NCBI GenBank assembly: GCA_041481365.1
Contig: JBGPBS010000001.1
Coordinates: forward strand, 13,063-77,062
Source: Candidatus Bathyarchaeia archaeon
GTDB taxonomy: Archaea; Thermoproteota; Bathyarchaeia; Bathyarchaeales; Bathycorpusculaceae
DNA length: 64,000 bases
Direction: 5' to 3'
Positions 1 to 64,000 of this stretch are shown piece after piece (position 1 is the first letter of the stretch; each line of letters begins with the position of its first letter). A program made the position numbers and the translations under genes. The notes beneath the pieces are model-generated. The model saw nothing but the letters and a program-made list of their open reading frames with translations. It searched no databases and had not been told where the DNA came from.

Positions 1-46
1 TCTACTCGCCTGGCAGAAGCATAAGCCATACTGGTGATCTTATAAG

Positions 47-57
47 ATTTTTATATT
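47..57 (+). promoter_or_regulatory. TATA-box-like element ATTTTTATATT, 31-41 nt upstream of the GMP synthase subunit B start
   Basis: AT-rich 11-mer, with a second CTTATAAG at 39-46, at a distance from the ATG at 88 that fits an archaeal promoter with a short leader. Confidence 0.35.
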
Positions 58-87
58 CCCATTTGTTTCTCTAGGTTGTGAAAGTTC

Positions 88-1041
88 ATGTTCGACGCCC
101 AAAAGTTCATAACCGAATCCATCAGCACGCTAAAAGAAAAGATAAAGGGCAGAGCCATCATCGGGGTTTCTGGCGGCGTCGACTCCACCACCGCTGCAAT
201 CTTGACAAACAAGGCAGTAGGCGAGAACCTCGTATGCGTTTTGGTCGACACTGGTTACATGAGAAAGAATGAAATAGCGGAAAACGAGAAAATTCTCACC
301 AGACTCGGCTTGAACGTTCTTGTCATTGACGCACAGGAAAGATTCTATCAGAAACTCAGCGGAGTAGTTGATCCCGAGCAGAAGCGCAAAATCATAGGCG
401 AATTGTTCATAAGAGTTTTCGAGGAAGTTGCCAGAAAAGAGAATGTGAAATGCTTCGTACAGGGAACCATCGCCCCCGATTGGATAGAGAGCGGAGGCGG
501 TCTGAGAGACAGGATCAAATCCCATCATAATGTCGGAGGCCTGCCTGAAAAAATCGAAATCGCAGTCATCGAGCCCCTCCGAGATCTTTACAAGGACGAA
601 GTCCGAATTGTCGGGTGCGCTTTAGGCTTGCCAGCAGAGCTTTATGAACGGCAGCCGTTCCCCGGCCCAGGCCTGGCCGTAAGAATCATCGGCGAAGCCA
701 CTCCCGAGAGTGCAGGCATAGTCCGGGAAGCATGCGCTATAGTGGAAGAAGAAATTGAAAAGGCCTCAACAGAAGGACTGATGAACCTTCCGTGGCAGTA
801 TTTTGCTGTTTTGCTCCCCTGCAAAGCAGTCGGTGTTCACGGTGATGTGAGGGCTTATGGGAAGGTTGTTGTTGTTCGAGCCGTCGAAAGCCTGGACGGG
901 ATGAGCGCTTCTTACTCGAAGATCCCGCATGGAGTATTGGAAACGATCTCTGTCAGGATTACGAACACTTTGAAGGACGACGTGAGCAGAGTGGTGTTCG
1001 ACATAACTAACAAGCCGCCTGGGACGATTGAGTATGAGTAG
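88..1041 (+). CDS. guaAB: GMP synthase subunit B (ATP pyrophosphatase / PP-loop subunit)
   Basis: 317-aa ORF. PP-loop motif VSGGVDSTTAA. The C-terminal dimerisation region ends KPPGTIEYE. A stand-alone subunit is the archaeal arrangement. Confidence 0.93.
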   Translation: MFDAQKFITESISTLKEKIKGRAIIGVSGGVDSTTAAILTNKAVGENLVCVLVDTGYMRKNEIAENEKILTRLGLNVLVIDAQERFYQKLSGVVDPEQKRKIIGELFIRVFEEVARKENVKCFVQGTIAPDWIESGGGLRDRIKSHHNVGGLPEKIEIAVIEPLRDLYKDEVRIVGCALGLPAELYERQPFPGPGLAVRIIGEATPESAGIVREACAIVEEEIEKASTEGLMNLPWQYFAVLLPCKAVGVHGDVRAYGKVVVVRAVESLDGMSASYSKIPHGVLETISVRITNTLKDDVSRVVFDITNKPPGTIEYE

Positions 1042-1615
1042 ACAGACGAAGGTTTATGTCGTTGACAACGGCGGTCAGTGGACTCACAGGATCTGGCGAG
1101 TGTTAAGAGAGCTTGGTTGTGAGTCAAAGATTATCGCAAACGTTACGCCCGTTGATCAGATAGATGCTGACGCGTTGGTATTGAGCGGCGGAGCCCCCCG
1201 AGTGGCTTGGGAGTCTCCGAGACTGGGCAACTGCGGAGAGTATTTTGAGCGTTTCAGCGGACCCATTCTCAGTGAGTGTGTTGGCATGCAACTGATGGCG
1301 ATTCATTTCGGCGGGAAAGCAGGTCCGGCTGAAATTCCAGAATACGGTTTGTCAAGACTGAAAGTCATCGTGGAGGACGATTTGTTCAAAGGATTACCGA
1401 GAGAGTTTATGGTTTGGGAGTCGCATAACGACGAAGTGAAAGACGTGCCGAACTTTGCGATTCTTGCCATGTCTCAGAATTGCAAAATTCAGGCGGTGAA
1501 GCACGTGAAGAAACCGCTTTACGGCGTCCAGTTTCATCCTGAAGTGAACGACACTGAATACGGAAACCGAATTCTGAACAACTTCGTTAGCGTGGTACAG
1601 CCAAGACAAGAATAA
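1034..1615 (+). CDS. guaAA: GMP synthase subunit A (class I glutamine amidotransferase)
   Basis: Catalytic Cys context ILSECVGMQLM and His-Glu context VQFHPEV. The ATG at 1034 overlaps the guaAB stop by 8 nt; the ORF track starts at a TTG at 1028. Confidence 0.9.
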   Translation: MSRQTKVYVVDNGGQWTHRIWRVLRELGCESKIIANVTPVDQIDADALVLSGGAPRVAWESPRLGNCGEYFERFSGPILSECVGMQLMAIHFGGKAGPAEIPEYGLSRLKVIVEDDLFKGLPREFMVWESHNDEVKDVPNFAILAMSQNCKIQAVKHVKKPLYGVQFHPEVNDTEYGNRILNNFVSVVQPRQE

Positions 1616-1616
1616 G

Positions 1617-1955
1617 CTAAGACTTTACCATCGTGAGAAGCATCTTGAATCTCGTCCTTGCCTTCAAGCTGTGCGATTCGTTGGCTGGCAACATAATCAT
1701 TTCTCCAGTTTCCAATCGATGCGCTTTGCCTGAAATTGTTACTTCTGCCTTGCCATCGACGATCAGAACCATAGCATCGTACGGTGCAGTGTGCTCGCTC
1801 AGCCCCTGGCCCTCGTCAAACGCGAACAACGTTACGGTTCCTGCTTCCTTATCGATCAGAGTTCGGCTAACCACTGATGCTTCCTGATAGTCCATCAGAT
1901 TGATCAGCCTCGCCACCTTCGATTGAGGCTTCCTGTTCTTCTCCAAGTTAACCAT
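1617..1955 (-). CDS. Cupin domain protein
   Basis: 112 aa; cupin-like GLSEHTAPYDAMVLIVDGKAEVTISGKAHRLETGEMIMLPANESHSL. Confidence 0.7.
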   Translation of the reverse strand: MVNLEKNRKPQSKVARLINLMDYQEASVVSRTLIDKEAGTVTLFAFDEGQGLSEHTAPYDAMVLIVDGKAEVTISGKAHRLETGEMIMLPANESHSLKARTRFKMLLTMVKS

Positions 1956-2206
1956 AACCCTGACTAGTCTATACTGAGCGATCAGCTTTTCTTCTTTTCT
2001 TTCGCGAAAATACGTTGCTTATTCGGCGTGGGCAGTTCATGGCCGGATGGTACAGGCAGTTTTTCCTCTTCAACATTCCCTTGCGTTGCATGTCTGATTC
2101 CGACACTAATCAAGGGCAAAGGAATATGAAGCAATAGAGCAGCTGTGCTTGGAAACTCTTTTATGGCGATCTTACGAAGCCAGTAGGTATCCAAGCAAAG
2201 GAGAAA

Positions 2207-2614
2207 GTGCAAGTGTTTGTTCGAATTGATCACGTAGGTATCGCCGTAAAGAACTTGGATGATGCGGTTCATGTTTATCGTGACATTCTAGGCTTTAAGG
2301 TTGAGGGCATTCACGTCCTAGCCGAAAGGAAAGTTAGGGTGGCCCTGGTCTCTGCAGGCGGTGATGCGCGGATTGAGCTTTTGGAGCCACTTGGCAACGA
2401 CAGTACGATTGCCAAGTTTCTGGAAAGCCACGGTGAGGGCATTCATCATTTTGCAGTGGAAGTCAAAGATATCGAAAGTGTCCTTGCTGAGCTTAAGCGA
2501 AAGGGCGTAACGTTGATTGATGATAAACCTAGGAACGGTGCTGAGGGAAAAAAAATCGCATTCGTCCATCCGAAAAGTACGAACGGGGTGCTCTTGGAAC
2601 TCGTGATGCAGTAG
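2207..2614 (+). CDS. mce: Methylmalonyl-CoA epimerase (VOC/glyoxalase superfamily)
   Basis: 135 aa. [15 protein letters not shown]...GIHHFAVEV...[15 protein letters not shown] matches the epimerase pattern. GTG start. Confidence 0.8.
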
Positions 2615-2734
2615 CTCGCTGCTCAAGAAAGATGAATCGGTCGTTCTCGCAGTCAGCCTCAACGGTATGTTTTTCTGCGGAGAGACGTTTTAAACCCTGT
2701 AAAAGTGAGCCGTCGCTGGCTTACGGTGTTTGCA

Positions 2735-3520
2735 ATGATAAACGTGAACAGGCTTCAGGAGCTGTTGCGGACCCGGCGCATTGGGAGAAGCATCGTTTTC
2801 AGCGACACGGTCGCTTCGACGAATGATTTGGCCAAGGAATTGGCAGCTCTGGGCGCAATGGATGGAACCGTAGTCCTTGCCGAAACTCAAACACGTGGTC
2901 GTGGAAGACTCTGCAGGGAGTGGATTTCGCCCGCTGGCGGTTTGTGGCTCTCGACGATTCTTAAACCCAAGCTTGAACCTTCACATGCGTGCAAACTCGT
3001 GTTCGTAGCGGGGTTGGCCGTGGCAAACACGTTGCGTGAACTGTATGACTTGGCTGTGGCTACGAAGTGGCCTAATGACGTTTTGGCGAATGGGAAGAAA
3101 ATGTGTGGAATACTGGCGGAAATGAACACGATGGGACGAAGACTCAACTATGTTGTGCTAGGAATCGGAATTAATGCAAATTTCGAGGTGAAAGTCTTCC
3201 CAGAAGCCCTGAGGGAAAGTGCGACGACGCTGCAGAAAGAGCTTGGAGGAAAGGTCAATCTCGAACGACTGCTCAGAGTTCTTCTTGAGAAGCTGGAAAG
3301 CACGTACGATCTGTTCACGAGTCAAGGATTTCCTGCCGTCATGGATGAGTGGAAAAGCTTTGCTTGCTTTCTGGGAAGACACGTTGAAGTGATGAATACC
3401 AACGAGGAATTCGATGGTTTAGCGTTAGACGTAGACGGTGACGGATCTTTGATTTTGAGACTTGAGGACGGATCCATGAGGCGCGTTCTTGTAGGAGACG
3501 TTTCAGTCCGGGTTGGATGA
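2735..3520 (+). CDS. birA: Biotin--[acetyl-CoA-carboxylase] ligase
   Basis: GRGRLCREWISPAGGLWLS biotin-binding loop and KWPNDV motif. The ATG at 2735 is preferred over the GTG at 2705 used by the ORF track. Confidence 0.85.
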   Translation: MINVNRLQELLRTRRIGRSIVFSDTVASTNDLAKELAALGAMDGTVVLAETQTRGRGRLCREWISPAGGLWLSTILKPKLEPSHACKLVFVAGLAVANTLRELYDLAVATKWPNDVLANGKKMCGILAEMNTMGRRLNYVVLGIGINANFEVKVFPEALRESATTLQKELGGKVNLERLLRVLLEKLESTYDLFTSQGFPAVMDEWKSFACFLGRHVEVMNTNEEFDGLALDVDGDGSLILRLEDGSMRRVLVGDVSVRVG

Positions 3521-3782
3521 GACTTCGCAGATGCAGGCGTTTTTTCAGGTTCATGCCCCCCTCCCAGGTTTCAACGCATCATGAATATTCGGATCCAAAT
3601 ATGCCGACCCGACGCTTCCTCAGACAAATCTGCTCTTGTATAGGGAGCTTCTCAGTGACGCCACGTCCCATTCGGGTGAAATTGGGCTTGCAGCCTGATT
3701 CTTTGTCTCAGATACGGGCCAAACGTTTTTATAAGAGAATCGTAGTTTGATGGTGTTGTCACATTAACTCATGTAATCAACG

Positions 3783-3801
3783 AAGCTTTTGAAAGCTTTT
3801 G
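3783..3801 (+). repeat. Tandem direct repeat AAGCTTTTG (2 copies, 10-bp period) in the leader of the DEAD-box helicase gene
   Basis: cgAAGCTTTTGaAAGCTTTTGgc, 42-60 nt upstream of the ATG at 3843. A TATA-like TTTTTATAAG lies at about 3725-3734. Confidence 0.5.
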
Positions 3802-3842
3802 GCAAATGCATGAAGGATTCTGTGGCAGGAGAAATGATATAG

Positions 3843-4952
3843 ATGCAAATAGAATGCTTTAAGGACCTGCCATTAAGTGCGCAGGTTATTAGGGGAATTG
3901 AGGAGCTTGGATTCAGGAATCTTTTTCCGATTCAGGCACAGGCGATACCTCCTTTGCTTGAAGGCAAGGACGTTATTGGACAAGCTCAAACCGGGACAGG
4001 TAAAACTGCCGCCTTCGGAATTCCAATGATTGAACACATTGACCCACGAGCCAGAAGTGTTCAGGGTTTGGTTTTGGCGCCGACTCGTGAGCTTGCTATC
4101 CAAGTTGCTGAGCACATCAGTAGATTGGGCAAGTATGCAGGGTTGAGGGTTCTGCCGGTCTACGGTGGGGAACCCATTGGCAAACAGATACGTGCGTTGC
4201 ATGAAGGCGTTCAGGTTGTCGTAGGAACGCCGGGCCGCATGATTGACCTGCTTGAAAGACGCGTTTTGAATCTGTCTTCGGTCAAAGTCGTCATTCTTGA
4301 CGAAGCAGACAGAATGCTCGACATGGGATTCATAGAGGACATCGAATACATACTTTCTATGACGCCTAGGAACAGGCAAACTGGCCTTTTTTCGGCCACG
4401 ATAGACCAGCAGGTGATGAATATCTGCAAGAGATACATGAAGAACCCTGAGAAGATACTCGTGAGCAAGGATGAGATAGCGCTCACGCAAATGGATCAGT
4501 ATTACATGGTCGTGAACCCTCACGGCAAGTTTGAGGCACTCTGCAGTATTCTGAGCGAGAACCACATAGGCCGAGCCATAGTATTCTGCAGGACACGCAT
4601 GAATACGGATATCCTCGCAGACAAGTTGAAAGGACTCGGATACGATGCAAAAGCGTTGCATGCTGGCTTCACTCAGGCACAGAGGGATTTCGTCATGGAC
4701 TCTTTCAGAAAAGGAAGACTGAAGCTGCTCGTGGCGACGGACGTGGCCGCAAGAGGTTTGGATATTCAGGGAGTCACTCACATAATAAACTACGACGTTC
4801 CGCTCGATGCCCTAGTTTATTTCCATAGAATCGGCAGAACGGCCAGAATGGGAGGCGAAGGCACAGCCATAACCCTCGTAGGTTACGGTGAGCTGACAGA
4901 GTTCGAAAACATAAAAGCCCTCACCAAGACTACAATTGAAGAAATTGGTTGA
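3843..4952 (+). CDS. DEAD-box ATP-dependent RNA helicase (minimal two-RecA core, no C-terminal extension)
   Basis: Q-motif region FPIQ, motif I AQTGTGKTAAF, motif II DEADRM, motif III SAT, motif VI HRIGRTAR. Confidence 0.93.
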   Translation: MQIECFKDLPLSAQVIRGIEELGFRNLFPIQAQAIPPLLEGKDVIGQAQTGTGKTAAFGIPMIEHIDPRARSVQGLVLAPTRELAIQVAEHISRLGKYAGLRVLPVYGGEPIGKQIRALHEGVQVVVGTPGRMIDLLERRVLNLSSVKVVILDEADRMLDMGFIEDIEYILSMTPRNRQTGLFSATIDQQVMNICKRYMKNPEKILVSKDEIALTQMDQYYMVVNPHGKFEALCSILSENHIGRAIVFCRTRMNTDILADKLKGLGYDAKALHAGFTQAQRDFVMDSFRKGRLKLLVATDVAARGLDIQGVTHIINYDVPLDALVYFHRIGRTARMGGEGTAITLVGYGELTEFENIKALTKTTIEEIG

Positions 4953-5070
4953 TTCTCCTTCTCGACATCCCGGTCTAAAAGCCGGGACCCATATTTTCAC
5001 GGAAAAGACCTTGCAGAATGATCTTTCCAAAGGATAGGTTTAAAATAGTGTTATTGACTAAGAAACATGT

Positions 5071-5090
5071 GCAAAAACGCGGTTTTTTGC
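5071..5090 (+). other. Hairpin GCAAAAA-CGCGGT-TTTTTGC in the intergenic/leader region
   Basis: 7-bp perfect stem read directly. Lies between the helicase stop (4952) and the small zinc-ribbon gene (5135). Could be a terminator or a leader structure. Confidence 0.35.
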
Positions 5091-5134
5091 GCTAAATAGC
5101 ATAGGAGTTGAGAAATTTGACGTATAAGAAAGAG

Positions 5135-5257
5135 ATGTACAAGGCAACCTGCGGCGACTGCGGAAAGGAATGCGAAGTTCCCTTCAAGCCTGATGGAAGC
5201 AGGCCAGTGTACTGCCGAGAATGTTATTCTAAACGAAGACCACCAAGAAGATACTAA
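5135..5257 (+). CDS. CxxC-x17-CxxC zinc-ribbon mini-protein (40 aa, below the ORF-track cutoff)
   Basis: My translation: MYKATCGDCGKECEVPFKPDGSRPVYCRECYSKRRPPRRY. Paralogous to the N-terminus of the 20961 CDS, sharing C..CG....VPFKP....PVYC..C.SK. Confidence 0.75.
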   Translation: MYKATCGDCGKECEVPFKPDGSRPVYCRECYSKRRPPRRY

Positions 5258-5362
5258 GCTCATTAGCTGACATCTTCGTCCCGTTTCACACATCTTTCTT
5301 TTTTTCACCACTAATCATAATAAGCAGAATGCACAATCTTGCTTGAGGTTAAGAGTAGGATA

Positions 5363-5506
5363 ATGCCTAAGGATCCTGTTTGTGGTGCCATTCTGGACGA
5401 GAAGATTGCAAAGTTCAAGATTACCTATGATGGTGAGACCTATCATTTTTGCAGTGTTACCTGCAAGAAAAGGTTCAAGAGACACCCGGCGAAGTTCGTG
5501 AAGTAG
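5363..5506 (+). CDS. YHS/TRASH-domain mini-protein (47 aa, below the ORF-track cutoff)
   Basis: My translation: MPKDPVCGAILDEKIAKFKITYDGETYHFCSVTCKKRFKRHPAKFVK. Shows the DPVCG...FCS..C...F pattern of YHS domains. Confidence 0.75.
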   Translation: MPKDPVCGAILDEKIAKFKITYDGETYHFCSVTCKKRFKRHPAKFVK

Positions 5507-5624
5507 ACTGATCTGTGAAGAGCGGAGCGTTGTAGAACAGCAGAATGCCCATGGAGAAGGCTGAAGCATGAACGAAGTAAATCGCGCAGGGGAGATAGTT
5601 TAGTTATGGAGGGGAGAGAGAATA

Positions 5625-6245
5625 ATGCGAGATAAAGCGTCGCCCAGCGAATACCTTGCGTTTCTCTCTGTGAAGTATGAGGTCGATGCTGACGAGTTCT
5701 TCGAAGCATTAGTGTCAGCTGGCAAGAATCACAGATCTACATGCGGGACTCTTTCGATCGAATGCAGGCACAAGCAGGCGGAGAGTGTCATGCTTCTGAT
5801 AACGGTGGGGTCGAAGGTTGTGGCGCAGTTTCCGATCTCAACGGAGTTTTTGTTGAACGAAGATAACCCAATCAAGAATATGATCAGGGCGAGTTTTCTC
5901 TGCAGACGTCTTGTCAAGAAGGATGGCGATCGACGCTTGTTTCAGATCAAAGACCTGCATATCGGCATGAAATGTGTCAGCTTGAAGGCTGAGGTCGTTG
6001 AAGTGTCGGACACCTCGTTCGTCACGACAAGGTTTGGGAATTATGCCAGCGTCGCCAACGCGTTAATATCCGATGAGACTGGGAAGATCAAATTATGCCT
6101 GTGGAACGAGCAGATAAAGTCCGTGTCCGTGGGTGACACCGTTCAGGTTGAGAACGCCAGAATATCTGCGTTCAGAGGGGAGAAGCAGCTGAGAGTCGGC
6201 AGAAACGGGAATCTCCGCACCCTCCGAAACGTCGTTGCCACCTAA
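5625..6245 (+). CDS. OB-fold single-stranded DNA-binding protein (crenarchaeal SSB-like) with a novel N-terminal ~100-aa domain
   Basis: The C-terminal half ISDETGKIKLCLWNEQIKSVSVGDTVQVENARISAFRGEKQLRVGRNGNL closely resembles my recollection of the Sulfolobus SSB core ([50 protein letters not shown]). Confidence 0.7.
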   Translation: MRDKASPSEYLAFLSVKYEVDADEFFEALVSAGKNHRSTCGTLSIECRHKQAESVMLLITVGSKVVAQFPISTEFLLNEDNPIKNMIRASFLCRRLVKKDGDRRLFQIKDLHIGMKCVSLKAEVVEVSDTSFVTTRFGNYASVANALISDETGKIKLCLWNEQIKSVSVGDTVQVENARISAFRGEKQLRVGRNGNLRTLRNVVAT

Positions 6246-6537
6246 TGATTGAGTATTGAGTGCCTTTTTCCCCAGCTTGCGGTCCGGTTGAACAGAACGA
6301 GTTTTGAACGTTGAAGCATGATTTTCAACACTGCTGGAACGCGGAGATTCTGATAATCTAGCTGTGGTTTAGCAGGTTGGAGACCGCCTAAAAATACATC
6401 CCCCATCGGTTTTTTCGGCCTCTAGCATGTTTTCATGCGGCCACGCATTGCGTCAGTGCATTGTCACCGTTTTGTTATTGCCCGTGGAGTGTGGTAGTGA
6501 CGAGTCCTAAGATTGTGGTTCTAGTGGTGAGTTGGTT

Positions 6538-9003
6538 TCATGCTTTCGTATTTGGCCTATATAGTATGAGTTTTGCGATTTCTCGCCAGATGATGGTCAG
6601 GAGAGCGAAGCCGAAGATTACGACGAGCTGGCTTGCCGTGAGTGTTGAGAGTCTGAGCTGATTGCCCACTGGAGGCACGGCGACCGCGATGAGTAGGAAG
6701 GAGAATGCAAGGACTGCCCACAGATCCATTACCTTGTTCGACAGGGGGCCAAGGATGTAGAGCGGTTCTCTTTCTGAACGTGTGACGAAAGCGAGGATTA
6801 TGTGTCCCATTATCCAAGCCGAGAACGCGTAAGTTTGTATCTCAATTGGCGAAAGGCCTTGCCACCACGCGTAGAAGTATGCGAGCATAACGGCCGCAAA
6901 GAGGCTTGCCGCCGATATTGCGAGGTCTGTTATCATCTTCGAATCGGGGAACTTTGCTTTGGGGTCTCTTGGCTTTCGACCATAGATCGTCTTTTCTGCG
7001 GGTTCAGTGACGAATCCGGCGGAAGCGGCGAGATCCATGAATAGTTCCAGGACGATTATCTGTATCGGGGCAAAGGGTAGAGGCATTGCAGGGTAAAGAT
7101 ATTGCAGACCCAGGGAGAAGACGAATAGTGAGATCAGAGCAGCTTTTATGCCCAAGTAATATTTGAGCCCTTTTCTGAGATTATCAAAGAACGTGCGGCC
7201 TTCAAAGACCGCGCGTCCAATGGTCACAAAATTATCATCAGTCAACACGACGTCTGCCGCTTCCTTAGCCGCGTCGGTGCCCTTTGTGCCCATCGCGATG
7301 CCGACATCTGCCCCTTTGAGGGCCAGCGTATCGTTGACACCGTCTCCGGTGACAGCGACGATTTCGTTGTTTGCATGCAGCGCCTTCACCAATCGATACT
7401 TGTCCTCAGGCGCAGTCCTTGCAAAGACGGAGACCTCCTTCACTACTTTCTTCAGTTCCTCGTCAGAGAACCTCTGAAGCTCCTCACCGGTCAGCACCTT
7501 CTCCGAGGCGATGCCGACGCTCTTTGCGATGTAGGCGGCCGTCTGGGGATGATCACCCGTGACCATGATCGTCCTAATCCCCGCCTTGTTGATTGCCTCT
7601 ATGGTTTCCTTGACGCCTTTCCGCGGAGGATCTTCAATCGAGACCAGTCCGACGAACTCCCAGTCTTCCTCCAAGTCTGCAAAGGGCAGATCTGTTTCTT
7701 CAGCAGCGACCGCTCTCTCCGCAACGCCAATTACTCTTCTTCCTTTCGCTGTTTCCTCTTTGAGCTCTTCGTCAAAAAGCCCACCGCTGCCCAATGAGCT
7801 TAGAATCTCCTCGGGCGCTCCGATGGTCGAAAGCCTGAAACCGTCGTTGTTCACGCGTAGGACCGCCTTGGTCCGTTTGTTAGTCTCAAAACCGCGTTCG
7901 CGAACGATGCTTCCGAAACTCGTTTTGACTCCGAGTTCCTGGGCTTTGGCCAGAATTGCCTTGTCAGTTGGTGACAGTGACATTTCAGTCAAGGCAGCAG
8001 CAGCCGCACCAAGCGCTCTGGCCTCTTCCTTTCTTGGATAAACTTGAACAACTTGCATCTTGTTCTCAGTGATCGTTCCTGTCTTGTCAGTAACGATGAC
8101 GGTTGTGTCACCCAGAACTTCTGCAGCCTTGAGTTTCTTTACCAAAAAACCTTTCTTCGAGAGCCTATAGGAGCCCAATCCCAATATCATCGTGATTATG
8201 ATTGGCAATTCCTCAGGAATTGCAGCAAAGGCAAGTGCTAGTCCTATCAGAATCAGTTCTTTATCTCGGCTCAGATCTTGGTACCCAAAGTGTAGGATGC
8301 CAATAGCCGGTATGATTACGCTGAAGAATATGGCGACATAAGCAAGCGTTTTCGAGAGTTTCTTCATTGACAATTGCAGAGGTGTCTTCGGGGGTTTGAT
8401 CATTTGAGCCATCGCGGAAATCTTGCCGAATCTGGTGTTCTTGCCAGTGGCGTACGCTTCCCCTTTTCCCTCGCCAAAAACCACCAAGGTCCCAGCATAG
8501 ACGCCATTTCCAACGGTCTTTTCTTTGGGAAGAGATTCGCCTGTCAAAACAGACTCATCAACTTGAATGTCGTAGGCCACGCCAAGTTGGCAGTCGGCGG
8601 CGATTCTTGTGCCCTCAGTGAAAACGAGGAGGTCCCCAGGAACCACTTTCTCAGTTTCAACCTCAACTATTACACCGTCCCGCACAACTCGGGTCTTGGG
8701 GGCTGCCAGCACAGAAAGCGCAGATATGGCTTTCTTGGCGCGATATTCGTTCCAAATCTCGACAAAAACCAGCACGAAAATAATGCTGAAAATGGTCAAG
8801 GCATCTTGCAGACTCCCGAAAACCGTGTAAAACACACCTACGACAAGGAGAAGCAGGATCATGGGTTCAACAACTTCTTCCTTCGCGATACCGAGAAAAC
8901 TAACCGTGTAAGGCTTGGAAAGCTGGTTCGGTCCAACCTCTAACAACCTCTTTTCAGCCTCGATTTCAGAAAGCCCTTTTGGCTCCTTGCCCGAACCCTG
9001 CAT
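6538..9003 (-). CDS. Cation-transporting P-type ATPase (type II-like; substrate not assignable)
   Basis: 821 aa. Phosphorylation site VTDKTGTITENKM, hinge VTGDGVNDTLALK, M4 motif IPEELPIIIT, TGES actuator motif. Confidence 0.88.
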   Translation of the reverse strand: MQGSGKEPKGLSEIEAEKRLLEVGPNQLSKPYTVSFLGIAKEEVVEPMILLLLVVGVFYTVFGSLQDALTIFSIIFVLVFVEIWNEYRAKKAISALSVLAAPKTRVVRDGVIVEVETEKVVPGDLLVFTEGTRIAADCQLGVAYDIQVDESVLTGESLPKEKTVGNGVYAGTLVVFGEGKGEAYATGKNTRFGKISAMAQMIKPPKTPLQLSMKKLSKTLAYVAIFFSVIIPAIGILHFGYQDLSRDKELILIGLALAFAAIPEELPIIITMILGLGSYRLSKKGFLVKKLKAAEVLGDTTVIVTDKTGTITENKMQVVQVYPRKEEARALGAAAAALTEMSLSPTDKAILAKAQELGVKTSFGSIVRERGFETNKRTKAVLRVNNDGFRLSTIGAPEEILSSLGSGGLFDEELKEETAKGRRVIGVAERAVAAEETDLPFADLEEDWEFVGLVSIEDPPRKGVKETIEAINKAGIRTIMVTGDHPQTAAYIAKSVGIASEKVLTGEELQRFSDEELKKVVKEVSVFARTAPEDKYRLVKALHANNEIVAVTGDGVNDTLALKGADVGIAMGTKGTDAAKEAADVVLTDDNFVTIGRAVFEGRTFFDNLRKGLKYYLGIKAALISLFVFSLGLQYLYPAMPLPFAPIQIIVLELFMDLAASAGFVTEPAEKTIYGRKPRDPKAKFPDSKMITDLAISAASLFAAVMLAYFYAWWQGLSPIEIQTYAFSAWIMGHIILAFVTRSEREPLYILGPLSNKVMDLWAVLAFSFLLIAVAVPPVGNQLRLSTLTASQLVVIFGFALLTIIWREIAKLILYRPNTKA

Positions 9004-9176
9004 ACTTCACCTCAGTTAGCCAGATGTTTTAAAAGCTTGTGTCTGAAAAACGCCTCGGAAAACAGAATGCAGTCACAGTTACTGGAGGGGCAGCGTGCAA
9101 CTGTGAGCCCTCAGTATTTGAGAAGCTGAGTGCATATGAAAACGCGCTGATAACTAATAGTATTTGCTCAACAGGT

Positions 9177-9837
9177 TTAGGGATCCGTTGCCAGTCTGAC
9201 CCTTCGAGGAACTAATATGACAGTCCAATTTGCTTTACTTGCCATTCTTCCCAGGCCATCAAGACTGAAGCCGTGCAGGTGAAGGGCATAAGCCATGGGA
9301 CGGTCTTGCTGGCCTAGCCGAAGCATCTGGCTCAGACCCAAATGCTCGGACACCTGTCTAATCGGACGTAGCGAGTTCCAAGGGTAGGAGATGGCTACGT
9401 TTCGAGGCTTGTGGCGCAACCATTCTTCAAGCTGAGCCAGAGACAGCAAAGTTCGATTTTCAACCATTTTCAGGCTGTCTCCTCCGGCGGGGGAAAATCA
9501 TAGCCATGGTGAACCTTTGCAAACCATTCAGGTCTTTCGTCAGCAACCTTCTTCTCGCATTTTCCTTGGAGCATCCCATAACAGCGCTCGATGAGACGGT
9601 CGTCCGCAAAAACTGGAATGCCATGATGGAATTCAAGGACGATATCAAGCGTTTTTCGAGCTTGTCTTAGGTGCGAAGTGAATGCGTAGTAAATCACTTC
9701 TTGCTTGAGTTGTTCCGCAATCTCATGCGTCTGGAAAAGGCCTTTCGGAGTGAGTCCGGGGTCACGGCACCTGAGAATAACCCGCGGACGTTGTCAGTCG
9801 TTTCAGCATGCCTGAAGACGAATAGCTTGCAAATCAT
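9177..9837 (-). pseudogene. Histidine phosphatase (phosphoglycerate mutase family) pseudogene with at least two frameshifts
   Basis: The N-terminal FVFRHAETTDN (RHG motif) sits in one frame. DPGLTPKGLFQTHEIAEQLKQEVIYYAFTSHLRQARKT continues in a second frame (shift near 9775-9780). PPP/GGDSLKMVENR...NVAISYPWNSLRPI continues in a third frame (shift near 9478-9490). The expected SHGNSLR is degraded to SYPWNSLR. Confidence 0.75.
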
Positions 9838-10095
9838 CAACCACCTGCTCCAGACCTGCTTCACAGCAAATACGGTTGTCAGAGAACCCTTTTTCTCTTT
9901 TTGCACGATGGCCTTCGGCATCACGTGTTCATTTCCAATTGTCTTGCCTGCTTCAAGCAGAATTCGTGTGGAATCCATTACAACTAACGAAGAATTGGTT
10001 TGGACAGACAAGAATATGACTAATCAGGATCTCTGTCTGAGAAAAGGTAATAAGCCGTGTGATGAGGGTTCGTTTCAAGGAAGGAGAACTGAATA

Positions 10096-10611
10096 ATGGA
10101 TGTCTTTGAAGCTATAAAAACTCGAAGAAGCATTAGGAAATACAAGCCAGAATCCATTCCTGATGAAAAATTGGAAATCATTCTTGAGGCTGCTCGCCTG
10201 GCACCTTCTGCCGGTAATCGACAGCCTTGGCGTTTTATAATGGTTCAAGACGCGGATCGAAAGAACGCTCTTGCAGAAGCAGCGAATAAACAGGCTTTCC
10301 TGAAAGACGCAGCTGCAATTGCTGTAGCAGTTGGTGATCCTGACGCGTCGACGAGGTGGCACGAAAAAGACCCCATGACAGCATTGGAGCACATGGTTTT
10401 GGCGGCCACGGCTCTGGGATATGGCACTTGCTGGATAGGTGCCTTCGATGAAGACGCGTTGAAGTGTCTGCTCAGGATCCCCGCAAAGATGAAAGTAGTC
10501 GCGCTACTTTCGATCGGTGTACCAGCTGAGAAACCAGCGGCCAAGCCTAGGAAGGAGATATCGGAGATTTTCTTCAAAGAAGAATGGCAAACTCCTTGGA
10601 CGACGCACTGA
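10096..10611 (+). CDS. Nitroreductase family protein
   Basis: RRSIRKYKPESIPDEKLEIILEAARLAPSAGNRQPWRF signature. Confidence 0.88.
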   Translation: MDVFEAIKTRRSIRKYKPESIPDEKLEIILEAARLAPSAGNRQPWRFIMVQDADRKNALAEAANKQAFLKDAAAIAVAVGDPDASTRWHEKDPMTALEHMVLAATALGYGTCWIGAFDEDALKCLLRIPAKMKVVALLSIGVPAEKPAAKPRKEISEIFFKEEWQTPWTTH

Positions 10612-10739
10612 GTTCAATGATGTGCGAGTGGGGAAATTCAGAAAAAGCTCTGAACTAAACGTTGGACAAATCCATCTAAGATGCAAGCAGCATATTGGTT
10701 CCGGGTTTTATACGTTAAGAGAGCAGGATGGTCTGGTGC

Positions 10740-11354
10740 TTAGTATCCTTTTATGGTGCAGTGTCTTTTGACGTACTCTTCCAATTTGTCTTTCAATGTT
10801 TGCTTGAGCAAGCTGTCCCGTGTGTTTAGGTATTCATCCCTGAGAATGTCGAAATGGTAGCCATCCCATCTTCTGCCATTTACATAGACGGCTTGCCTCA
10901 TGGCTCCACCGTTTTTCAACCCGCAATCTTCCAAAACCTTGTGAGCGCGACGGTTATATTCCACGCTCCAAGCCTCACAGCGATCCATGTTCAATTGATT
11001 AAAGCATATTTCCAAAAGAGCCACCGTTATCTGGCGGCCCAAGCCCTTCTCCCACAGTTCCTTCTTGCCAATGTAGGTCCCTATCGTAGCTGCCCTGATA
11101 CTACCCCAGTCAGACTTTTCTATACGAGCAATTCCGATCGGCTCTTTTGAGTCTGCAAGCTCAACCATGAAATGGATTTCTTTTTCGTTTTTCAACCAGT
11201 CTTCATACTGCTTCTCCAGCTGTGCCATATTCACGAAGTTTATCGGCCTCTGCCTGGAATACATTATGACTTCGAAATCGTTCTCCCAATCATGAAGCAC
11301 TTTCAGATCTTCCCTTTCTACGGGTCTAAACCTCACGCTTCCGAATTCGAACAT
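10740..11354 (-). CDS. GNAT family N-acetyltransferase (RimJ/RimL-like)
   Basis: 204 aa; acetyl-CoA-binding loop WEKGLGRQITVALLE; N-terminal FRPVEREDL typical of the RimL group. Confidence 0.8.
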   Translation of the reverse strand: MFEFGSVRFRPVEREDLKVLHDWENDFEVIMYSRQRPINFVNMAQLEKQYEDWLKNEKEIHFMVELADSKEPIGIARIEKSDWGSIRAATIGTYIGKKELWEKGLGRQITVALLEICFNQLNMDRCEAWSVEYNRRAHKVLEDCGLKNGGAMRQAVYVNGRRWDGYHFDILRDEYLNTRDSLLKQTLKDKLEEYVKRHCTIKGY

Positions 11355-11464
11355 ACATATTCACCACGCAAGACTAGAATTCAATAAGCAAGTCTCTAAT
11401 AATTTTGATTCTTATTGTCAGGCATGCACAAGAATTCAAGTCAATCATCCAATGCTCTTGAACG

Positions 11465-13882
11465 TTAATCTTCGCTTCTCTTTCCGCCTTCCAAGAGGAA
11501 TTGTGGGAATGCTTTGAGTTTTTCCGCCATTTCCTTGAGGCGTTCGTCCACTTTGAAGTTCACGGTTCCTTCTTCGAAGGTTCCATCTTTTCGTCGTTCG
11601 CCCGCTTTGATTCCAGTTAAGACTTCTATTCCTTCGTCGATGGTCTTGACGGAGTAGATGTGGAATTTCCCCTTTTTGACAGCGTCTACTATTTCCTCCT
11701 TCAGCATCAGGTTCTGCACGTTGCTTTCAGGTATCATTGCTCCTTGTTTACCAGTGAATCCCTTGGCTTTGCAGACTTCAAAGAATCCTTCGATTTTTTC
11801 GTTCACGCCGCCTATGGCTTGAACTTCGCCTTTCTGATTTACGGAACCTGTCACGGCAAGGCTTTGTTTTATCGGAAGGCCAGAGAGTATAGATAGGATA
11901 GCGTAGAGTTCGGTGCTTGAGGCACTGTCGCCCTCTACTCCCTCGTAGTTCTGTTCAAAAACAAGTCGGGCTGAGAGGCTAAGAGGCCTGTCCTGTGCGT
12001 ACTTCTCGTTCAGGTATCCGCTTAGAATCAGAACCCCTTTGGTGTGTATCGGCCCGCCCATTTGAGCTTCCCTTTCAATATCAATAACTCCCTCTCGACC
12101 CAAGCCAACGCTGACTGTTACGCGTGAAGGAGTGCCAAACTCAAAGTCGCCCAGGCTGATAACTGAAAGGCCGTTCACCTGCCCGACGTTCTCAGCGTCT
12201 GTGTCGATAAGGAGAATTCCTCTTTGGATCATTTCTTGAATCTTATCTTGTATGAGTTTTGAGCGGTAAATCTTCTCTTCCAAAGCTTTTTTCACGTGAT
12301 CTCCCGTTACGAATTCTGAGTTCTCTTCGGTAGCATAGAAGCTAGCCTCGCGGACAACGTCAGCGACTTCGGCGAACCTGGTCGAGAGTTTCTGCTGGTC
12401 CTCAGCCAGTCTTGAACTGTGTTCGATCAACTTGGCCAAGCCCGACCCATCAAGGTGTTTAAGGTTCTCCTTCTGGCAGAGTGAGCAAACGAAGGCCGCA
12501 TATTGTTGCATGTTTTCTTCCGTCCGATCCATGGTCGTGTCGAAGTCCGCCTTCACTTTGAAGAGTTCGTTAAATTCCATGTCCAAGACGTAAAGTTGCT
12601 GATAGAGATACGGGTCCCCGATGATGATCACCTTGACGCTCAGTGGGATAGGCTGGGGTTTCAAGCTCTTGGTCGTAATGAAGCCTAAACGTTCTTCCAC
12701 TTCTTCGATGCTGATCTGCTCGTTTCTGAGAGCTCTTTTCAAACCGTCGTAGGAGAATGGATTGCGAAGCAATTCTTCGATTGGAAGAATCAGATATCCA
12801 CCGTTGGCCTTGTGCAATGATCCTCCGCGGATCATGGTGAAGTCGGTGACAAGGGCGCCAAACTGTGCTTCCTTCTCGACTCTGCCAAAAAGGTTCTGAT
12901 AGGTGGGGTTAAATTCCGTTGTTACTGGGGCTCCCTTAATGTCCGAGTTATCGGCAACAACGTTTACCTCATATTTCTTGAAGGGAATCTCTCTGCTCCA
13001 AGGAATTTGAAAGGGGGCTTGCGGTTCAGCTTCAGCTCCTTTTATGAAATGAGAGAGGTTATCCAGAATGTCGCTTTGCACGCTTTTCAGGTAGTCAGCG
13101 ACGTCTGGAATGTCCTTGTATTTCTCAGCGAGATCTGCGACCAAGTGGCCGATAGAGTAAAGGGCAACGTCACGGTTTAGTTTTTCAAGTTCCTGATGGA
13201 TCTTCCTCTCCATGTCTGAGAATTGTCTCATGGCATTTCGCAGGTCTGATTCCAATAGTTCCCTTTTTTGTTGAATCTCCGCCTTGGTTTTCGGAGGTAA
13301 GTTCATGAACTCTGCATCGTTGATGGGTTTACCCTTTATCACCGGGATGATGAGAAATCCAACAGGCGTGCTTTGGATGATGAAACCTTGACTTTGGGCT
13401 TTAACGTTGATCTGATCGATGAGCTGCTTTCTTTGATTTTCCAGCTCTTCTAATGTTGTTTCTTTCTTCTTGGCGTAGTCTTCACTTTCAAACGCTTTCG
13501 GAAGGGTTCTTCTGGTTTCCTCGACAAATTTTTTCATGTCTGTTTTGAATTCTTTGCCTCTGCCTGGAGGTAGCCTAATTGCCTTCGGTTCATACTGGTT
13601 AGAGAAGTTGTTCACGTAGCACCAGTCAAAGGGGACCGGTTTCTCTCTTGCCATTTCTTCGAGGAAACCCTTGACGGCTGTTGTTCTGCCAGTTCCTGGA
13701 TAGCCCGCGACGTAAATGTTGAACCCGCGTTCTTTGATGCCTAGGCCGAACTTGAGCGCTCTAACGGCCCTTTTCTGACCGACTATCTCTCGGAGAGGCG
13801 ATATTCCTTGTGTGGTTTCACATTGTATGAGATTAGAGGAACATTCCTTCCTCAGCTTTTCTGCGGGCAACTCGGTTACCAT
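11465..13882 (-). CDS. Lon-related protease, soluble, with a degenerate AAA module (LonC-like)
   Basis: C-terminal Lon protease domain with catalytic Ser context EGDSASSTELYAILS and Lys context GVNEKIEGF. N-terminal P-loop reads GYPGTGRTT (Arg where the Walker A Lys is expected). I saw no TM helices. A long helical insertion lies between them. The ATG at 13882 is preferred; the ORF track starts at a TTG at 13891. Confidence 0.82.
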   Translation of the reverse strand: MVTELPAEKLRKECSSNLIQCETTQGISPLREIVGQKRAVRALKFGLGIKERGFNIYVAGYPGTGRTTAVKGFLEEMAREKPVPFDWCYVNNFSNQYEPKAIRLPPGRGKEFKTDMKKFVEETRRTLPKAFESEDYAKKKETTLEELENQRKQLIDQINVKAQSQGFIIQSTPVGFLIIPVIKGKPINDAEFMNLPPKTKAEIQQKRELLESDLRNAMRQFSDMERKIHQELEKLNRDVALYSIGHLVADLAEKYKDIPDVADYLKSVQSDILDNLSHFIKGAEAEPQAPFQIPWSREIPFKKYEVNVVADNSDIKGAPVTTEFNPTYQNLFGRVEKEAQFGALVTDFTMIRGGSLHKANGGYLILPIEELLRNPFSYDGLKRALRNEQISIEEVEERLGFITTKSLKPQPIPLSVKVIIIGDPYLYQQLYVLDMEFNELFKVKADFDTTMDRTEENMQQYAAFVCSLCQKENLKHLDGSGLAKLIEHSSRLAEDQQKLSTRFAEVADVVREASFYATEENSEFVTGDHVKKALEEKIYRSKLIQDKIQEMIQRGILLIDTDAENVGQVNGLSVISLGDFEFGTPSRVTVSVGLGREGVIDIEREAQMGGPIHTKGVLILSGYLNEKYAQDRPLSLSARLVFEQNYEGVEGDSASSTELYAILSILSGLPIKQSLAVTGSVNQKGEVQAIGGVNEKIEGFFEVCKAKGFTGKQGAMIPESNVQNLMLKEEIVDAVKKGKFHIYSVKTIDEGIEVLTGIKAGERRKDGTFEEGTVNFKVDERLKEMAEKLKAFPQFLLEGGKRSED

Positions 13883-14293
13883 TTTATTCAATACTCCTAT
13901 GACCGAAACATCTGAAGATTATCCATGCGATTCTAATACGGCAAGATGCTGGGCACGGGCTAATACAGCAAGCACAGGAAGAAAAATCTTTCTCTGCACC
14001 TGTGCATTGGGACTCGCACCCAAATGATGTTAATGCGTGAGATTGGGCAAAGATGCCAGATCAGTCTCGGCCATTCATCCTGCTTGAGGCGATCCGCCGC
14101 CTTCATTCGGCTTCCCTCGCTCTCGGTTCATTCTGGCAGGTTGAGGATTGAATTTCTGAAGGCTAAAGCGCGCGCCAAGCATTCAACAAGGCAGCAAATG
14201 CTTGGACTGGTTTCTCCAAGAGGACAAGCTTTAAACTCAACCTTTTTTTCTTAGTCAAAAAGCTTAAACGGCATTTGAGGCGTTGAAAAGTCT

Positions 14294-15445
14294 TTGAGAT
14301 ACAGAAGCTTTGGAAGAAAGCTTGACTGGCAAGTTTCTGTCTTGGGTTTCGGGGCAATGCGGCTTCCAATAATCGGCAATGATGCCTCCAAGATAGATGA
14401 ACTGGAAGCGACGGAGATGATCAGATATGCCATTGACCATGGCGTGAATTACGTGGACACGGCATATGTTTACCACAGAGGCAACAGCGAAATCTTTCTC
14501 AGCAAAGCGTTACGCGACGAATATCGAAAGAAGATAAAACTGGCAACGAAGATGCCGACGTGGCAAGTGAAGTCTGAGCATGACATGGATGTTTTCCTTG
14601 ACGAGCAACTCAGCAGGCTCAATGTGGATCACGTGGACTTCTATTTGCTTCACGGCCTGACTGGCGAGCGATTCAAGAAACTCAAAGAGCTCAACGTTCT
14701 AGAATGGGCCGAGAGGAAGATGGACGAAGGAAAATTCATGCATCTAGGCTTCAGTTTCCATGATGAATATGAGGCCTTCAAGAAAATCATTGATAGCTAC
14801 GAAGGATGGGCCATGTGTCAAATACAGTACAACTATCTTGATGCCAATTACCAAGCTGGAACAAAGGGTTTGAAGTACGCTGCTTCCAAAGGGCTTGCAG
14901 TGGTCGTCATGGAGCCGATAGCAGGTGGAAGGCTGGCGTTTAACCCACCATTGCAGGTCCAGAAGACCTGGGACAGCGCTGAAGTGAAGAGATCTCCAGC
15001 AGAGTGGGCTCTTATGTGGGTTTGGAATCATCCTGAGGTATCGGTCGTCCTCAGCGGCATGAGCACCATGCAGCAGGTGATGGAAAACGTTGAAAGCGCG
15101 GACCGTTCGGGTCTTGGCGTACTCAGCAAGAAGGAGCTGCAGCTAATAACGAGGGTTGTTCAGAAATACAGGAAACTGGGATTCGTAGGATGCTCAGGTT
15201 GCAGGTACTGTTTGCCATGTCCAGAAGGCGTCAAGATACCTGACATAATCTCGTTGTACAATGAGTATTACGTGCACAGTGACAAAGACGAGATTAAGAA
15301 GAAGTATTGGGAACACATAACACCTGAGAGCCAAGCGAAGAGATGCAAGAGATGCGGAAGCTGCGAGAAGCTTTGTCCTCAACAGTTGCCAATCAAGGAT
15401 GTTATGAGCAGGGCTGCAATGATCTTCGAACTGGAAATCAGCTGA
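14294..15445 (+). CDS. Aldo/keto reductase with a C-terminal 4Fe-4S ferredoxin-type domain
   Basis: N-terminus MRYRSFGRKLDWQVSVLGFGAMRLP, DTAYVYHRGNSE. C-terminal Cys clusters CSGCRYCLPCP and CKRCGSCEKLCP. TTG start. Confidence 0.85.
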   Translation: MRYRSFGRKLDWQVSVLGFGAMRLPIIGNDASKIDELEATEMIRYAIDHGVNYVDTAYVYHRGNSEIFLSKALRDEYRKKIKLATKMPTWQVKSEHDMDVFLDEQLSRLNVDHVDFYLLHGLTGERFKKLKELNVLEWAERKMDEGKFMHLGFSFHDEYEAFKKIIDSYEGWAMCQIQYNYLDANYQAGTKGLKYAASKGLAVVVMEPIAGGRLAFNPPLQVQKTWDSAEVKRSPAEWALMWVWNHPEVSVVLSGMSTMQQVMENVESADRSGLGVLSKKELQLITRVVQKYRKLGFVGCSGCRYCLPCPEGVKIPDIISLYNEYYVHSDKDEIKKKYWEHITPESQAKRCKRCGSCEKLCPQQLPIKDVMSRAAMIFELEIS

Positions 15446-15467
15446 GATTTCGGATTGCAGTCGGCTA

Positions 15468-15602
15468 ATGATAAGAGCTGTAATTTTCGACTTGGACAGA
15501 GTGATTGTCAACAGCGAAGATGCTCACATCAAAGCTGAAAGACTGGCGTTTCTCGAATATGGCGTCAAAGTTTCCGCTCATGAATTGCACAGGTACGCTT
15601 GA
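15468..15602 (+). pseudogene. Remnant of a HAD-superfamily hydrolase (N-terminal 44 codons only)
   Basis: My translation: MIRAVIFDLDRVIVNSEDAHIKAERLAFLEYGVKVSAHELHRYA, then a stop. Motif I is degraded from DxDGV to FDLDRV, and the rest of the fold is absent. Confidence 0.55.
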
Positions 15603-15606
15603 TGAA

Positions 15607-15685
15607 AGAACCGCGAAAAGCGCCGATGGCTAACAAACCCCTCAATGAGACACTTAAGCGCCGAAGAGTTAACAGAACCGCGAAA
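15607..15685 (+). repeat. 12-nt direct repeat AGAACCGCGAAA (15607-15618 and 15674-15685) upstream of metK
   Basis: Two perfect copies 67 nt apart in the 129-nt gap before the ATG at 15732. Confidence 0.5.
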
Positions 15686-15731
15686 CGAAATCAATAAAAG
15701 CGGGTGTTACAAATCCAACTGAAGGGTTCTT

Positions 15732-16901
15732 ATGATAAGCAATGGAAGATACCTGTTCACTTCGGAATCGGTGGCGGAGGGTCATCCGGATAAGGTGGCA
15801 GACCAGATATCGGACGCTGTGTTGGATGATATCTTGTGCAAAGACCCTAAGGCACGGGTTGACTGTGAAACGTTAATTATGCAGGGAAATGTGGTGGTCA
15901 CTGGTCAAATAACAACCAACTGCTACGTGGACATACCTCACGTTGTTAGGAAAACACTGAGGGAAATAGGATTGGACAATGCCAAAGACGGAATGGATTG
16001 GGAGACCTGCGGTGTTATGGTTTCGATAACGGAACAGTCCCCAGATATTGCGATTGGAGTTAATCAGACCGAGACTCATGAGCAGGGAGCTGGAGACCAG
16101 GGAATGGTATTCGGGTATGCAACAAACGAGACAAAGGAATTGATGCCTCTGCCGATAATGCTTGCACATGGTCTTGTGAGGAGGCTTTCCGAATGCAGGA
16201 GGAACAAGATTCTGCCCTATCTGAGGCCAGATGGCAAGTCGCAGGCCACTGTCGAATACGTTAATGGAAAACCGAAAAGAGTTGACGCCGTTGTCATAGC
16301 TGCTCAACACGTTGAAAGCGTCGACAGGGAAAGGATGAAGCAGGAAATAATAAATCAGGTCATAAGAAAGGTCATACCTTCGAATATGCTGGACGAAAGG
16401 ACAAAATACTACGTCAATGAGACGGGGAGGTTCGTGCTCGGTGGAACATTGGCAGATTCAGGGTTGACAGGAAGAAAAATCATAGTCGACACTTATGGGG
16501 GCGTTGGAAGTCACGGTGGAGGATGTTTTTCTGGGAAAGACCCGTCAAAAGTTGATAGATCGGGCTGTTACATGGCCAGGTACATCGCGAAAAACGCTGT
16601 TGCCGCTGGCTTGGCAGATCAATGCGAAGTCCAAATATCATATGCGATCGGCGTGGCACAGCCAATATCCGTGATGGTTAATACTTTTGGCACGGGAAAG
16701 ATACCCGACGAGAAGATTCTAGAATTGGTGAAAAAGCATTTTGACATGAGACCTAGAGCAATTATAGGCCATTTGAATCTGCTCAGGCCAATATACAGAA
16801 AGACGGCCGTTTTCGGGCATTTTGGAAGAGACGATCCAGATTTCACTTGGGAGAGAACCGACAAAGCGGAAATTCTCAGAAGAGAGCTCGAATCCCGATA
16901 G
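15732..16901 (+). CDS. metK: S-adenosylmethionine synthetase, bacterial/eukaryotic type
   Basis: [53 protein letters not shown]: canonical MetK motifs, not the divergent archaeal MAT. Confidence 0.93.
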
Positions 16902-16970
16902 CTTTGACCTTGTCGGTGCAATCACAGAATCGCTTCATCGATGCTCAGATCACGAGTAGTTTTCGTCAGC

Positions 16971-18410
16971 TTAGCGTGACTTTCGGCCTCGGTTTCTTTT
17001 GCGTCTTGTTGGCTTATGGGTGTTTGCTCTTTTCCCGAGGATGGACTCGTTGCTGAAGATTCGCTGTGCCTGTTCGGGATCTAGAATTCTCTTTTCGAGC
17101 GCTATTTCTCTTACCGACTTTTTTTCTTTGATCGATTGACTTGCGATTTTGCTCGCAGCCAGATACCCAATGGTCGGTGAGAGGAAGACTGCCAATGAAG
17201 GATTCTTTTCAAGGTTTGCTTCACATTTCTTCTCATCGGCAGTGATTCCCTGAACGCATTTCTTGGTGAAGACAGGTAAGAAACTGGCCAGAATTTGGAT
17301 CGACTGCAGAATGTTATGCATAATCACGGGCGTCATGACGTTCAATTCGAGTTGTCCAGCTTGGACTGCTAGAGAAAGCGCCAAGTCGTTGCCGACGATC
17401 TGGAAGGCAATCATGTTAAGACACTCAGCCATCACAGGATTGGTCTTTCCTGGCATGATGGAAGAGCCCGGTTGCACCGAGGGCAGTTCGATTTCGGCCA
17501 GACCGGTCGTCGGACCAGACGAGAGCATCCTCAAATCGTTGGCTATTCTGATTAACTCCAGTGCTAACTCTTTGATGCCTCCTGAGACTGCGGCGATGCC
17601 GTTTCGGCTTTGGAGCGCTTCAAAAGGGTTACGGGCCGCCCACAGTGGAAAGCCGGTCATTTTGCTCAGCACCTTGATGGCGATGTCCTTGAATTTCGGG
17701 TCAGTGTTGACACCTGTTCCAACCGCGCTTCCCCCGAGGGCCACTTCTCTGAGGCGAAGGCTTCTTTCTTCGATTTGGTCCCTCGTGTTCATCACGGAGA
17801 CCGCATATGCACCGAACTCTTGACCCAGGGTTACTGGCAAAGCATCTCTCAGATGGGTTCGCCCAGATTTCATGACGCCGGAGAACTTTTTTCCAAGATC
17901 CTCGAAGGCCTTGGCCAGTCTGTCAAGTTCAGTCAATAACGGTGCCAAGGCCATCAGAGCAGCGACATGAAGAGCGGTTGGAAAAGTGTCATTCGATGAT
18001 TGCGCCATGTTGACATGATCATTTGGGCTAACGCATGCGTAGTCTCCTTTGGCTCGACCCAAGATTTCGAGAGCCCGGTTTGCAAGCACCTCATTCACGT
18101 TCATGTTGAAAGACGTACCAGCTCCAGCTTGAAAAACGTCAACGACAAATTGTTCCACCAGCCTGCCCTTCATAACCTCGTTACAAGCTTCAACGATCGC
18201 TCTGCCCACTTTCGCATCCAATCGCCCAACTCGCATGTTCGCGATGGCTGCCGCCTTCTTCACCAAAACATAAGCCTTGATGAAGACAGCAGGCGCCTTC
18301 TCGCCGCTGACTGGAAAGTTGCCAACAGCTCGCACCGTCTGAACACCAAAGTAAGCATCTTTAGGAACAAGTTTCCGACCAAGAGAATCAAATTCTGTCC
18401 GCATTTCCAT
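16971..18410 (-). CDS. Aspartate ammonia-lyase / class II fumarase family lyase
   Basis: Signature GSSIMPGKTNP. The N-terminus DAYFGVQTVRAVGNFPVSG is closer to AspA than FumC. Unusual basic C-terminal tail KPTRRKRNRGRKSR. Confidence 0.85.
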   Translation of the reverse strand: MEMRTEFDSLGRKLVPKDAYFGVQTVRAVGNFPVSGEKAPAVFIKAYVLVKKAAAIANMRVGRLDAKVGRAIVEACNEVMKGRLVEQFVVDVFQAGAGTSFNMNVNEVLANRALEILGRAKGDYACVSPNDHVNMAQSSNDTFPTALHVAALMALAPLLTELDRLAKAFEDLGKKFSGVMKSGRTHLRDALPVTLGQEFGAYAVSVMNTRDQIEERSLRLREVALGGSAVGTGVNTDPKFKDIAIKVLSKMTGFPLWAARNPFEALQSRNGIAAVSGGIKELALELIRIANDLRMLSSGPTTGLAEIELPSVQPGSSIMPGKTNPVMAECLNMIAFQIVGNDLALSLAVQAGQLELNVMTPVIMHNILQSIQILASFLPVFTKKCVQGITADEKKCEANLEKNPSLAVFLSPTIGYLAASKIASQSIKEKKSVREIALEKRILDPEQAQRIFSNESILGKRANTHKPTRRKRNRGRKSR

Positions 18411-18639
18411 GGAAAATCCTCACCCTGTATCGTAAATTGCAGTTCACGCCAATATAACTTACCATAACACCTCAGCAAGGATCACCCAGATTTCAGATAG
18501 CCCGTTTCCCGCGAAGATCAATAAGACGTAGGTTCATATGATTCTGTGGCCCTGTGAGAACCAGTACCTGAAAGAAATGGTGACAGGAAATGCGAAGTGA
18601 AGAAGAGAAGCTACAGCAAATGCGCTTGTAACATAGGGC

Positions 18640-19776
18640 CTATCTCTTGATCTCGTTTTGGTATATTTCGATGACGAGTTCGCCTATTGCTGGGGCGCTG
18701 GTTAGGCCTGGTGATTCTATGCCTATCAGGTTTATGAACCCTGGGAAACCCTTGTCCGCTTCATTTCTTATCACAAAGTCTCTGAATCCATCGCCTGGTC
18801 CCTGAAGTTTAGGTCTTATTCCGGCGAAATCAGCAATCAGCTGGTGGTTCTTGATGCTGGGCATGTATCTTTCCACGCCTTGTCTAAACTCCTTCTCGTC
18901 CGTTCCTACCACGTAATCAATGTTGTTCACGTAGTAGGCGTTCGGTCCCAGTCTCACTGCGCCGGCCAAGTCCGGAGTCAAGTGAATGCCCAATCCGGGG
19001 CCCTCAGGTACTGGGTATACCAGCATTTTGACGGGAGGCTTTCCGACTGTTCGGAAGTAGTCTCCCTTGCATGGATGCTGCCTGTACTTATGCTTGTCCA
19101 AGTCTATTCCGAGCATTTGGGCGATCTTGTCTGCGTAGAGACCTGCACAGTTTATCACTGTTTTCGCTTTGATGGTGAATTTCTCGGCTTGACTCGTTCC
19201 CCCTATTTCATAAACGTCTTTTGTTTTTCTCAGCGAAGTGACCTCAGTGTTTGTGGATAGGACGGCGCCGTTTCTTGAAGTTTTGGCGTGGTAATGCGCC
19301 ATTAGCTCATCAGGCTCGATTATGCCAGTCGAAGGCGAATAGAGACCGCGGTCAACTTCTACCCTTGGTTCAAGCTTCTTGACGGCTTCTCTGCTTAGGA
19401 ATTTCAACCCTTCGACCCCATTGTCTTGTCCCTGTTTCATCAGTTTTTCCAGCTCGACTACTTCCTCATCCGTGATGGCCACCGTCAATTTTCCGAGCCT
19501 CTTGTATGGAAGCTTGTACTTCTCGCATGTCTCATAGATCATGGGATTGGCTTTCACGCATAGCTTAGCTTTGATGGAGCCTCCCGGATAATGAATGCCA
19601 GAATGCACGACACTGCTGTTGTGGGTGCTAGTTTCCTGGCCATACTTTGCATTCTTCTCAAGAATCAGAACTCCTTCAGCTTTTTCCGAGATCTTGGCCG
19701 CCACTGCCAAACCAACGATGCCTGCCCCGATCACGACAACGTTTGTCTCTTCCAAAGACAGCCCCTCCGCCTGCAC
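18640..19776 (-). CDS. FAD-dependent oxidoreductase (L-2-hydroxyglutarate oxidase/DAO family)
   Basis: Dinucleotide fold VVVIGAGIVGLAVA; 378 aa; DAO-family layout. Confidence 0.75.
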   Translation of the reverse strand: MQAEGLSLEETNVVVIGAGIVGLAVAAKISEKAEGVLILEKNAKYGQETSTHNSSVVHSGIHYPGGSIKAKLCVKANPMIYETCEKYKLPYKRLGKLTVAITDEEVVELEKLMKQGQDNGVEGLKFLSREAVKKLEPRVEVDRGLYSPSTGIIEPDELMAHYHAKTSRNGAVLSTNTEVTSLRKTKDVYEIGGTSQAEKFTIKAKTVINCAGLYADKIAQMLGIDLDKHKYRQHPCKGDYFRTVGKPPVKMLVYPVPEGPGLGIHLTPDLAGAVRLGPNAYYVNNIDYVVGTDEKEFRQGVERYMPSIKNHQLIADFAGIRPKLQGPGDGFRDFVIRNEADKGFPGFINLIGIESPGLTSAPAIGELVIEIYQNEIKR

Positions 19777-19864
19777 GTTAATTCTTGATCAAAGATTTGA
19801 CCTTTGCTATCGGAGATTAGCGCGTGAAAAGGGCTTATCCCAATATTCCCACAAAAAGGTGATT

Positions 19865-20059
19865 TTAATGTAATCCATTCCCTGTTTCTTGATCTTGGTC
19901 TTCTGCTTCCAACTCCTTGATCTTTTCAAACATTAGATCGTAGATTTTCTGCCAAGTCTCGACCTCTTCGAGAGCTTCATACTGCTTGCGTAGGCGTTCC
20001 CAGTATTTTATCTCTTGTTCATAGAACTTCAGCCTCTTCTCTCTATGGCTATATTTCAT
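19865..20059 (-). CDS. Hypothetical small charged coiled-coil protein
   Basis: 64-aa ORF, K/E-rich heptad-like sequence; no recognisable domain. Confidence 0.35.
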   Translation of the reverse strand: MKYSHREKRLKFYEQEIKYWERLRKQYEALEEVETWQKIYDLMFEKIKELEAEDQDQETGNGLH

Positions 20060-20202
20060 CTCTTCAACATCTCACAACATCAGCAGAAACTGGCGCACCT
20101 CATGCTCAGAACAACGCAGCATGACGGGATGACTATCTGGTTCATTAAAATTCTAACCTAATTGGTCAAACCGAATACTGATTCTCTGGTTGAGAAACGC
20201 AT

Positions 20203-20283
20203 TCATTCTTTCCATCTGCCCTTTCTCTTCATTCTTTTCAAGTATCTTTGCTTTCTTCCGAGTTTTTTCCTAGCTCTTTTCAT
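20203..20283 (-). CDS. Possible 26-aa extremely basic mini-ORF (eL41-like composition)
   Basis: My translation: MKRARKKLGRKQRYLKRMKRKGRWKE. GAGG lies 13 nt upstream and a TATTATAT element about 70 nt upstream. The ORF sits in a ~170-nt strongly purine-rich (minus-strand) tract. Confidence 0.25.
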   Translation of the reverse strand: MKRARKKLGRKQRYLKRMKRKGRWKE

Positions 20284-20455
20284 TGCGCTTCAATTCCTCT
20301 TTTCTACAAACATTCTGGAACCTTGTATTCTCACCTTACTATGTCTTGTCTTTCTCCCATATAATACCGAGTCTGCCCCATAAAGGGATTCATGAGAGTT
20401 GCCCCAAACCCTAAAAAGCGAACATGACATAGACTGTGCCAGAGAGGTGATTTGG

Positions 20456-20683
20456 ATGCCTTTGGCGTTCATTTTGATTAGCACTGAGGAATTCGACTTG
20501 CAGTTGATGAATGCACTGAAGAAGATCAAGGGAGTTGAGGAAGCTTATCCGCTCTACGGAGTCTACGACGTGATTGTGAGGACAAGAGCAGAAACGATGG
20601 ATGGAATCAAGGAAATACACAACAAGATACGGAAGCTGGAGAAGATCAGGCAAACGCTAACGATGATCGCGCATGAAGAGTAG
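20456..20683 (+). CDS. Stand-alone Lrp/AsnC-type ligand-binding (RAM) domain protein
   Basis: MPLAFILISTE...IKGVEEAYPLYGVYDVIVRTRAETMDGI...L.KIRQTLTMI matches the AsnC C-terminal domain. No HTH is present. Confidence 0.75.
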   Translation: MPLAFILISTEEFDLQLMNALKKIKGVEEAYPLYGVYDVIVRTRAETMDGIKEIHNKIRKLEKIRQTLTMIAHEE

Positions 20684-20960
20684 ACAGCGCGCGTTCAAAT
20701 TGGGGGGCAGGGTCACTAGAACACCAATGCAGGTTTAGGTGCACTGACGCCGTTGCTTGAGCTTTGCAATTAACATCTTCGACTAGAATGCTTGGATATT
20801 TGAAGCCAAGATGTAGAACTTGATTGAGGAAGGGTTAATAGGGACGAAAACTTTTTATATGCGGTGTATAACGAAGCGAAATTGTTAATTGGATTCCTCA
20901 GATTGCATCTGGGTAAGATTACGTTTTCAATTTCGGCCTAGCTAATAGAGGTGATTCTAT

Positions 20961-21206
20961 ATGTCTGAAAGAAGAATGTTCGAAATCAAATGTACTGAAT
21001 GTGGCAATACCGCGATGGTGCCTTTCAAGCCTTCAGCGAACAAGCCAGTTTACTGTAGCACTTGCTTCTCTAAACACGTGCTCAAGCAAAGGGAGACTGT
21101 CAGCACAGACTTGAGTTTTAACCCGAAACAAGCATGGGCAAGGCGAGGAGACAGTTGGCACGGAAGAAAGGAAGCAAGACCCGCTAACATTTTCCAAGAG
21201 TATTAA
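20961..21206 (+). CDS. CxxC-x17-CxxC zinc-ribbon protein
   Basis: KCTECGNTAMVPFKPSANKPVYCSTCFSK. GAGGTGAT Shine-Dalgarno-like element 8 nt upstream. TATA-like CTTTTTATAT about 100 nt upstream. Confidence 0.8.
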   Translation: MSERRMFEIKCTECGNTAMVPFKPSANKPVYCSTCFSKHVLKQRETVSTDLSFNPKQAWARRGDSWHGRKEARPANIFQEY

Positions 21207-21281
21207 CAGCGTCTCCAGAAGCTTCTCGGATCACAGAATGCTACAGCGAGAACGCTGACAAGAATATAAGGGAAAGCAAGA

Positions 21282-21713
21282 GTGGAATCCGCTATGCATT
21301 GCACGCATTGCGGAATATGTTGTGAGAAAACTGAAATGATGCTTTGCAGTGGGGACGTTGAACGTTTGGAAAGAGTAGGTTATGACAGACAGAGATTTGT
21401 ACGTTATGACAGGCATGGTTTCGCCAGACTAAAGAACGCCCAAGGGACATGCATTTTCTATGATAATGAAAAATGCCGCTGCAAGGCCTATGCACACCGA
21501 CCATCAGGATGCAGAGTTTATCCAGTGATCTTCAGCAAAAAAGAAGGAATAATAGTGGATGATCTCTGCCCGATGAAAAACACGATCTCAAGAATAGAAC
21601 TTGAAAAAAAAGGCAAAAAAGTGATAAAGCTTCTCCAAAGAATAGACAAAGAAGCATCCTCTTATCGAAATCACACCAGGCAAATGCTCAGCACCGGTCT
21701 GAGTCCAGGATAA
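21282..21713 (+). CDS. YkgJ-family cysteine-cluster protein (CxxCxxCC)
   Basis: HCTHCGICCEKT motif plus downstream Cys residues. GTG at 21282 or ATG at 21294. Confidence 0.75.
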   Translation: MESAMHCTHCGICCEKTEMMLCSGDVERLERVGYDRQRFVRYDRHGFARLKNAQGTCIFYDNEKCRCKAYAHRPSGCRVYPVIFSKKEGIIVDDLCPMKNTISRIELEKKGKKVIKLLQRIDKEASSYRNHTRQMLSTGLSPG

Positions 21714-22198
21714 AACCTTGCCAAGTATGGATCAGTCGAGCCTCAATCAGAAAAAATCGCATGAGATGGCGGAATCTATTTTGTCGCCATTTTGTCATAT
21801 CAAATTCAACACGAACACTTGCTGCATGGTTTGTGTTGTTGATGGCGGTCGTGTCGATTGTGGCGACGTTTCTGGCGTTGCTCTCGCGGCCATCGAGTAG
21901 TGAAAGAGCGTTATTCCTGCGGTAGAATAGGCTGTATGAACGCTGTTAACATGTTGCTTGCGAGAGTGCCGACTGGGTCGAATGGAGCACTAATCCATCC
22001 AGTTATACGTCTACTACCCCGATTATTACGTAGAAGAGAAGCAGCAGTCCAGTCGTGGACCAACATACAATAGCTCTTGAAGCGCGCTAATCCAAAAGAC
22101 GACGTTAACGATTGAAAAAACGATAGACAGACTCCATGAAAAAACAAGTCTTGCGTAAGCTTTTATTTGACCCAATGCTATTGCAAATTGTGAGAAAC

Positions 22199-22711
22199 AT
22201 GAACGCGAAATCGTTTTTGGTCATATCGCTGGCCGTTTTCCTGCTTCCAATTGCGACCACGCAGATCTATAGCGTGAAAGCAACAACTGTCCGCAGCTTC
22301 ACTCTATATGGAGCGCGCGAATTAGGGTGGGGTTTCACAGCATCGAATATTACGAGTCCGGGCCCAACAATCGTAGTCGAGCAAGGCGACACCGTCAACA
22401 TGACTCTGACAAGTCATGATGGTTCTCCCCACCAGTTTTGGGTCATCTACACCAACGGTTCATCGACTCCCCAATCAGGCGACCCACTGTCCCTTCAGTT
22501 CTCTGGTACGGTGAACTATTCATTCGCGGCCACCAACACAATTGGAACGTACGAGTACCGATGTTCCATTCACGGTCACCCGATGTACGGATACATGAAA
22601 GTGGTTCCAACGGGCACGATCCCAGAATTTCAGCCACTGATAATGCTGTCACTGCTCGTTGCAGGCACAATAGTCGCCGCCCTAGCTTACAAGAGAAAAA
22701 AGAAAGTCTAG
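22199..22711 (+). CDS. Type 1 (blue) copper protein with signal peptide and a PEF-CTERM-like sorting tail
   Basis: Cu ligand pattern SPHQFWV ... YRCSIHGHPMYGYM. N-terminal signal MNAKSFLVISLAVFLLPIATT. C-terminus IPEF-QPLIMLSLLVAGTIVAALAY-KRKKKV. Confidence 0.8.
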   Translation: MNAKSFLVISLAVFLLPIATTQIYSVKATTVRSFTLYGARELGWGFTASNITSPGPTIVVEQGDTVNMTLTSHDGSPHQFWVIYTNGSSTPQSGDPLSLQFSGTVNYSFAATNTIGTYEYRCSIHGHPMYGYMKVVPTGTIPEFQPLIMLSLLVAGTIVAALAYKRKKKV

Positions 22712-23224
22712 TTTGCCATTTCCCCTCTTTCTGTTTCTATCCCATGGTTTCCAAACTGCCCAGAACAGTAGCCACTAGGACAGAAGACGTTGGCTCTTTC
22801 GTGCGAGTCTACGGCTTAAACGTGTATTCCAGATCGCCCAGCAGTTGTAGCGTAGTTGAGGAATTCAACGCGCAACCTTTCGTCTTATGGCAGCTGTTTC
22901 CAGCTGAGTGGCCCGGTCTAGCGTCGGAAACAGGCGGTTGTCTTGGATATCGACCGGAAATGTTATACAGCCTTGTCTACTTTTTTCTGGCGTAGCTCTT
23001 TACATGTACTGTCTTGTTTTTTCTGCCTGGTTTAGATCGTATATATGCATGTACTTTCATTTTCTCACTGACACCATAACAGGAGGCTAAGACTAGAAAA
23101 GAATTATGAATCGATAATCAATAGCTGAACTAACGTATTCCCGACGCTTGTCGTGCACTTCTCGCGCAGTAAATCGCGGCAGTTGTTTGGTCCTATCGTC
23201 TTTAGCTATTTCAGTGTGTTCTGC

Positions 23225-23749
23225 TCACATTTCGAAGTCTAAGCTTGCCTGCCTTCTGGGCAATACTTTAAGCAGGTCATGGATAATTTTCCTCACCGCT
23301 ACGCCAACCTCGCGTGAGAGTCCTTCTCCAAAATCAGTCTCCTTAGGCTCAACTAGGACTAGGCCTATCTTGGCTTTCCCCATTTTCATAATGTACTCGC
23401 AGAATATTCTCATCGGAAGTGTATGCGTTGAGAACGCGGGAGAATCCTGCAGCTGTGTGGAATCAAGGAGTCTTGGTTCTCCAGGTTTCAACCCCAAGAT
23501 TGCAGCGTCTATCAGTAGAACGTGAGTAGGATCAAAATCCAGTATTTGTTGGGTGAAGCTTTCCGGAACAGTCTCACACTCAATTAGCAATACGTTCTCG
23601 GAGACTTTCCCATGCAGGCCCTGGATTACTTTGACCCCAAGAAAGTCATCTGATCGGATGGGGTTTCCGATCCCGGCGACTACGACCTTCTCGGCGTCTG
23701 AAAGCCACTCTTTCAGATCTTCATAAATGCCATGTTTCATGACAGCCAC
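23225..23749 (-). CDS. [NiFe] hydrogenase maturation endopeptidase
   Basis: VVVAGIGNPIRSDDFLGVKV (GxGNxxxxDDxxG). Lies directly downstream of the large-subunit gene. Confidence 0.85.
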   Translation of the reverse strand: MAVMKHGIYEDLKEWLSDAEKVVVAGIGNPIRSDDFLGVKVIQGLHGKVSENVLLIECETVPESFTQQILDFDPTHVLLIDAAILGLKPGEPRLLDSTQLQDSPAFSTHTLPMRIFCEYIMKMGKAKIGLVLVEPKETDFGEGLSREVGVAVRKIIHDLLKVLPRRQASLDFEM

Positions 23750-23799
23750 CTAGCGCCGCATCAGAAAAAGCAAAAATAGGGAGAGTGGTGAGAGGAAGT

Positions 23800-25254
23800 T
23801 TACCGTTGGATTGTTTTGATCAGCTGCCTCTTGCTGTCGAATATGTTTACTGTGAGGGGCATCTGTCCGACTGCATAGTGTGTGGCACATCCGAAGCAAG
23901 GGTCGTAGGCTCTGAAGGCCATTTCAACCATGTTGAGCACGCCTTGGTCCACTCTGCCACCGTGGATCACGCCTTTGGCCGCATCGCGGATTGACATGCA
24001 GATCGCGGGATAATTGTTAGTCGTTGCCACTATCAGGTTGACGTCTTTCACGAGCGCGTCCTTGTCTAGCACGTAGTGGTGGAACAATGTTCCTCTAGCA
24101 GCTTCGACGACTCCTACGCCTTCGCTGGGGTCGCCTGGCTTGTTCCTCACGTTTGTGCTCGTTATCTCTGGGTCCCTGCTGAGCTCAAGCCCCTTTTCCG
24201 CAGCGTACAGCAGCTCGATCAGTCGTGCCCAGTGGAAAGCCAACGTGCCATGCACAGGTTTGCCGCCAAGGGTCTTGTACATCTGTTCATACTCTGCTTG
24301 GGCAAGCGGCGTGGTCATGCCGTCTGAAGCGTTGAGCCTTGCAAGTGGGCCAACGCGATAGACTCCGCTGTCCATCCCGTAGACTTGGCCTTTCCATCCG
24401 ACCTTCTTCAGGTACGGGAACTTTGCATAGGTCCATTCTTCCACGTGTTCGCCGACGTAGTTCAGATAGTCCTTGGGTTCAAACTTCAGGAACTCCTTGC
24501 CGTTAGGGTCGACGACTCTGATTTGGCCATCGTAGAAGTTTACCTTGTTGTTCTCGTCAACCAAGCCCATGTAATACGTCTTCATCGTATAGGCTTCGCT
24601 CTTGATCATGTCCACATATTTGCTATTGCCCAAAACGATGCTGTGGAACAGCTTCAACGTGAGCTTCGCAAACTCCACCGAAGAGGCGGTCATCCTCTCG
24701 ATTTCCTTCCTATTATCTTCGCTCAGCGCCTTGGATATTCCCCCAGGCAGCCCACATACTGGATGCGTTGCTTTTCCGCCCAGAATCTCCGTTATCTTCT
24801 GCCCATATGCCCTGTGCTTGATGACTTCTTTGGCGACGTCCATGCCTGCTTTTTCGATGACACCGAGGATGTTTCTTTTCTGAGGCGGCGCATCTGGCCC
24901 GACTATGAAGTCTGGACCGCCGAGAAAGTAGAAGTGCAGAATGTGATCGTAGATGATGTATCCTGCATACATGAGTTCTCTGAGCTTCTTTGCAGCTGAT
25001 GGCGGTTCAACGCTGAAGGCCGCGTCCAACGCTTTTACTGCTGCGAAATGGTGTGCCACTGGGCAGACGCCGCATATTCTCGTGGTCAGTATGGGCATCA
25101 GTTCAGCTCTGCGTCCAATGCAGAACTTTTCGAAGCCCCTGAGTTCCGGAATCTTCAGATACGCATTTTCAACTTCGCCCGCGTCGTTCAAGAATATTGA
25201 AATGTTCCCGTGGCCTTCAAGCCTGCTAATCGGGTCTATGATTACTTCTTTCAT
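23800..25254 (-). CDS. mvhA: F420-non-reducing (Mvh-type) [NiFe] hydrogenase large subunit
   Basis: N-terminal RLEGHG and RICGVCPVAH. C-terminal DPCFGCATH, followed by a 25-aa extension of the kind removed by the maturation protease. Confidence 0.9.
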   Translation of the reverse strand: MKEVIIDPISRLEGHGNISIFLNDAGEVENAYLKIPELRGFEKFCIGRRAELMPILTTRICGVCPVAHHFAAVKALDAAFSVEPPSAAKKLRELMYAGYIIYDHILHFYFLGGPDFIVGPDAPPQKRNILGVIEKAGMDVAKEVIKHRAYGQKITEILGGKATHPVCGLPGGISKALSEDNRKEIERMTASSVEFAKLTLKLFHSIVLGNSKYVDMIKSEAYTMKTYYMGLVDENNKVNFYDGQIRVVDPNGKEFLKFEPKDYLNYVGEHVEEWTYAKFPYLKKVGWKGQVYGMDSGVYRVGPLARLNASDGMTTPLAQAEYEQMYKTLGGKPVHGTLAFHWARLIELLYAAEKGLELSRDPEITSTNVRNKPGDPSEGVGVVEAARGTLFHHYVLDKDALVKDVNLIVATTNNYPAICMSIRDAAKGVIHGGRVDQGVLNMVEMAFRAYDPCFGCATHYAVGQMPLTVNIFDSKRQLIKTIQR

Positions 25255-26252
25255 TCCTTCATCACCTTTCTTCTAAGAAGCGACGATGGCAAAGAGTACA
25301 TGTAGAACGTGCCCACAGGGTCTTTAATCTGGCTCATGAGCTTCTCAACATCCTCTTCAGTGTAATGATCCTGCTCAGTCTCCAAGCCTAATATCGAAGC
25401 TATAGCGCTCATCATTGCTGCACCTTGCTCCGGCGAGTTTGGGCATGGACCGCCGCATCCCGTGCATGGCATGTCAACGGTCAAGCATTGGGCGCCGCAT
25501 CCGCTTCGAGTGGCTGGCCCCATGCAGATGATTCCCTGTTCGAGCAGGCATCTTTCGGGTTCAGGAACTTTCTCGTGAACGCGGTATATCTTCGAGATTT
25601 TTTTGTTTTCCTTCTTCCTTGGACACTCGTCGCAGACGGATTTTAGGGGTGCAAGAACTGAGCCTTTTGCTGGAAGCTCGTTCTTTCTTATGGCGTCAAT
25701 GGTGTTCAATATCAGCTTGACTGGCGGTGGACAGCCTGGCAGGTAATAGTCAACTTTGACGGTTTGATCCAAAGTCTTGACCGTGTCGTAAAATTCTGGG
25801 AGCTTCAGGACTCCCTCTTTTACTACAGTCTTGGTCTGCGGGATGACTCCTTCAGCGTTTGAAACGGACTTGCTCTCAAGATAAACCTTGCTGAAGATCT
25901 CTTTGCGGTCATGAAGATTCGCTAGGCCGGGTATGCATCCTTCTTGCGCGCATGACCCGAAGGCCACGAGTGTCTTTGCCTTCTTCCTCAGAAGCTTGGC
26001 CATATGTTCTTGTTCTTCGCTCCTCACGGACCCGTTGAAAAAACATACGTCGATGTAGTTGTCAGGCATGTTTTCCACGTCCTTGTATTTGACGTCCATC
26101 GCCACGGGCCAGAACACTATGTCCGCAATGTTCACTACATCCAAGATCTTCTCGTTGATATCCAACACTGCGATCTCGCATCCACCGCAGCTTGCAGCCC
26201 AATAGAAGGCTAACTTCAGCTTCTCTTTCGGCATCTTACTTCTCTCCATCAC
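25251..26252 (-). CDS. mvhG: Mvh-type [NiFe] hydrogenase small subunit
   Basis: AASCGGCEIAVLD, GSCAQEGCIPG and C-terminal Cys clusters. ATGA-type overlap with mvhA. Start ambiguous (GTG 26252, ATG 26249 or ATG 26234). Confidence 0.88.
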   Translation of the reverse strand: MMERSKMPKEKLKLAFYWAASCGGCEIAVLDINEKILDVVNIADIVFWPVAMDVKYKDVENMPDNYIDVCFFNGSVRSEEQEHMAKLLRKKAKTLVAFGSCAQEGCIPGLANLHDRKEIFSKVYLESKSVSNAEGVIPQTKTVVKEGVLKLPEFYDTVKTLDQTVKVDYYLPGCPPPVKLILNTIDAIRKNELPAKGSVLAPLKSVCDECPRKKENKKISKIYRVHEKVPEPERCLLEQGIICMGPATRSGCGAQCLTVDMPCTGCGGPCPNSPEQGAAMMSAIASILGLETEQDHYTEEDVEKLMSQIKDPVGTFYMYSLPSSLLRRKVMKE

Positions 26253-27150
26253 AAACTTTGCCCAGCATTTTTGAAACGTCCACCCTGAGCTCGTTAAACG
26301 CCAACTCTCCAGGCTTCATGCCCATTGCCAAACCGAGTAGCTGTGGATAATGCAATATTGGAATGCCGTAAACCTCGTTAAACATCTTCTCAATTCGCAG
26401 CTCATTCGTGTCATACATTATGTGACAGAACGGGCAAATCGTAATCATGGCCTCTGCATCAACCGTTTTGAGGTGACTAAGCTTGTCCCTGGCAAGCTGC
26501 AGGGCAACCTTGTCGCTCACACCTACGCTCGGGGCGCCACAGCATTCAGTCTCATCCATGTAGTCTAAGCATGTCGCACCAGTGGCTTCAATCAGCGTCT
26601 TAAGTGTCTTAGGATCCTCAGGATCGTCAAATCCGATGAATTCTTTGGGCCTCAGAATGTGGCATCCATTGTGTTCAGCAACTTTGAGCATAGTAAGCGG
26701 CTTGGACACCGAGTTCTTGATCCTCTTCAACCCGACATCCTCGATCAACACTTGCATAAAATGCTTCGCATCAGAAGTTCCCTTAAACTCCAAACCGGCA
26801 TCCTTCAAGTGGCCGTTTATGTCATCACGCAAATCCTTGTCTTCCTTGAGCATCTTGTTGACTTTCTTCAAAGTTCCCGCGCAACCAGGACACAAGGTGA
26901 CAATCTTTAGGCCTTCACGTTCGGCCAAGGCCAAGTTTCTAGCAGCAAGTATGAGCATCATTTCATGACTAACCGGATCCAACGGCAGACCGCAGCAGTT
27001 GAATTCGCGCATCTCCTGCAGCTCCACGCCTAACCTGCCCAAGACCTTACGTGCCGAAATCTCAAAGGCGCTAACACGGTAAGGAATCGCACAGCCTAGA
27101 AAGATGAGATACTTTGAATCCGCCAATTCACTCACCCTTCTTTCCCACAT
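26236..27150 (-). CDS. hdrB: Heterodisulfide reductase subunit B (two CCG domains)
   Basis: FNCCGLPLD and TECCGAPS CCG motifs; 304 aa. Confidence 0.9.
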   Translation of the reverse strand: MWERRVSELADSKYLIFLGCAIPYRVSAFEISARKVLGRLGVELQEMREFNCCGLPLDPVSHEMMLILAARNLALAEREGLKIVTLCPGCAGTLKKVNKMLKEDKDLRDDINGHLKDAGLEFKGTSDAKHFMQVLIEDVGLKRIKNSVSKPLTMLKVAEHNGCHILRPKEFIGFDDPEDPKTLKTLIEATGATCLDYMDETECCGAPSVGVSDKVALQLARDKLSHLKTVDAEAMITICPFCHIMYDTNELRIEKMFNEVYGIPILHYPQLLGLAMGMKPGELAFNELRVDVSKMLGKVCDGEK

Positions 27151-27652
27151 ATTTCATAAAGTGCACGTTCAGAAGCGTCTTGCCTATGCTGTCTGGGTTT
27201 CCCTTCGGCAGCGGAGGCAACCCTAACTGTTCCCTCTTTCTCATTCTCAACTCTGGAATCTTGTACGCGTATCCTGACTCAAGAATGCTTGACGCCTGCT
27301 CCTTGAAGACCTGTGGCACGCAGCCCTGCTCTGCAGCCAAGTTTCTCAAGACACGTATGACACTTGCTACCTCAACGTCTTGTGGGCAGCGATCCGTACA
27401 TGTGAAACATGCCGCGCAGAGCCACAGTGTGTCGCTCTTCAACACTCTGTCTTTGAGGCCGAGCTGAGCCATGCGAATAATCTGTCTGGGCCTGTAGGTG
27501 TCGCTGAACCTTGCAACAGGACAGTCAGACGTGCAAGTCCCACACTGGAAGCAGCGCATCAGCTTCTCGCCGCCGCGCATCTTTGAAATATCATATTTGA
27601 ACTTCGGATCCATCTCCGAAGCCTTGATCATTTTCTTCTCCGACTGTTCCAT
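27128..27652 (-). CDS. hdrC: Heterodisulfide reductase subunit C (2x[4Fe-4S])
   Basis: CFQCGTCTSDCP and CAACFTCTDRCP. Confidence 0.9.
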   Translation of the reverse strand: MEQSEKKMIKASEMDPKFKYDISKMRGGEKLMRCFQCGTCTSDCPVARFSDTYRPRQIIRMAQLGLKDRVLKSDTLWLCAACFTCTDRCPQDVEVASVIRVLRNLAAEQGCVPQVFKEQASSILESGYAYKIPELRMRKREQLGLPPLPKGNPDSIGKTLLNVHFMKYVGKKGE

Positions 27653-28089
27653 TAGGCTTCAACCTCCTTGCCTCCAAGCGGGTTCGGCCCGAGCTTCTTT
27701 ATGTCATCAACCATGTCGCGCACCACCGCGGCAAACTTGTCCCCTTCACTCGCCGAAATCCACTCCAACCGCAAACGTTCAGGCTCTATCCCGAAATCCT
27801 TCAAAACTTCCCTCAACAACGTAATCCTCCGCAACGCCTTGAAGTTCCCACTAATGTAATGGCAGTCCGAAGGCAAGTGACAACCAGCAACAAGCACGCC
27901 GTCCGCGCCATCCTTGAAAGCCTCAAGGATAAAGGCCGGATCGATTCTGCCGCTGCACATGACACGGATGATCCTAATGTTCGGAGGATATTGTATTCTG
28001 CTGACGCCGGCCAAGTCTGCACCAGCATAGCTACACCAGTTACATAAGAAACCGATGATCTTCGGCTCAAACCCATTCTTTTCACTCAT
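27652..28089 (-). CDS. mvhD: Methyl-viologen-reducing hydrogenase delta subunit
   Basis: IGFLCNWCSYAGADLAGVSRIQYPPNIRIIRVMCSGRIDP. TAATG overlap with hdrC and ATGA overlap with hdrA. Confidence 0.9.
   Translation of the reverse strand: MSEKNGFEPKIIGFLCNWCSYAGADLAGVSRIQYPPNIRIIRVMCSGRIDPAFILEAFKDGADGVLVAGCHLPSDCHYISGNFKALRRITLLREVLKDFGIEPERLRLEWISASEGDKFAAVVRDMVDDIKKLGPNPLGGKEVEA
27986..28072. repeat. 87-nt segment perfectly identical to 31792-31878 (5-prime coding region of mvhD copy 1)
   Basis: Base-by-base comparison of both loci. Identity begins at GGATATTGTATTCTG and ends at CGGCTCAAAC. The flanks diverge immediately. Confidence 0.9.
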
Positions 28090-31000
28090 GCTGTAGCCTC
28101 CGTTAATGCGGCTTCAACCTGGGCAAGTATCTCCTGCGTCGTAAAGTGTCCCATCGTGATAGCCTTCGTCGGGCATGCTGTGCCACAGGCGCCGCAGCCC
28201 TTGCACAAGGCCTCAATCACGTGTGCGATCGGCTTACCCTCTTTCTCTTTCAATTCGACTGCACCGTAAGGACACAGATATTCACAGATTCTGCAACCGC
28301 TACATAAATCTTCAGATACGTTTGCTACGATTCCTTCCATCTCGAGCTTGTCTTTCGAGAGAATCGTCGTCGCCCTTGCAGCGGCCGCACAAGCCTGCGA
28401 TATGCTCTCGTCAATGTACTTTGGCGAATGCGCCATTCCGCAGAGAAAAACGCCTTCTGTCGCAAAGTCCACGGGCCTAAGCTTCATGTGTGCCTCCAAG
28501 AAGGAACCTTCTTTGGTCAAAGGCACTTTGAGCATTCCAGCCAAGTGCTTGTTGTCAGGGTTTGGAATAGTTGCCGCACTCAAGACGACGGTGTCCGGCT
28601 CAACCTCAACCTCTTGACCTAGAACAGGCTCCCAGAAGATCACCGCCAGCCTTCCTTCCTCGTTCAAGACTTGCGGTTTCCTCTCATCATCATAGTTTAT
28701 GAACAGGACCCCTTTCATGGCGGCTTCTCGGTAATAATCCTCCTTGAAACCATAGGCACGCATATCCTTGTACAAGACGTAGACTTCAGTCTCTGGGCTT
28801 ACTTCTTTGATCTTCAACGCGTTCTTTATCGCTTGGCCACAGCAGATTCTCGCGCAGTTCGGTCTTTCCTCGTTCCTCGCGCCGACGCATTGTATCATGA
28901 GAACACTTTTGGCCTTGAAAGCGCCTTTCGAGAGTTTCTCTTCAAGCTCATGCTGAGTCACTATTCTCTGATCTGTGCCATAGAGGTATTCCTTAGGCGT
29001 GTACTCGGTAGCGCCTGTAGCTACTATGACTATGCCATGCTCGATTTCCTTCTCTTTGCCGTCGTGCTGCTTGATCTTCGTCTTGAAGTTGCCTACAAAA
29101 CCGTAGATATCGGTGACCTCTGCACTAGTGTAGACGTGTATCTTGCTGTTGCCCATAACTTCCTCAGCTAGAGCATCAAGCTTCTCCTTCGGGTTTGTGT
29201 TCTCCCCCAGCAGATAGTGAATCGTGCGGAGATGCCCGCCTAGCTCCTTTTCTCTTTCGACCAGATGAACCTCGAATCCCTGCCTCGCAAGCTCCAAAGC
29301 GGAGGTCATGCCGGACACTCCTCCGCCGATGACGAGGCCGATTGGCGTGACGTTTATCAAGGGCTTCTCCAACGGCTTCAAGAGCTTGGCCTTCGCAACT
29401 ATTGAGCGCACTAGGTCTTTGGCTTTCTTAGTGGCTGATTTCGGGTCATGCATGTGAACCCAGCTGCACTGATCTCGAATGTTCGTCATCTCGAACAGGT
29501 ACGGGTTCAACCCTGCTTCCTGCACCGTCTCCTTAAACAGGGGCTCATGCGTACGAGGAGTGCACGAAGCTACGATCACGCGGTTAAGGTTGTTCTGCTT
29601 TATCTTCTCCGCTATGAGTTTTTGAGTGTCCTGAGAACAGGTGTAAACGTTCGCCTCAGCATAGGCCACGTTGGGCAGGGTCCGGGCATACCGCACTACT
29701 TCCGGAACGTTGACCACGCCGCCGATGTTTATGCCGCAGTGACAGACGAACACGCCTATGCGCGGCTCTTCCTTGCTGACATCCCGTACGGGCGGGTACT
29801 CCTTCTTCTTAACCAGTTTTCCTCTTTCGCTCGCAACGATGCCCATGGCCTTTGACGCTGCCCCGCTTGCCTGAGCAACGCTCTCAGGGATATCCTTCGG
29901 CGCGGAGAAGGCCCCGCAGACGAATATGCCAAGCTTCGAAGTCTCAACCGGCGAGAACGTCTCCGTGTCACAGAACCTGTACTTGTTAAGTTTTATGCCC
30001 AAGTTCTTGGCAAGCTTCTCAGCGTCCTTTGGAGCCGTCATTCCAATCGACAGGACAACCATGTCGAACTCTTCTTCTTTGGGCGTCTCGTTCTCAACGT
30101 AATGAACGAACAGGTTCCCCGTTTTCGGATCTTCGGTCACTCCTGCGACTCTCGATCTCACAAAACGGATGCCCCACTCTCCTTGGGCACGCTCATAGTA
30201 TGAGTCAAATTCCTTCCCGTAAGAACGCATGTCCATGTAGAAAATGGTGGGGTCTAACTTCGAAGGCGTGTGCTCCTTAGCTATCACTGCCTCTTTCATG
30301 CCGTACATGCAGCATGCAGCTGAGCAATAATTGTTCCCAAGCTGATAGTCACGTGAACCAACACAGAAGACAAAAGCGATCTTCTTGGGAATCTCACCGT
30401 CCGACGGCCTTAGAACAAGTCCGCCATACGGTCCAGAAGCGCTCAGGATACGTTCAAACTCGATACTCGTCACAACGTTCGGATATCGACCGTAACCGTA
30501 CTCGCTCTTTAACCGCGCGTCGAAAGTTTCGAAGCCGAGAGCAAGAATGATCGAGCCAACTTTCAGCTTCCCTTCAGTCTCCTCTTGCTCATACTGAACG
30601 GCGTTTGCTTTGCAGATTTCAGCACATGTTCCACAACCGATGCATCTTTCACGGTCGATCATATACTTCAGCGGCACGGCTTGCGGGTACTCAACATAGA
30701 TCGCACCCCTATTGCCGAGACCCATATTGAACGTGTCGACCGCTTCGATCGGACATTTCTGTGCGCAAAGGCCGCAGCCGTTGCATTTGTCTTCGATTAT
30801 GTAACGAGGCTTCCTTCGAAGTTTTACTTCGAAGTTTCCAGCTTCACCGTTCAAGCCCGTGATTTCCGCGTTCGTCAAAATCGTGATGTTCGGATGCCTT
30901 CCCGTCGCCACGAGCTTGGGCGAAAGAATGCACATTGAACAATCGTTTGTTGGGAACGTCTTATCCAGCTGCGCCATCACGCCGCCTATGCATGGGCCCT

Positions 31001-31109
31001 GTTCGACCAGGTAGACCTTGAACCCAGAATCAGCTAAGTCAAGAGACGCCTGTATCCCTGCTACTCCTCCGCCCACTACCATGACTGCTCCAACTTTGGC
31101 ATCCGCCAT
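28086..31109 (-). CDS. hdrA: Double-length fused HdrA-like flavoprotein (two tandem HdrA-type FAD modules)
   Basis: 1007 aa. Module 1: GGGVAGIQASLDLA, MAQLDKTFPTNDCSMCIL, inserted ferredoxin CNGCGLCAQKCP/CIGCGTCAEIC, CVGSRD. Module 2: VFVCHCGINIGG N-domain, GGGVSGMTSALELA, IQCVGARNE..CARICC, C-terminal CSGCRICEYLCP/CKGCGACGTACP. Confidence 0.9.
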   Translation of the reverse strand: MADAKVGAVMVVGGGVAGIQASLDLADSGFKVYLVEQGPCIGGVMAQLDKTFPTNDCSMCILSPKLVATGRHPNITILTNAEITGLNGEAGNFEVKLRRKPRYIIEDKCNGCGLCAQKCPIEAVDTFNMGLGNRGAIYVEYPQAVPLKYMIDRERCIGCGTCAEICKANAVQYEQEETEGKLKVGSIILALGFETFDARLKSEYGYGRYPNVVTSIEFERILSASGPYGGLVLRPSDGEIPKKIAFVFCVGSRDYQLGNNYCSAACCMYGMKEAVIAKEHTPSKLDPTIFYMDMRSYGKEFDSYYERAQGEWGIRFVRSRVAGVTEDPKTGNLFVHYVENETPKEEEFDMVVLSIGMTAPKDAEKLAKNLGIKLNKYRFCDTETFSPVETSKLGIFVCGAFSAPKDIPESVAQASGAASKAMGIVASERGKLVKKKEYPPVRDVSKEEPRIGVFVCHCGINIGGVVNVPEVVRYARTLPNVAYAEANVYTCSQDTQKLIAEKIKQNNLNRVIVASCTPRTHEPLFKETVQEAGLNPYLFEMTNIRDQCSWVHMHDPKSATKKAKDLVRSIVAKAKLLKPLEKPLINVTPIGLVIGGGVSGMTSALELARQGFEVHLVEREKELGGHLRTIHYLLGENTNPKEKLDALAEEVMGNSKIHVYTSAEVTDIYGFVGNFKTKIKQHDGKEKEIEHGIVIVATGATEYTPKEYLYGTDQRIVTQHELEEKLSKGAFKAKSVLMIQCVGARNEERPNCARICCGQAIKNALKIKEVSPETEVYVLYKDMRAYGFKEDYYREAAMKGVLFINYDDERKPQVLNEEGRLAVIFWEPVLGQEVEVEPDTVVLSAATIPNPDNKHLAGMLKVPLTKEGSFLEAHMKLRPVDFATEGVFLCGMAHSPKYIDESISQACAAAARATTILSKDKLEMEGIVANVSEDLCSGCRICEYLCPYGAVELKEKEGKPIAHVIEALCKGCGACGTACPTKAITMGHFTTQEILAQVEAALTEATA

Positions 31110-31895
31110 CTAGGCCACCTCCAAAGCTCTATAGAGCGGGGTCGTACCCTCAATATGGTCCACTGTTATCATGTTCCTTCTCCGCATGTTCACGATCTGC
31201 TTGAGAACGGCCGCTGGCTCCAAGCAAGTTGCCTCGGACAAGGCCTTGATTGAAAGAGGCTCAGTTTGTGTCAATAGATGAATCTTCTGCCGAAAGAACT
31301 CGGCTTCAACAACCTCGTCGAGCAACGAATCAAACTCTTCTTGCGAGACTTTCTCATCGTACACGTTGTTTTTCTCTGTCAACTCTCTTTCCCTTCCGAC
31401 CAGAACTCTCAGCCTGAAATCTGAAGCAGCATTCCTTGCTGCTTCAAGGTTTTCAAGAACCTTCTGATCAGGCACTTTACCTGATGCGGGTGAGGGACCA
31501 AGCTTCTTTATCTGATCTGTGAATTCGGTCACTATTTGAGCAAACCTTTGACCCTCAGACGCTGAAACCCAGTCGAGTCTCAAGCGGTCTGGTCCTAAGC
31601 CCGTTAACGCTAGCAGCTTCTTCAGCATCTTGATCTTCCTTTCCTCGTACAGGTTTCCCTCGACATAGTGGCAATCAGCAGGGTGACATCCCAGGACAAT
31701 CACGCCATCTGCTCCGCGCATGAAAACCTCTAGGGGAATAATCGGGTCGATTCTTCCACTGCACATAACCCGGACAACCCTGATGTTTGAGGGATATTGT
31801 ATTCTGCTGACGCCGGCCAAGTCTGCACCAGCATAGCTACACCAGTTACATAAGAAACCGATGATCTTCGGCTCAAACGATTTCTTCTCACTCAT
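31110..31895 (-). CDS. mvhD: MvhD-domain protein with a ~120-aa C-terminal extension
   Basis: The N-terminal 140 aa are paralogous to 27652-28089 (IIGFLCNWCSYAGADLAGVSRIQYPSNIRVVRVMCSGRIDP). The extension ends in a helix-turn-helix-like LSIKALSEATCLEPAAVLKQIVNMRRRNMITVDHIEG. Confidence 0.88.
   Translation of the reverse strand: MSEKKSFEPKIIGFLCNWCSYAGADLAGVSRIQYPSNIRVVRVMCSGRIDPIIPLEVFMRGADGVIVLGCHPADCHYVEGNLYEERKIKMLKKLLALTGLGPDRLRLDWVSASEGQRFAQIVTEFTDQIKKLGPSPASGKVPDQKVLENLEAARNAASDFRLRVLVGRERELTEKNNVYDEKVSQEEFDSLLDEVVEAEFFRQKIHLLTQTEPLSIKALSEATCLEPAAVLKQIVNMRRRNMITVDHIEGTTPLYRALEVA
31792..31878. repeat. 87-nt segment perfectly identical to 27986-28072 (5-prime coding region of mvhD copy 2)
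   Basis: See the partner repeat at 27986-28072. Confidence 0.9.
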
Positions 31896-31896
31896 T

Positions 31897-33597
31897 TCAG
31901 TCGCCTCCCAAGGCTGCAGTAGCCTCTGCTAAGACCTGCTTGTCGCTGAAATGCCTCATCGTTATGGCCTTTTCTGGACAACTTGCAGCGCAGACGCCGC
32001 ATCCTTTGCAGAGAACGTCGTTGACTCTTGCTACTCCACGCTCATCCTTTTGGATAGCATTATAAGGGCAAAGTTTGACGCAGGTTCCGCAGCCCGTGCA
32101 CAGGACTTCATCGACTACGGAGGTTATGGCTTCCGTCCGCACTCGTTTCAGAGCCATGGGGATGCCTGCCCTTGAGGCAGCAGCATATGCCTGCGCGATG
32201 CTTTCAGGAATGGTCTTCGGGCTGTGAGCCGTTCCGCAGACGAATATTCCGTCCGTCGCGAAATCAACTGGCCTAAGTTTGACGTGAGCCTCAAAGAAGA
32301 AGCCGTCAGCTCCGATTGGAACCTTAAGCACCTTTGAAAGCTCTTTTGCGTCTCCAGTTTGAACCAGCGGAGTTGACAGAACGACGAGGTCAGCGTCAAG
32401 TTCAAGATTGTCATTAACTAGAATATCGCGCACTCTTACGGTGCATTTTCCATTCGACTCAACGGCAACTTCTGGAGGATCCTCCGCATCAAACCTTATG
32501 AATTGAACAAAGCTCTCTCTGGCCTTTTGATAGCAATCTTCGAAATCCTTGCCGTACGTCTGCATGTCCCTGTAGAGTATCGACACCTCAGCGTCTGGAT
32601 ACAGCTTTTTGATTTCCAGGGCATTCTTGACCGCGGTGGCACAGCATATTCTTGAACAATAGTTACGGCCGCCTTCTTTCCCTTCTCTTGCACCGACGCA
32701 TTGGATCATGACGACGTTCTTTGGATTCTTCAGCTTGCCCTCCTTCATGAGCCGCTCAAGCTCAAACTGAGTGACAACGTTCTTGCACTCGCCGTAACAG
32801 TACATTCCGCTGGGCTCGAAGACTTCCGCCCCCGTGGCCACGATTATCGTTCCAACGTCAAGCGCCTCATCCTTCCCTTCCTGATCCAGCGTAACCTTGA
32901 AGTTTCCTATGAAACCCTCAACGTTCTTAACCGTCGATAGAATGTGCAAGGTGATGCTCGGATTTGACTTCACGGCTTGAACAAACTCCTCCACTATTTC
33001 CGATGACTGCATGTCAGTCGGATAGAGCTTACAAAGCTCATTCAGCTTGCCTCCAAGCGCTTCTTTCTTTTCAACAAGGTGAACCGAAAAACCCTGATGC
33101 GCAAGGCTGACCGCCGCACTCATTCCTGAGATGCCACCGCCTATAACAAGGGCTGATGGTTGAACTTCGATCTCCGGCTCTGTCTGAGGCTCAAGCAGAG
33201 CAGCCTTGGCGACCGCCATTCTAACAATCTCTTTGGCTTTCTCTGTTGCCTCAGCCGGCTCCTTCGCGTGGACCCAGCTGCAGTGCTCTCGGATGTTGGC
33301 CATATGGAACAGATACTTGTTCAAACCTGCCTCTTCACAGGCACCTCTGAAAAGCGGCTCGTGAGTCCTGGGTGTACAAGAGGCCACGACCACTTGAGTA
33401 AGACCGTATTTCTTAATGGCCTCTTTGATCTTGCTTAATCCTTCTGACGAACAAGTGTAAAGGTTACCTTCAGCATACGCAACGTTGGGCAACGACTTCG
33501 CGTATTTAACAACTTCTGGAACGTTAACCACAGAGCCTATGTTGACCCCACAGTGGCAGACGAAAACGCCCACCTTAGGCTGTTTGTTCTCGCTCAT
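31897..33597 (-). CDS. hdrA: HdrA-like flavoprotein, C-terminal half of a split double HdrA
   Basis: Starts MSENKQPKVGVFVCHCGVNIG at an ATG that overlaps the upstream stop (ATGA). Collinear with residues ~445-1007 of the fused HdrA. GGGISGMSAAVSLA, IQCVGAREG..YCSRICC, CTGCGTCVKLCP/CKGCGVCAASCP. The ORF track extends it to 33708. Confidence 0.88.
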   Translation of the reverse strand: MSENKQPKVGVFVCHCGVNIGSVVNVPEVVKYAKSLPNVAYAEGNLYTCSSEGLSKIKEAIKKYGLTQVVVASCTPRTHEPLFRGACEEAGLNKYLFHMANIREHCSWVHAKEPAEATEKAKEIVRMAVAKAALLEPQTEPEIEVQPSALVIGGGISGMSAAVSLAHQGFSVHLVEKKEALGGKLNELCKLYPTDMQSSEIVEEFVQAVKSNPSITLHILSTVKNVEGFIGNFKVTLDQEGKDEALDVGTIIVATGAEVFEPSGMYCYGECKNVVTQFELERLMKEGKLKNPKNVVMIQCVGAREGKEGGRNYCSRICCATAVKNALEIKKLYPDAEVSILYRDMQTYGKDFEDCYQKARESFVQFIRFDAEDPPEVAVESNGKCTVRVRDILVNDNLELDADLVVLSTPLVQTGDAKELSKVLKVPIGADGFFFEAHVKLRPVDFATDGIFVCGTAHSPKTIPESIAQAYAAASRAGIPMALKRVRTEAITSVVDEVLCTGCGTCVKLCPYNAIQKDERGVARVNDVLCKGCGVCAASCPEKAITMRHFSDKQVLAEATAALGGD

Positions 33598-34913
33598 CTC
33601 TTGGCCTCCTTTGAAAGGCAGGCTATGGTCTCCGCTGCTCTTGCGGCCGCCCCGCTTGCCTGAGCAACGCTTTCTGGAATGTCCTTTGGGCTTTGGCAGT
33701 AACCGCAAATGTATATTCCAGCGACGTTTGTGTCAACTGGAGCTGTGAGCTGATTCTTGGACTTGAAGAATCCATACTCGTCAAGCTCTACGCCGGTCGC
33801 CTCGGCGATTTTCTTGTTGTCTACTTTTGGAATCAACGCTGGGCACAACACAACCATGTCAGCATCAAGCTTCTTCATGTTACAGCCTGCCTTGATGTCC
33901 TCATAATAGATTTGAAGACTCCTCGTTTTTGGATCTTCAGCGATTCCCCCGGGATGTGCCTTAATGTAATTCACGCTGTACTGGCTTTTTGCCCTGTCGA
34001 CGAATTCTTGAAAGCCTTTACCGACTGCTCTCATGTCCATGTACATGATGTAGACTTCAGTGTCGGGCATATGGTCTTTTGCCAAGATTGACTCCTTAGT
34101 CGCGTAGACACAGCACACGCTTGAGCAGTAGGGCAGTTCGCCCCGTTGGCTCCTCGAACCCACGCATTGAACGAAAACCAGGCTTTTGGGCTCTTTCCCG
34201 TCAGAAGGTCTAAGAAGGTGACCATCCGTGGGTCCAGACGCGCATATCAGCCTCTCAAATTCCATCGAAGTAATCACGTTCTTGAACCGTCCATAGCCGT
34301 ACTCCTTCATCGCTGAAGTATCGAAAGCGTCGAAGCCCGTCGCAAGAATTATCGAGGAGACGTTCAACACCTTTTCCTTCGGCTTTTGTTCATAATCTAT
34401 AGCAGCTGAGGGGCAGATTTTCTGGCATACTTTGCAGACGCCCTTCGTGAAGTATAGGCAGGTGTTTGGATCAATGGTGGCCACAAGGGGCACTGCCTGC
34501 TTGAAGGGCATGTATATGGCTTTTCTGTTTCCCAACCCCATGTCGAACTCATTTGGTGCCTTGACGGGACATTTCTCCATGCAGGTGCCACAGCCAGTGC
34601 ATTTGTCAGCGGTCACGTACCTTGGTTTCTGTAAGACTTTGACCTTGAAGTCACCCTTATCACCGCGAACCTCCTTTACCTCTGAGTAAGTCAACATCGT
34701 AATGTTCGGATGTCTGAAGCATTCAATCATCTTCGGCGCCAGTATGCAGATTGAACAGTCAAGCGTTGGGAAAGTCTTGTCGAGCTGTGCCATCCGACCG
34801 CCTATGCTGGGTGTCTTTTCGACGAGGTAGACTTTGGTTCCGCGGTTAGCCAAGTCGAGGGACGCTTGTATTCCAGCTATGCCTCCGCCGATTATCAGAA
34901 CCGAGTTTGACAT
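33594..34913 (-). CDS. hdrA: HdrA-like flavoprotein, N-terminal half of a split double HdrA
   Basis: 439 aa, collinear with residues 1-~440 of the fused HdrA. GGGIAGIQASLDLA, MAQLDKTFPTLDCSICIL, inserted ferredoxin CTGCGTCMEKCP, CVGSRSQ..YCSSVCC, PKDIPESVAQASGAA. Confidence 0.88.
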   Translation of the reverse strand: MSNSVLIIGGGIAGIQASLDLANRGTKVYLVEKTPSIGGRMAQLDKTFPTLDCSICILAPKMIECFRHPNITMLTYSEVKEVRGDKGDFKVKVLQKPRYVTADKCTGCGTCMEKCPVKAPNEFDMGLGNRKAIYMPFKQAVPLVATIDPNTCLYFTKGVCKVCQKICPSAAIDYEQKPKEKVLNVSSIILATGFDAFDTSAMKEYGYGRFKNVITSMEFERLICASGPTDGHLLRPSDGKEPKSLVFVQCVGSRSQRGELPYCSSVCCVYATKESILAKDHMPDTEVYIMYMDMRAVGKGFQEFVDRAKSQYSVNYIKAHPGGIAEDPKTRSLQIYYEDIKAGCNMKKLDADMVVLCPALIPKVDNKKIAEATGVELDEYGFFKSKNQLTAPVDTNVAGIYICGYCQSPKDIPESVAQASGAAARAAETIACLSKEAKR

Positions 34914-35051
34914 AGGTTGCGCTCCCTTCCGGTTTCTGGAGTGAATGAGTGAATTGATGAAGGTAAATAATCTTTACGTCTGAGGGAACTGTTTTTGATG
35001 ATGTGTGGGCTGATCATTCGATCTTTGAGCATGAATAGGATTATCCCCCAG

Positions 35052-35067
35052 TATGACACGTGTCATA
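35052..35067. promoter_or_regulatory. Perfect 16-bp palindrome TATGACACGTGTCATA upstream of the hdr/mvh operon
   Basis: Self-complementary as read. About 140 nt upstream of the hdrA start at 34913. Half-sites and spacing match the tandem sites at 54275-54310. Confidence 0.6.
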
Positions 35068-35140
35068 TTGAGCCAAACACTCACTATACCTAATAAGGTT
35101 TCCCATGTGCAAGCAGAAATATCGACGAGCTAATCCGCTA

Positions 35141-37942
35141 CTAGCCCACGAGCGCTTCAGTCTTCTTCGATTCAACGACTTGCTCTTTAGGAGGTTCTGC
35201 TTGAACCTGAGGCCCTTCAATTTTCCTTGGTTCGGGACATTTCAACATTTCCTCCTCTTTCAGGTTGAGACCTCCTTTGGCCGTACCATCTTCCATGTAC
35301 GTAACGGTGAAACCCATCTTTTTCATGAGGTTTATTGCCCTGTAATTATCCGGCAACATGATAGCAAAGAGGCCTTCAATTTTCATGTCCTTGCAGATTT
35401 CAATCGCATAGTCCACCAGTTTCGTTCCCAAGCCTAGGCCTTGCCATGGATCTGCGACGATGAAGGCAATTTCGCCAGTTTTGCCATCAGGTTCAAGACT
35501 CACCCTGACAACGCCCAGTATTCTTCGCCGTTCGTTTTCGGTCATTTCGGCAACGATGGCAATTTCCCGGTCATAATCGATATTGCAGTATCGAACTCTC
35601 GTCTCATGCGGCGTATCCTTGATTATCTGGAAAAACCTGTAGCGAATCGATTCTTCCGAGAAACTCTGGAACATTTCCAGCCAAAGATGTTCATCCTCAG
35701 GCTTGATAGGCCTCAACATCACGTGGCGTCCATCCCTGAGCTTCCACGCGGTTTCATACTTCTTCGGATAAGGAGTAATGACCAGATGCTGATGAGGCCC
35801 AAGCTTCTCAAACACTTTGTTCTTGTCCACGACGATGCGTGCGTCGAAAGCAAATGCCTCAGTGTCATTTATGAAAAGAGGGTTGATGTCAACCTCTTTC
35901 AGCTGTGGAAAATCGATAAGCATCTGGCTAAAATGCACCATAATCTCCTCAAGCAGCTTAATGTTTGCAGCTGGAACGTTTCTGTACCCCTTTAGGAGCT
36001 GATAGACCTTCGTTTCCTCCATGATTCTTCTAACTAGGGTCTGATTCAACGGAGGCAACCCAAGCGAAAAATCTTTGAACAGCTCGACGCCTATGCCTCC
36101 CATGCCGAAAAGAATGACTGGCCCAAACAGCGGATCCGTTTTTGCTCCGATTATCACCTCATAGCCATGCTTCTTGATCATCCGCTGCATGGTTACGCCT
36201 AGGATTTCAGCGTCAGGTCTATACTGCTTGGCGCGCTGAATGATCCTCTCATAAGCCTCGCGGAGTTCAGTTTCATTGTTTATGTCAAGTACTACTCCGC
36301 CCGCATCAGTCTTGTGAACTATCTGAGGAGAGAGAATCTTCATGACAACGGGATAACCCATATCTTTTGCGAAGGCAATAGCTTGCTCCACATTCTGAGC
36401 GACTTTTGTCTTCACCACAGGAAAATTGTAGAACTCGAGGAAAGTCTTTGCCTCAGCCTCATTGAGTATTTCACGATTCTCCTTCGCCATATCCCTCATC
36501 ATGACCATCAGCGGCCGCTTCGGAGGAGCCACATCCACAGGGAGCTCTTCAGGCGTCTCATACAGCAGTTCAAGGTTGCTCTTGTACTGGTACATGTACA
36601 TGTACGTTTTAACGGCCTGCTCAGGCGTCGAATAAGTTGGAATGTTGTTCTGATTGAAAACACGATTAGCCTCTTCTACGGTTCCGTAGCCCATAAAACT
36701 AGTCAGAATAGTCTTGTTCTGATAGGTCCGACTCTTGCAAAGCTCAGCGATGGTTCGGGCAATTTCAACGGGTTCGCCCACGGCCTGAGCCGTATAGATG
36801 ATGAGGATACCGTCAATGTTCTCGTCGTTCAAACAAGCTTCAACAGTCGCCTTGTACCTGTCTGCTTTTGCATCTCCTAGAATGTCAATAGGGTTGCCTC
36901 TGCTCCAGTAGTGAGGCAGAAAGCTGTTTAGCGTTTCCATGGTTTTGGGACTCAGCCTAGCCATTTTCCCTCCCCTGCCTATGATTGCATCTGTGGCCAT
37001 CACACCAGGTCCGCCGGCATTCGTGATTATGGCTAAGTTTGGCCCTCGCGGAAGCGGCTGCGTGCCCAGAACCTCCGCACAGTTGAAGAGATCCGCGATT
37101 TCATCCACACGTACGATGCCAGCACGTCTGAACGCTTTGTCGTAGATTATATCTTCGCCAGTAAGCGAACCAGTGTGTGAAGCAGCAGCTTTGGCGCTTT
37201 CGCCGAACTTGCCAGCTTTTACGACGATTATAGGCTTGGATCTAGCGAAATGTCTCGCGGCGCTCATGAACTTGCGGGCATCCGTTAACCCTTCAACGTA
37301 CATTAAGATGCTCTTGGTCTTCGGGTCTGTTCCAAAATAATCAATCAGGTCTCCGAAATCAACGTCTATCATCGAGCCTATCGAGACGAAATTGCTGAAA
37401 CCAATGTTCTCATGCATCGCCCAGTCCAGTATAGCAGAACCGAGTGCACCGCTTTGGCTGATAAAAGCTACGTTGCCGGATTTGGGCATTCGGTTTATGA
37501 ACGTTGCGTTCAAACCAATGCTGGGACGAACGATGCCTAGGCAGTTCGGTCCTATTATTCGCAGGCCATATTTGCTCTTCACCTCAAGAATTCGCTCTTC
37601 GAGGATCTTGCCTTCAGGACCTATCTCCTTGAAACCCGCGCTTATTATGATCAAGCCCATTATTCCAGCTTTTCCACACTGTTCCACTATGTCTGGAACG
37701 GTTCTTGCAGGCGTGGCAATCACCGCCAAGTCGACAGGTTCACGAATCTGCTCCACCGAAGAATAGGCTTTGTAACCCATGATTTCGGTCTTACGAATGT
37801 TGACCGGATAGACGTCCCCTTGAAACTTGAGCTCGATGAGGTTCTTCATCAAAGCATAGCCGACTGTTCCATCTTCATCGCTTGCGCCGACCACTGCTAT
37901 GCTCTTGGGGTTGAAAATCTTGTTCAGATTCAGAGTAACCAA
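35141..37942 (-). CDS. ADP-forming acetyl-CoA synthetase (alpha+beta fused) with a C-terminal GNAT acetyltransferase domain (Pat-like architecture)
   Basis: 933 aa. CoA-binding N-terminus IAVVGASDEDGTVGY, phosphohistidine loop AAASHTGSLTG, ATP-grasp region. GNAT loop DPWQGLGLGTKLVDYAIE near the C-terminus. Confidence 0.88.
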   Translation of the reverse strand: MVTLNLNKIFNPKSIAVVGASDEDGTVGYALMKNLIELKFQGDVYPVNIRKTEIMGYKAYSSVEQIREPVDLAVIATPARTVPDIVEQCGKAGIMGLIIISAGFKEIGPEGKILEERILEVKSKYGLRIIGPNCLGIVRPSIGLNATFINRMPKSGNVAFISQSGALGSAILDWAMHENIGFSNFVSIGSMIDVDFGDLIDYFGTDPKTKSILMYVEGLTDARKFMSAARHFARSKPIIVVKAGKFGESAKAAASHTGSLTGEDIIYDKAFRRAGIVRVDEIADLFNCAEVLGTQPLPRGPNLAIITNAGGPGVMATDAIIGRGGKMARLSPKTMETLNSFLPHYWSRGNPIDILGDAKADRYKATVEACLNDENIDGILIIYTAQAVGEPVEIARTIAELCKSRTYQNKTILTSFMGYGTVEEANRVFNQNNIPTYSTPEQAVKTYMYMYQYKSNLELLYETPEELPVDVAPPKRPLMVMMRDMAKENREILNEAEAKTFLEFYNFPVVKTKVAQNVEQAIAFAKDMGYPVVMKILSPQIVHKTDAGGVVLDINNETELREAYERIIQRAKQYRPDAEILGVTMQRMIKKHGYEVIIGAKTDPLFGPVILFGMGGIGVELFKDFSLGLPPLNQTLVRRIMEETKVYQLLKGYRNVPAANIKLLEEIMVHFSQMLIDFPQLKEVDINPLFINDTEAFAFDARIVVDKNKVFEKLGPHQHLVITPYPKKYETAWKLRDGRHVMLRPIKPEDEHLWLEMFQSFSEESIRYRFFQIIKDTPHETRVRYCNIDYDREIAIVAEMTENERRRILGVVRVSLEPDGKTGEIAFIVADPWQGLGLGTKLVDYAIEICKDMKIEGLFAIMLPDNYRAINLMKKMGFTVTYMEDGTAKGGLNLKEEEMLKCPEPRKIEGPQVQAEPPKEQVVESKKTEALVG

Positions 37943-38133
37943 GACTGTAACCTTCCTATTCTAGAGTCGTCTTGTCTTGAGGCGAAAATTAAGCTTTACG
38001 ACTTAGAAATACAATTTCAGCCCCGCGAGGATGCCAAGCCTTTGAAAGATCCGGCAGGCTTCGTATTCAGGATTTAAAGCGGCCAAGTGGAAAGAAGAAA
38101 CGTTATAAATTGAAGAGGGCATATTTTCAGTTC

Positions 38134-38409
38134 ATGCCGGACAAAGTTCACTGCGCACACATTCTAGTCAAGACAGAAACAGAAGCTAAAACAATTCTCG
38201 AACGCCTTAGCAAAGGTGAAAAATTCTCGAACATAGCAAAGGAAGTTTCATCGTGCCCGTCCAAGAAGAACGGGGGGGATCTCGGAACCTTCGGTCGAGG
38301 AAAAATGGTGAAGGAATTCGAAACCGCAGCTTTCGCTATCAACAAAGGACAAATCTCAGGCATAGTGAAGACAAAATTCGGTTACCATATTATCAAAAGA
38401 CTGGAATGA
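38134..38409 (+). CDS. Parvulin-type peptidyl-prolyl cis-trans isomerase (single domain)
   Basis: HCAHILVKTE..., GGDLGTFGRGKMVKEFETAAF, KTKFGYHIIKRLE. The ATG at 38134 is preferred over the TTG at 38110. Confidence 0.88.
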   Translation: MPDKVHCAHILVKTETEAKTILERLSKGEKFSNIAKEVSSCPSKKNGGDLGTFGRGKMVKEFETAAFAINKGQISGIVKTKFGYHIIKRLE

Positions 38410-38597
38410 CTATCAAGATCAAATACGGATAAACACCCAATTGGACCGCGGAAACCAAGGTGCTCGTTATCATCTTCTACATTCAGGGCAACTAGTGCAA
38501 CAAACGCGCTAAACTTGACGTGAGCAAAGAGGTAAAGAGCCTGTTAAGGTTCATGACAGTTGAACCAATTCAGAAGTGTTGGAGGTGAGAATAGATT

Positions 38598-38747
38598 ATG
38601 GCTAGGGATCCCATTTGTGGAATGAATGTGGACGAAAAGACGGCTAAATTCAAGTCTGAACACAGGGGCAAAACCTTCTACTTCTGCGCCCAATCGTGCA
38701 AGGCCACGTTCGACAAGAACCCTGCAAAATATTCCAGCGGAAGCTAG
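38598..38747 (+). CDS. YHS-domain mini-protein (49 aa, below the ORF-track cutoff)
   Basis: My translation: MARDPICGMNVDEKTAKFKSEHRGKTFYFCAQSCKATFDKNPAKYSSGS. Paralogous to 5363-5506. Confidence 0.78.
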   Translation: MARDPICGMNVDEKTAKFKSEHRGKTFYFCAQSCKATFDKNPAKYSSGS

Positions 38748-38778
38748 GGAAAAAGATCCGATCCCCACCGATCGCACC

Positions 38779-39423
38779 CTAGGCAGAAGCAAGTATCACG
38801 TGTTCCAGAAACAGATCTTCCGGCAGAGCGCCCACAAACTCCACTTTCTCATTTATGACAACTTTTGGAACGCCCACTACCCCGTACCTGAGAGCCAAAT
38901 GCGGAAACTCGCCCGCATCAACAACGTCCGCCCTTATCAAGTCATTTTCTATCGCAAACTTATGGGCCGTAGCTGCCGCCACTGGGCAATGTGGACAAGT
39001 CAGAGTCACAAAAACCTGAATGTGAACCTTAGTCTTGACCTCTTTGAGAAGCTCTCTGGTCTTATCTGAAATGTCGGTTCTTTCTCTCGAAACGTTCACC
39101 AAGGCTTCCGTTAGGGTTTGGAACTCGTAGCCAAAGGGAAACCCGAAATATCTAACTTGATGATCCTTTTCACCAATGATAGCGATCGCAGGAACTTTGT
39201 CTATCCCATACTCCTTAGCCTTGTCAGCGTCCGCGACAAAATCATAAATTTCAACTTTGATCTTTTCATTCAGTTCTGCCACTTCTTGAACTAGTTGTCT
39301 TGTCTCCGCGCAATATTTGCATTCAAGCTCCTGAGTAAACATGAGTATTCTCACTGGTTTTTCCAGTTTTTTGGCAAGTTCATTCTTCAGGTGTTCCTTG
39401 TGCTCAGCGGGTATCAAACTCAT
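38779..39423 (-). CDS. Protein disulfide oxidoreductase with two thioredoxin folds (archaeal PDO type)
   Basis: 214 aa with two CxxC sites: ECKYCAET and TCPHCPVAA. Confidence 0.85.
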   Translation of the reverse strand: MSLIPAEHKEHLKNELAKKLEKPVRILMFTQELECKYCAETRQLVQEVAELNEKIKVEIYDFVADADKAKEYGIDKVPAIAIIGEKDHQVRYFGFPFGYEFQTLTEALVNVSRERTDISDKTRELLKEVKTKVHIQVFVTLTCPHCPVAAATAHKFAIENDLIRADVVDAGEFPHLALRYGVVGVPKVVINEKVEFVGALPEDLFLEHVILASA

Positions 39424-39905
39424 TCATATCAGTCCACCTAACTTTCTCTAATCTTGCTAATGGTTCCTCAGTCACTGTGGTACAAATGCTTTTTGACTCT
39501 TCCCATCTTCCATTTGGGCTGAGTTGGTTCTAGTGGACTCCGACGCGTCTGCAAAGGCTAACTCCGGAAGCCCACTAAGAAAGAGTACTGACGCATTGAC
39601 CACGTCTGCGAGGTGATGAGTGCGAAGACGAAGCTTTTGGCAGATGCAAAACAGAATACAACTTAAGACTTGGGAACCATAGGTCGGAACACATTTCGAG
39701 TGGTCGGCTGGCGCATGACTAGACATTATTGCTTGTTGTTTTCTCATGCGCAAAAGACCGAGGCTTTGATAAGGGTTTTCATCTTCTTTTGGACGAACGG
39801 ACGCCGAAGTGTTATGGGAGAAAGGAGAGGATATCCATAACAGAAACTACTGTGATTGGCATCCGTTCATTGTCCAGAGGATGAAACAAATGCCTCGGTT
39901 CTCTA

Positions 39906-40106
39906 TTAAATCACTCCTGTTCCTCCACCACCGCTGCCCGGATCATTTGGACGAACCATACCCGCCTCAATGAGGCGTGAACCGGGACTTAGGTCAACCC
40001 CAACATGCTGACCGAGGCTAATTCTGGGAAATGCTACGGTGATCGGTGAAATAAGCATCAGGCAACTAAACGCTAAAAGAACGATAATCACCATCAGTAC
40101 CCTCAT
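39906..40106 (-). CDS. Hypothetical small secreted/membrane protein
   Basis: 66 aa. Hydrophobic N-terminus MRVLMVIIVLLAFSCLMLISPITVA and Gly-rich C-terminus. A promoter-like element sits 42-49 nt upstream. Confidence 0.45.
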   Translation of the reverse strand: MRVLMVIIVLLAFSCLMLISPITVAFPRISLGQHVGVDLSPGSRLIEAGMVRPNDPGSGGGGTGVI

Positions 40107-40133
40107 GGTCCCCTTCCTCCGACGATTGACTCA

Positions 40134-40166
40134 ATGACCAATCTTTCTTATAAATTTATTGGTCAT
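40134..40166. promoter_or_regulatory. 9-bp perfect inverted repeat ATGACCAAT-N15-ATTGGTCAT bracketing a TATA-like TTATAAAT
   Basis: Read directly. Lies in the divergent intergenic region between 39906-40106 (-) and 40257-41426 (+). Confidence 0.6.
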
Positions 40167-40256
40167 AGTGGCATTGAGAACACAAAAACGCTTTTATTCT
40201 CGTGCGATTTAGTAGTTTGATGTGCAAGCTTCGGATATGGTTGCCGGTGTCTCTGC

Positions 40257-41426
40257 ATGAGCTATGTACGTCTAGTTCCTTCGTTGAACGAGTATGCACA
40301 GAAGTTCAGGTTGCTCGACCCGGTGGACTTCGAAATCATAAAAGTCATGCTTGAGCAAGGCTTTTCGAACCTAAGCAAATTATCTAGTTCCACTGGAATT
40401 CCGAAACAGACTCTGAGCTATCACTCCAGAAAGCTTGACAAGCAAGACATTGTTCGTTTCAGAGCTCTTATTGATGAACCCAAATTGGGTTTGAAGAGCT
40501 TCGTAGTCATAGCCTCTGCCCCTTTGGGAAAAGAAGATAGCTCAAGCAGAGCAATGACTTGCTTCCCTCTCTGGAGATACCTTGCAATCGTGGACGGATG
40601 GAAACGTGGCAATTTTGTGCGCTACGTTATTCCTCCAGACAAAGAAAGAGATCTGAACACTTTTCTGAACGACATCAGGGAAAGGAACATCGTTTCAGAT
40701 TTTCAGATTTTCCCAACAACAAGCCCCAACTATCCGCTATTGGACTTGGACTTCTACGGCAAGAAAGAAGGCTTTCCACTTTTTGATTGGGACAAATGGA
40801 TCAAAGACTTCGACACTTTCCCAGAGAGGGATCTAGTCGAGCCTGCCAACTATGAAAAGGCCAAGGTGGACTTGTACGATCTAATAATCTTGAGATGTCT
40901 TGAAATCAACGCCAGGACAAACCAGAGAAAAATCGTTAAAGAAATAGCGAGAATCCTAAAAGAAAAAGAAGATGCAAGGCTGGTCTCCCTGGTCTCGCGG
41001 CGAACAAGAGACTTGGTCGCGCACAGACGTCTCATTAGAGGATACCGTGCTTACCTTTTCCCGAACCCAATTCCTTCAACACTGCTTCTCATGTACCAAC
41101 TAACGTTTGCAAACAGCGTCAGCCTAAGAAGATTCCTCGCAGGGCTGAACCATCTACCCTATAACACAGGCTACGAGAAAATTCTGAAACGCGACGAGAT
41201 ATTCGTTAGGTTCATAGTACCTGCTTACGAAAGCACAAATTTGTGGAAATCGATGACCGAACTAGCCAAAAGAGGCTATCTCAAAGAAGCACATCTGCTC
41301 CTTGGAGATTTGGAGCGCAAGACCTGGGACAACGTGGAAATCTACCAGATGTTCAAAGGCGAAACATGGAACTTCAGTTACGGAATAGCGGTAGACGCAC
41401 TAGAAAAAACTGTCCTGCAAAAATGA
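40257..41426 (+). CDS. Putative transcriptional regulator with two winged-helix (Lrp/AsnC-like HTH) modules
   Basis: FEIIKVMLEQGFSNLSKLSSSTGIPKQTLSYHSRKLDKQDIV and a second DLIILRCLEINARTNQRKIVKEIARIL. The remaining 389 aa show no recognisable domain. Confidence 0.6.
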   Translation: MSYVRLVPSLNEYAQKFRLLDPVDFEIIKVMLEQGFSNLSKLSSSTGIPKQTLSYHSRKLDKQDIVRFRALIDEPKLGLKSFVVIASAPLGKEDSSSRAMTCFPLWRYLAIVDGWKRGNFVRYVIPPDKERDLNTFLNDIRERNIVSDFQIFPTTSPNYPLLDLDFYGKKEGFPLFDWDKWIKDFDTFPERDLVEPANYEKAKVDLYDLIILRCLEINARTNQRKIVKEIARILKEKEDARLVSLVSRRTRDLVAHRRLIRGYRAYLFPNPIPSTLLLMYQLTFANSVSLRRFLAGLNHLPYNTGYEKILKRDEIFVRFIVPAYESTNLWKSMTELAKRGYLKEAHLLLGDLERKTWDNVEIYQMFKGETWNFSYGIAVDALEKTVLQK

Positions 41427-41514
41427 CACCGTGGCAGCTATTCTAGAGTTCCTCTTCAGGAGATGGAGCCTCAAAGGCCGCAGAAACTGCTGATTCGGTT
41501 ACGATCCAATGTTA

Positions 41515-43602
41515 TCATGGGAAGGGACAAGTCTGCGATGGGCAACCCCCAGCGTATTCTGACTCAGCAGTGACAAATTTGCCTTTTTCCGTCTTTACTT
41601 CCCCTATGTACAAAACCTGCTCAGGTTTGCTCCCGTACCTGAAAACCGTCACTCCTTTGCATTTCAACTTCCAAGCAAGCTCATACACTTTTCTAACGTC
41701 CTCAACTGTCGCTTCCTGAGGCAGGTTAACGGTTTTTGAAACAGCGTTGTCCGTATACTTCTGAAAAACGGCTTGCATTCTGACGTGCCACTCTGGTTCA
41801 ATATCTAGGGCAGTAACAAAAAGCTTCTTGACATCATCTGGAACACCGTCAATGCTCTGCACTGACCCAGTCGCAGCAATTTTCTCCAGAAGCTCGGCAC
41901 TGTAGAACCCTCTCGCTTTGGCCACCGCTTCAAACAGCGGGTTAGTTTCAAAGAGCCTTGTTCCACTCAACACGTTCCTCATGAAGGATATTGCGAACAT
42001 CGGCTCGATTCCAGAAGAGCAGCCTGCGATTATACTTATGCTCCCAGTCGGCGCTATGGTAGTAATCGTCGAATTTCTCATGGCGCCGTACTTGTCCTTC
42101 CAGATGCTCCCGCCAAAGTTCGGGAATGATCCCCTTTCGCTACCAAGCTCAACGGACTCCTTGTGAGACTGCGTTTGCAAAAATCTCATCAGTTCCTCAC
42201 CTATTGCCAAAGCCTTTTCGGAATTGTAAGGGGCACCCAATTTTATCAGCAGGTCAGCGAAGCCCATTATTCCCAAACCTATTTTTCTGTTGGCCCTCGT
42301 TAACACCCGAGTTTCTTTCAAAGGATACCTATTAGCATCTATTACGCTGTCAAGAAAACGAACACAGTTTCGAGCAGTCTTCCCAAGTTTTTCCCAGTTT
42401 ATTTTTCTATCTTCGACCATTCTTGAAACATTTATTGAGCCTAGATTGCAGGATTCAAAGGGCAGCAGAGGCTGTTCTCCGCATGGGTTGGTAGCCTCTA
42501 TTCTTCCAACTTGGGGAGTCGGATTGTGCCTATTGATCTCGTCGATGAAGACCACTCCGGGGTCGCCACTCTGCCATGCAGATTTTGCCATCAGGTTCCA
42601 CACGTTCTTGGCTGGAAGGCTGCTTACTTTTTCTTTGGTTCTAGGGTTAATGAGCCAGTATTCCGCGTTTTCTTCAACTGCTTTCATGAAGTCATCTGAT
42701 GCCGCTACTGAGATGTTGAAGTTTGAGAGAAACCCTGCCTGGTGCTTGGAGGTTATGAATTCAACGATATCTGGATGGTCAACCCTCAAGATCGCCATCA
42801 TGGCGCCGCGTCTTTTTCCGCCAGCCTTTATGATTTCTGTTGAAACATCAAAGACGCGCATGAAACTCACCGGACCTGAGGCCACGCCCTTCGTCGACTT
42901 GACCATGTCTCCTTTGGGTCGGAGTCTTGAAAAATCGAAGCCAACTCCTCCCCCTGTCTGTTCGATCAAAGCCATATTTTTGACCGTTGTGAATATGCTC
43001 TCAAGAGAATCACCAACGGGCAGAACAAAACAGGCAGAAAGCTGTCCAAGTCTGGTTCCTGCATTAAATAGAGTCGGAGAATTGGGAATAAACTCCAGCC
43101 TGGACATCATCCCGTAGAATGTTTTTTCGCCCTCCTTAGGATCCTCGCCGTATTTGCTTTCAACTTTTGCTATCGACTTTGCAATTCTAATGAACATCTG
43201 AGCGGGGGTTTCAACGATCTTCTCGTTCAAGTCTTTCAAAAGGTATCTTTTTCTCAACACTTCCATGGCGTTGACCGTTAGTTTCGGCTCAATCCCAAGT
43301 TTTTCTCGAAGACTCCGAATCTCAGCCTTCTTCTTTCTGTAAGATTCATACTCAGAGGCAACCTTCTCGTAGCCTTCTCTTCTTAAAACACTTATTACAA
43401 GATCCTGAGCGTCTTCGACAGAGGGGATTCTTTCTATGAATTTCTCTTCTAGAAGGTGGACTATCTGTTTTGTAAGACTCTCAGCCTTCTGCCCGTCGCC
43501 TAGTTCAACAGCAAGAAGGGCCTTGTGAATCGCATCTTTGATTCGGGCAGAGTCAAAGGCGACGATTCTTCCGTCTCTCTTCTTTATTTTGGTAAAAGGC
43601 AT
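41515..43602 (-). CDS. nrdJ: Adenosylcobalamin-dependent (class II) ribonucleotide reductase with an N-terminal ATP-cone
   Basis: ATP-cone KIKKRDGRIVAFDSARIKDAIHKAL. Active-site TNPCGEQPLLPFESCNLGSIN. C-terminal redox Cys pair GGCPSQTCPFP. Confidence 0.9.
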   Translation of the reverse strand: MPFTKIKKRDGRIVAFDSARIKDAIHKALLAVELGDGQKAESLTKQIVHLLEEKFIERIPSVEDAQDLVISVLRREGYEKVASEYESYRKKKAEIRSLREKLGIEPKLTVNAMEVLRKRYLLKDLNEKIVETPAQMFIRIAKSIAKVESKYGEDPKEGEKTFYGMMSRLEFIPNSPTLFNAGTRLGQLSACFVLPVGDSLESIFTTVKNMALIEQTGGGVGFDFSRLRPKGDMVKSTKGVASGPVSFMRVFDVSTEIIKAGGKRRGAMMAILRVDHPDIVEFITSKHQAGFLSNFNISVAASDDFMKAVEENAEYWLINPRTKEKVSSLPAKNVWNLMAKSAWQSGDPGVVFIDEINRHNPTPQVGRIEATNPCGEQPLLPFESCNLGSINVSRMVEDRKINWEKLGKTARNCVRFLDSVIDANRYPLKETRVLTRANRKIGLGIMGFADLLIKLGAPYNSEKALAIGEELMRFLQTQSHKESVELGSERGSFPNFGGSIWKDKYGAMRNSTITTIAPTGSISIIAGCSSGIEPMFAISFMRNVLSGTRLFETNPLFEAVAKARGFYSAELLEKIAATGSVQSIDGVPDDVKKLFVTALDIEPEWHVRMQAVFQKYTDNAVSKTVNLPQEATVEDVRKVYELAWKLKCKGVTVFRYGSKPEQVLYIGEVKTEKGKFVTAESEYAGGCPSQTCPFP

Positions 43603-43672
43603 AAAGTGGTCAATTCAGATCTGGTTTGTTCAGGTATTAAAGTTTCGAAGAAGATATTCTCGAGTTGCTTCA

Positions 43673-43831
43673 TCATTTCTTGACAAACTGATCTTTTGGA
43701 GCCCCGCACAAAGGGCATGTCCAATCTTCAGGCACGTTCTCAAAAGGTGTTCCAGGCTTTATCCCGTGCTCTGGGTCGCCTACATCTGGATCATAGATGT
43801 AACCACAAATTGTGCATTCCCATTTATCCAA
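43673..43831 (-). CDS. Rubredoxin (52 aa, TTG start, below the ORF-track cutoff)
   Basis: My translation: (M)[51 protein letters not shown]. Both CxxCG knuckles are canonical. There is no in-frame ATG. Confidence 0.85.
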
Positions 43832-44370
43832 CGCAATCGACCGCCTTTCACCATTGTTGACTTCAGAAATCTATTCAACTTTGTCTATTTAAACCGTGCC
43901 ACAAAAAACAAAGAAAAACATACACTCAAATTCTCTGATTCTGATTTGACTTTCGAGGTAGAAAAACATTGCTCGAAAGTTGAAACGATTACTGAGAAGA
44001 TCAAGGCATCCAGAAAGTAGCCCGCCCTCGTCAAAACTGATAGAAAGAAAAAGAACTTGTGAAGCCAGCTTCTCGCGAGGAAGCAGTGTAGATCAGGTTT
44101 TTGAGTTTCGCGATTAGTTCCTCCTTCATCTTTGGATCTGTTCGATTTCCTTCTTGACCTTTCTCCAGTCTGCGAAGCATCAGCCACAGCTCGATTGCTC
44201 GCCTATGCACCTGTGGATTATCTCATCAACCTTCTTTTCATTCTTCACCGAGATTTCTACTTCCGCTTCGTTCAAAATGTCGTTGAACCATTTCCAACAG
44301 GTCATTCCACCGCCATCTCATGTTTCTGCGATCGTGCAAGCAGCACATTTAAGATATACGGTTTATCGAC

Positions 44371-44535
44371 CTATTTCGTCTTCTTTTTCTTTCTCTCTCT
44401 GTATCGTTCTGCGCATTGCTCGCAGCAGAACAAGTACTGCTTTCCATCGACTACTGTGCTGTAGGCCGCAAGTCTGCATGTTTCTGAAGGAATCTCAGAC
44501 TTGCAGAATTCGCATCGGACAAATTCGGGCATCAT
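44371..44535 (-). CDS. TRASH/zinc-finger-like mini-protein translationally coupled to iscU (54 aa)
   Basis: My translation: MMPEFVRCEFCKSEIPSETCRLAAYSTVVDGKQYLFCCEQCAERYRERKKKKTK. The ATG overlaps the iscU stop (ATGA). Confidence 0.65.
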   Translation of the reverse strand: MMPEFVRCEFCKSEIPSETCRLAAYSTVVDGKQYLFCCEQCAERYRERKKKKTK

Positions 44536-44915
44536 TTCTTCACCTCTCTCTGCCTCTTGTGATAGTCTTCAATTGCTGCGTGCAACGCATCTGCAGCAAG
44601 GTTTGAGCAGTGCATTTTAATCGGCGGCAAACCGCCTAGAGAATCAGCCACGCTTGCGCGCGTGATCTTCATCGCCTCTTCCAACGTTTTTCCCTTAGCA
44701 ATCTCCGTCACCATGCTGCTGGTTGCAACGGCCGCGCCGCACCCGAAAGTCTTGAACTTGATGTCATCGATACGATTATCCTTGACTTTGATATAGATCG
44801 TCATCATGTCTCCACAAACAGGGTTTCCAACGGTGCCTATGCCATCTGCATCTGGGATTTCTCCCATGTTTCGGGGGTTTCTGAAGTGATCCATAACCTT
44901 TTCGGTATACATCAT
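44532..44915 (-). CDS. iscU: Fe-S cluster assembly scaffold IscU/NifU-like
   Basis: GNPVCGDMM, FKTFGCGAAVA, HCSNLAADAL: the three conserved Cys contexts. Confidence 0.92.
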   Translation of the reverse strand: MMYTEKVMDHFRNPRNMGEIPDADGIGTVGNPVCGDMMTIYIKVKDNRIDDIKFKTFGCGAAVATSSMVTEIAKGKTLEEAMKITRASVADSLGGLPPIKMHCSNLAADALHAAIEDYHKRQREVKK

Positions 44916-46126
44916 CCATTCAGCTCCTTCGGCGTCAACGGGGACATTGCCCTCAGCCTCTTAACGATTCCAGGCATTAAGCCTATTACGTAGTCAACTT
45001 CTTCTTCAGTGTTGTCCTTACCTAAAGAAAACATGAGTGACCCGTGAGCCTCTTCATGTTTGAGACCCATTGCCAGAAGCACATGGGATGGTTCCAACGT
45101 TTTCGCAGTGCATGCTGAACCTGATGAGGCGGCAACTCCCATCATGTCTAGACTGAGCAGCATCGATTCTCCTTCGATGAAGTTGTACCGCACAGAAACA
45201 TTGTTTGGCAACCGTTTGGTCGAGTGTCCATTCAGGAACGAACAGGGTATTGGCTCAAGCAGACCTTTGATCATTCTGTCTCTAAGCCTTAGGAGCCGCG
45301 CACTTTCGACTTGCATTTCTTTGCTTGCGATTTCAGCTGCCTTTCCGAACCCAACTATGCTTGGCAAGTTTTCGGTTCCTGATCTGACGCCTCGTTCTTG
45401 TCCGCCGCCGTGTAGTATTGGCTCAACGCGTATCCCCTCCTTGATGTAAAGCGCTCCCACTCCTTTCGGTCCATACATGTCGTTGGAGGAGAGCGAAAGC
45501 AGATCGATGCCGTCGTTCTTCACATCTATTGGAATTTGTCCGTTTGCCACGGTTGCATCAACATGTAGGTAAGCGTTCTTGCTGTGCACAATCTTGCTGA
45601 TTTCTTTTATTGGTTCAACTGTTCCGATTTCGCCGTTTGCGTACACTATTGTGACTAACGTAGTCTTGTCGGTGAGCTCCCCTTCCAACGTTTCGAGGCT
45701 GACGATGCCACAGTCGTCTACTGGAATAAAGATGACTTCGAAGCCCCTCGTAGTCAGGAATTTGCAAGGGTTAACGACTGACATGTGCTCGACACTCGAG
45801 GTCACAATGCGTGTTCCATGATCCCTATAACGAAGGCAAACGCCTTTGATCGCTAGGTTGTTGCTTTCAGTTGCGCCTGAAGTGAAAATGACGGATTCTC
45901 TCTTTTCCGCGCCGATTAGCCGTGCAACTTTCGCTCTGGCATCTTCGAGGGCTTTCAGGGCTTCTTGACCGAAAGTGTGCAGTGATGATGGGTTGCCATA
46001 AAATGATTGCATAACAGGCAACATCTCTTCCACGACTCGGGCGTCGACCGGTTTCCCCGCTGAATAATCCATGTAAACGCGTTTCTGAGTCGGCATCGTT
46101 ACCCACTCTCGCAGTTTCTTTATCAT
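44912..46126 (-). CDS. iscS: IscS/NifS-family cysteine desulfurase homologue lacking the PLP-binding lysine
   Basis: Collinear with IscS, and the catalytic loop SSGSACTAKTLEPSHVL is present. The PLP site SGHKIYGPKG instead reads SSNDMYGPKG (Asp codon GAC at 45479-45481). Confidence 0.88.
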   Translation of the reverse strand: MIKKLREWVTMPTQKRVYMDYSAGKPVDARVVEEMLPVMQSFYGNPSSLHTFGQEALKALEDARAKVARLIGAEKRESVIFTSGATESNNLAIKGVCLRYRDHGTRIVTSSVEHMSVVNPCKFLTTRGFEVIFIPVDDCGIVSLETLEGELTDKTTLVTIVYANGEIGTVEPIKEISKIVHSKNAYLHVDATVANGQIPIDVKNDGIDLLSLSSNDMYGPKGVGALYIKEGIRVEPILHGGGQERGVRSGTENLPSIVGFGKAAEIASKEMQVESARLLRLRDRMIKGLLEPIPCSFLNGHSTKRLPNNVSVRYNFIEGESMLLSLDMMGVAASSGSACTAKTLEPSHVLLAMGLKHEEAHGSLMFSLGKDNTEEEVDYVIGLMPGIVKRLRAMSPLTPKELNG

Positions 46127-46359
46127 TTCACCTTTCTAATCAATATGCGAACTGCATTCCCGTCTTTGCTTATGCTCACTATTTCTTGCTCCAGGTTTTT
46201 TACGAGGCTCTTTATGTCTTCTTCTGCAGCCGGATCATCGGCCAAAACTTCAAGGATTTCGCCTTTCTTCAATTCATCCAGCTCCATTCTGGTTTTGAAC
46301 ACGGGCTCTGGGCAGTACAAACCGAGGCAGTCTAATTTTCTGTTAGGTTTGGCTGCCAC
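46123..46359 (-). CDS. tusA: TusA/SirA-family sulfur carrier protein
   Basis: LDCLGLYCPEPVFKTR (CPxP motif); 78 aa; ATGA overlap with iscS. Confidence 0.85.
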   Translation of the reverse strand: MAAKPNRKLDCLGLYCPEPVFKTRMELDELKKGEILEVLADDPAAEEDIKSLVKNLEQEIVSISKDGNAVRILIRKVK

Positions 46360-46488
46360 GATCGTTCCTCTCTAGAGACTGCAAAAGGTTAGGATAAAAA
46401 GGTTTTCCGTCAGGATTCCGTTGCAAGAAATCAACTTTCAAGTCAAAAAAGAGGGGGTTAACGTTACAATTCGCGTACAATAAGTGCT

Positions 46489-46800
46489 TCAAGTTTTGAT
46501 TTTTATTGCCTGAGTTGGACACTGTGTTTCGCAAGCCAAGCACTGAATGCAGTCTTTTTCCCTTGCTGGATCAGACTTCTTTTGGGAAGTCGGGTGTCCT
46601 GGCGAATCGGCCCAGTCAAACAATGTAACCGGGCAAACTTCGATGCAAATGCCGTCTCCAGTGCAGACCTCCCAGTCAACTGCCACGTTTGTTCCATGAA
46701 TTCCCAGTTTTTTGGGAGGTTCAACAGGTCCCCACACGTCGTGCCCATTGTGCTGGCCAACCACTTTTCGACTCTTTTGGAAATCAGGATCGATCGGCAA
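46489..46800 (-). CDS. zfx: Zinc-containing dicluster ferredoxin (Sulfolobus/Thermoplasma type)
   Basis: 103 aa. The N-terminal extension VVGQHNGHDVWGPVEPPKKLGIHGT carries the three His zinc ligands. Clusters CTGDGICIEVCP and CIQCLACETQCP. Confidence 0.88.
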   Translation of the reverse strand: MPIDPDFQKSRKVVGQHNGHDVWGPVEPPKKLGIHGTNVAVDWEVCTGDGICIEVCPVTLFDWADSPGHPTSQKKSDPAREKDCIQCLACETQCPTQAIKIKT

Positions 46801-46998
46801 AGCTGTTCACCTGTCCATAACTGAGTAGAGGTCAAGATATTAGACTTTCTGCGAAGGATTTACAGTCTGGCAATGCTAAGAACTGCTCCTCGAAAGCATG
46901 AATGATCATTTACTTCAGTCTTCCAAGGATATGCCTAAGCCTCAAAGACGAAAAAGCATAAGAGTGGTCTACTGACACAATGGCTAAGTGGTGTAAAT

Positions 46999-47610
46999 AT
47001 GGAACAAAGCAAGCTCTACGTTTTGCCTCAACTGCCGTACGGATACAAAGATCTCGAACCCCACATTTCTGAGCAGCAGTTGCAGATACATCATCAAAAA
47101 CACCATCAGGCATATGTCAACGGAGCAAACAACATATTTCAGAAACTCGACAAGGCTCGGAAAGAGAATTCAGATCTTGATATTAAGTCAATCTTGAAGG
47201 AATTGTCATTCAACATAGGCGGTCATCTGCTCCACACACTGTTCTGGACAAACATGGCCTTGGCAAGCAAGAGTGGAAAGCCCGGAGGCGTTTTGGCTGA
47301 TGCTTTGACTAAGGAATTTGGAAGCTTTGACAGGTTCAAGAAGGAATTCACTCAAGCTGCGGTGAGTGCTGAAGGCTCTGGATGGGCGGCTTTGACTTGG
47401 GACAAGCAGTCGAACAGGCCGATCATAATGCAGATAGAGAAACACAACACTAACGTTTACCCCACCTTCAGAATTCTGATGATCCTCGACGTATTCGAGC
47501 ATGCGTACTACATTGACTATAAGAATGACAGGGCCAAGTTCGTGGAAGCATTCTGGAACATCGTTAACTGGAACGAAGTAGGTAAGAGACTCCAAGAAGC
47601 ACAGAAGTAG
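46999..47610 (+). CDS. sod: Fe/Mn superoxide dismutase
   Basis: [40 protein letters not shown]. Confidence 0.93.
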
Positions 47611-47624
47611 CTTCTCCTTTTCCT

Positions 47625-47675
47625 CGTTTTTTGTTTTCTAACACGCGTCGAGCCAATTGCGAAAAAACAAAAACG
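47625..47675. terminator. Bidirectional terminator: imperfect inverted repeat of T/A tracts between convergent genes
   Basis: CGTTTTTTGTTTTC (47625-47638) and GAAAAAACAAAAACG (47661-47675). Gives oligo-T on both strands, the archaeal termination signal. Confidence 0.55.
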
Positions 47676-47725
47676 TAAAGCAATATTAAAAAAACAAGAG
47701 TGGATGGCAAAGCTTTCTCTCAGGG

Positions 47726-47911
47726 TTAGAGGGGTTCAGGATCGCAGAGATTCGAAGAGCTTGCTGCTGCTCGCCCACATTGTCTGCATACCCATTTGGC
47801 GTCTCTGACAAGCTTTTTATACTCGTCCAGCGCCATCCCAGTCTCCACTTTCACACACAAGTGCTTCGAATGATCTGAGTGTGGTCTCTCAAAGAGGGGG
47901 ATATTCTTCAC
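47726..47911 (-). CDS. Hypothetical small Cys-motif protein
   Basis: 61 aa; C-terminal WVCRQCGRAAASSSNLCDPEPL (CxxC...C) suggests metal binding; no assignable family. Confidence 0.5.
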   Translation of the reverse strand: MKNIPLFERPHSDHSKHLCVKVETGMALDEYKKLVRDAKWVCRQCGRAAASSSNLCDPEPL

Positions 47912-48083
47912 CTCCTAATTCGCTGCCCATAGATCTTCTGTCAGCTCCATTCTACATTTACCTTTATCGCGGTCGCCTAAATATCCGTTGGTTTGCGTAT
48001 ATGGGATTAAGGAAGTCGTTTCTTAAATCTGCCTAAGCTTCATTTAAAGTTGCAGCACTCATATCCGAGGTTGAGAGGGTCTA

Positions 48084-48233
48084 ATGGTGGAACTTGACGT
48101 TTTTGTGGTCAGGTCGGGTTCAGGAATGATTGTGGCCGCTCAGGCCGTTGCAAATGCTATGAAAACGGCTTTGCTCAAGTCAGGTTCGATGGGTAAGACA
48201 TGCATAAACCGCGGAGCGCGCGCTTCATCCTGA
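48084..48233 (+). pseudogene. Remnant of a pyridine nucleotide-disulfide oxidoreductase (N-terminal 49 codons)
   Basis: My translation: MVELDVFVVRSGSGMIVAAQAVANAMKTALLKSGSMGKTCINRGARASS, then a stop. Degraded GxGxxG (RSGSGM) and a degraded redox-active GGTC.N.GC.PSK site (GKTCINRGARAS). Confidence 0.5.
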
Positions 48234-48242
48234 CATGTCAGG
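48229..48242. promoter_or_regulatory. Perfect 14-bp palindrome CCTGACATGTCAGG
   Basis: Self-complementary as read. About 110 nt upstream of the Grx-like/FTR gene pair. Confidence 0.4.
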
Positions 48243-48354
48243 GGTTGTCCAAAACGCGTTCGTCAACCTACTAGAAGCCTAGGGCAAACTTTTATTGCCG
48301 GGGTCTCACATTGCACACCAATCGGACAACCACTGAGAAGTGAAGGTGATCAGG

Positions 48355-48639
48355 ATGAAAATAGAAAAAGTGCCTGGAAAAAACAGGAAAAATAAAGTTT
48401 TCCTCTATGCGTTGAGCACATGTGCATGGTGCAAGATGACGAAACAGTTCTTGAAGGACAGTGAAGTTGAGTTCGAATACGTTGACGTTGACCAATGCAG
48501 CGACGAAGAACTGGACACGATCAAGAAGGACGTTCTCGGCAAGGGAGGAAGCCTGAGCTATCCGATAATAGTAGTCAACAATCAGACCCTGATAAACGGC
48601 TTCCGTAAGGACAAGATCAAGGAGACCCTTGGACTTTGA
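48355..48639 (+). CDS. Glutaredoxin-like protein (CxxC thioredoxin fold)
   Basis: VFLYALSTCAWCKMTKQFLKDSEVEFEYVDVD. GGTGAT lies 7 nt upstream of the ATG at 48355. The stop overlaps the next gene's start. Confidence 0.85.
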   Translation: MKIEKVPGKNRKNKVFLYALSTCAWCKMTKQFLKDSEVEFEYVDVDQCSDEELDTIKKDVLGKGGSLSYPIIVVNNQTLINGFRKDKIKETLGL

Positions 48640-49184
48640 TAACGTTGGATAAGGTGAGGCAGAGGGCAGAATCAGACGCCAAGACCTACGGTTATCACTT
48701 AAATCCAGACCAGAAATTTCTCCAAGACCTCTTGGAAGGACTCAAACAGAACGAAGAAAGATTCGGCTATCCATCCTGTCCATGCAGACTCGCATCGGGA
48801 AATCTTGAAATCGACAGAGACGTAATCTGCCCCTGCGACTACCGAGATCCAGACGTTGCGGAATTCGGAGCTTGCTACTGCGCGCTTTACGTTAGAACAG
48901 ACGTATCTGATGGAAAAACACCGGTGCAACCTGTCCCAGAACGTCGACCGTTGGAAAAGCAAACAAGATCATACGCGATCCCTTCAACAACTACTGCTGA
49001 GAAGAAAGCTGAGCTTGGCGCGGCGGCTGCAAAGGAAACTTCAAGAATAGGAAAGAAACTCTGGTACTGCAGGCAATGCGGCTACGTGGTATTCCGCGAA
49101 GACCCGCCATATGTTTGCCCGATCTGCAAAGCAAAAAGGGAAATGTTCGCTGAGATAACCATAGGCATAGAAGAAAGAGGATAG
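48636..49184 (+). CDS. Ferredoxin:thioredoxin reductase catalytic-subunit-like domain fused to a C-terminal rubredoxin-type zinc ribbon
   Basis: FTRc pattern CPCR-x15-CPC-x12-CYC (GYPSCPCRLASGNLEIDRDVICPCDYRDPDVAEFGACYCALY). C-terminal WYCRQCGYVVFREDPPYVCPICKAKREMF. Confidence 0.85.
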   Translation: MITLDKVRQRAESDAKTYGYHLNPDQKFLQDLLEGLKQNEERFGYPSCPCRLASGNLEIDRDVICPCDYRDPDVAEFGACYCALYVRTDVSDGKTPVQPVPERRPLEKQTRSYAIPSTTTAEKKAELGAAAAKETSRIGKKLWYCRQCGYVVFREDPPYVCPICKAKREMFAEITIGIEERG

Positions 49185-49202
49185 CGACTCGCTGTCGGCC
49201 TC

Positions 49203-49352
49203 TTATTTCGTCACTTCTATTTCGATTCGCTTCCAGCCTTTTTTTATTCCTCTGAGCGAAGTCACCGCGCCGGCAATGGTTCCGTTCAGGACCTTCGAAA
49301 CAAACTCGTTTAGCTCTATTTCTTCTCCATCAACCAGGAGTTTGACACCCAA
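49203..49352 (-). CDS. Possible 49-aa ORF (TTG start), hypothetical
   Basis: My translation: (M)GVKLLVDGEEIELNEFVSKVLNGTIAGAVTSLRGIKKGWKRIEIEVTK. Non-random beta-strand-like periodicity. A stop codon lies immediately upstream of the TTG. Confidence 0.3.
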   Translation of the reverse strand: MGVKLLVDGEEIELNEFVSKVLNGTIAGAVTSLRGIKKGWKRIEIEVTK

Positions 49353-49446
49353 TCAAATCACCGCTGGATCATGATTGCCTCATTGAGGGTAAAAGCTTTC
49401 TGTAATACGAGGGCTAGTATCGTACCAGAAGTCAGGTGAAGAGAAG

Positions 49447-50112
49447 GTGAGCAGAAGACCTGGGTTGCTCAATTTGGATGACAAAACTCGAGTGGTCAAG
49501 ATAATCGCGTTGCTTGAGAAAGAGCATCCGGACGCCAAAATAGTGCTCGTCCACAGCAATCCCCTGGAACTTCTGGTTGCAACCATTCTCTCAGCTCAAA
49601 CTACTGATGAGAGAGTGAACATGGTTACGAAGCTGCTTTTCAAGAAGTACAATCGAGCAGAAGACTATGCAGAAGCCGACTTGAAAGAGCTTGAGCAGGA
49701 CGTAAAATCCACAGGTTTCTACAGGAACAAGGCCAAGAACATAAAGGCTAGCGGCAAGATGCTTGTCGAGAAGTTCGATTCGAAGGTTCCGAGGACAATG
49801 GAGGAAATTCTCGAACTCCCAGGGGTTGCCAGAAAAACAGCCAACATCGTCCTATCAAACGCTTACGAGGTAGTTGAAGGAATTGCGGTCGACACGCATG
49901 TCCGCAGGCTCGCTCAGAGGCTAGGCCTAACAAAGAATGACAACCCTGTCAAGATAGAACAGGATTTGATGAGCATAGTTCCGAGGGGTAAATGGATGAG
50001 ATTCACGGATCTTCTGATAGCTCACGGCAGAAGAATATGTACTGCGAAGAAGCCCAATTGCGAAGCTTGTGTGGTGAATGTACTGTGTCCTTCAGCGTTC
50101 AATTTCGGATAG
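49447..50112 (+). CDS. nth: Endonuclease III (HhH-GPD DNA glycosylase with [4Fe-4S])
   Basis: LPGVARKTANIVL helix-hairpin-helix, VDTHV. Cluster CTAKKPNCEACVVNVLC (C-x6-C-x2-C-x5-C). GTG start. Confidence 0.92.
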   Translation: MSRRPGLLNLDDKTRVVKIIALLEKEHPDAKIVLVHSNPLELLVATILSAQTTDERVNMVTKLLFKKYNRAEDYAEADLKELEQDVKSTGFYRNKAKNIKASGKMLVEKFDSKVPRTMEEILELPGVARKTANIVLSNAYEVVEGIAVDTHVRRLAQRLGLTKNDNPVKIEQDLMSIVPRGKWMRFTDLLIAHGRRICTAKKPNCEACVVNVLCPSAFNFG

Positions 50113-50152
50113 GTCAGTACGAGAAAACGATTTTAAGCTAGGTCAATGATAC

Positions 50153-50719
50153 GTGAAGAACGTGAAAAGCTCAATCCGGGTTCTCGGTTTCGCTGGAAGT
50201 CTGAGAAAGGACTCCTATAACAAGTCAATATTGCGCGCAGCCGTCGAGTTGGCCCCAGAGAACATGAAGCTTGAAACCTTTGACCTCGAAGGCATTCCAC
50301 CTTTCAACCAGGATTCCGAAACAGAGCCACCGGCAAGAGTCAGAGAGTTCAAAGCAATGATAAGGGCCGCTGACGCCATTCTAGTTGCCACGCCAGAGTA
50401 CAACTACTCCATTCCAGGTGTTCTCAAGAATGCAATCGACTGGGCTTCAAGACCGTACAAAGGCAATGTTTTTGAAGACAAACCCGTGGCAATCATGAGC
50501 GCCTCTAGCGGCATGCTCGGGGGCGCAAGGGCGCAGTATCATCTGCGCCAAGTATTCGTTTTCCTCAATGCCCACCCGCTTAACAAGCCTGAATTCATGA
50601 TGCCTCTTGCAGATAAGAGAATTGATGAAGGCGGTAGAGTGACGGATGAAGCGGCACAGGAGAAAATTAGAGAATTGCTTAAGGCATTGGTCGCTTGGAC
50701 CGAAAGATTACAGAAGTAG
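50153..50719 (+). CDS. NADPH-dependent FMN reductase family protein
   Basis: VLGFAGSLRKDSYNK, VATPEYNYSIPGVLKNAIDWASRP. Confidence 0.88.
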   Translation: MKNVKSSIRVLGFAGSLRKDSYNKSILRAAVELAPENMKLETFDLEGIPPFNQDSETEPPARVREFKAMIRAADAILVATPEYNYSIPGVLKNAIDWASRPYKGNVFEDKPVAIMSASSGMLGGARAQYHLRQVFVFLNAHPLNKPEFMMPLADKRIDEGGRVTDEAAQEKIRELLKALVAWTERLQK

Positions 50720-50759
50720 AGCGGGAAGAATGAACTGCTTCACAGCTTGATGGGCAAGG

Positions 50760-51140
50760 CTACGATGGAAGGAGATCTATTAGCGCGAAATATGATGCGA
50801 AGTATATTCCAACGATCATGAATATGATTCCGAGAATTACTATTGTGATTCCGAGGTTTCCTTGTTCCTTTCTCCATGCGTATGCTCCGAGAATTATCGC
50901 CACTGAACCGGATATTTCGGGCACAATGAATAAACTCAGAAAAGCACTGACGAACCCGAAGAGGGCATATGTTCTCGTCGAATCCTTTACTGGTGTATAT
51001 GACTTGGGCGATTGGGATGGCGTCGATTGAGGCGGTTGAGTTGCGGCGAGTCGTTGCAGTAGTGGAATGCTGCCATGCTTGCTGCAGAAGGTGGCGTCCT
51101 CATTGATTGATGTGTTGCTTTTTGAACGACTGGACATGTT
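50760..51140 (-). CDS. Small membrane protein (two C-terminal TM helices, disordered N-terminus)
   Basis: ALFGFVSAFLSLFIVPEISGSVAIILGAYAW...ITIVILGIIFMIVGIYFASYFALI. The start is uncertain: the ORF extends to 51251, and the internal ATG at 51140 is used here. Confidence 0.5.
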   Translation of the reverse strand, partial: NMSSRSKSNTSINEDATFCSKHGSIPLLQRLAATQPPQSTPSQSPKSYTPVKDSTRTYALFGFVSAFLSLFIVPEISGSVAIILGAYAWRKEQGNLGITIVILGIIFMIVGIYFASYFALIDLLPS

Positions 51141-51228
51141 TTCACTTGGTTCTCCCGAAGTGATTCTTGTCTCGCGCGCGCACAAGGAAACAAGCAGGTC
51201 AAACGTTACTGTGGCAACAATCTGTGGC

Positions 51229-51456
51229 TCAACTACTTTTGTGGCCGGCATAATCCCAACGCTGACCTATTTGCTGTTGCCTAAGTCTTTCAACAGTGTT
51301 ATGTCTTTGGTCATAGTTGCGGCAGTCGTAGGTGTATCCCTGGTTCGATGCAGATTAAGAAGAGCGAAGGTTCACTGGAAGGTAACGCTGTTCCAAACAG
51401 TTGCGATAGTGATAATTGCAACTGTCGCTTCACTAATAGTCGGGAGTATCACGTAG
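51229..51456 (+). pseudogene. C-terminal fragment of a VIT1/CCC1-family iron/manganese transporter
   Basis: TTFVAGIIPTLTYLLLPKSFNSVMSLVIVAAVVGVSLVRCRLRRAKVHWKVTLFQTVAIVIIATVASLIVGSIT resembles the last two TM helices of VIT1 proteins. I found no N-terminal part in any frame upstream. Confidence 0.4.
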
Positions 51457-51512
51457 ACCCGAATGCCCGCCAGCACACGACCGCTAGTCCAACGTCCTCA
51501 TGGCTTGACCTT

Positions 51513-51956
51513 TCAGAACAGGCGCTGATGCTCCAGTCTCATGCATCGGCCCATGATGACTATCAAGCCTGCTTTTCGAGCCAATTCTGCTGCTTGTTCG
51601 TTGATTATTCCAAGCTGCATCCAGACAACCCGCAACACGCCGTATAGCTTTTTCATCTGAACAGCCTGTTCAACTATTGGAGGAACATCTTCAGACCGCC
51701 TGAAAATGTCAACGATCTCGACAGTTTTCTGCATTTCCATAGGCATATCCAAAAGACTCTTGTAGCTCTTTTCGCCCAGGACCTCGGGGACGAAAGGGTT
51801 TACTGGAAAAATGTGAAAACCATGGTTCTTCAAATACTCTGCCACAACGTGGCTCGGTCTCGTCGAATCGTTCGATAAGCCCACGATTGCGATATTCCTG
51901 TATTCTGAGAGAATCGTCCTCAGGATATCTTCGCTCGGGTTTTCACTAGACTGCAT
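51513..51956 (-). CDS. CoA-binding domain protein (YccU/YneT-like)
   Basis: NIAIVGLSNDSTRPSHVVAEYLKNHGFHIFPVNP. Confidence 0.8.
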   Translation of the reverse strand: MQSSENPSEDILRTILSEYRNIAIVGLSNDSTRPSHVVAEYLKNHGFHIFPVNPFVPEVLGEKSYKSLLDMPMEMQKTVEIVDIFRRSEDVPPIVEQAVQMKKLYGVLRVVWMQLGIINEQAAELARKAGLIVIMGRCMRLEHQRLF

Positions 51957-52062
51957 GCAAGCAACTTCCTTTAATCAGACAGTTGAACGATAGTCTCTTA
52001 AATTGGCTTTGTAGAAGAAGGCTCTCGCATCCCTTCGAGCTAAGTGTCAAGAACGTCCTCGG

Positions 52063-52665
52063 CTAACGTTTTTTCCTAAGGAGCTGAACAAAGTAGCTGG
52101 CGATGATGAAAAAGGATATTATCGCTAGCGTGCCCGAGACAGTGATTACTATCATGTCGCTCGTTCGCAGTAATATTGCAATGGAGACGACTGCCAGAAG
52201 GATGCCGAAATAGATGCTTGCTCTGCTGCGTGTTAATCCAGCAAACTCGGTGGTCATCACCTTTGAATACCTGAAGAAAAACGCTAGTAGTAAGACGATG
52301 GTCAAGAATATGATTATGAGAGTGTAAGTGATTCCCGTCCAATAATCCGTGTGGTTCGTGAGATTAAGCCCGACTTCGTCTCCGAAGATTCCGCCACCTG
52401 CGCCAAAGAGAATTGCAGCCAACCGATCTATTCGCTCGCTCTTGTAGCTGATGCCCAGCCAACCTCCGATGGCGAGCAGGGCTATACCGTACCAGAAATG
52501 GTGAATATGATACCCCGCGATTTCCAACGTTGCATGGGGGTTCAGAATCGTGAATGTTCGGCTGACCAAGAAGGAAGCTATGAAAGAGATTATGGCAAGT
52601 ATCGAAAGACTAGGTCTGCCCTTTACCTTTTCCTCGGCACTTGTACTCATTGAAAGCACTCGCAC
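52063..52665 (-). CDS. Hypothetical integral membrane protein
   Basis: 200 aa with about 6 hydrophobic segments; no family assignable. Confidence 0.55.
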   Translation of the reverse strand: MRVLSMSTSAEEKVKGRPSLSILAIISFIASFLVSRTFTILNPHATLEIAGYHIHHFWYGIALLAIGGWLGISYKSERIDRLAAILFGAGGGIFGDEVGLNLTNHTDYWTGITYTLIIIFLTIVLLLAFFFRYSKVMTTEFAGLTRSRASIYFGILLAVVSIAILLRTSDMIVITVSGTLAIISFFIIASYFVQLLRKKR

Positions 52666-52889
52666 TAAGTCTGGTAAGAAGACAACTTAAGTCTTGGTTT
52701 ATGTCAGGTCGCGAAAGTTATTCTTAGAGCATAATTCCAAGATATTGAAGTAGTAGTGGCATATTCATAACATGTGTTTAATGAGATTGGAAGCTCAGTG
52801 CCACGTAATGCTCTCTGAAAAGGCAATTTACTGAAGGCGCCTTTTTGCATGGGAACCGTTCAAGTCAACCCCATACGTGAAGCGTGTTG

Positions 52890-53834
52890 CTATGGGATCT
52901 TGCTTAGTGTTGCATCGATTGATTGCTCTCGTCCTCTGCGGAAGAGGGTAAGCCGGATTTTGTCGCCTATTTTTCTATTGTGAATCTCGCTTGCGAGGTC
53001 TTCGACACTGTTTATCGGCGCGTTATCCAGTCTGAGTATTACGTCTCCTGCGACTGCTCCGGCACGTTGCGCTGGGCTCCCAGCCACAACTTTGGTGACG
53101 AGAACGCCACTTCCTATGGGGAGGTTGTAGTAACGAGAAATCTCTTCGGTCAGGCTCAAACCTATTATGCCTAGCCAAGGTCTAATAGGTTGTCCACCTT
53201 TAATGGCGTCAGCCATGCATTCTCTTACGGCGTTTATTGGAATGGCAAAGCCTATTCCCTGTGCAAAAGGGATTATCGCCGTGTTTATCGCGATGACCTT
53301 TCCTTCGAGGTCCACGAGGGGGCCTCCACTGTTGCCTGGGTTTATTGCCGCATCGGTCTGAACGAGATTCTCCAACATGCCTCTTTGAGATTCTATAGTT
53401 CTGCTCACGGCGCTAATGACTCCGGAAGTCACAGTTGGACCGCCTGCGAGTCCGAAGGGATTTCCAATTGCGTAGACTCTTTGACCCACTCTCAGCTTAT
53501 CTGAGTTCCCGAGCTCTGCGACCTGCAACTCTGTCCTATCCACTTTAACGACTGCGGTGTCATGAACGGCACAGGAGTTCACCAGTTTTCCTTGTAGCAC
53601 ATCGCCGTTCCACAGCACGACGTCTATCTTCTCTGCGCCGCCGACCACATGATTGTTGGTTAGTATGTAGCCGTTTGGGTCAACTATCGTCCCGGAACCC
53701 ATTCCTTCTACGGGGATTGTTTGGTAGAACATTCTATGGACGAGCTTGACCGTGCTTATGTTGACAACGCCTTTGGTTGCTTTTTCGACGATGTCAAGAA
53801 CGATCTTCTCATCGAAAGAGGACAAGTTTTTCAC
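52890..53834 (-). CDS. htrA: HtrA/DegP-family trypsin-like serine protease with one PDZ domain
   Basis: Triad contexts TNNHVVGG, HDTAVVKV, PGNSGGPLVD. C-terminal PDZ GVLVTKVVAGSPAQRAG. 4-nt overlap with the upstream regulator gene. Confidence 0.9.
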   Translation of the reverse strand: MKNLSSFDEKIVLDIVEKATKGVVNISTVKLVHRMFYQTIPVEGMGSGTIVDPNGYILTNNHVVGGAEKIDVVLWNGDVLQGKLVNSCAVHDTAVVKVDRTELQVAELGNSDKLRVGQRVYAIGNPFGLAGGPTVTSGVISAVSRTIESQRGMLENLVQTDAAINPGNSGGPLVDLEGKVIAINTAIIPFAQGIGFAIPINAVRECMADAIKGGQPIRPWLGIIGLSLTEEISRYYNLPIGSGVLVTKVVAGSPAQRAGAVAGDVILRLDNAPINSVEDLASEIHNRKIGDKIRLTLFRRGREQSIDATLSKIP

Positions 53835-54232
53835 CTTTTGCCAGCGGGTAAATCGTGATCCAGGCAGAATCTACACTGTTGTATTTCAACCTTAGGATCC
53901 ATCTTTCGGCAGAACGGACACATCAGGCTACTTTTCCGCACTAACGCGCAAGTTTGACAGAAATAGGTCAAGAATTCCTGCCCTTGATATTCTCCATCTA
54001 GAAGAAGCGCCGTCATCTTGATTATCAGCGGTCTTATCCCGTCGACGTCGCTGACCTTGATGGCGTGCCCTCTGCTTTTTCTTGTGTATCTGCTGACGGC
54101 TGATTGAGATATGCCTAGGATTTGGGCCACTTCATCCTGTTTCAAACCGTTTTTCTCAACAAGCTGTGTTGCCACTAATGCCTTCACAGCCGGCACCACC
54201 GACTTTACCGCCACCTCGCAGGGTAATATCAA
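53831..54232 (-). CDS. COG2522-type archaeal HTH transcriptional regulator with a Cys-rich C-terminal domain
   Basis: PCEVAVKSVVPAVKALVATQLVEKNGLKQDEVAQILGISQSAVSRYTRKSRG. C-terminal CQTC...CPFC...CRFC. TTG start. Confidence 0.75.
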   Translation of the reverse strand: MILPCEVAVKSVVPAVKALVATQLVEKNGLKQDEVAQILGISQSAVSRYTRKSRGHAIKVSDVDGIRPLIIKMTALLLDGEYQGQEFLTYFCQTCALVRKSSLMCPFCRKMDPKVEIQQCRFCLDHDLPAGKR

Positions 54233-54274
54233 AAGCTCCCACCGTGCATTAGTTGTGGGTTGAAAAGTATATAA

Positions 54275-54310
54275 ATATGACGCATGTCATAAGCATATGA
54301 CGCATGTCAT
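54275..54310. promoter_or_regulatory. Two tandem copies (20-bp period) of ATATGACGCATGTCAT, each an ATGAC-N4-GTCAT inverted repeat, abutting a TATA box
   Basis: Copies at 54275-54290 and 54295-54310. TATATAAA at 54268-54275 lies 36-44 nt upstream of the regulator start at 54232. Confidence 0.65.
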
Positions 54311-54447
54311 GATGAGGACTCAAACAAGTAATTTTGCTGCAATCACATTCCCTTCCCTTTCCCCATTATGACGCGCGCTATGGATGATCACACGTGCAAA
54401 CACAAGGCTACACAAGTCCACTCAATGGGACGATGCAACAGACAAAC

Positions 54448-57400
54448 CTAGCTGACGAGCCTTTGATATTCTGGGTTGATTTTTCCGTATCTTGTCTGAA
54501 CTAGAGAATTGGCTTCCCGCCAGTCGTGCTTAGTTTTTGTCCACAGTTCCGTTTTTGTAAGCTTGTCAACGTAGTTCTTGATTGCTGGTTGCCGCTTGAT
54601 GGTTCCCTTTTGCCAATCAATGGTTATGAGTCCTGCGTGTCGGAGACTGTGCAGACCATGTGCCATTTGATCTGAATCTATTGGGTAGGTTGCGATTCCC
54701 TTGAGGTCGTTGCGCAGCGAATCCATTGAAATCTCGTTCTCCAGCCTCAGACATATAAGAGCTATCGTGGTCTGAAGCGATCTCGCCGTTGGAGTGATGT
54801 ATGCCATCGCCCGCCGCGGAATTGGAATCTGCTCAAGTTTCTGCGCATGGCGCTTGTAGAACAAGCCCTTAACTATCTCGACAAGGACCAGGTAGATGCC
54901 AACAAATGCCACCAAGATGATCATGAAAGTCAATAGGGCAGACTCATGAAAAGGCTGGGCAAACGCGAACAGGCGGCCGATAAACGTGAATGGTAATATC
55001 AGTGCGAACGCAACGACACCTAGACTGCTAATGATCAGGGGCAGGCTTGGCCTGCTCTTGAAGAAAGGTCTCATTCTCGTTCTTATGACGAATATCACTA
55101 AAGTCTGCGTGCTTAATGATTCGATGAACCATGCAGTCTGGAATACTGCCGCTGTGGCGTGAAAAACATACAGCATCACGAAGAATGTCAAGAAGTCAAA
55201 TATCGAGCTTATCGGGCCAAAGTACAGCATGAAGCTTCTCACGAAAGACATGTCCAACCTTTTGGGTCTTTCAATATACTCTTCATCAACGTTGTCCGTC
55301 GGAATCGTCAGTTCAGACAAGTCATACAGAAGGTTGTTCAGAAGTATCTGTGTGGCAGTCATGGGGAAGAAATCTTTCAAAAATACAGATGCTCCCGCGG
55401 CACTGAACATGTTCCCAAAGTTGGAACTCACGCCCATCATGATGTATTTCATGGTGTTGCCGAAAGTTTTTCTGCCTTCAAGAACCCCTTCTTCAAGCAC
55501 TCTCAAATCCTTATGCAAGAGTATGATGTCCGCTGATTCTTTGGCAACATCCACGGCGTTCTCCACTGATATGCTAACGTCAGCCACTCTCATCGAAGGC
55601 GCATCGTTGATGCCGTCGCCGAGGAAACCGACAACGTGACCATTTCCTTTCAACGCGGTAATTATCCGGTCCTTCTGGGCAGGGTTGACTCTTGCAAATA
55701 TGTTAGATTGTTCAACAACCCTTGCCAGTGCATCGTCGCCCATCCTGGCGATGTCGCTTCCAAGAACTACGCCTTTTATTTCGAAGCCCAGTTCGTCGCA
55801 GACCTTTCGCGTCACGAACTCATTGTCTCCCGTGAGAATTTTCAGTTCGATTCGATTCTTCTTGAACAGCTGCAGAGATTCTTTTGCACTTTCCTTGGGC
55901 GGGTCCATGAAGGCAACGAATCCCAAGAACACCATGTCACTTTCGTCGTTGACAGAGTACACCGTCTTGTCTTCTTTGACTTTCTTGTATGCTATGCCAA
56001 GAACTCGGAATCCCTCAGAGCTCAAGTCGTAATATTTCTGCTCGATTTTTCCCTGCGTTTCACTTGACAGGTCAAATACTCTTCCAGAAAGTTCATAGTA
56101 CGAACAGGCTCTGGCAATCTCTTCTGGGGCTCCCTTGGTGATAAAGAATCTTTCACCAAGATGCTGAGTCACAACAGAAACTCGCCGTCTGACAAAGTCG
56201 AATGGAACTTCGTCTATTTTCTCGTAATCGGTAACATCAATTTTCCTGTATGAGAGTATGGCCTCATCAAGCGGACTGCTCAGGCCTGTCTGGAAATGGC
56301 TATTTAAGAAGGAGTGCAACAGGACTTTGTCATCGTCTTTCCCTTCCATATCTACGTGCAGCATAAGCGTGACTTTGTTCTCTGTCAACGTACCAGTCTT
56401 ATCGGTGCACAGAACATCCATGTTGCCGAAATTCTGAATCGACGCCAACTGCTTGACTATGACACCTTTCTTCGACATTGCGAGGGCGCCCTTTGAAAGA
56501 TTCACGGTCAGGATCATCGGCAAAAGCTCAGGCGTCAGACCCACAGCCAATGAAACAGAGAAAAGCAGAGAATCGACTACTGCACGACCCTTCAGAGCAT
56601 TTATGAAAAAGACGGAAATTACGAGGAGGAAGGTCACCTGCATGATCATGTAGCCGAATCGTCTTAGTCCCCTTTCAAATTCGGTTTCAGGTCTCCTCTC
56701 AACAATCCTCTTAACGATCTTACCATACTCAGTGTTGCCGCCGGTCTTCACAACTGCCGCCGTGGCTGAACCGCTCACCACCGACGTGCCCATGAAAAGA
56801 TAGTTGTGCCATTCAGTGATCGTGGGAACGCATTCAGGCGTCACGGCCAATGCTGTTTTCTCAACTGGAAATGATTCTCCCGTCAGGGCTGATTGATCCA
56901 CGAAGAAATCTTTGTTGCCTATCAGCCTAGAATCGGCGGGCACTATGTCCCCTGCTGAAAGACTCACTATATCACCTGGGACAATTTCTGAGAGTTTGAT
57001 CTCGGTTTTTCTCCCTTCTCGGATCACTGTCACCTTGGTTGCAACTCTTTCTCTCAGTTCTTCAGCTGCCCTTTCAGCCTTGGATTCTTGGAAGAAAGTG
57101 AGGATCACACTTAGCAGGACTATCACAAAAATGATCGTTGAATCTGGCAGGTCTCCAGTCACGCCAGCTATCAGTCCGGCGAAAAGAAGTATTATTACGA
57201 GCGGGTTCCTGAAATTGAAGAGAAACTTGACTATGGCTGTCCTTTTCTTCTGTTTCGCCACTTCGTTAGGACCGTATACTTCAAGCAACTTTGCAGGCTG
57301 TTCCAATGAAAGCCCCGACTGAGAGCTGCCGAGCCTGGCAAGAACTTCATCTATTGGCGTGCACAGGATCTCTTCATTCTCCAGAAAATGTGCCCCATCC

Positions 57401-57462
57401 AAGGTTTTTTCTGCTTCGTCCTTCGAAACGGTTTCTCCGCGGTCTATTTTTTCACTGGCCAT
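54448..57462 (-). CDS. mgtA: Mg2+-importing-type (MgtA-like) P-type ATPase with a 135-aa C-terminal extension
   Basis: CTDKTGTLTENKV, LGDGINDAPSMRVADV, M4 GLTPELLPMILT, N-terminus VYGPNEVAKQKKRT. The ATG at 57462 is preferred over the TTG at 57474. Confidence 0.85.
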   Translation of the reverse strand: MASEKIDRGETVSKDEAEKTLDGAHFLENEEILCTPIDEVLARLGSSQSGLSLEQPAKLLEVYGPNEVAKQKKRTAIVKFLFNFRNPLVIILLFAGLIAGVTGDLPDSTIIFVIVLLSVILTFFQESKAERAAEELRERVATKVTVIREGRKTEIKLSEIVPGDIVSLSAGDIVPADSRLIGNKDFFVDQSALTGESFPVEKTALAVTPECVPTITEWHNYLFMGTSVVSGSATAAVVKTGGNTEYGKIVKRIVERRPETEFERGLRRFGYMIMQVTFLLVISVFFINALKGRAVVDSLLFSVSLAVGLTPELLPMILTVNLSKGALAMSKKGVIVKQLASIQNFGNMDVLCTDKTGTLTENKVTLMLHVDMEGKDDDKVLLHSFLNSHFQTGLSSPLDEAILSYRKIDVTDYEKIDEVPFDFVRRRVSVVTQHLGERFFITKGAPEEIARACSYYELSGRVFDLSSETQGKIEQKYYDLSSEGFRVLGIAYKKVKEDKTVYSVNDESDMVFLGFVAFMDPPKESAKESLQLFKKNRIELKILTGDNEFVTRKVCDELGFEIKGVVLGSDIARMGDDALARVVEQSNIFARVNPAQKDRIITALKGNGHVVGFLGDGINDAPSMRVADVSISVENAVDVAKESADIILLHKDLRVLEEGVLEGRKTFGNTMKYIMMGVSSNFGNMFSAAGASVFLKDFFPMTATQILLNNLLYDLSELTIPTDNVDEEYIERPKRLDMSFVRSFMLYFGPISSIFDFLTFFVMLYVFHATAAVFQTAWFIESLSTQTLVIFVIRTRMRPFFKSRPSLPLIISSLGVVAFALILPFTFIGRLFAFAQPFHESALLTFMIILVAFVGIYLVLVEIVKGLFYKRHAQKLEQIPIPRRAMAYITPTARSLQTTIALICLRLENEISMDSLRNDLKGIATYPIDSDQMAHGLHSLRHAGLITIDWQKGTIKRQPAIKNYVDKLTKTELWTKTKHDWREANSLVQTRYGKINPEYQRLVS

Positions 57463-57603
57463 AATCAAGCGCAACCGGAGCGTTGCTTCACTGCGGATTT
57501 TTCAGATGTTGAATGCACAGCGAAGCCTTATAATGGTTTCTGGGAAGTCGATAGTACCCAATTCAATCATAATGTGTAGCGTTTTTCTTCTGTTTACTTC
57601 AGT

Positions 57604-58089
57604 CTAGCCCCCGGGAGAGCCGTGAAACGGAACGTTTTTCCACAGAACGTCCCACCAGTCATCTTCAGTGATGGTTTCCCCGCGGACGATGATTTCTAGC
57701 ACCATCTTCAGAAGCTCATGATGCCTCTTCTCATCGGCCAATATTGCCTCCAAGAGCAGTCTGACCTTGCTGCTTTCGATAGTAGGCACGACTTTACTCA
57801 GTTTTTCAATAAGTTCAGCTTCCAGTTCTATGTGCTTTTCCACGAGTCGCCTCTGTTCGTCCAGATGCTCCTGCTGCAAGGCTTGCGACGTGCTCGTTAA
57901 CAGCCTGATTGCTGAACCATAAAGCTCCGCATGCTTCACAGAATCCAAAGATATGCCCTTCAAAACCCCTTTTACAGACGGATTATGAATGTGGACCAAT
58001 GCACTGTTTAACGAATCGACAATCTGGTTTTCGATCCCGATTTGCCTCTTCATGAATGAGACCAATTTGTCGTCTGAACTCAAGATCAT
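57604..58089 (-). CDS. Ferritin-like (diiron four-helix-bundle) superfamily protein
   Basis: Paired E..H-type motifs LDSVKHAELY and LADEKRHHELL. The ATG at 58089 is preferred so as not to overlap the flavodoxin gene. Confidence 0.55.
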   Translation of the reverse strand: MILSSDDKLVSFMKRQIGIENQIVDSLNSALVHIHNPSVKGVLKGISLDSVKHAELYGSAIRLLTSTSQALQQEHLDEQRRLVEKHIELEAELIEKLSKVVPTIESSKVRLLLEAILADEKRHHELLKMVLEIIVRGETITEDDWWDVLWKNVPFHGSPGG

Positions 58090-58112
58090 TACCCTCCGCC
58101 GTCTAGACCATG

Positions 58113-58553
58113 TTAGACATTGTGCATAAGTCTTTCGGCAACGTTTTTTCCCAACTCTCGACACTTCTCTAATGCGGCTGCGTCTGGCGCATACTTCACA
58201 AGAAGGGGAAGCTCAATCACGCTCATTTCAAACTTCTTCAACATCTCAAGAACCATCGTAGGCGCTTCGCCACTCCAGCCGTAGGAGCCAAAGGCAGCAC
58301 CCAGTTTATCTTTCAACATGACATTCTTAACCGCTGCTTCCTCGAAAAGCCTCTTTATGTCAAGCGTCATGTCATGATGATAGGTCGGCGCTCCAACAGC
58401 CAGAGCAGCATATTGGCTTAACACTTCAGCATCCACGTGATAACTCAGCTCCACGTCCAATTCCTGTCGAGTTTTAATGCCTTCCGCCACGATCCTAGCC
58501 ATCTTCTCGGTGTTGCCAGTCTGACTATAATATAAAACAAGAACTTTCAACAC
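58113..58553 (-). CDS. Flavodoxin-like protein
   Basis: MLKVLVLYYSQTGNTEKMARIVAEG FMN-binding loop; 146 aa. Confidence 0.85.
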   Translation of the reverse strand: MLKVLVLYYSQTGNTEKMARIVAEGIKTRQELDVELSYHVDAEVLSQYAALAVGAPTYHHDMTLDIKRLFEEAAVKNVMLKDKLGAAFGSYGWSGEAPTMVLEMLKKFEMSVIELPLLVKYAPDAAALEKCRELGKNVAERLMHNV

Positions 58554-58710
58554 CGCTCGTCGCCTCTTCTGTTTATGGTTCCAAGGATTTGCAGTCAGAG
58601 CCTAATCTAACTTGCCCTAAGCCGTCTCCAAATTCTAGAATACGGGAGTTGTTGATATCTGACTTGGTATGCGCCAAGTGTCGCATTCAAAATGAAGATC
58701 AGTTGACTGG

Positions 58711-59322
58711 CTAGGGCTGACTCATGAATTCAATGAAGTCTTTGAGTGAGCGCGTCTTCAGAGTGTAATTAGTCCGTCTCTCGTCGCCGATCGTCGAGTG
58801 AGCCTTCAGTCCGTAGTCATGCCCCGGATAGACTTCTATGTCGTCATCAAGTTTCATTAACCTGTGGAAAAGACTATCATACATGGTTTCAGGGTTGCCC
58901 CCGGGTAGATCTGTTCTGCCGCACTCGCCTACGAAGAGAGTATCACCAGTCAAGAGCTTGCCGTCGATCAACAAGCAGACGCTGTCTGAAGTGTGTCCTG
59001 GCGTGTGAAGGACCCTGATCGTGACTTTTCCAAGGCTTATCACGTCACCGTCGACTACGCCTACATCCTTGTGCACTGGTGACAGCTGATGCGCGACCAA
59101 CTTCGCATGGAAAGCTGACATGATCTCCTCGTTGCCTGCGGTGTGGTCAGAATGATGATGAGTGTTGATAACGTATTTCACCTTGAAACCATGGTCTTTC
59201 ACCAACGCGATTAACGTGTCTGCGTTAAAGCTCGGATCAACGACGGCAGCTTCTTTGCTGGCTTCGTCGGCTACCACGTAGGATAAGTTGTCCCCATGCT
59301 TCTTGACTTGTCTGAAGAGCAT
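58711..59322 (-). CDS. Metallo-beta-lactamase fold hydrolase (glyoxalase II / persulfide dioxygenase-like)
   Basis: THHHSDHTAGN (HxHxDH), LHTPGHTSDS, GRTDLPGGN, YPGHDYG. The ATG at 59322 is preferred over 59400. Confidence 0.85.
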   Translation of the reverse strand: MLFRQVKKHGDNLSYVVADEASKEAAVVDPSFNADTLIALVKDHGFKVKYVINTHHHSDHTAGNEEIMSAFHAKLVAHQLSPVHKDVGVVDGDVISLGKVTIRVLHTPGHTSDSVCLLIDGKLLTGDTLFVGECGRTDLPGGNPETMYDSLFHRLMKLDDDIEVYPGHDYGLKAHSTIGDERRTNYTLKTRSLKDFIEFMSQP

Positions 59323-59416
59323 AAGAATCAGCTTATGAAATCTTGAGGTCTCCTTTAAAGGATTCTGCCCCAAGAGAGGATGAAGCCTTTCCCTGTGCAC
59401 AGAATGCAGGTTGTTC

Positions 59417-60790
59417 TCATTTGCGAATATACTGCTCAGTCGACAAGTGTTCCATTCTCATGCCAAGATCAGCCAAACTCTTCAGGTTCTCGACACAGCC
59501 TATGCTCGCGTCTATGTTATGATGCACTGGATGACCCCACATGTATTTCGGGTCAAGGTTGAACTGCAACGGAACTTTCGTGGCCGAACCATATTTTTCG
59601 TTCAAACCTTTGACCACCAAATCCTTGGCGCATGCCATCCGAGTTGTCGTGTAACTCTTAAGCAATTCTGACGCTCCGAAGGCTCCGATGCCATGCCACA
59701 AGACAGCGTCTTCCGGCGATGCCAGAGAATAGAGAAAGAACTGAGGCGAAGAAGGAGTCTCCGCAAAGCTGTAGGCACCAAGCTTATCTCCTTCAACCGT
59801 AAAGCTGTCATCAGCCTGCACGACGCTGACGTCGCTCGGGTCAATCGCATTCGGATAAAGCAGAGCCGTCCGATAGTCCACTTTGACGCTTTTCAACTTC
59901 GGCCCTTCAAAGTAAATTCTTCCTCGAACGGCACGTTTAGAACCATAACCTTTCGTGGAATGTGGCACCGTCAAGAGCGTCGTCAGGTTCTTCATGCTCC
60001 TACCCATGCACCTGTAGACGCACTCGATTGACTCGTAGTCCGCGTGAGCTTGTCTTATGACGTAATGCAGCAACCCATCTGTTTTCTCTTGGGCCAACAT
60101 GGTCAGCGGCAACCGCATCGAATAGAGGCAGAGGTCTATCCCGAAAGATTCCGAGAGATTCTGAAGACTCTCGTATTTCACTGCGTCTACCAAATCCATG
60201 TAGCTGTTGCCGCAGCTTTGAAGGTGTCGAGCTATCTGCTCGACTTCACGCTTGGAAATGAGGGTGCCCTCATACTTCTTCACGAACTTCTCATCTATCT
60301 GCAGTTTCTCAGTCTTGACGTTTGCAGTCGGGAATGCGCTCTGGCCGCTGTTCACTATGGACTCTTTAAGGGGGTTCATCGAATACCTGTCTGGCTCTAT
60401 ATCATCGGTGTTCAAAAGAAACGAGACCACAAGCCCTTCTGAAGGCTTCTTCAAGATTTCACATAAAGAGCCAAGTTCCTTTTCGTCAGGCTTGTGCAGC
60501 CCATATTGGTGAAAGTAGTTGCTGCACACCTCCAAGAGGCGGGCAGCTATTATTCCTTGAACCTCCTCCACCGTTAGTTGAGGATTTGAGTATTCAACAG
60601 AGGATCTTAAGAAGAAGTGGCGGCCGCTCATCTTGGCGTCCACTCTCCGTCCATCCCTAGAGTAGAACAGAGGAGCATCTGCACGCTTTTCTTCTTTGAA
60701 ACTTGCAAGGTCTCCCACGACAGCTTCGACGCAGGGCCAGGACTTTTCGAGGAAGTCGCCGACTATTATTCTCGACAAGTCAGAAGACAT
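59417..60790 (-). CDS. Conserved-looking hypothetical protein (457 aa), no recognisable domain
   Basis: Long ORF. The start at ATG 60790 lies 7 nt after the upstream GNAT stop. I could identify no motif. Confidence 0.6.
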   Translation of the reverse strand: MSSDLSRIIVGDFLEKSWPCVEAVVGDLASFKEEKRADAPLFYSRDGRRVDAKMSGRHFFLRSSVEYSNPQLTVEEVQGIIAARLLEVCSNYFHQYGLHKPDEKELGSLCEILKKPSEGLVVSFLLNTDDIEPDRYSMNPLKESIVNSGQSAFPTANVKTEKLQIDEKFVKKYEGTLISKREVEQIARHLQSCGNSYMDLVDAVKYESLQNLSESFGIDLCLYSMRLPLTMLAQEKTDGLLHYVIRQAHADYESIECVYRCMGRSMKNLTTLLTVPHSTKGYGSKRAVRGRIYFEGPKLKSVKVDYRTALLYPNAIDPSDVSVVQADDSFTVEGDKLGAYSFAETPSSPQFFLYSLASPEDAVLWHGIGAFGASELLKSYTTTRMACAKDLVVKGLNEKYGSATKVPLQFNLDPKYMWGHPVHHNIDASIGCVENLKSLADLGMRMEHLSTEQYIRK

Positions 60791-60797
60791 TTGAAGA

Positions 60798-61637
60798 TCA
60801 GCCTCGCTCCAGGGATTCAGCCACGTACACGCAGTCATTGACGGTGCCTGGATTGAGAAACATGCTTGCCACAGGGAAACTCTCGACAAAACCGTTCTCC
60901 ATTAGCCTACTGATGACTGATTTTTCCTTCTTCGGCAGGCACAATGAGACCTCAGCATCTGTCAGTCTGTGAAGGACAGCCTCCAGAAGGCTGATTGCCA
61001 AGTCACTGCGCCCTCTCGGGCACACGAGCGGGCCCAAGTCAGCTATGCCATCGTACACTTTTGCCAATGCGTAGCCCCGCATCCTGTTCTCCTCCATATA
61101 CACGTAACCAACGTTGCCTGAATCGCTGAGTATAGGTTCGAGCACCTTGCTTCGAGAAGCGCCGAAACAGAGGCCGTCATAATCGATGATCTGCCTCATG
61201 TCCTCTTTTCTTGCTTCTACGACGCCTTCCCGCTTTGCTGAAGAAAAACCTTTACCCTTCAAAACCGTGAACTCCAAGTCATATTCGAAGCCAAGTCTTC
61301 GGTAGAAATTGACCTTGTTGACGTATGCGTACAAGCCCACCGTCTCCACGCCCCTGCCTCTCAAATAATCGACGGAATGCCTGACGAGCGATGAACCTGC
61401 TCCTTTTTTTCTGTGGCTTTCTGCGATTATCAGGTTTCCGAACCAACCTTTTTTGCCGAAGCTCACTGTCGTGGCGATCCCAACCCTTTCCCGGTCGTCG
61501 AGCAGCACAAAGCATCCTTCTGGTTCAAGCTTCATCATGAACTCGAAGTCTTCTTCCACCATGCCCCAGTTCATCTGATCGGTGATCTGAACTGCGAACG
61601 GAAAGTCTTGCCTCGTCATGGTCTTTATGCTAAACAT
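60798..61637 (-). CDS. GNAT family N-acetyltransferase with a C-terminal accessory domain
   Basis: ESHRKKGAGSSLVRHSVDYL acetyl-CoA loop; 279 aa, about 120 aa beyond the GNAT core. Confidence 0.8.
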   Translation of the reverse strand: MFSIKTMTRQDFPFAVQITDQMNWGMVEEDFEFMMKLEPEGCFVLLDDRERVGIATTVSFGKKGWFGNLIIAESHRKKGAGSSLVRHSVDYLRGRGVETVGLYAYVNKVNFYRRLGFEYDLEFTVLKGKGFSSAKREGVVEARKEDMRQIIDYDGLCFGASRSKVLEPILSDSGNVGYVYMEENRMRGYALAKVYDGIADLGPLVCPRGRSDLAISLLEAVLHRLTDAEVSLCLPKKEKSVISRLMENGFVESFPVASMFLNPGTVNDCVYVAESLERG

Positions 61638-61730
61638 ATGTGCAAACTCGTTTTTGCAAGAGGATAAAGTTTACTAATGCATTGATTGAAATAAAGGCTG
61701 AAATGGGAGCTGAAAACCATCGACCTGCAA

Positions 61731-62210
61731 TTGAAGATCAAGATAACGCGTGACGTGCCTGTTTCGACGCATCCATTCATGCACTACTTTAAAGGCTTCG
61801 AAAAAGTTGAGGCGGTCAGGCAGATATTCGGTGAAAAAACAGAACAAGTCCTAGACAATCTCAAAGTGGAGTTTGCTGGAACAAGAGGCTACATGGGAGT
61901 CAACAACAACGATGGCCACCTGCTCATCGGAGCAAACTACTTGAAGGAAGGAGACATCGTGGACATTTACCTGGACATAATCCATGAGCTTGTTCACGTC
62001 AGACAATTCATGGAGGGAAAGGAGCTCTTCGACGACAACTTCAGCTACACTGATAGACCGACCGAGATAGAAGCCTATCGCCATACCATAAACGAAGCCC
62101 GCAAACTGGGATTGAACGACGATAGAATTCTTCTATACTTGAAGACAGAATGGATGACCGACAAGGACGTCAGACGGTTAGCGAAAACCCTCGGAGTCAA
62201 ATTCCGTTGA
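61731..62210 (+). CDS. Hypothetical HExxH zinc-metallopeptidase-like protein
   Basis: IIHELVHVRQFMEG followed by TEIEAYRH; 159 aa; TTG start. Confidence 0.55.
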   Translation: MKIKITRDVPVSTHPFMHYFKGFEKVEAVRQIFGEKTEQVLDNLKVEFAGTRGYMGVNNNDGHLLIGANYLKEGDIVDIYLDIIHELVHVRQFMEGKELFDDNFSYTDRPTEIEAYRHTINEARKLGLNDDRILLYLKTEWMTDKDVRRLAKTLGVKFR

Positions 62211-62330
62211 CTGAAGAGCTGTGAATGCTGCTAGAATGGCTTCTTAAATCCCGGGGCTGGCCGAAATCTTGCTCATCATGATCCGACAAGAGAACGATCG
62301 TGTTTCTAGCTGAAAGGAGCGCTTTTTCAG

Positions 62331-63344
62331 TCATGCTTTGTTCCTGTCCAACTTAGACGGGGACCCTTTCCTTTTCACGTTGATCAGATATACTCCCCCT
62401 AGAGTCAGTGCTGAACCGAGCAGTGCCTCTTTGCTGATACTTTCGCCCAGGAGTCGCCATCCGAAGAATAAGGCGATGGCCGGAACTATTAGGCTTGAAC
62501 CTGAGACTGTCGTGGCTTCTTCTTCCTTGAGAAGGAGAAACCAGATAACGTTCCCTATCGCTAGTGCTCCTATCGCTGAGAAAGATAATAGCTCAATGTA
62601 CATTGAGCCGCTTGGAAAGCTGAAGCCGCTCGTGCCCAAACTTAAAAGAACTAGAGGAATAATGCCTACTGACAATTGCGTAAAATGAGTAATCAACGGG
62701 TCAACATGGTTTAGGAATTTCTTGTAGTAGACTGCCACCACAGCCCATAAGAATGCGCCCAGCAGCATGATGAAGGCAGAGTCGAGCGTAAAGGAGCCAG
62801 TGCTGTTCACGAAAAGCATGAGAACCCCAATGATGCCTATTGTGACTCCCAAGAGTTTTGTTCTGGTCACTTTTTCCCTGAGAAGAGGCATGGCCAGGAG
62901 GAAGACAAAGAGTGGTTGCGTGTACGTGAGCACTGCACCTACGCCTGAACTCTCTCGGGACAATCCGAAGGCTTGGACGAGTATGACAGACACGAAGATC
63001 AGGCAGAGGATTATGAGTTTGCCCAGCGTGCCCTTGTCCCTTGGCATTCTGCCTCTCAGGACCAGAGAGAAAGGAAGCAGGAAAGCTGCTGAGACCGCGA
63101 ATCGTTGCAGGACAAATGTTGTAGGCTCGACGTAGTCCAGACCCATTTTCATCACTGACCAGTTCAGGCCCCAGAGGAAAACCATGCATGAGAAAAGCAG
63201 CCAATTTCTAAGCTTCAAGTCGCCAGTCCCACGTGATCTGTTTAAGGTTTTGAAGCATAGGAAAGACCCGGTATTTATTCTTCTTTTTGGACATTCAAGC
63301 GGCGCAATGGTCTCTTGCGCGCATGTTAATGCTTGACTTTTCAA
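62331..63344 (-). CDS. EamA-family (DMT superfamily) transporter
   Basis: About 10 TM segments in two EamA repeats (FLWGLNWSVMK...; LFFGWRLLGESISKEALLGSALTLGGVYLIN). The true start is probably internal to the ORF. Confidence 0.8.
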   Translation of the reverse strand: MKSQALTCAQETIAPLECPKRRINTGSFLCFKTLNRSRGTGDLKLRNWLLFSCMVFLWGLNWSVMKMGLDYVEPTTFVLQRFAVSAAFLLPFSLVLRGRMPRDKGTLGKLIILCLIFVSVILVQAFGLSRESSGVGAVLTYTQPLFVFLLAMPLLREKVTRTKLLGVTIGIIGVLMLFVNSTGSFTLDSAFIMLLGAFLWAVVAVYYKKFLNHVDPLITHFTQLSVGIIPLVLLSLGTSGFSFPSGSMYIELLSFSAIGALAIGNVIWFLLLKEEEATTVSGSSLIVPAIALFFGWRLLGESISKEALLGSALTLGGVYLINVKRKGSPSKLDRNKA

Positions 63345-63499
63345 AGCTGAATGCAGTCGCTAGAGTGCCCCGTGAAAACTCTTCAGGCTTTCAGTCAGTT
63401 TTTTAGCGGACGAAGCTCGCGCTAGAGACAATGACCCCAAATCCTTAAACGGATTGACTGAGGAGTATCTGGTTCACGGTAAGAGTAAGAAGTGGTTTT

Positions 63500-64000
63500 A
63501 TGAATCTTCGGGATAGGGTAGTTATTGTTACTGGTGCTTCTTCTGGGATCGGCCTTGCGACCGCAAAACTTCTGGCTAAACAGGGCGCGAAACTTGCTCT
63601 CGTCTCCCGTTCGAGAGAGAAATTGGAGCAATTGTCAGCTGAGCTTCCCACATCGTTGGCAGTTCCTGCAGACATGACGAGAGTTTATGAAATCGAAAGG
63701 ATGGTTAGGCAAACTGTAGAACATTTCGGGAGAATTGAAGTTCTAATTAATTGTGCCGGTCAAGGGTATGATGCTCCGGTTGAGAAGACTAATGTTGACA
63801 CGTTTCGTTATATTTTCGATTTGGACGTGGTCGGCCCACTTGTGACCATGCAGCAAGTGATTCCCATCATGAGGAAGCAGGGTGGAGGAGCGATTATCAA
63901 CGTTAGCTCTGGCACTGCGCTGATGTATTTGCCATACAACGGTGCATATTCGGCCTTGAAACGCGCGCTGGCCAATATCAGCTTGACTGCACGGGAAGAA
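63500..64000 (+). CDS. Short-chain dehydrogenase/reductase (partial, runs off the window end)
   Basis: My translation from ATG 63500: MNLRDRVVIVTGASSGIGLATAKLL..., NCAG, SSGTALMYLPYNGAYSALK (YxxxK). No stop before 64000. Confidence 0.88.
   Translation, partial: MNLRDRVVIVTGASSGIGLATAKLLAKQGAKLALVSRSREKLEQLSAELPTSLAVPADMTRVYEIERMVRQTVEHFGRIEVLINCAGQGYDAPVEKTNVDTFRYIFDLDVVGPLVTMQQVIPIMRKQGGGAIINVSSGTALMYLPYNGAYSALKRALANISLTAREE

Follow-up and report, generated by a model that had tools for sequence, protein, structure and literature searches.

RESULTS

Gene organization of the iscS-like locus

The stretch of DNA analyzed here, referred to as the window, comprises 64,000 nucleotides of a contig from a Candidatus Bathyarchaeia archaeon (JBGPBS010000001.1, positions 13,063 to 77,062). 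The source genome is a MAG of 1.63 Mb in 127 contigs, with an estimated completeness of 93%, and this stretch of it recurs in many independent metagenomes from sediments. The locus consists of four packed minus-strand genes, tusA, an iscS-like gene, iscU and a TRASH-type ORF, in which successive pairs overlap (Table 1). The tusA stop codon and the iscS start codon share an ATGA, with the sequence AGGTGA located 4 nt upstream of the iscS ATG; the iscS stop and the iscU start also share an ATGA, as do the iscU stop and the start of the TRASH ORF.

Table 1. Features of the iscS-like locus (window coordinates)
Feature	Position	Strand	Details
Ferredoxin gene, 103 aa	46489-46800	minus	Fer4 families; 129 nt upstream of the operon
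tusA, 78 aa	46123-46359	minus	CPxP cysteine Cys16 (LYCPEP); PF01206, E 2.9e-23
iscS-like gene of the lysine-less (Asp) clade, 404 aa	44912-46126	minus	PF00266, E 2e-75; best PDB match 4eb5_A
Val193	45548-45550	minus	At E. coli Gln183 (MAFFT)
Asn215-Asp216, codons AAC GAC	45479-45484	minus	At E. coli His205-Lys206 (Schiff-base lysine)
Cys339 (TGC), SSGSAC loop	45110-45112	minus	Equivalent to E. coli Cys328
Met365	45032-45034	minus	At E. coli Arg354 (MAFFT)
iscU, 127 aa	44532-44915	minus	PF01592, E 1e-49; ligand residues checked
TRASH/YHS-type Cys-rich mini-protein gene, 54 aa	44371-44535	minus	Last cistron; weak Pfam zf-FCS/YHS/TRASH matches

The position of the iscS start codon carries a caveat. 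The equivalent of Met11 is the start in most orthologues, and in two congeners the stretch that precedes this residue contains stop codons. Initiation at Met11 (46094 to 46096) would give a protein of 394 aa and a 30-nt gap to tusA; with two candidate starts, the tusA overlap therefore hinges on the codon that is used. The initial annotation of this locus had described iscS as translationally coupled to both of its neighbors. The overlap with iscU stands, whereas the overlap with tusA is seen as annotated but would be lost if translation began at Met11.

The pairing with an intact partner protein was upheld: the IscU equivalents of Cys37, Asp39, Cys63, Lys103, His105 and Cys106 are all present, and cotranscription of iscS with this intact iscU is predicted. 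No RNA runs that contained the iscS-like gene were found. The ferredoxin gene upstream of tusA is also found in five congeners and, as only a fragment at the edge of the locus, in one more; it is reported here as context only, and its product could donate electrons.

Active-site residues of the window protein

PF00266 matched positions 1 to 371 of the window protein, which assigns it to the class-V aminotransferase fold, and comparison with E. coli IscS (1p3w) gave an E value of 1e-102 and 47% identity. The motif of this ORF reads DLLSLSSNDMYGPKG, and the E. coli IscS sequence SFSGHKIYGPKG corresponds to SLSSNDMYGPKG in the window protein. A residue map, constructed with MAFFT using E. coli IscS from NC_000913 as the reference, showed that Lys206 is replaced by Asp, His205 by Asn, Gln183 by Val, Asn155 by Gly and Arg354 by Met, and that Thr76, His104, Asp180, Ser203, Thr243 and Cys328 are retained. 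The two changes that had been read from the motif in the initial annotation, from Lys to Asp at 45479 to 45481 (codon GAC) and from the preceding His to Asn, were upheld by both MAFFT and HMMER, and the same codons were recovered independently by a DNA pattern. The Cys loop was likewise confirmed as intact, with Cys339 aligning with Cys328. Misalignment of a lysine was considered and ruled out: HMMER and MAFFT were concordant, and there is no Lys inside the motif.

In E. coli IscS, Gln183 forms a hydrogen bond with the PLP phenolate oxygen, Arg354 holds the cysteine substrate by its carboxylate, and mutagenesis has shown that His104, Asp180, Gln183, Lys206 and Cys328 are indispensable (PMC9978102). 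Since Gln183 is essential and Arg354 binds the substrate in the E. coli enzyme, the window protein has lost more than the Schiff-base lysine; as aligned, another essential PLP contact and the residue that anchors the substrate are missing from it as well. Among the other residues that contact PLP, Gln183 and His205 have been replaced, and His104, Asp180, Thr76 and Ser203, which contact the ring and phosphate, are present, so that a cofactor may still bind. Of the features expected of a type I cysteine desulfurase, the fold and the equivalents of His104, Asp180 and Cys328 were found, and those of Lys206, Gln183, His205 and Arg354 were not; on the basis of these residues, the window protein would not be classed as an active member of that group.

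Phylogenetic position of the window protein

The best PDB match was Archaeoglobus fulgidus IscS2 (4eb5/4eb7/4hvk; E 5.6e-140), which shared 56.1% identity with the window protein over 378 residues, and the second-ranked entry was the D199K mutant of the same protein. The sequence ISSNDIYGPKG of A. fulgidus IscS2 matched the window motif column for column (HMMER), and the signature residues read T-H-G-D-V-S-S-N-D-T-C-M in the window protein and T-H-N-D-A-S-S-N-D-S-C-L in 4eb5. The closest database homologues were 78 to 99% identical and carried Bathyarchaeia or Bathyarchaeota as source names.

Homologues for phylogenetic analysis were drawn from a search space of 1.84 billion cluster representatives. 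In a first FastTree of 192 sequences, the window protein and its orthologues from Bathyarchaeia grouped with A. fulgidus IscS and further representatives, including one from Odinarchaeum, in a clade in which lysine was absent from every member (support of 99; here and below, FastTree values and not bootstraps). A second tree, of 309 sequences with seven trait columns masked, recovered a 64-row clade with a support of 95; all of its members were lysine-less, and it contained the window protein and A. fulgidus IscS together with sequences from Bathyarchaeia, Halobacteriota, Asgard archaea and Actinomycetota MAGs. A few lysine-less IscS sequences were located elsewhere in the tree, for example in Aminicenantes, where Gln occupies the Lys position, which indicates that the lysine has been lost more than once. 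Among the matches listed in a scan for related loci, most were bacterial Lys-bearing IscS proteins; lysine-less examples came from Thorarchaeota, Actinomycetota and Aminicenantes.

As placed by these trees, the window protein belongs to a lysine-less branch of the type I IscS/NifS proteins that is monophyletic and in which only IscS1 and IscS2 of A. fulgidus have been studied, and its sequence has all of the features that define the A. fulgidus type at that level. Its phylum, Thermoproteota, is new for this already known group. The initial annotation had pointed to the same Lys-to-Asp substitution in A. fulgidus IscS, and this was correct: both proteins carry SSND, and they belong to the same clade. 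That A. fulgidus IscS has no desulfurase activity and still forms a complex with IscU also agrees with the account of this protein in PMC8918507, which describes it as lacking the covalent PLP-Lys linkage. The further statement that it binds no PLP was too strong, since the same account describes PMP in crystals of IscS alone and PLP modeled in the IscU complex.

Across the 58 distinct Asp-bearing (D-type) sequences analyzed, the residue at Lys206 was Asp in 58/58, His205 was Asn in 57/58, Gln183 was Ala or Val in 56/58, Arg354 was never Arg, and Cys328 was present in all 58. These patterns bear on the idea that the protein is still an enzyme, one that holds PLP or PMP noncovalently and carries out another reaction, such as transamination or the handling of persulfides or cysteine derivatives. 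The presence of His104, Asp180, Thr76, Ser203 and Thr243 would suit such an enzyme, as would the PMP in the A. fulgidus crystals; however, the clade as a whole has lost the Gln and the Arg that binds the substrate, some clade members have drifted to Asn, Ser, Ala, Pro or Gly at the Lys position, and the coverage of A. fulgidus IscS in PMC8918507 reports no activity for the protein or for its D199K variant. We regard a retained enzymatic role as very improbable.

Conservation and distribution

Comparison of the iscS-like gene with five orthologues from the same genus or family gave dN/dS values of 0.05 to 0.10. Among the best 120 homologues, 70 had SSND, 44 had SSNN and none had Lys at this position. 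The Asn206 variant (SSNN) was upheld by a motif-anchored recount among the closest metagenomic homologues, and none was found among the GTDB genomes sampled. An orthologue was identified in 17/41 genomes of the order, with 58 to 87% identity and Asp in all 17, and the gene order tusA-iscS-iscU-TRASH is common to nearly all of these loci.

For a broader survey, we used the DNA pattern for S-S-N-[D/N]-x-Y-G-P-K-G, which misses some members, so that the counts are lower bounds. It was present in at least 108/401 Bathyarchaeia species genomes (45/131 genera) and in at least 41/151 Asgard genomes, and a reversed control pattern gave 0 matches in both sets. The best 30 matches to A. fulgidus IscS in 301 Halobacteriota genomes were 54 to 100% identical to it, and all had SSND.

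The low dN/dS values, together with the conservation of the motif, indicate purifying selection and not a pseudogene, as the initial annotation had proposed. Nothing beyond the lost catalytic residues would speak for a pseudogene in decay or for faulty assembly, and both were rejected on the same two grounds; the survey counts, set beside a control without matches, and the recurrence of the stretch in independent metagenomes also speak against them. The probability that remains for either is negligible.

Linkage to tusA and dsrE

Neighboring genes that lay within 1.5 kb and had the same orientation were counted at all loci fetched, which comprised 58 distinct D-type and 82 Lys-bearing sequences. 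A tusA gene was found beside 51/58 (88%) of the D-type genes and 2/82 (2%) of the Lys-bearing genes (Fisher p = 7e-28, uncorrected for phylogeny). A gene of the DsrE family (PF02635) adjoined 37/58 D-type and 0/82 Lys-bearing genes, and a TRASH ORF, found in Bathyarchaeia and some Halobacteriota, adjoined 20/58 and 0/82, respectively; the corresponding values for iscU were 55/58 and 55/82. The CPxP cysteine, Cys16 in the window, was present in 55/55 TusA proteins encoded beside a D-type iscS, and the single DsrE cysteine was kept in 36/37 DsrE-like proteins.

In A. fulgidus, the AF0186 locus has the order tusA-dsrE-iscS1-iscU1, and the AF0564 locus, which encodes the crystallized IscS2, has a truncated dsrE and is without tusA. 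A tblastn search of the window genome found no dsrE-like gene anywhere in it. The gene has been lost from this genome and from three congeners, an observation that counts against the relay model discussed below; in other congeners, it lies between tusA and iscS. Our literature search found no report of the tusA-dsrE-iscS-iscU linkage, although prior publication is possible.

Other Fe-S assembly genes in the genome and genus

A search for PF01458 (SufB/D), positive in 14/14 control genomes, found no such protein in the window genome or in any of the 7 genomes of the genus; two of these 7 are nearly closed. Within the order, SufB/D was found in 9 genomes and D-type IscS in 17, with both in 0 (hypergeometric P of 0.004, uncorrected for phylogeny). 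Searches of the window genome by tblastn, which has limited sensitivity, gave no match at an E value of ≤1e-4 for E. coli HscB, IscA, IscX, Fdx, SufA, SufE, SufB or SufD, and the match for HscA was a generic Hsp70.

A second operon, on contig C67, contains another degenerate iscS-iscU pair, with an IscS-like gene followed by iscU2, and then sufS. Its IscS-like protein has Lys206 and carries Pro at His104, Asp at Gln183, Tyr at His205, Val at Thr243 and Leu at Arg354. IscU2 is 168 aa long and has every cluster ligand. The sufS gene is cut by the end of the contig; in the congeners, SufS is complete, and 12/12 canonical residues checked were present. The order as a whole conserves this arrangement, in which the IscS-like proteins form a separate clade with a support of 100. 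Canonical Lys-bearing IscS is found in some genomes of the order and is absent from the window genus. The genus, which has no SufB/D, has only two systems for Fe-S assembly, and the iscS-iscU module is one of them.

DISCUSSION

In this study, we have found that a lysine-less IscS is encoded in a compact operon with TusA and IscU. Judging from the aligned residues, the desulfurase active site has been dismantled in a coordinated, clade-wide manner, and the loop cysteine, the fold and both partners, IscU and TusA, have been retained. The best explanation, to which we assign a probability of roughly 0.7, is that a member of the lysine-less branch, unable to desulfurate cysteine, works together with its IscU in Fe-S assembly and that the two are fed sulfur by a TusA relay, with DsrE where it is present, that replaces the PLP chemistry.

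By analogy with the A. fulgidus work, the window protein would not desulfurate cysteine; within the (IscS-IscU)2 complex that it would form, Cys339 would act as the fourth ligand of a nascent [2Fe-2S] cluster or as a handover point. The linkage of the genes suggests that the coencoded TusA would bring sulfane sulfur, as a protein-bound persulfide, to Cys339 or IscU and that in most relatives a DsrE-like protein would share in persulfide carriage, so that the relay would stand in for the lost PLP step. The ultimate source of the sulfur may be environmental sulfide or polysulfide in the sediment, or cysteine by way of SufS from the second operon. Candidate donors are the upstream ferredoxin for electrons and the TRASH mini-protein for metal. 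TusA could equally well be a sulfur acceptor or serve in another pathway, and since the AF0564 locus is without tusA, a relay would be unnecessary for formation of the IscS-IscU complex itself.

It can also be envisioned, in line with the sulfide-using, scaffold-chaperoning variant proposed in the initial annotation, that IscS is only a structural partner that provides a Cys ligand, that free sulfide is inserted directly into the cluster and that TusA serves an unrelated thiolation. A direct-sulfide model of this kind has been put forward for A. fulgidus IscS in the discussion of that protein in PMC8918507; SMS systems of anaerobic archaea use sulfide, and the window genome comes from sediment metagenomes, an anoxic habitat that would fit such a model. 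However, complementation of E. coli by A. fulgidus iscS2U2 failed even with a supply of Na2S (preprint 10.1101/2024.03.20.586028), and the presence of a canonical SufS in the genus also argues against direct use of sulfide. Furthermore, a tusA linkage of 88% versus 2% is hard to reconcile with an unrelated TusA, and the model leaves the association of TusA and DsrE with this clade unexplained. We therefore consider it unlikely that free sulfide alone serves these systems; the linkage of tusA and dsrE to the clade suggests a persulfide relay instead of, or besides, free sulfide. The iscS2U2 construct that failed in E. coli was without tusA and dsrE because the AF0564 locus does not provide them.

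TusA is the partner of IscS for tRNA thiolation and Moco synthesis in E. coli. With this precedent, the module could be one for the transfer of sulfur through TusA to tRNA, molybdopterin or another thio-cofactor, with no role in Fe-S assembly. We judge this to be quite improbable: an iscU gene adjoins 55/58 of the D-type loci and encodes the cluster ligands, and in the window it overlaps iscS; in addition, a genus without SufB/D must make its clusters with its IscU systems, and an IscS that is unable to form a persulfide cannot act as the donor in such a pathway.

How a minimal IscSU pair could function without an enzyme that mobilizes sulfur is an acknowledged open question (PMC8918507, 10.1101/2024.03.20.586028). 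A 2024 preprint described the lysine-less IscS of A. fulgidus as "exceptional," and the only other published mention that we found concerns Methanosarcina acetivorans IscS1, which is likewise without the lysine; the Lys-to-Asp IscS has hitherto been regarded as a peculiarity of A. fulgidus. The data presented here indicate that the variant is a conserved gene under purifying selection in an uncultured archaeon of sediments whose genome is without SufBC, that it is common in Bathyarchaeia and Asgard archaea and that it is nearly always accompanied by TusA and often by DsrE. The absence of dsrE, the extra TRASH cistron and a genome without SufBC are local peculiarities of this system.

We tentatively propose, at somewhat less than even odds, that lysine-less IscS with TusA and, usually, a DsrE-like carrier constitutes a distinct and widespread PLP-independent route of Fe-S assembly, in which the relay loads the loop cysteine and IscU, and that this route can replace SufBC/SMS. 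If this proposal is correct, the route would operate in roughly one in four species of Bathyarchaeia and Asgard archaea, in many Halobacteriota and in some Actinomycetota, and TusA and DsrE would be the "missing components" behind the failure of A. fulgidus iscS2U2 in E. coli. The pattern of TusA and DsrE linkage is the part of this work that is most worth pursuing.

Comparison with known systems

The closest known counterparts are A. fulgidus IscS2 and IscS1 (AF0564 and AF0186; 4EB5, 4EB7 and 4HVK, and 4R5F for D199K), in which the cluster on IscU receives a Cys ligand from IscS, as described in PMC8918507 and PMC7585200. These proteins share with the window protein the SSND motif, the loss of Gln183 and Arg354, the Cys loop and the downstream iscU, and at the AF0186 locus, tusA and dsrE are located upstream. 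In contrast, the window system belongs to Bathyarchaeia, its tusA abuts iscS with no dsrE-like gene between them, and a TRASH mini-protein gene follows iscU; A. fulgidus has SufCB, whereas the window genome is without SufB/D.

The IscS-IscU-TusA system of E. coli (1P3W, 3LVL and 3LVJ) has the same fold, Cys loop and two partner families. In E. coli, the PLP enzyme IscS makes a persulfide and passes it to TusA or IscU, whereas this chemistry appears to be gone from the window protein. By comparison with E. coli, the flow of sulfur between TusA and IscS is probably reversed here.

The MIS systems (MisS-MisU/IscSU*, such as M. acetivorans IscSU1-3) have the same two-gene IscS-IscU core, and the window genome likewise has an IscS-IscU pair without chaperones or A-type carriers, within the limited sensitivity of tblastn. 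However, MIS is defined by a MisS that is an active cysteine desulfurase; the lysine-less branch does not have the residues of an active desulfurase and has TusA and DsrE as additional conserved parts, which places the window protein outside MisS as currently defined.

Finally, the TusA-DsrE relays of sulfur oxidizers (Dsr and sHdr) are reminiscent of the present loci, since genes for TusA with the CPxP Cys and for a DsrE-family protein with a single Cys lie side by side in both. The Dsr and sHdr relays serve dissimilatory sulfur oxidation; in contrast, the TusA and DsrE genes described here are located within an Fe-S scaffold operon of anaerobes.

Residues at the Lys206 position and gene neighbourhood

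Among the 120 closest metagenomic homologues of the lysine-less IscS, the motif SSNN, in which Asn replaces Asp at the position of the Schiff-base lysine (Lys206 in Escherichia coli IscS), was found in 44, and SSNG was found in one; deeper members of the lysine-less clade carry Ser, Ala or Pro at the same position. It is therefore concluded that Asp is not strictly required at this site. SufB/D (PF01458) was absent from all seven genomes of the genus. Across the 41 sampled genomes of the order, SufB/D was present in 9 and the module containing the Asp-bearing (D-type) iscS gene in 17, and the two were never found together (0/41).

The ferredoxin gene upstream of tusA and the rubredoxin gene downstream of the TRASH ORF occupy unchanged positions in several genomes belonging to the genus; therefore, the conserved block may extend beyond the four genes tusA, iscS, iscU and the TRASH ORF. 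In many Bathyarchaeia, including some congeners, a DsrE-family gene (approximately 120 aa) separates tusA from iscS; the window genome and congeners G001, G002 and G004 lack this gene. One related genome carries the D-type iscS orthologue as two ORFs (245 and 147 aa), a split due to a frameshift or to faulty assembly.

Coordinates of the features discussed
Feature	Location	Locus	Remark
iscS-like → iscU2 → sufS operon	contig C67:5767-7891	L002/L004	outside the window
Class V aminotransferase open frame	contig C43:6728-7561	L003	277 aa
Split D-type iscS orthologue	G012:C16:40567-41738	L027	
DsrE-family gene	647-1015	L013	in a relative
DsrE-family gene	292-660	L017	in a relative
DsrE-family gene	2621-2989	L054	in a relative
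Ferredoxin gene	window 46489-46800		upstream of tusA
Rubredoxin gene	window 43673-43831		downstream of TRASH ORF
A. fulgidus loci	G217:C1:161000-169000 and 508500-516500	L165, L166	

Other iscS-like and class V aminotransferase genes

The IscS-like protein of the second operon, on contig C67, retains Lys206 and has the changes His104Pro, Gln183Asp, His205Tyr, Thr243Val and Arg354Leu, and its partner IscU2 has a C-terminal extension of approximately 40 aa. The sufS gene is truncated by the contig end; its counterparts in the congeners are complete and fully canonical. This trio is kept throughout the order and forms a separate clade (support, 100), and its IscS-like protein may represent a second degenerate IscS type that operates beside a real desulfurase. 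The class V aminotransferase frame on contig C43 matches only profile positions 97 to 371 and has the lysine without a desulfurase-type Cys loop; its N-terminal part may be in another frame or missing. Two order genomes (loci L026 and L028, in G038 and G035) differ in gene order, with a lysine-bearing iscS followed by a long iscU (approximately 220 aa) and then by tusA downstream, and these were the only 2 of the 82 sampled lysine-type loci with a tusA neighbour.

Comparison with Archaeoglobus fulgidus

In A. fulgidus, the gene order at the AF0186-type locus is tusA-dsrE-iscS1-iscU1. The AF0564-type locus, whose IscS2 product was crystallised, looks like a partial duplication, since its dsrE is truncated and tusA is missing, and this make-up is relevant to the published experiments conducted with iscS2U2 alone.
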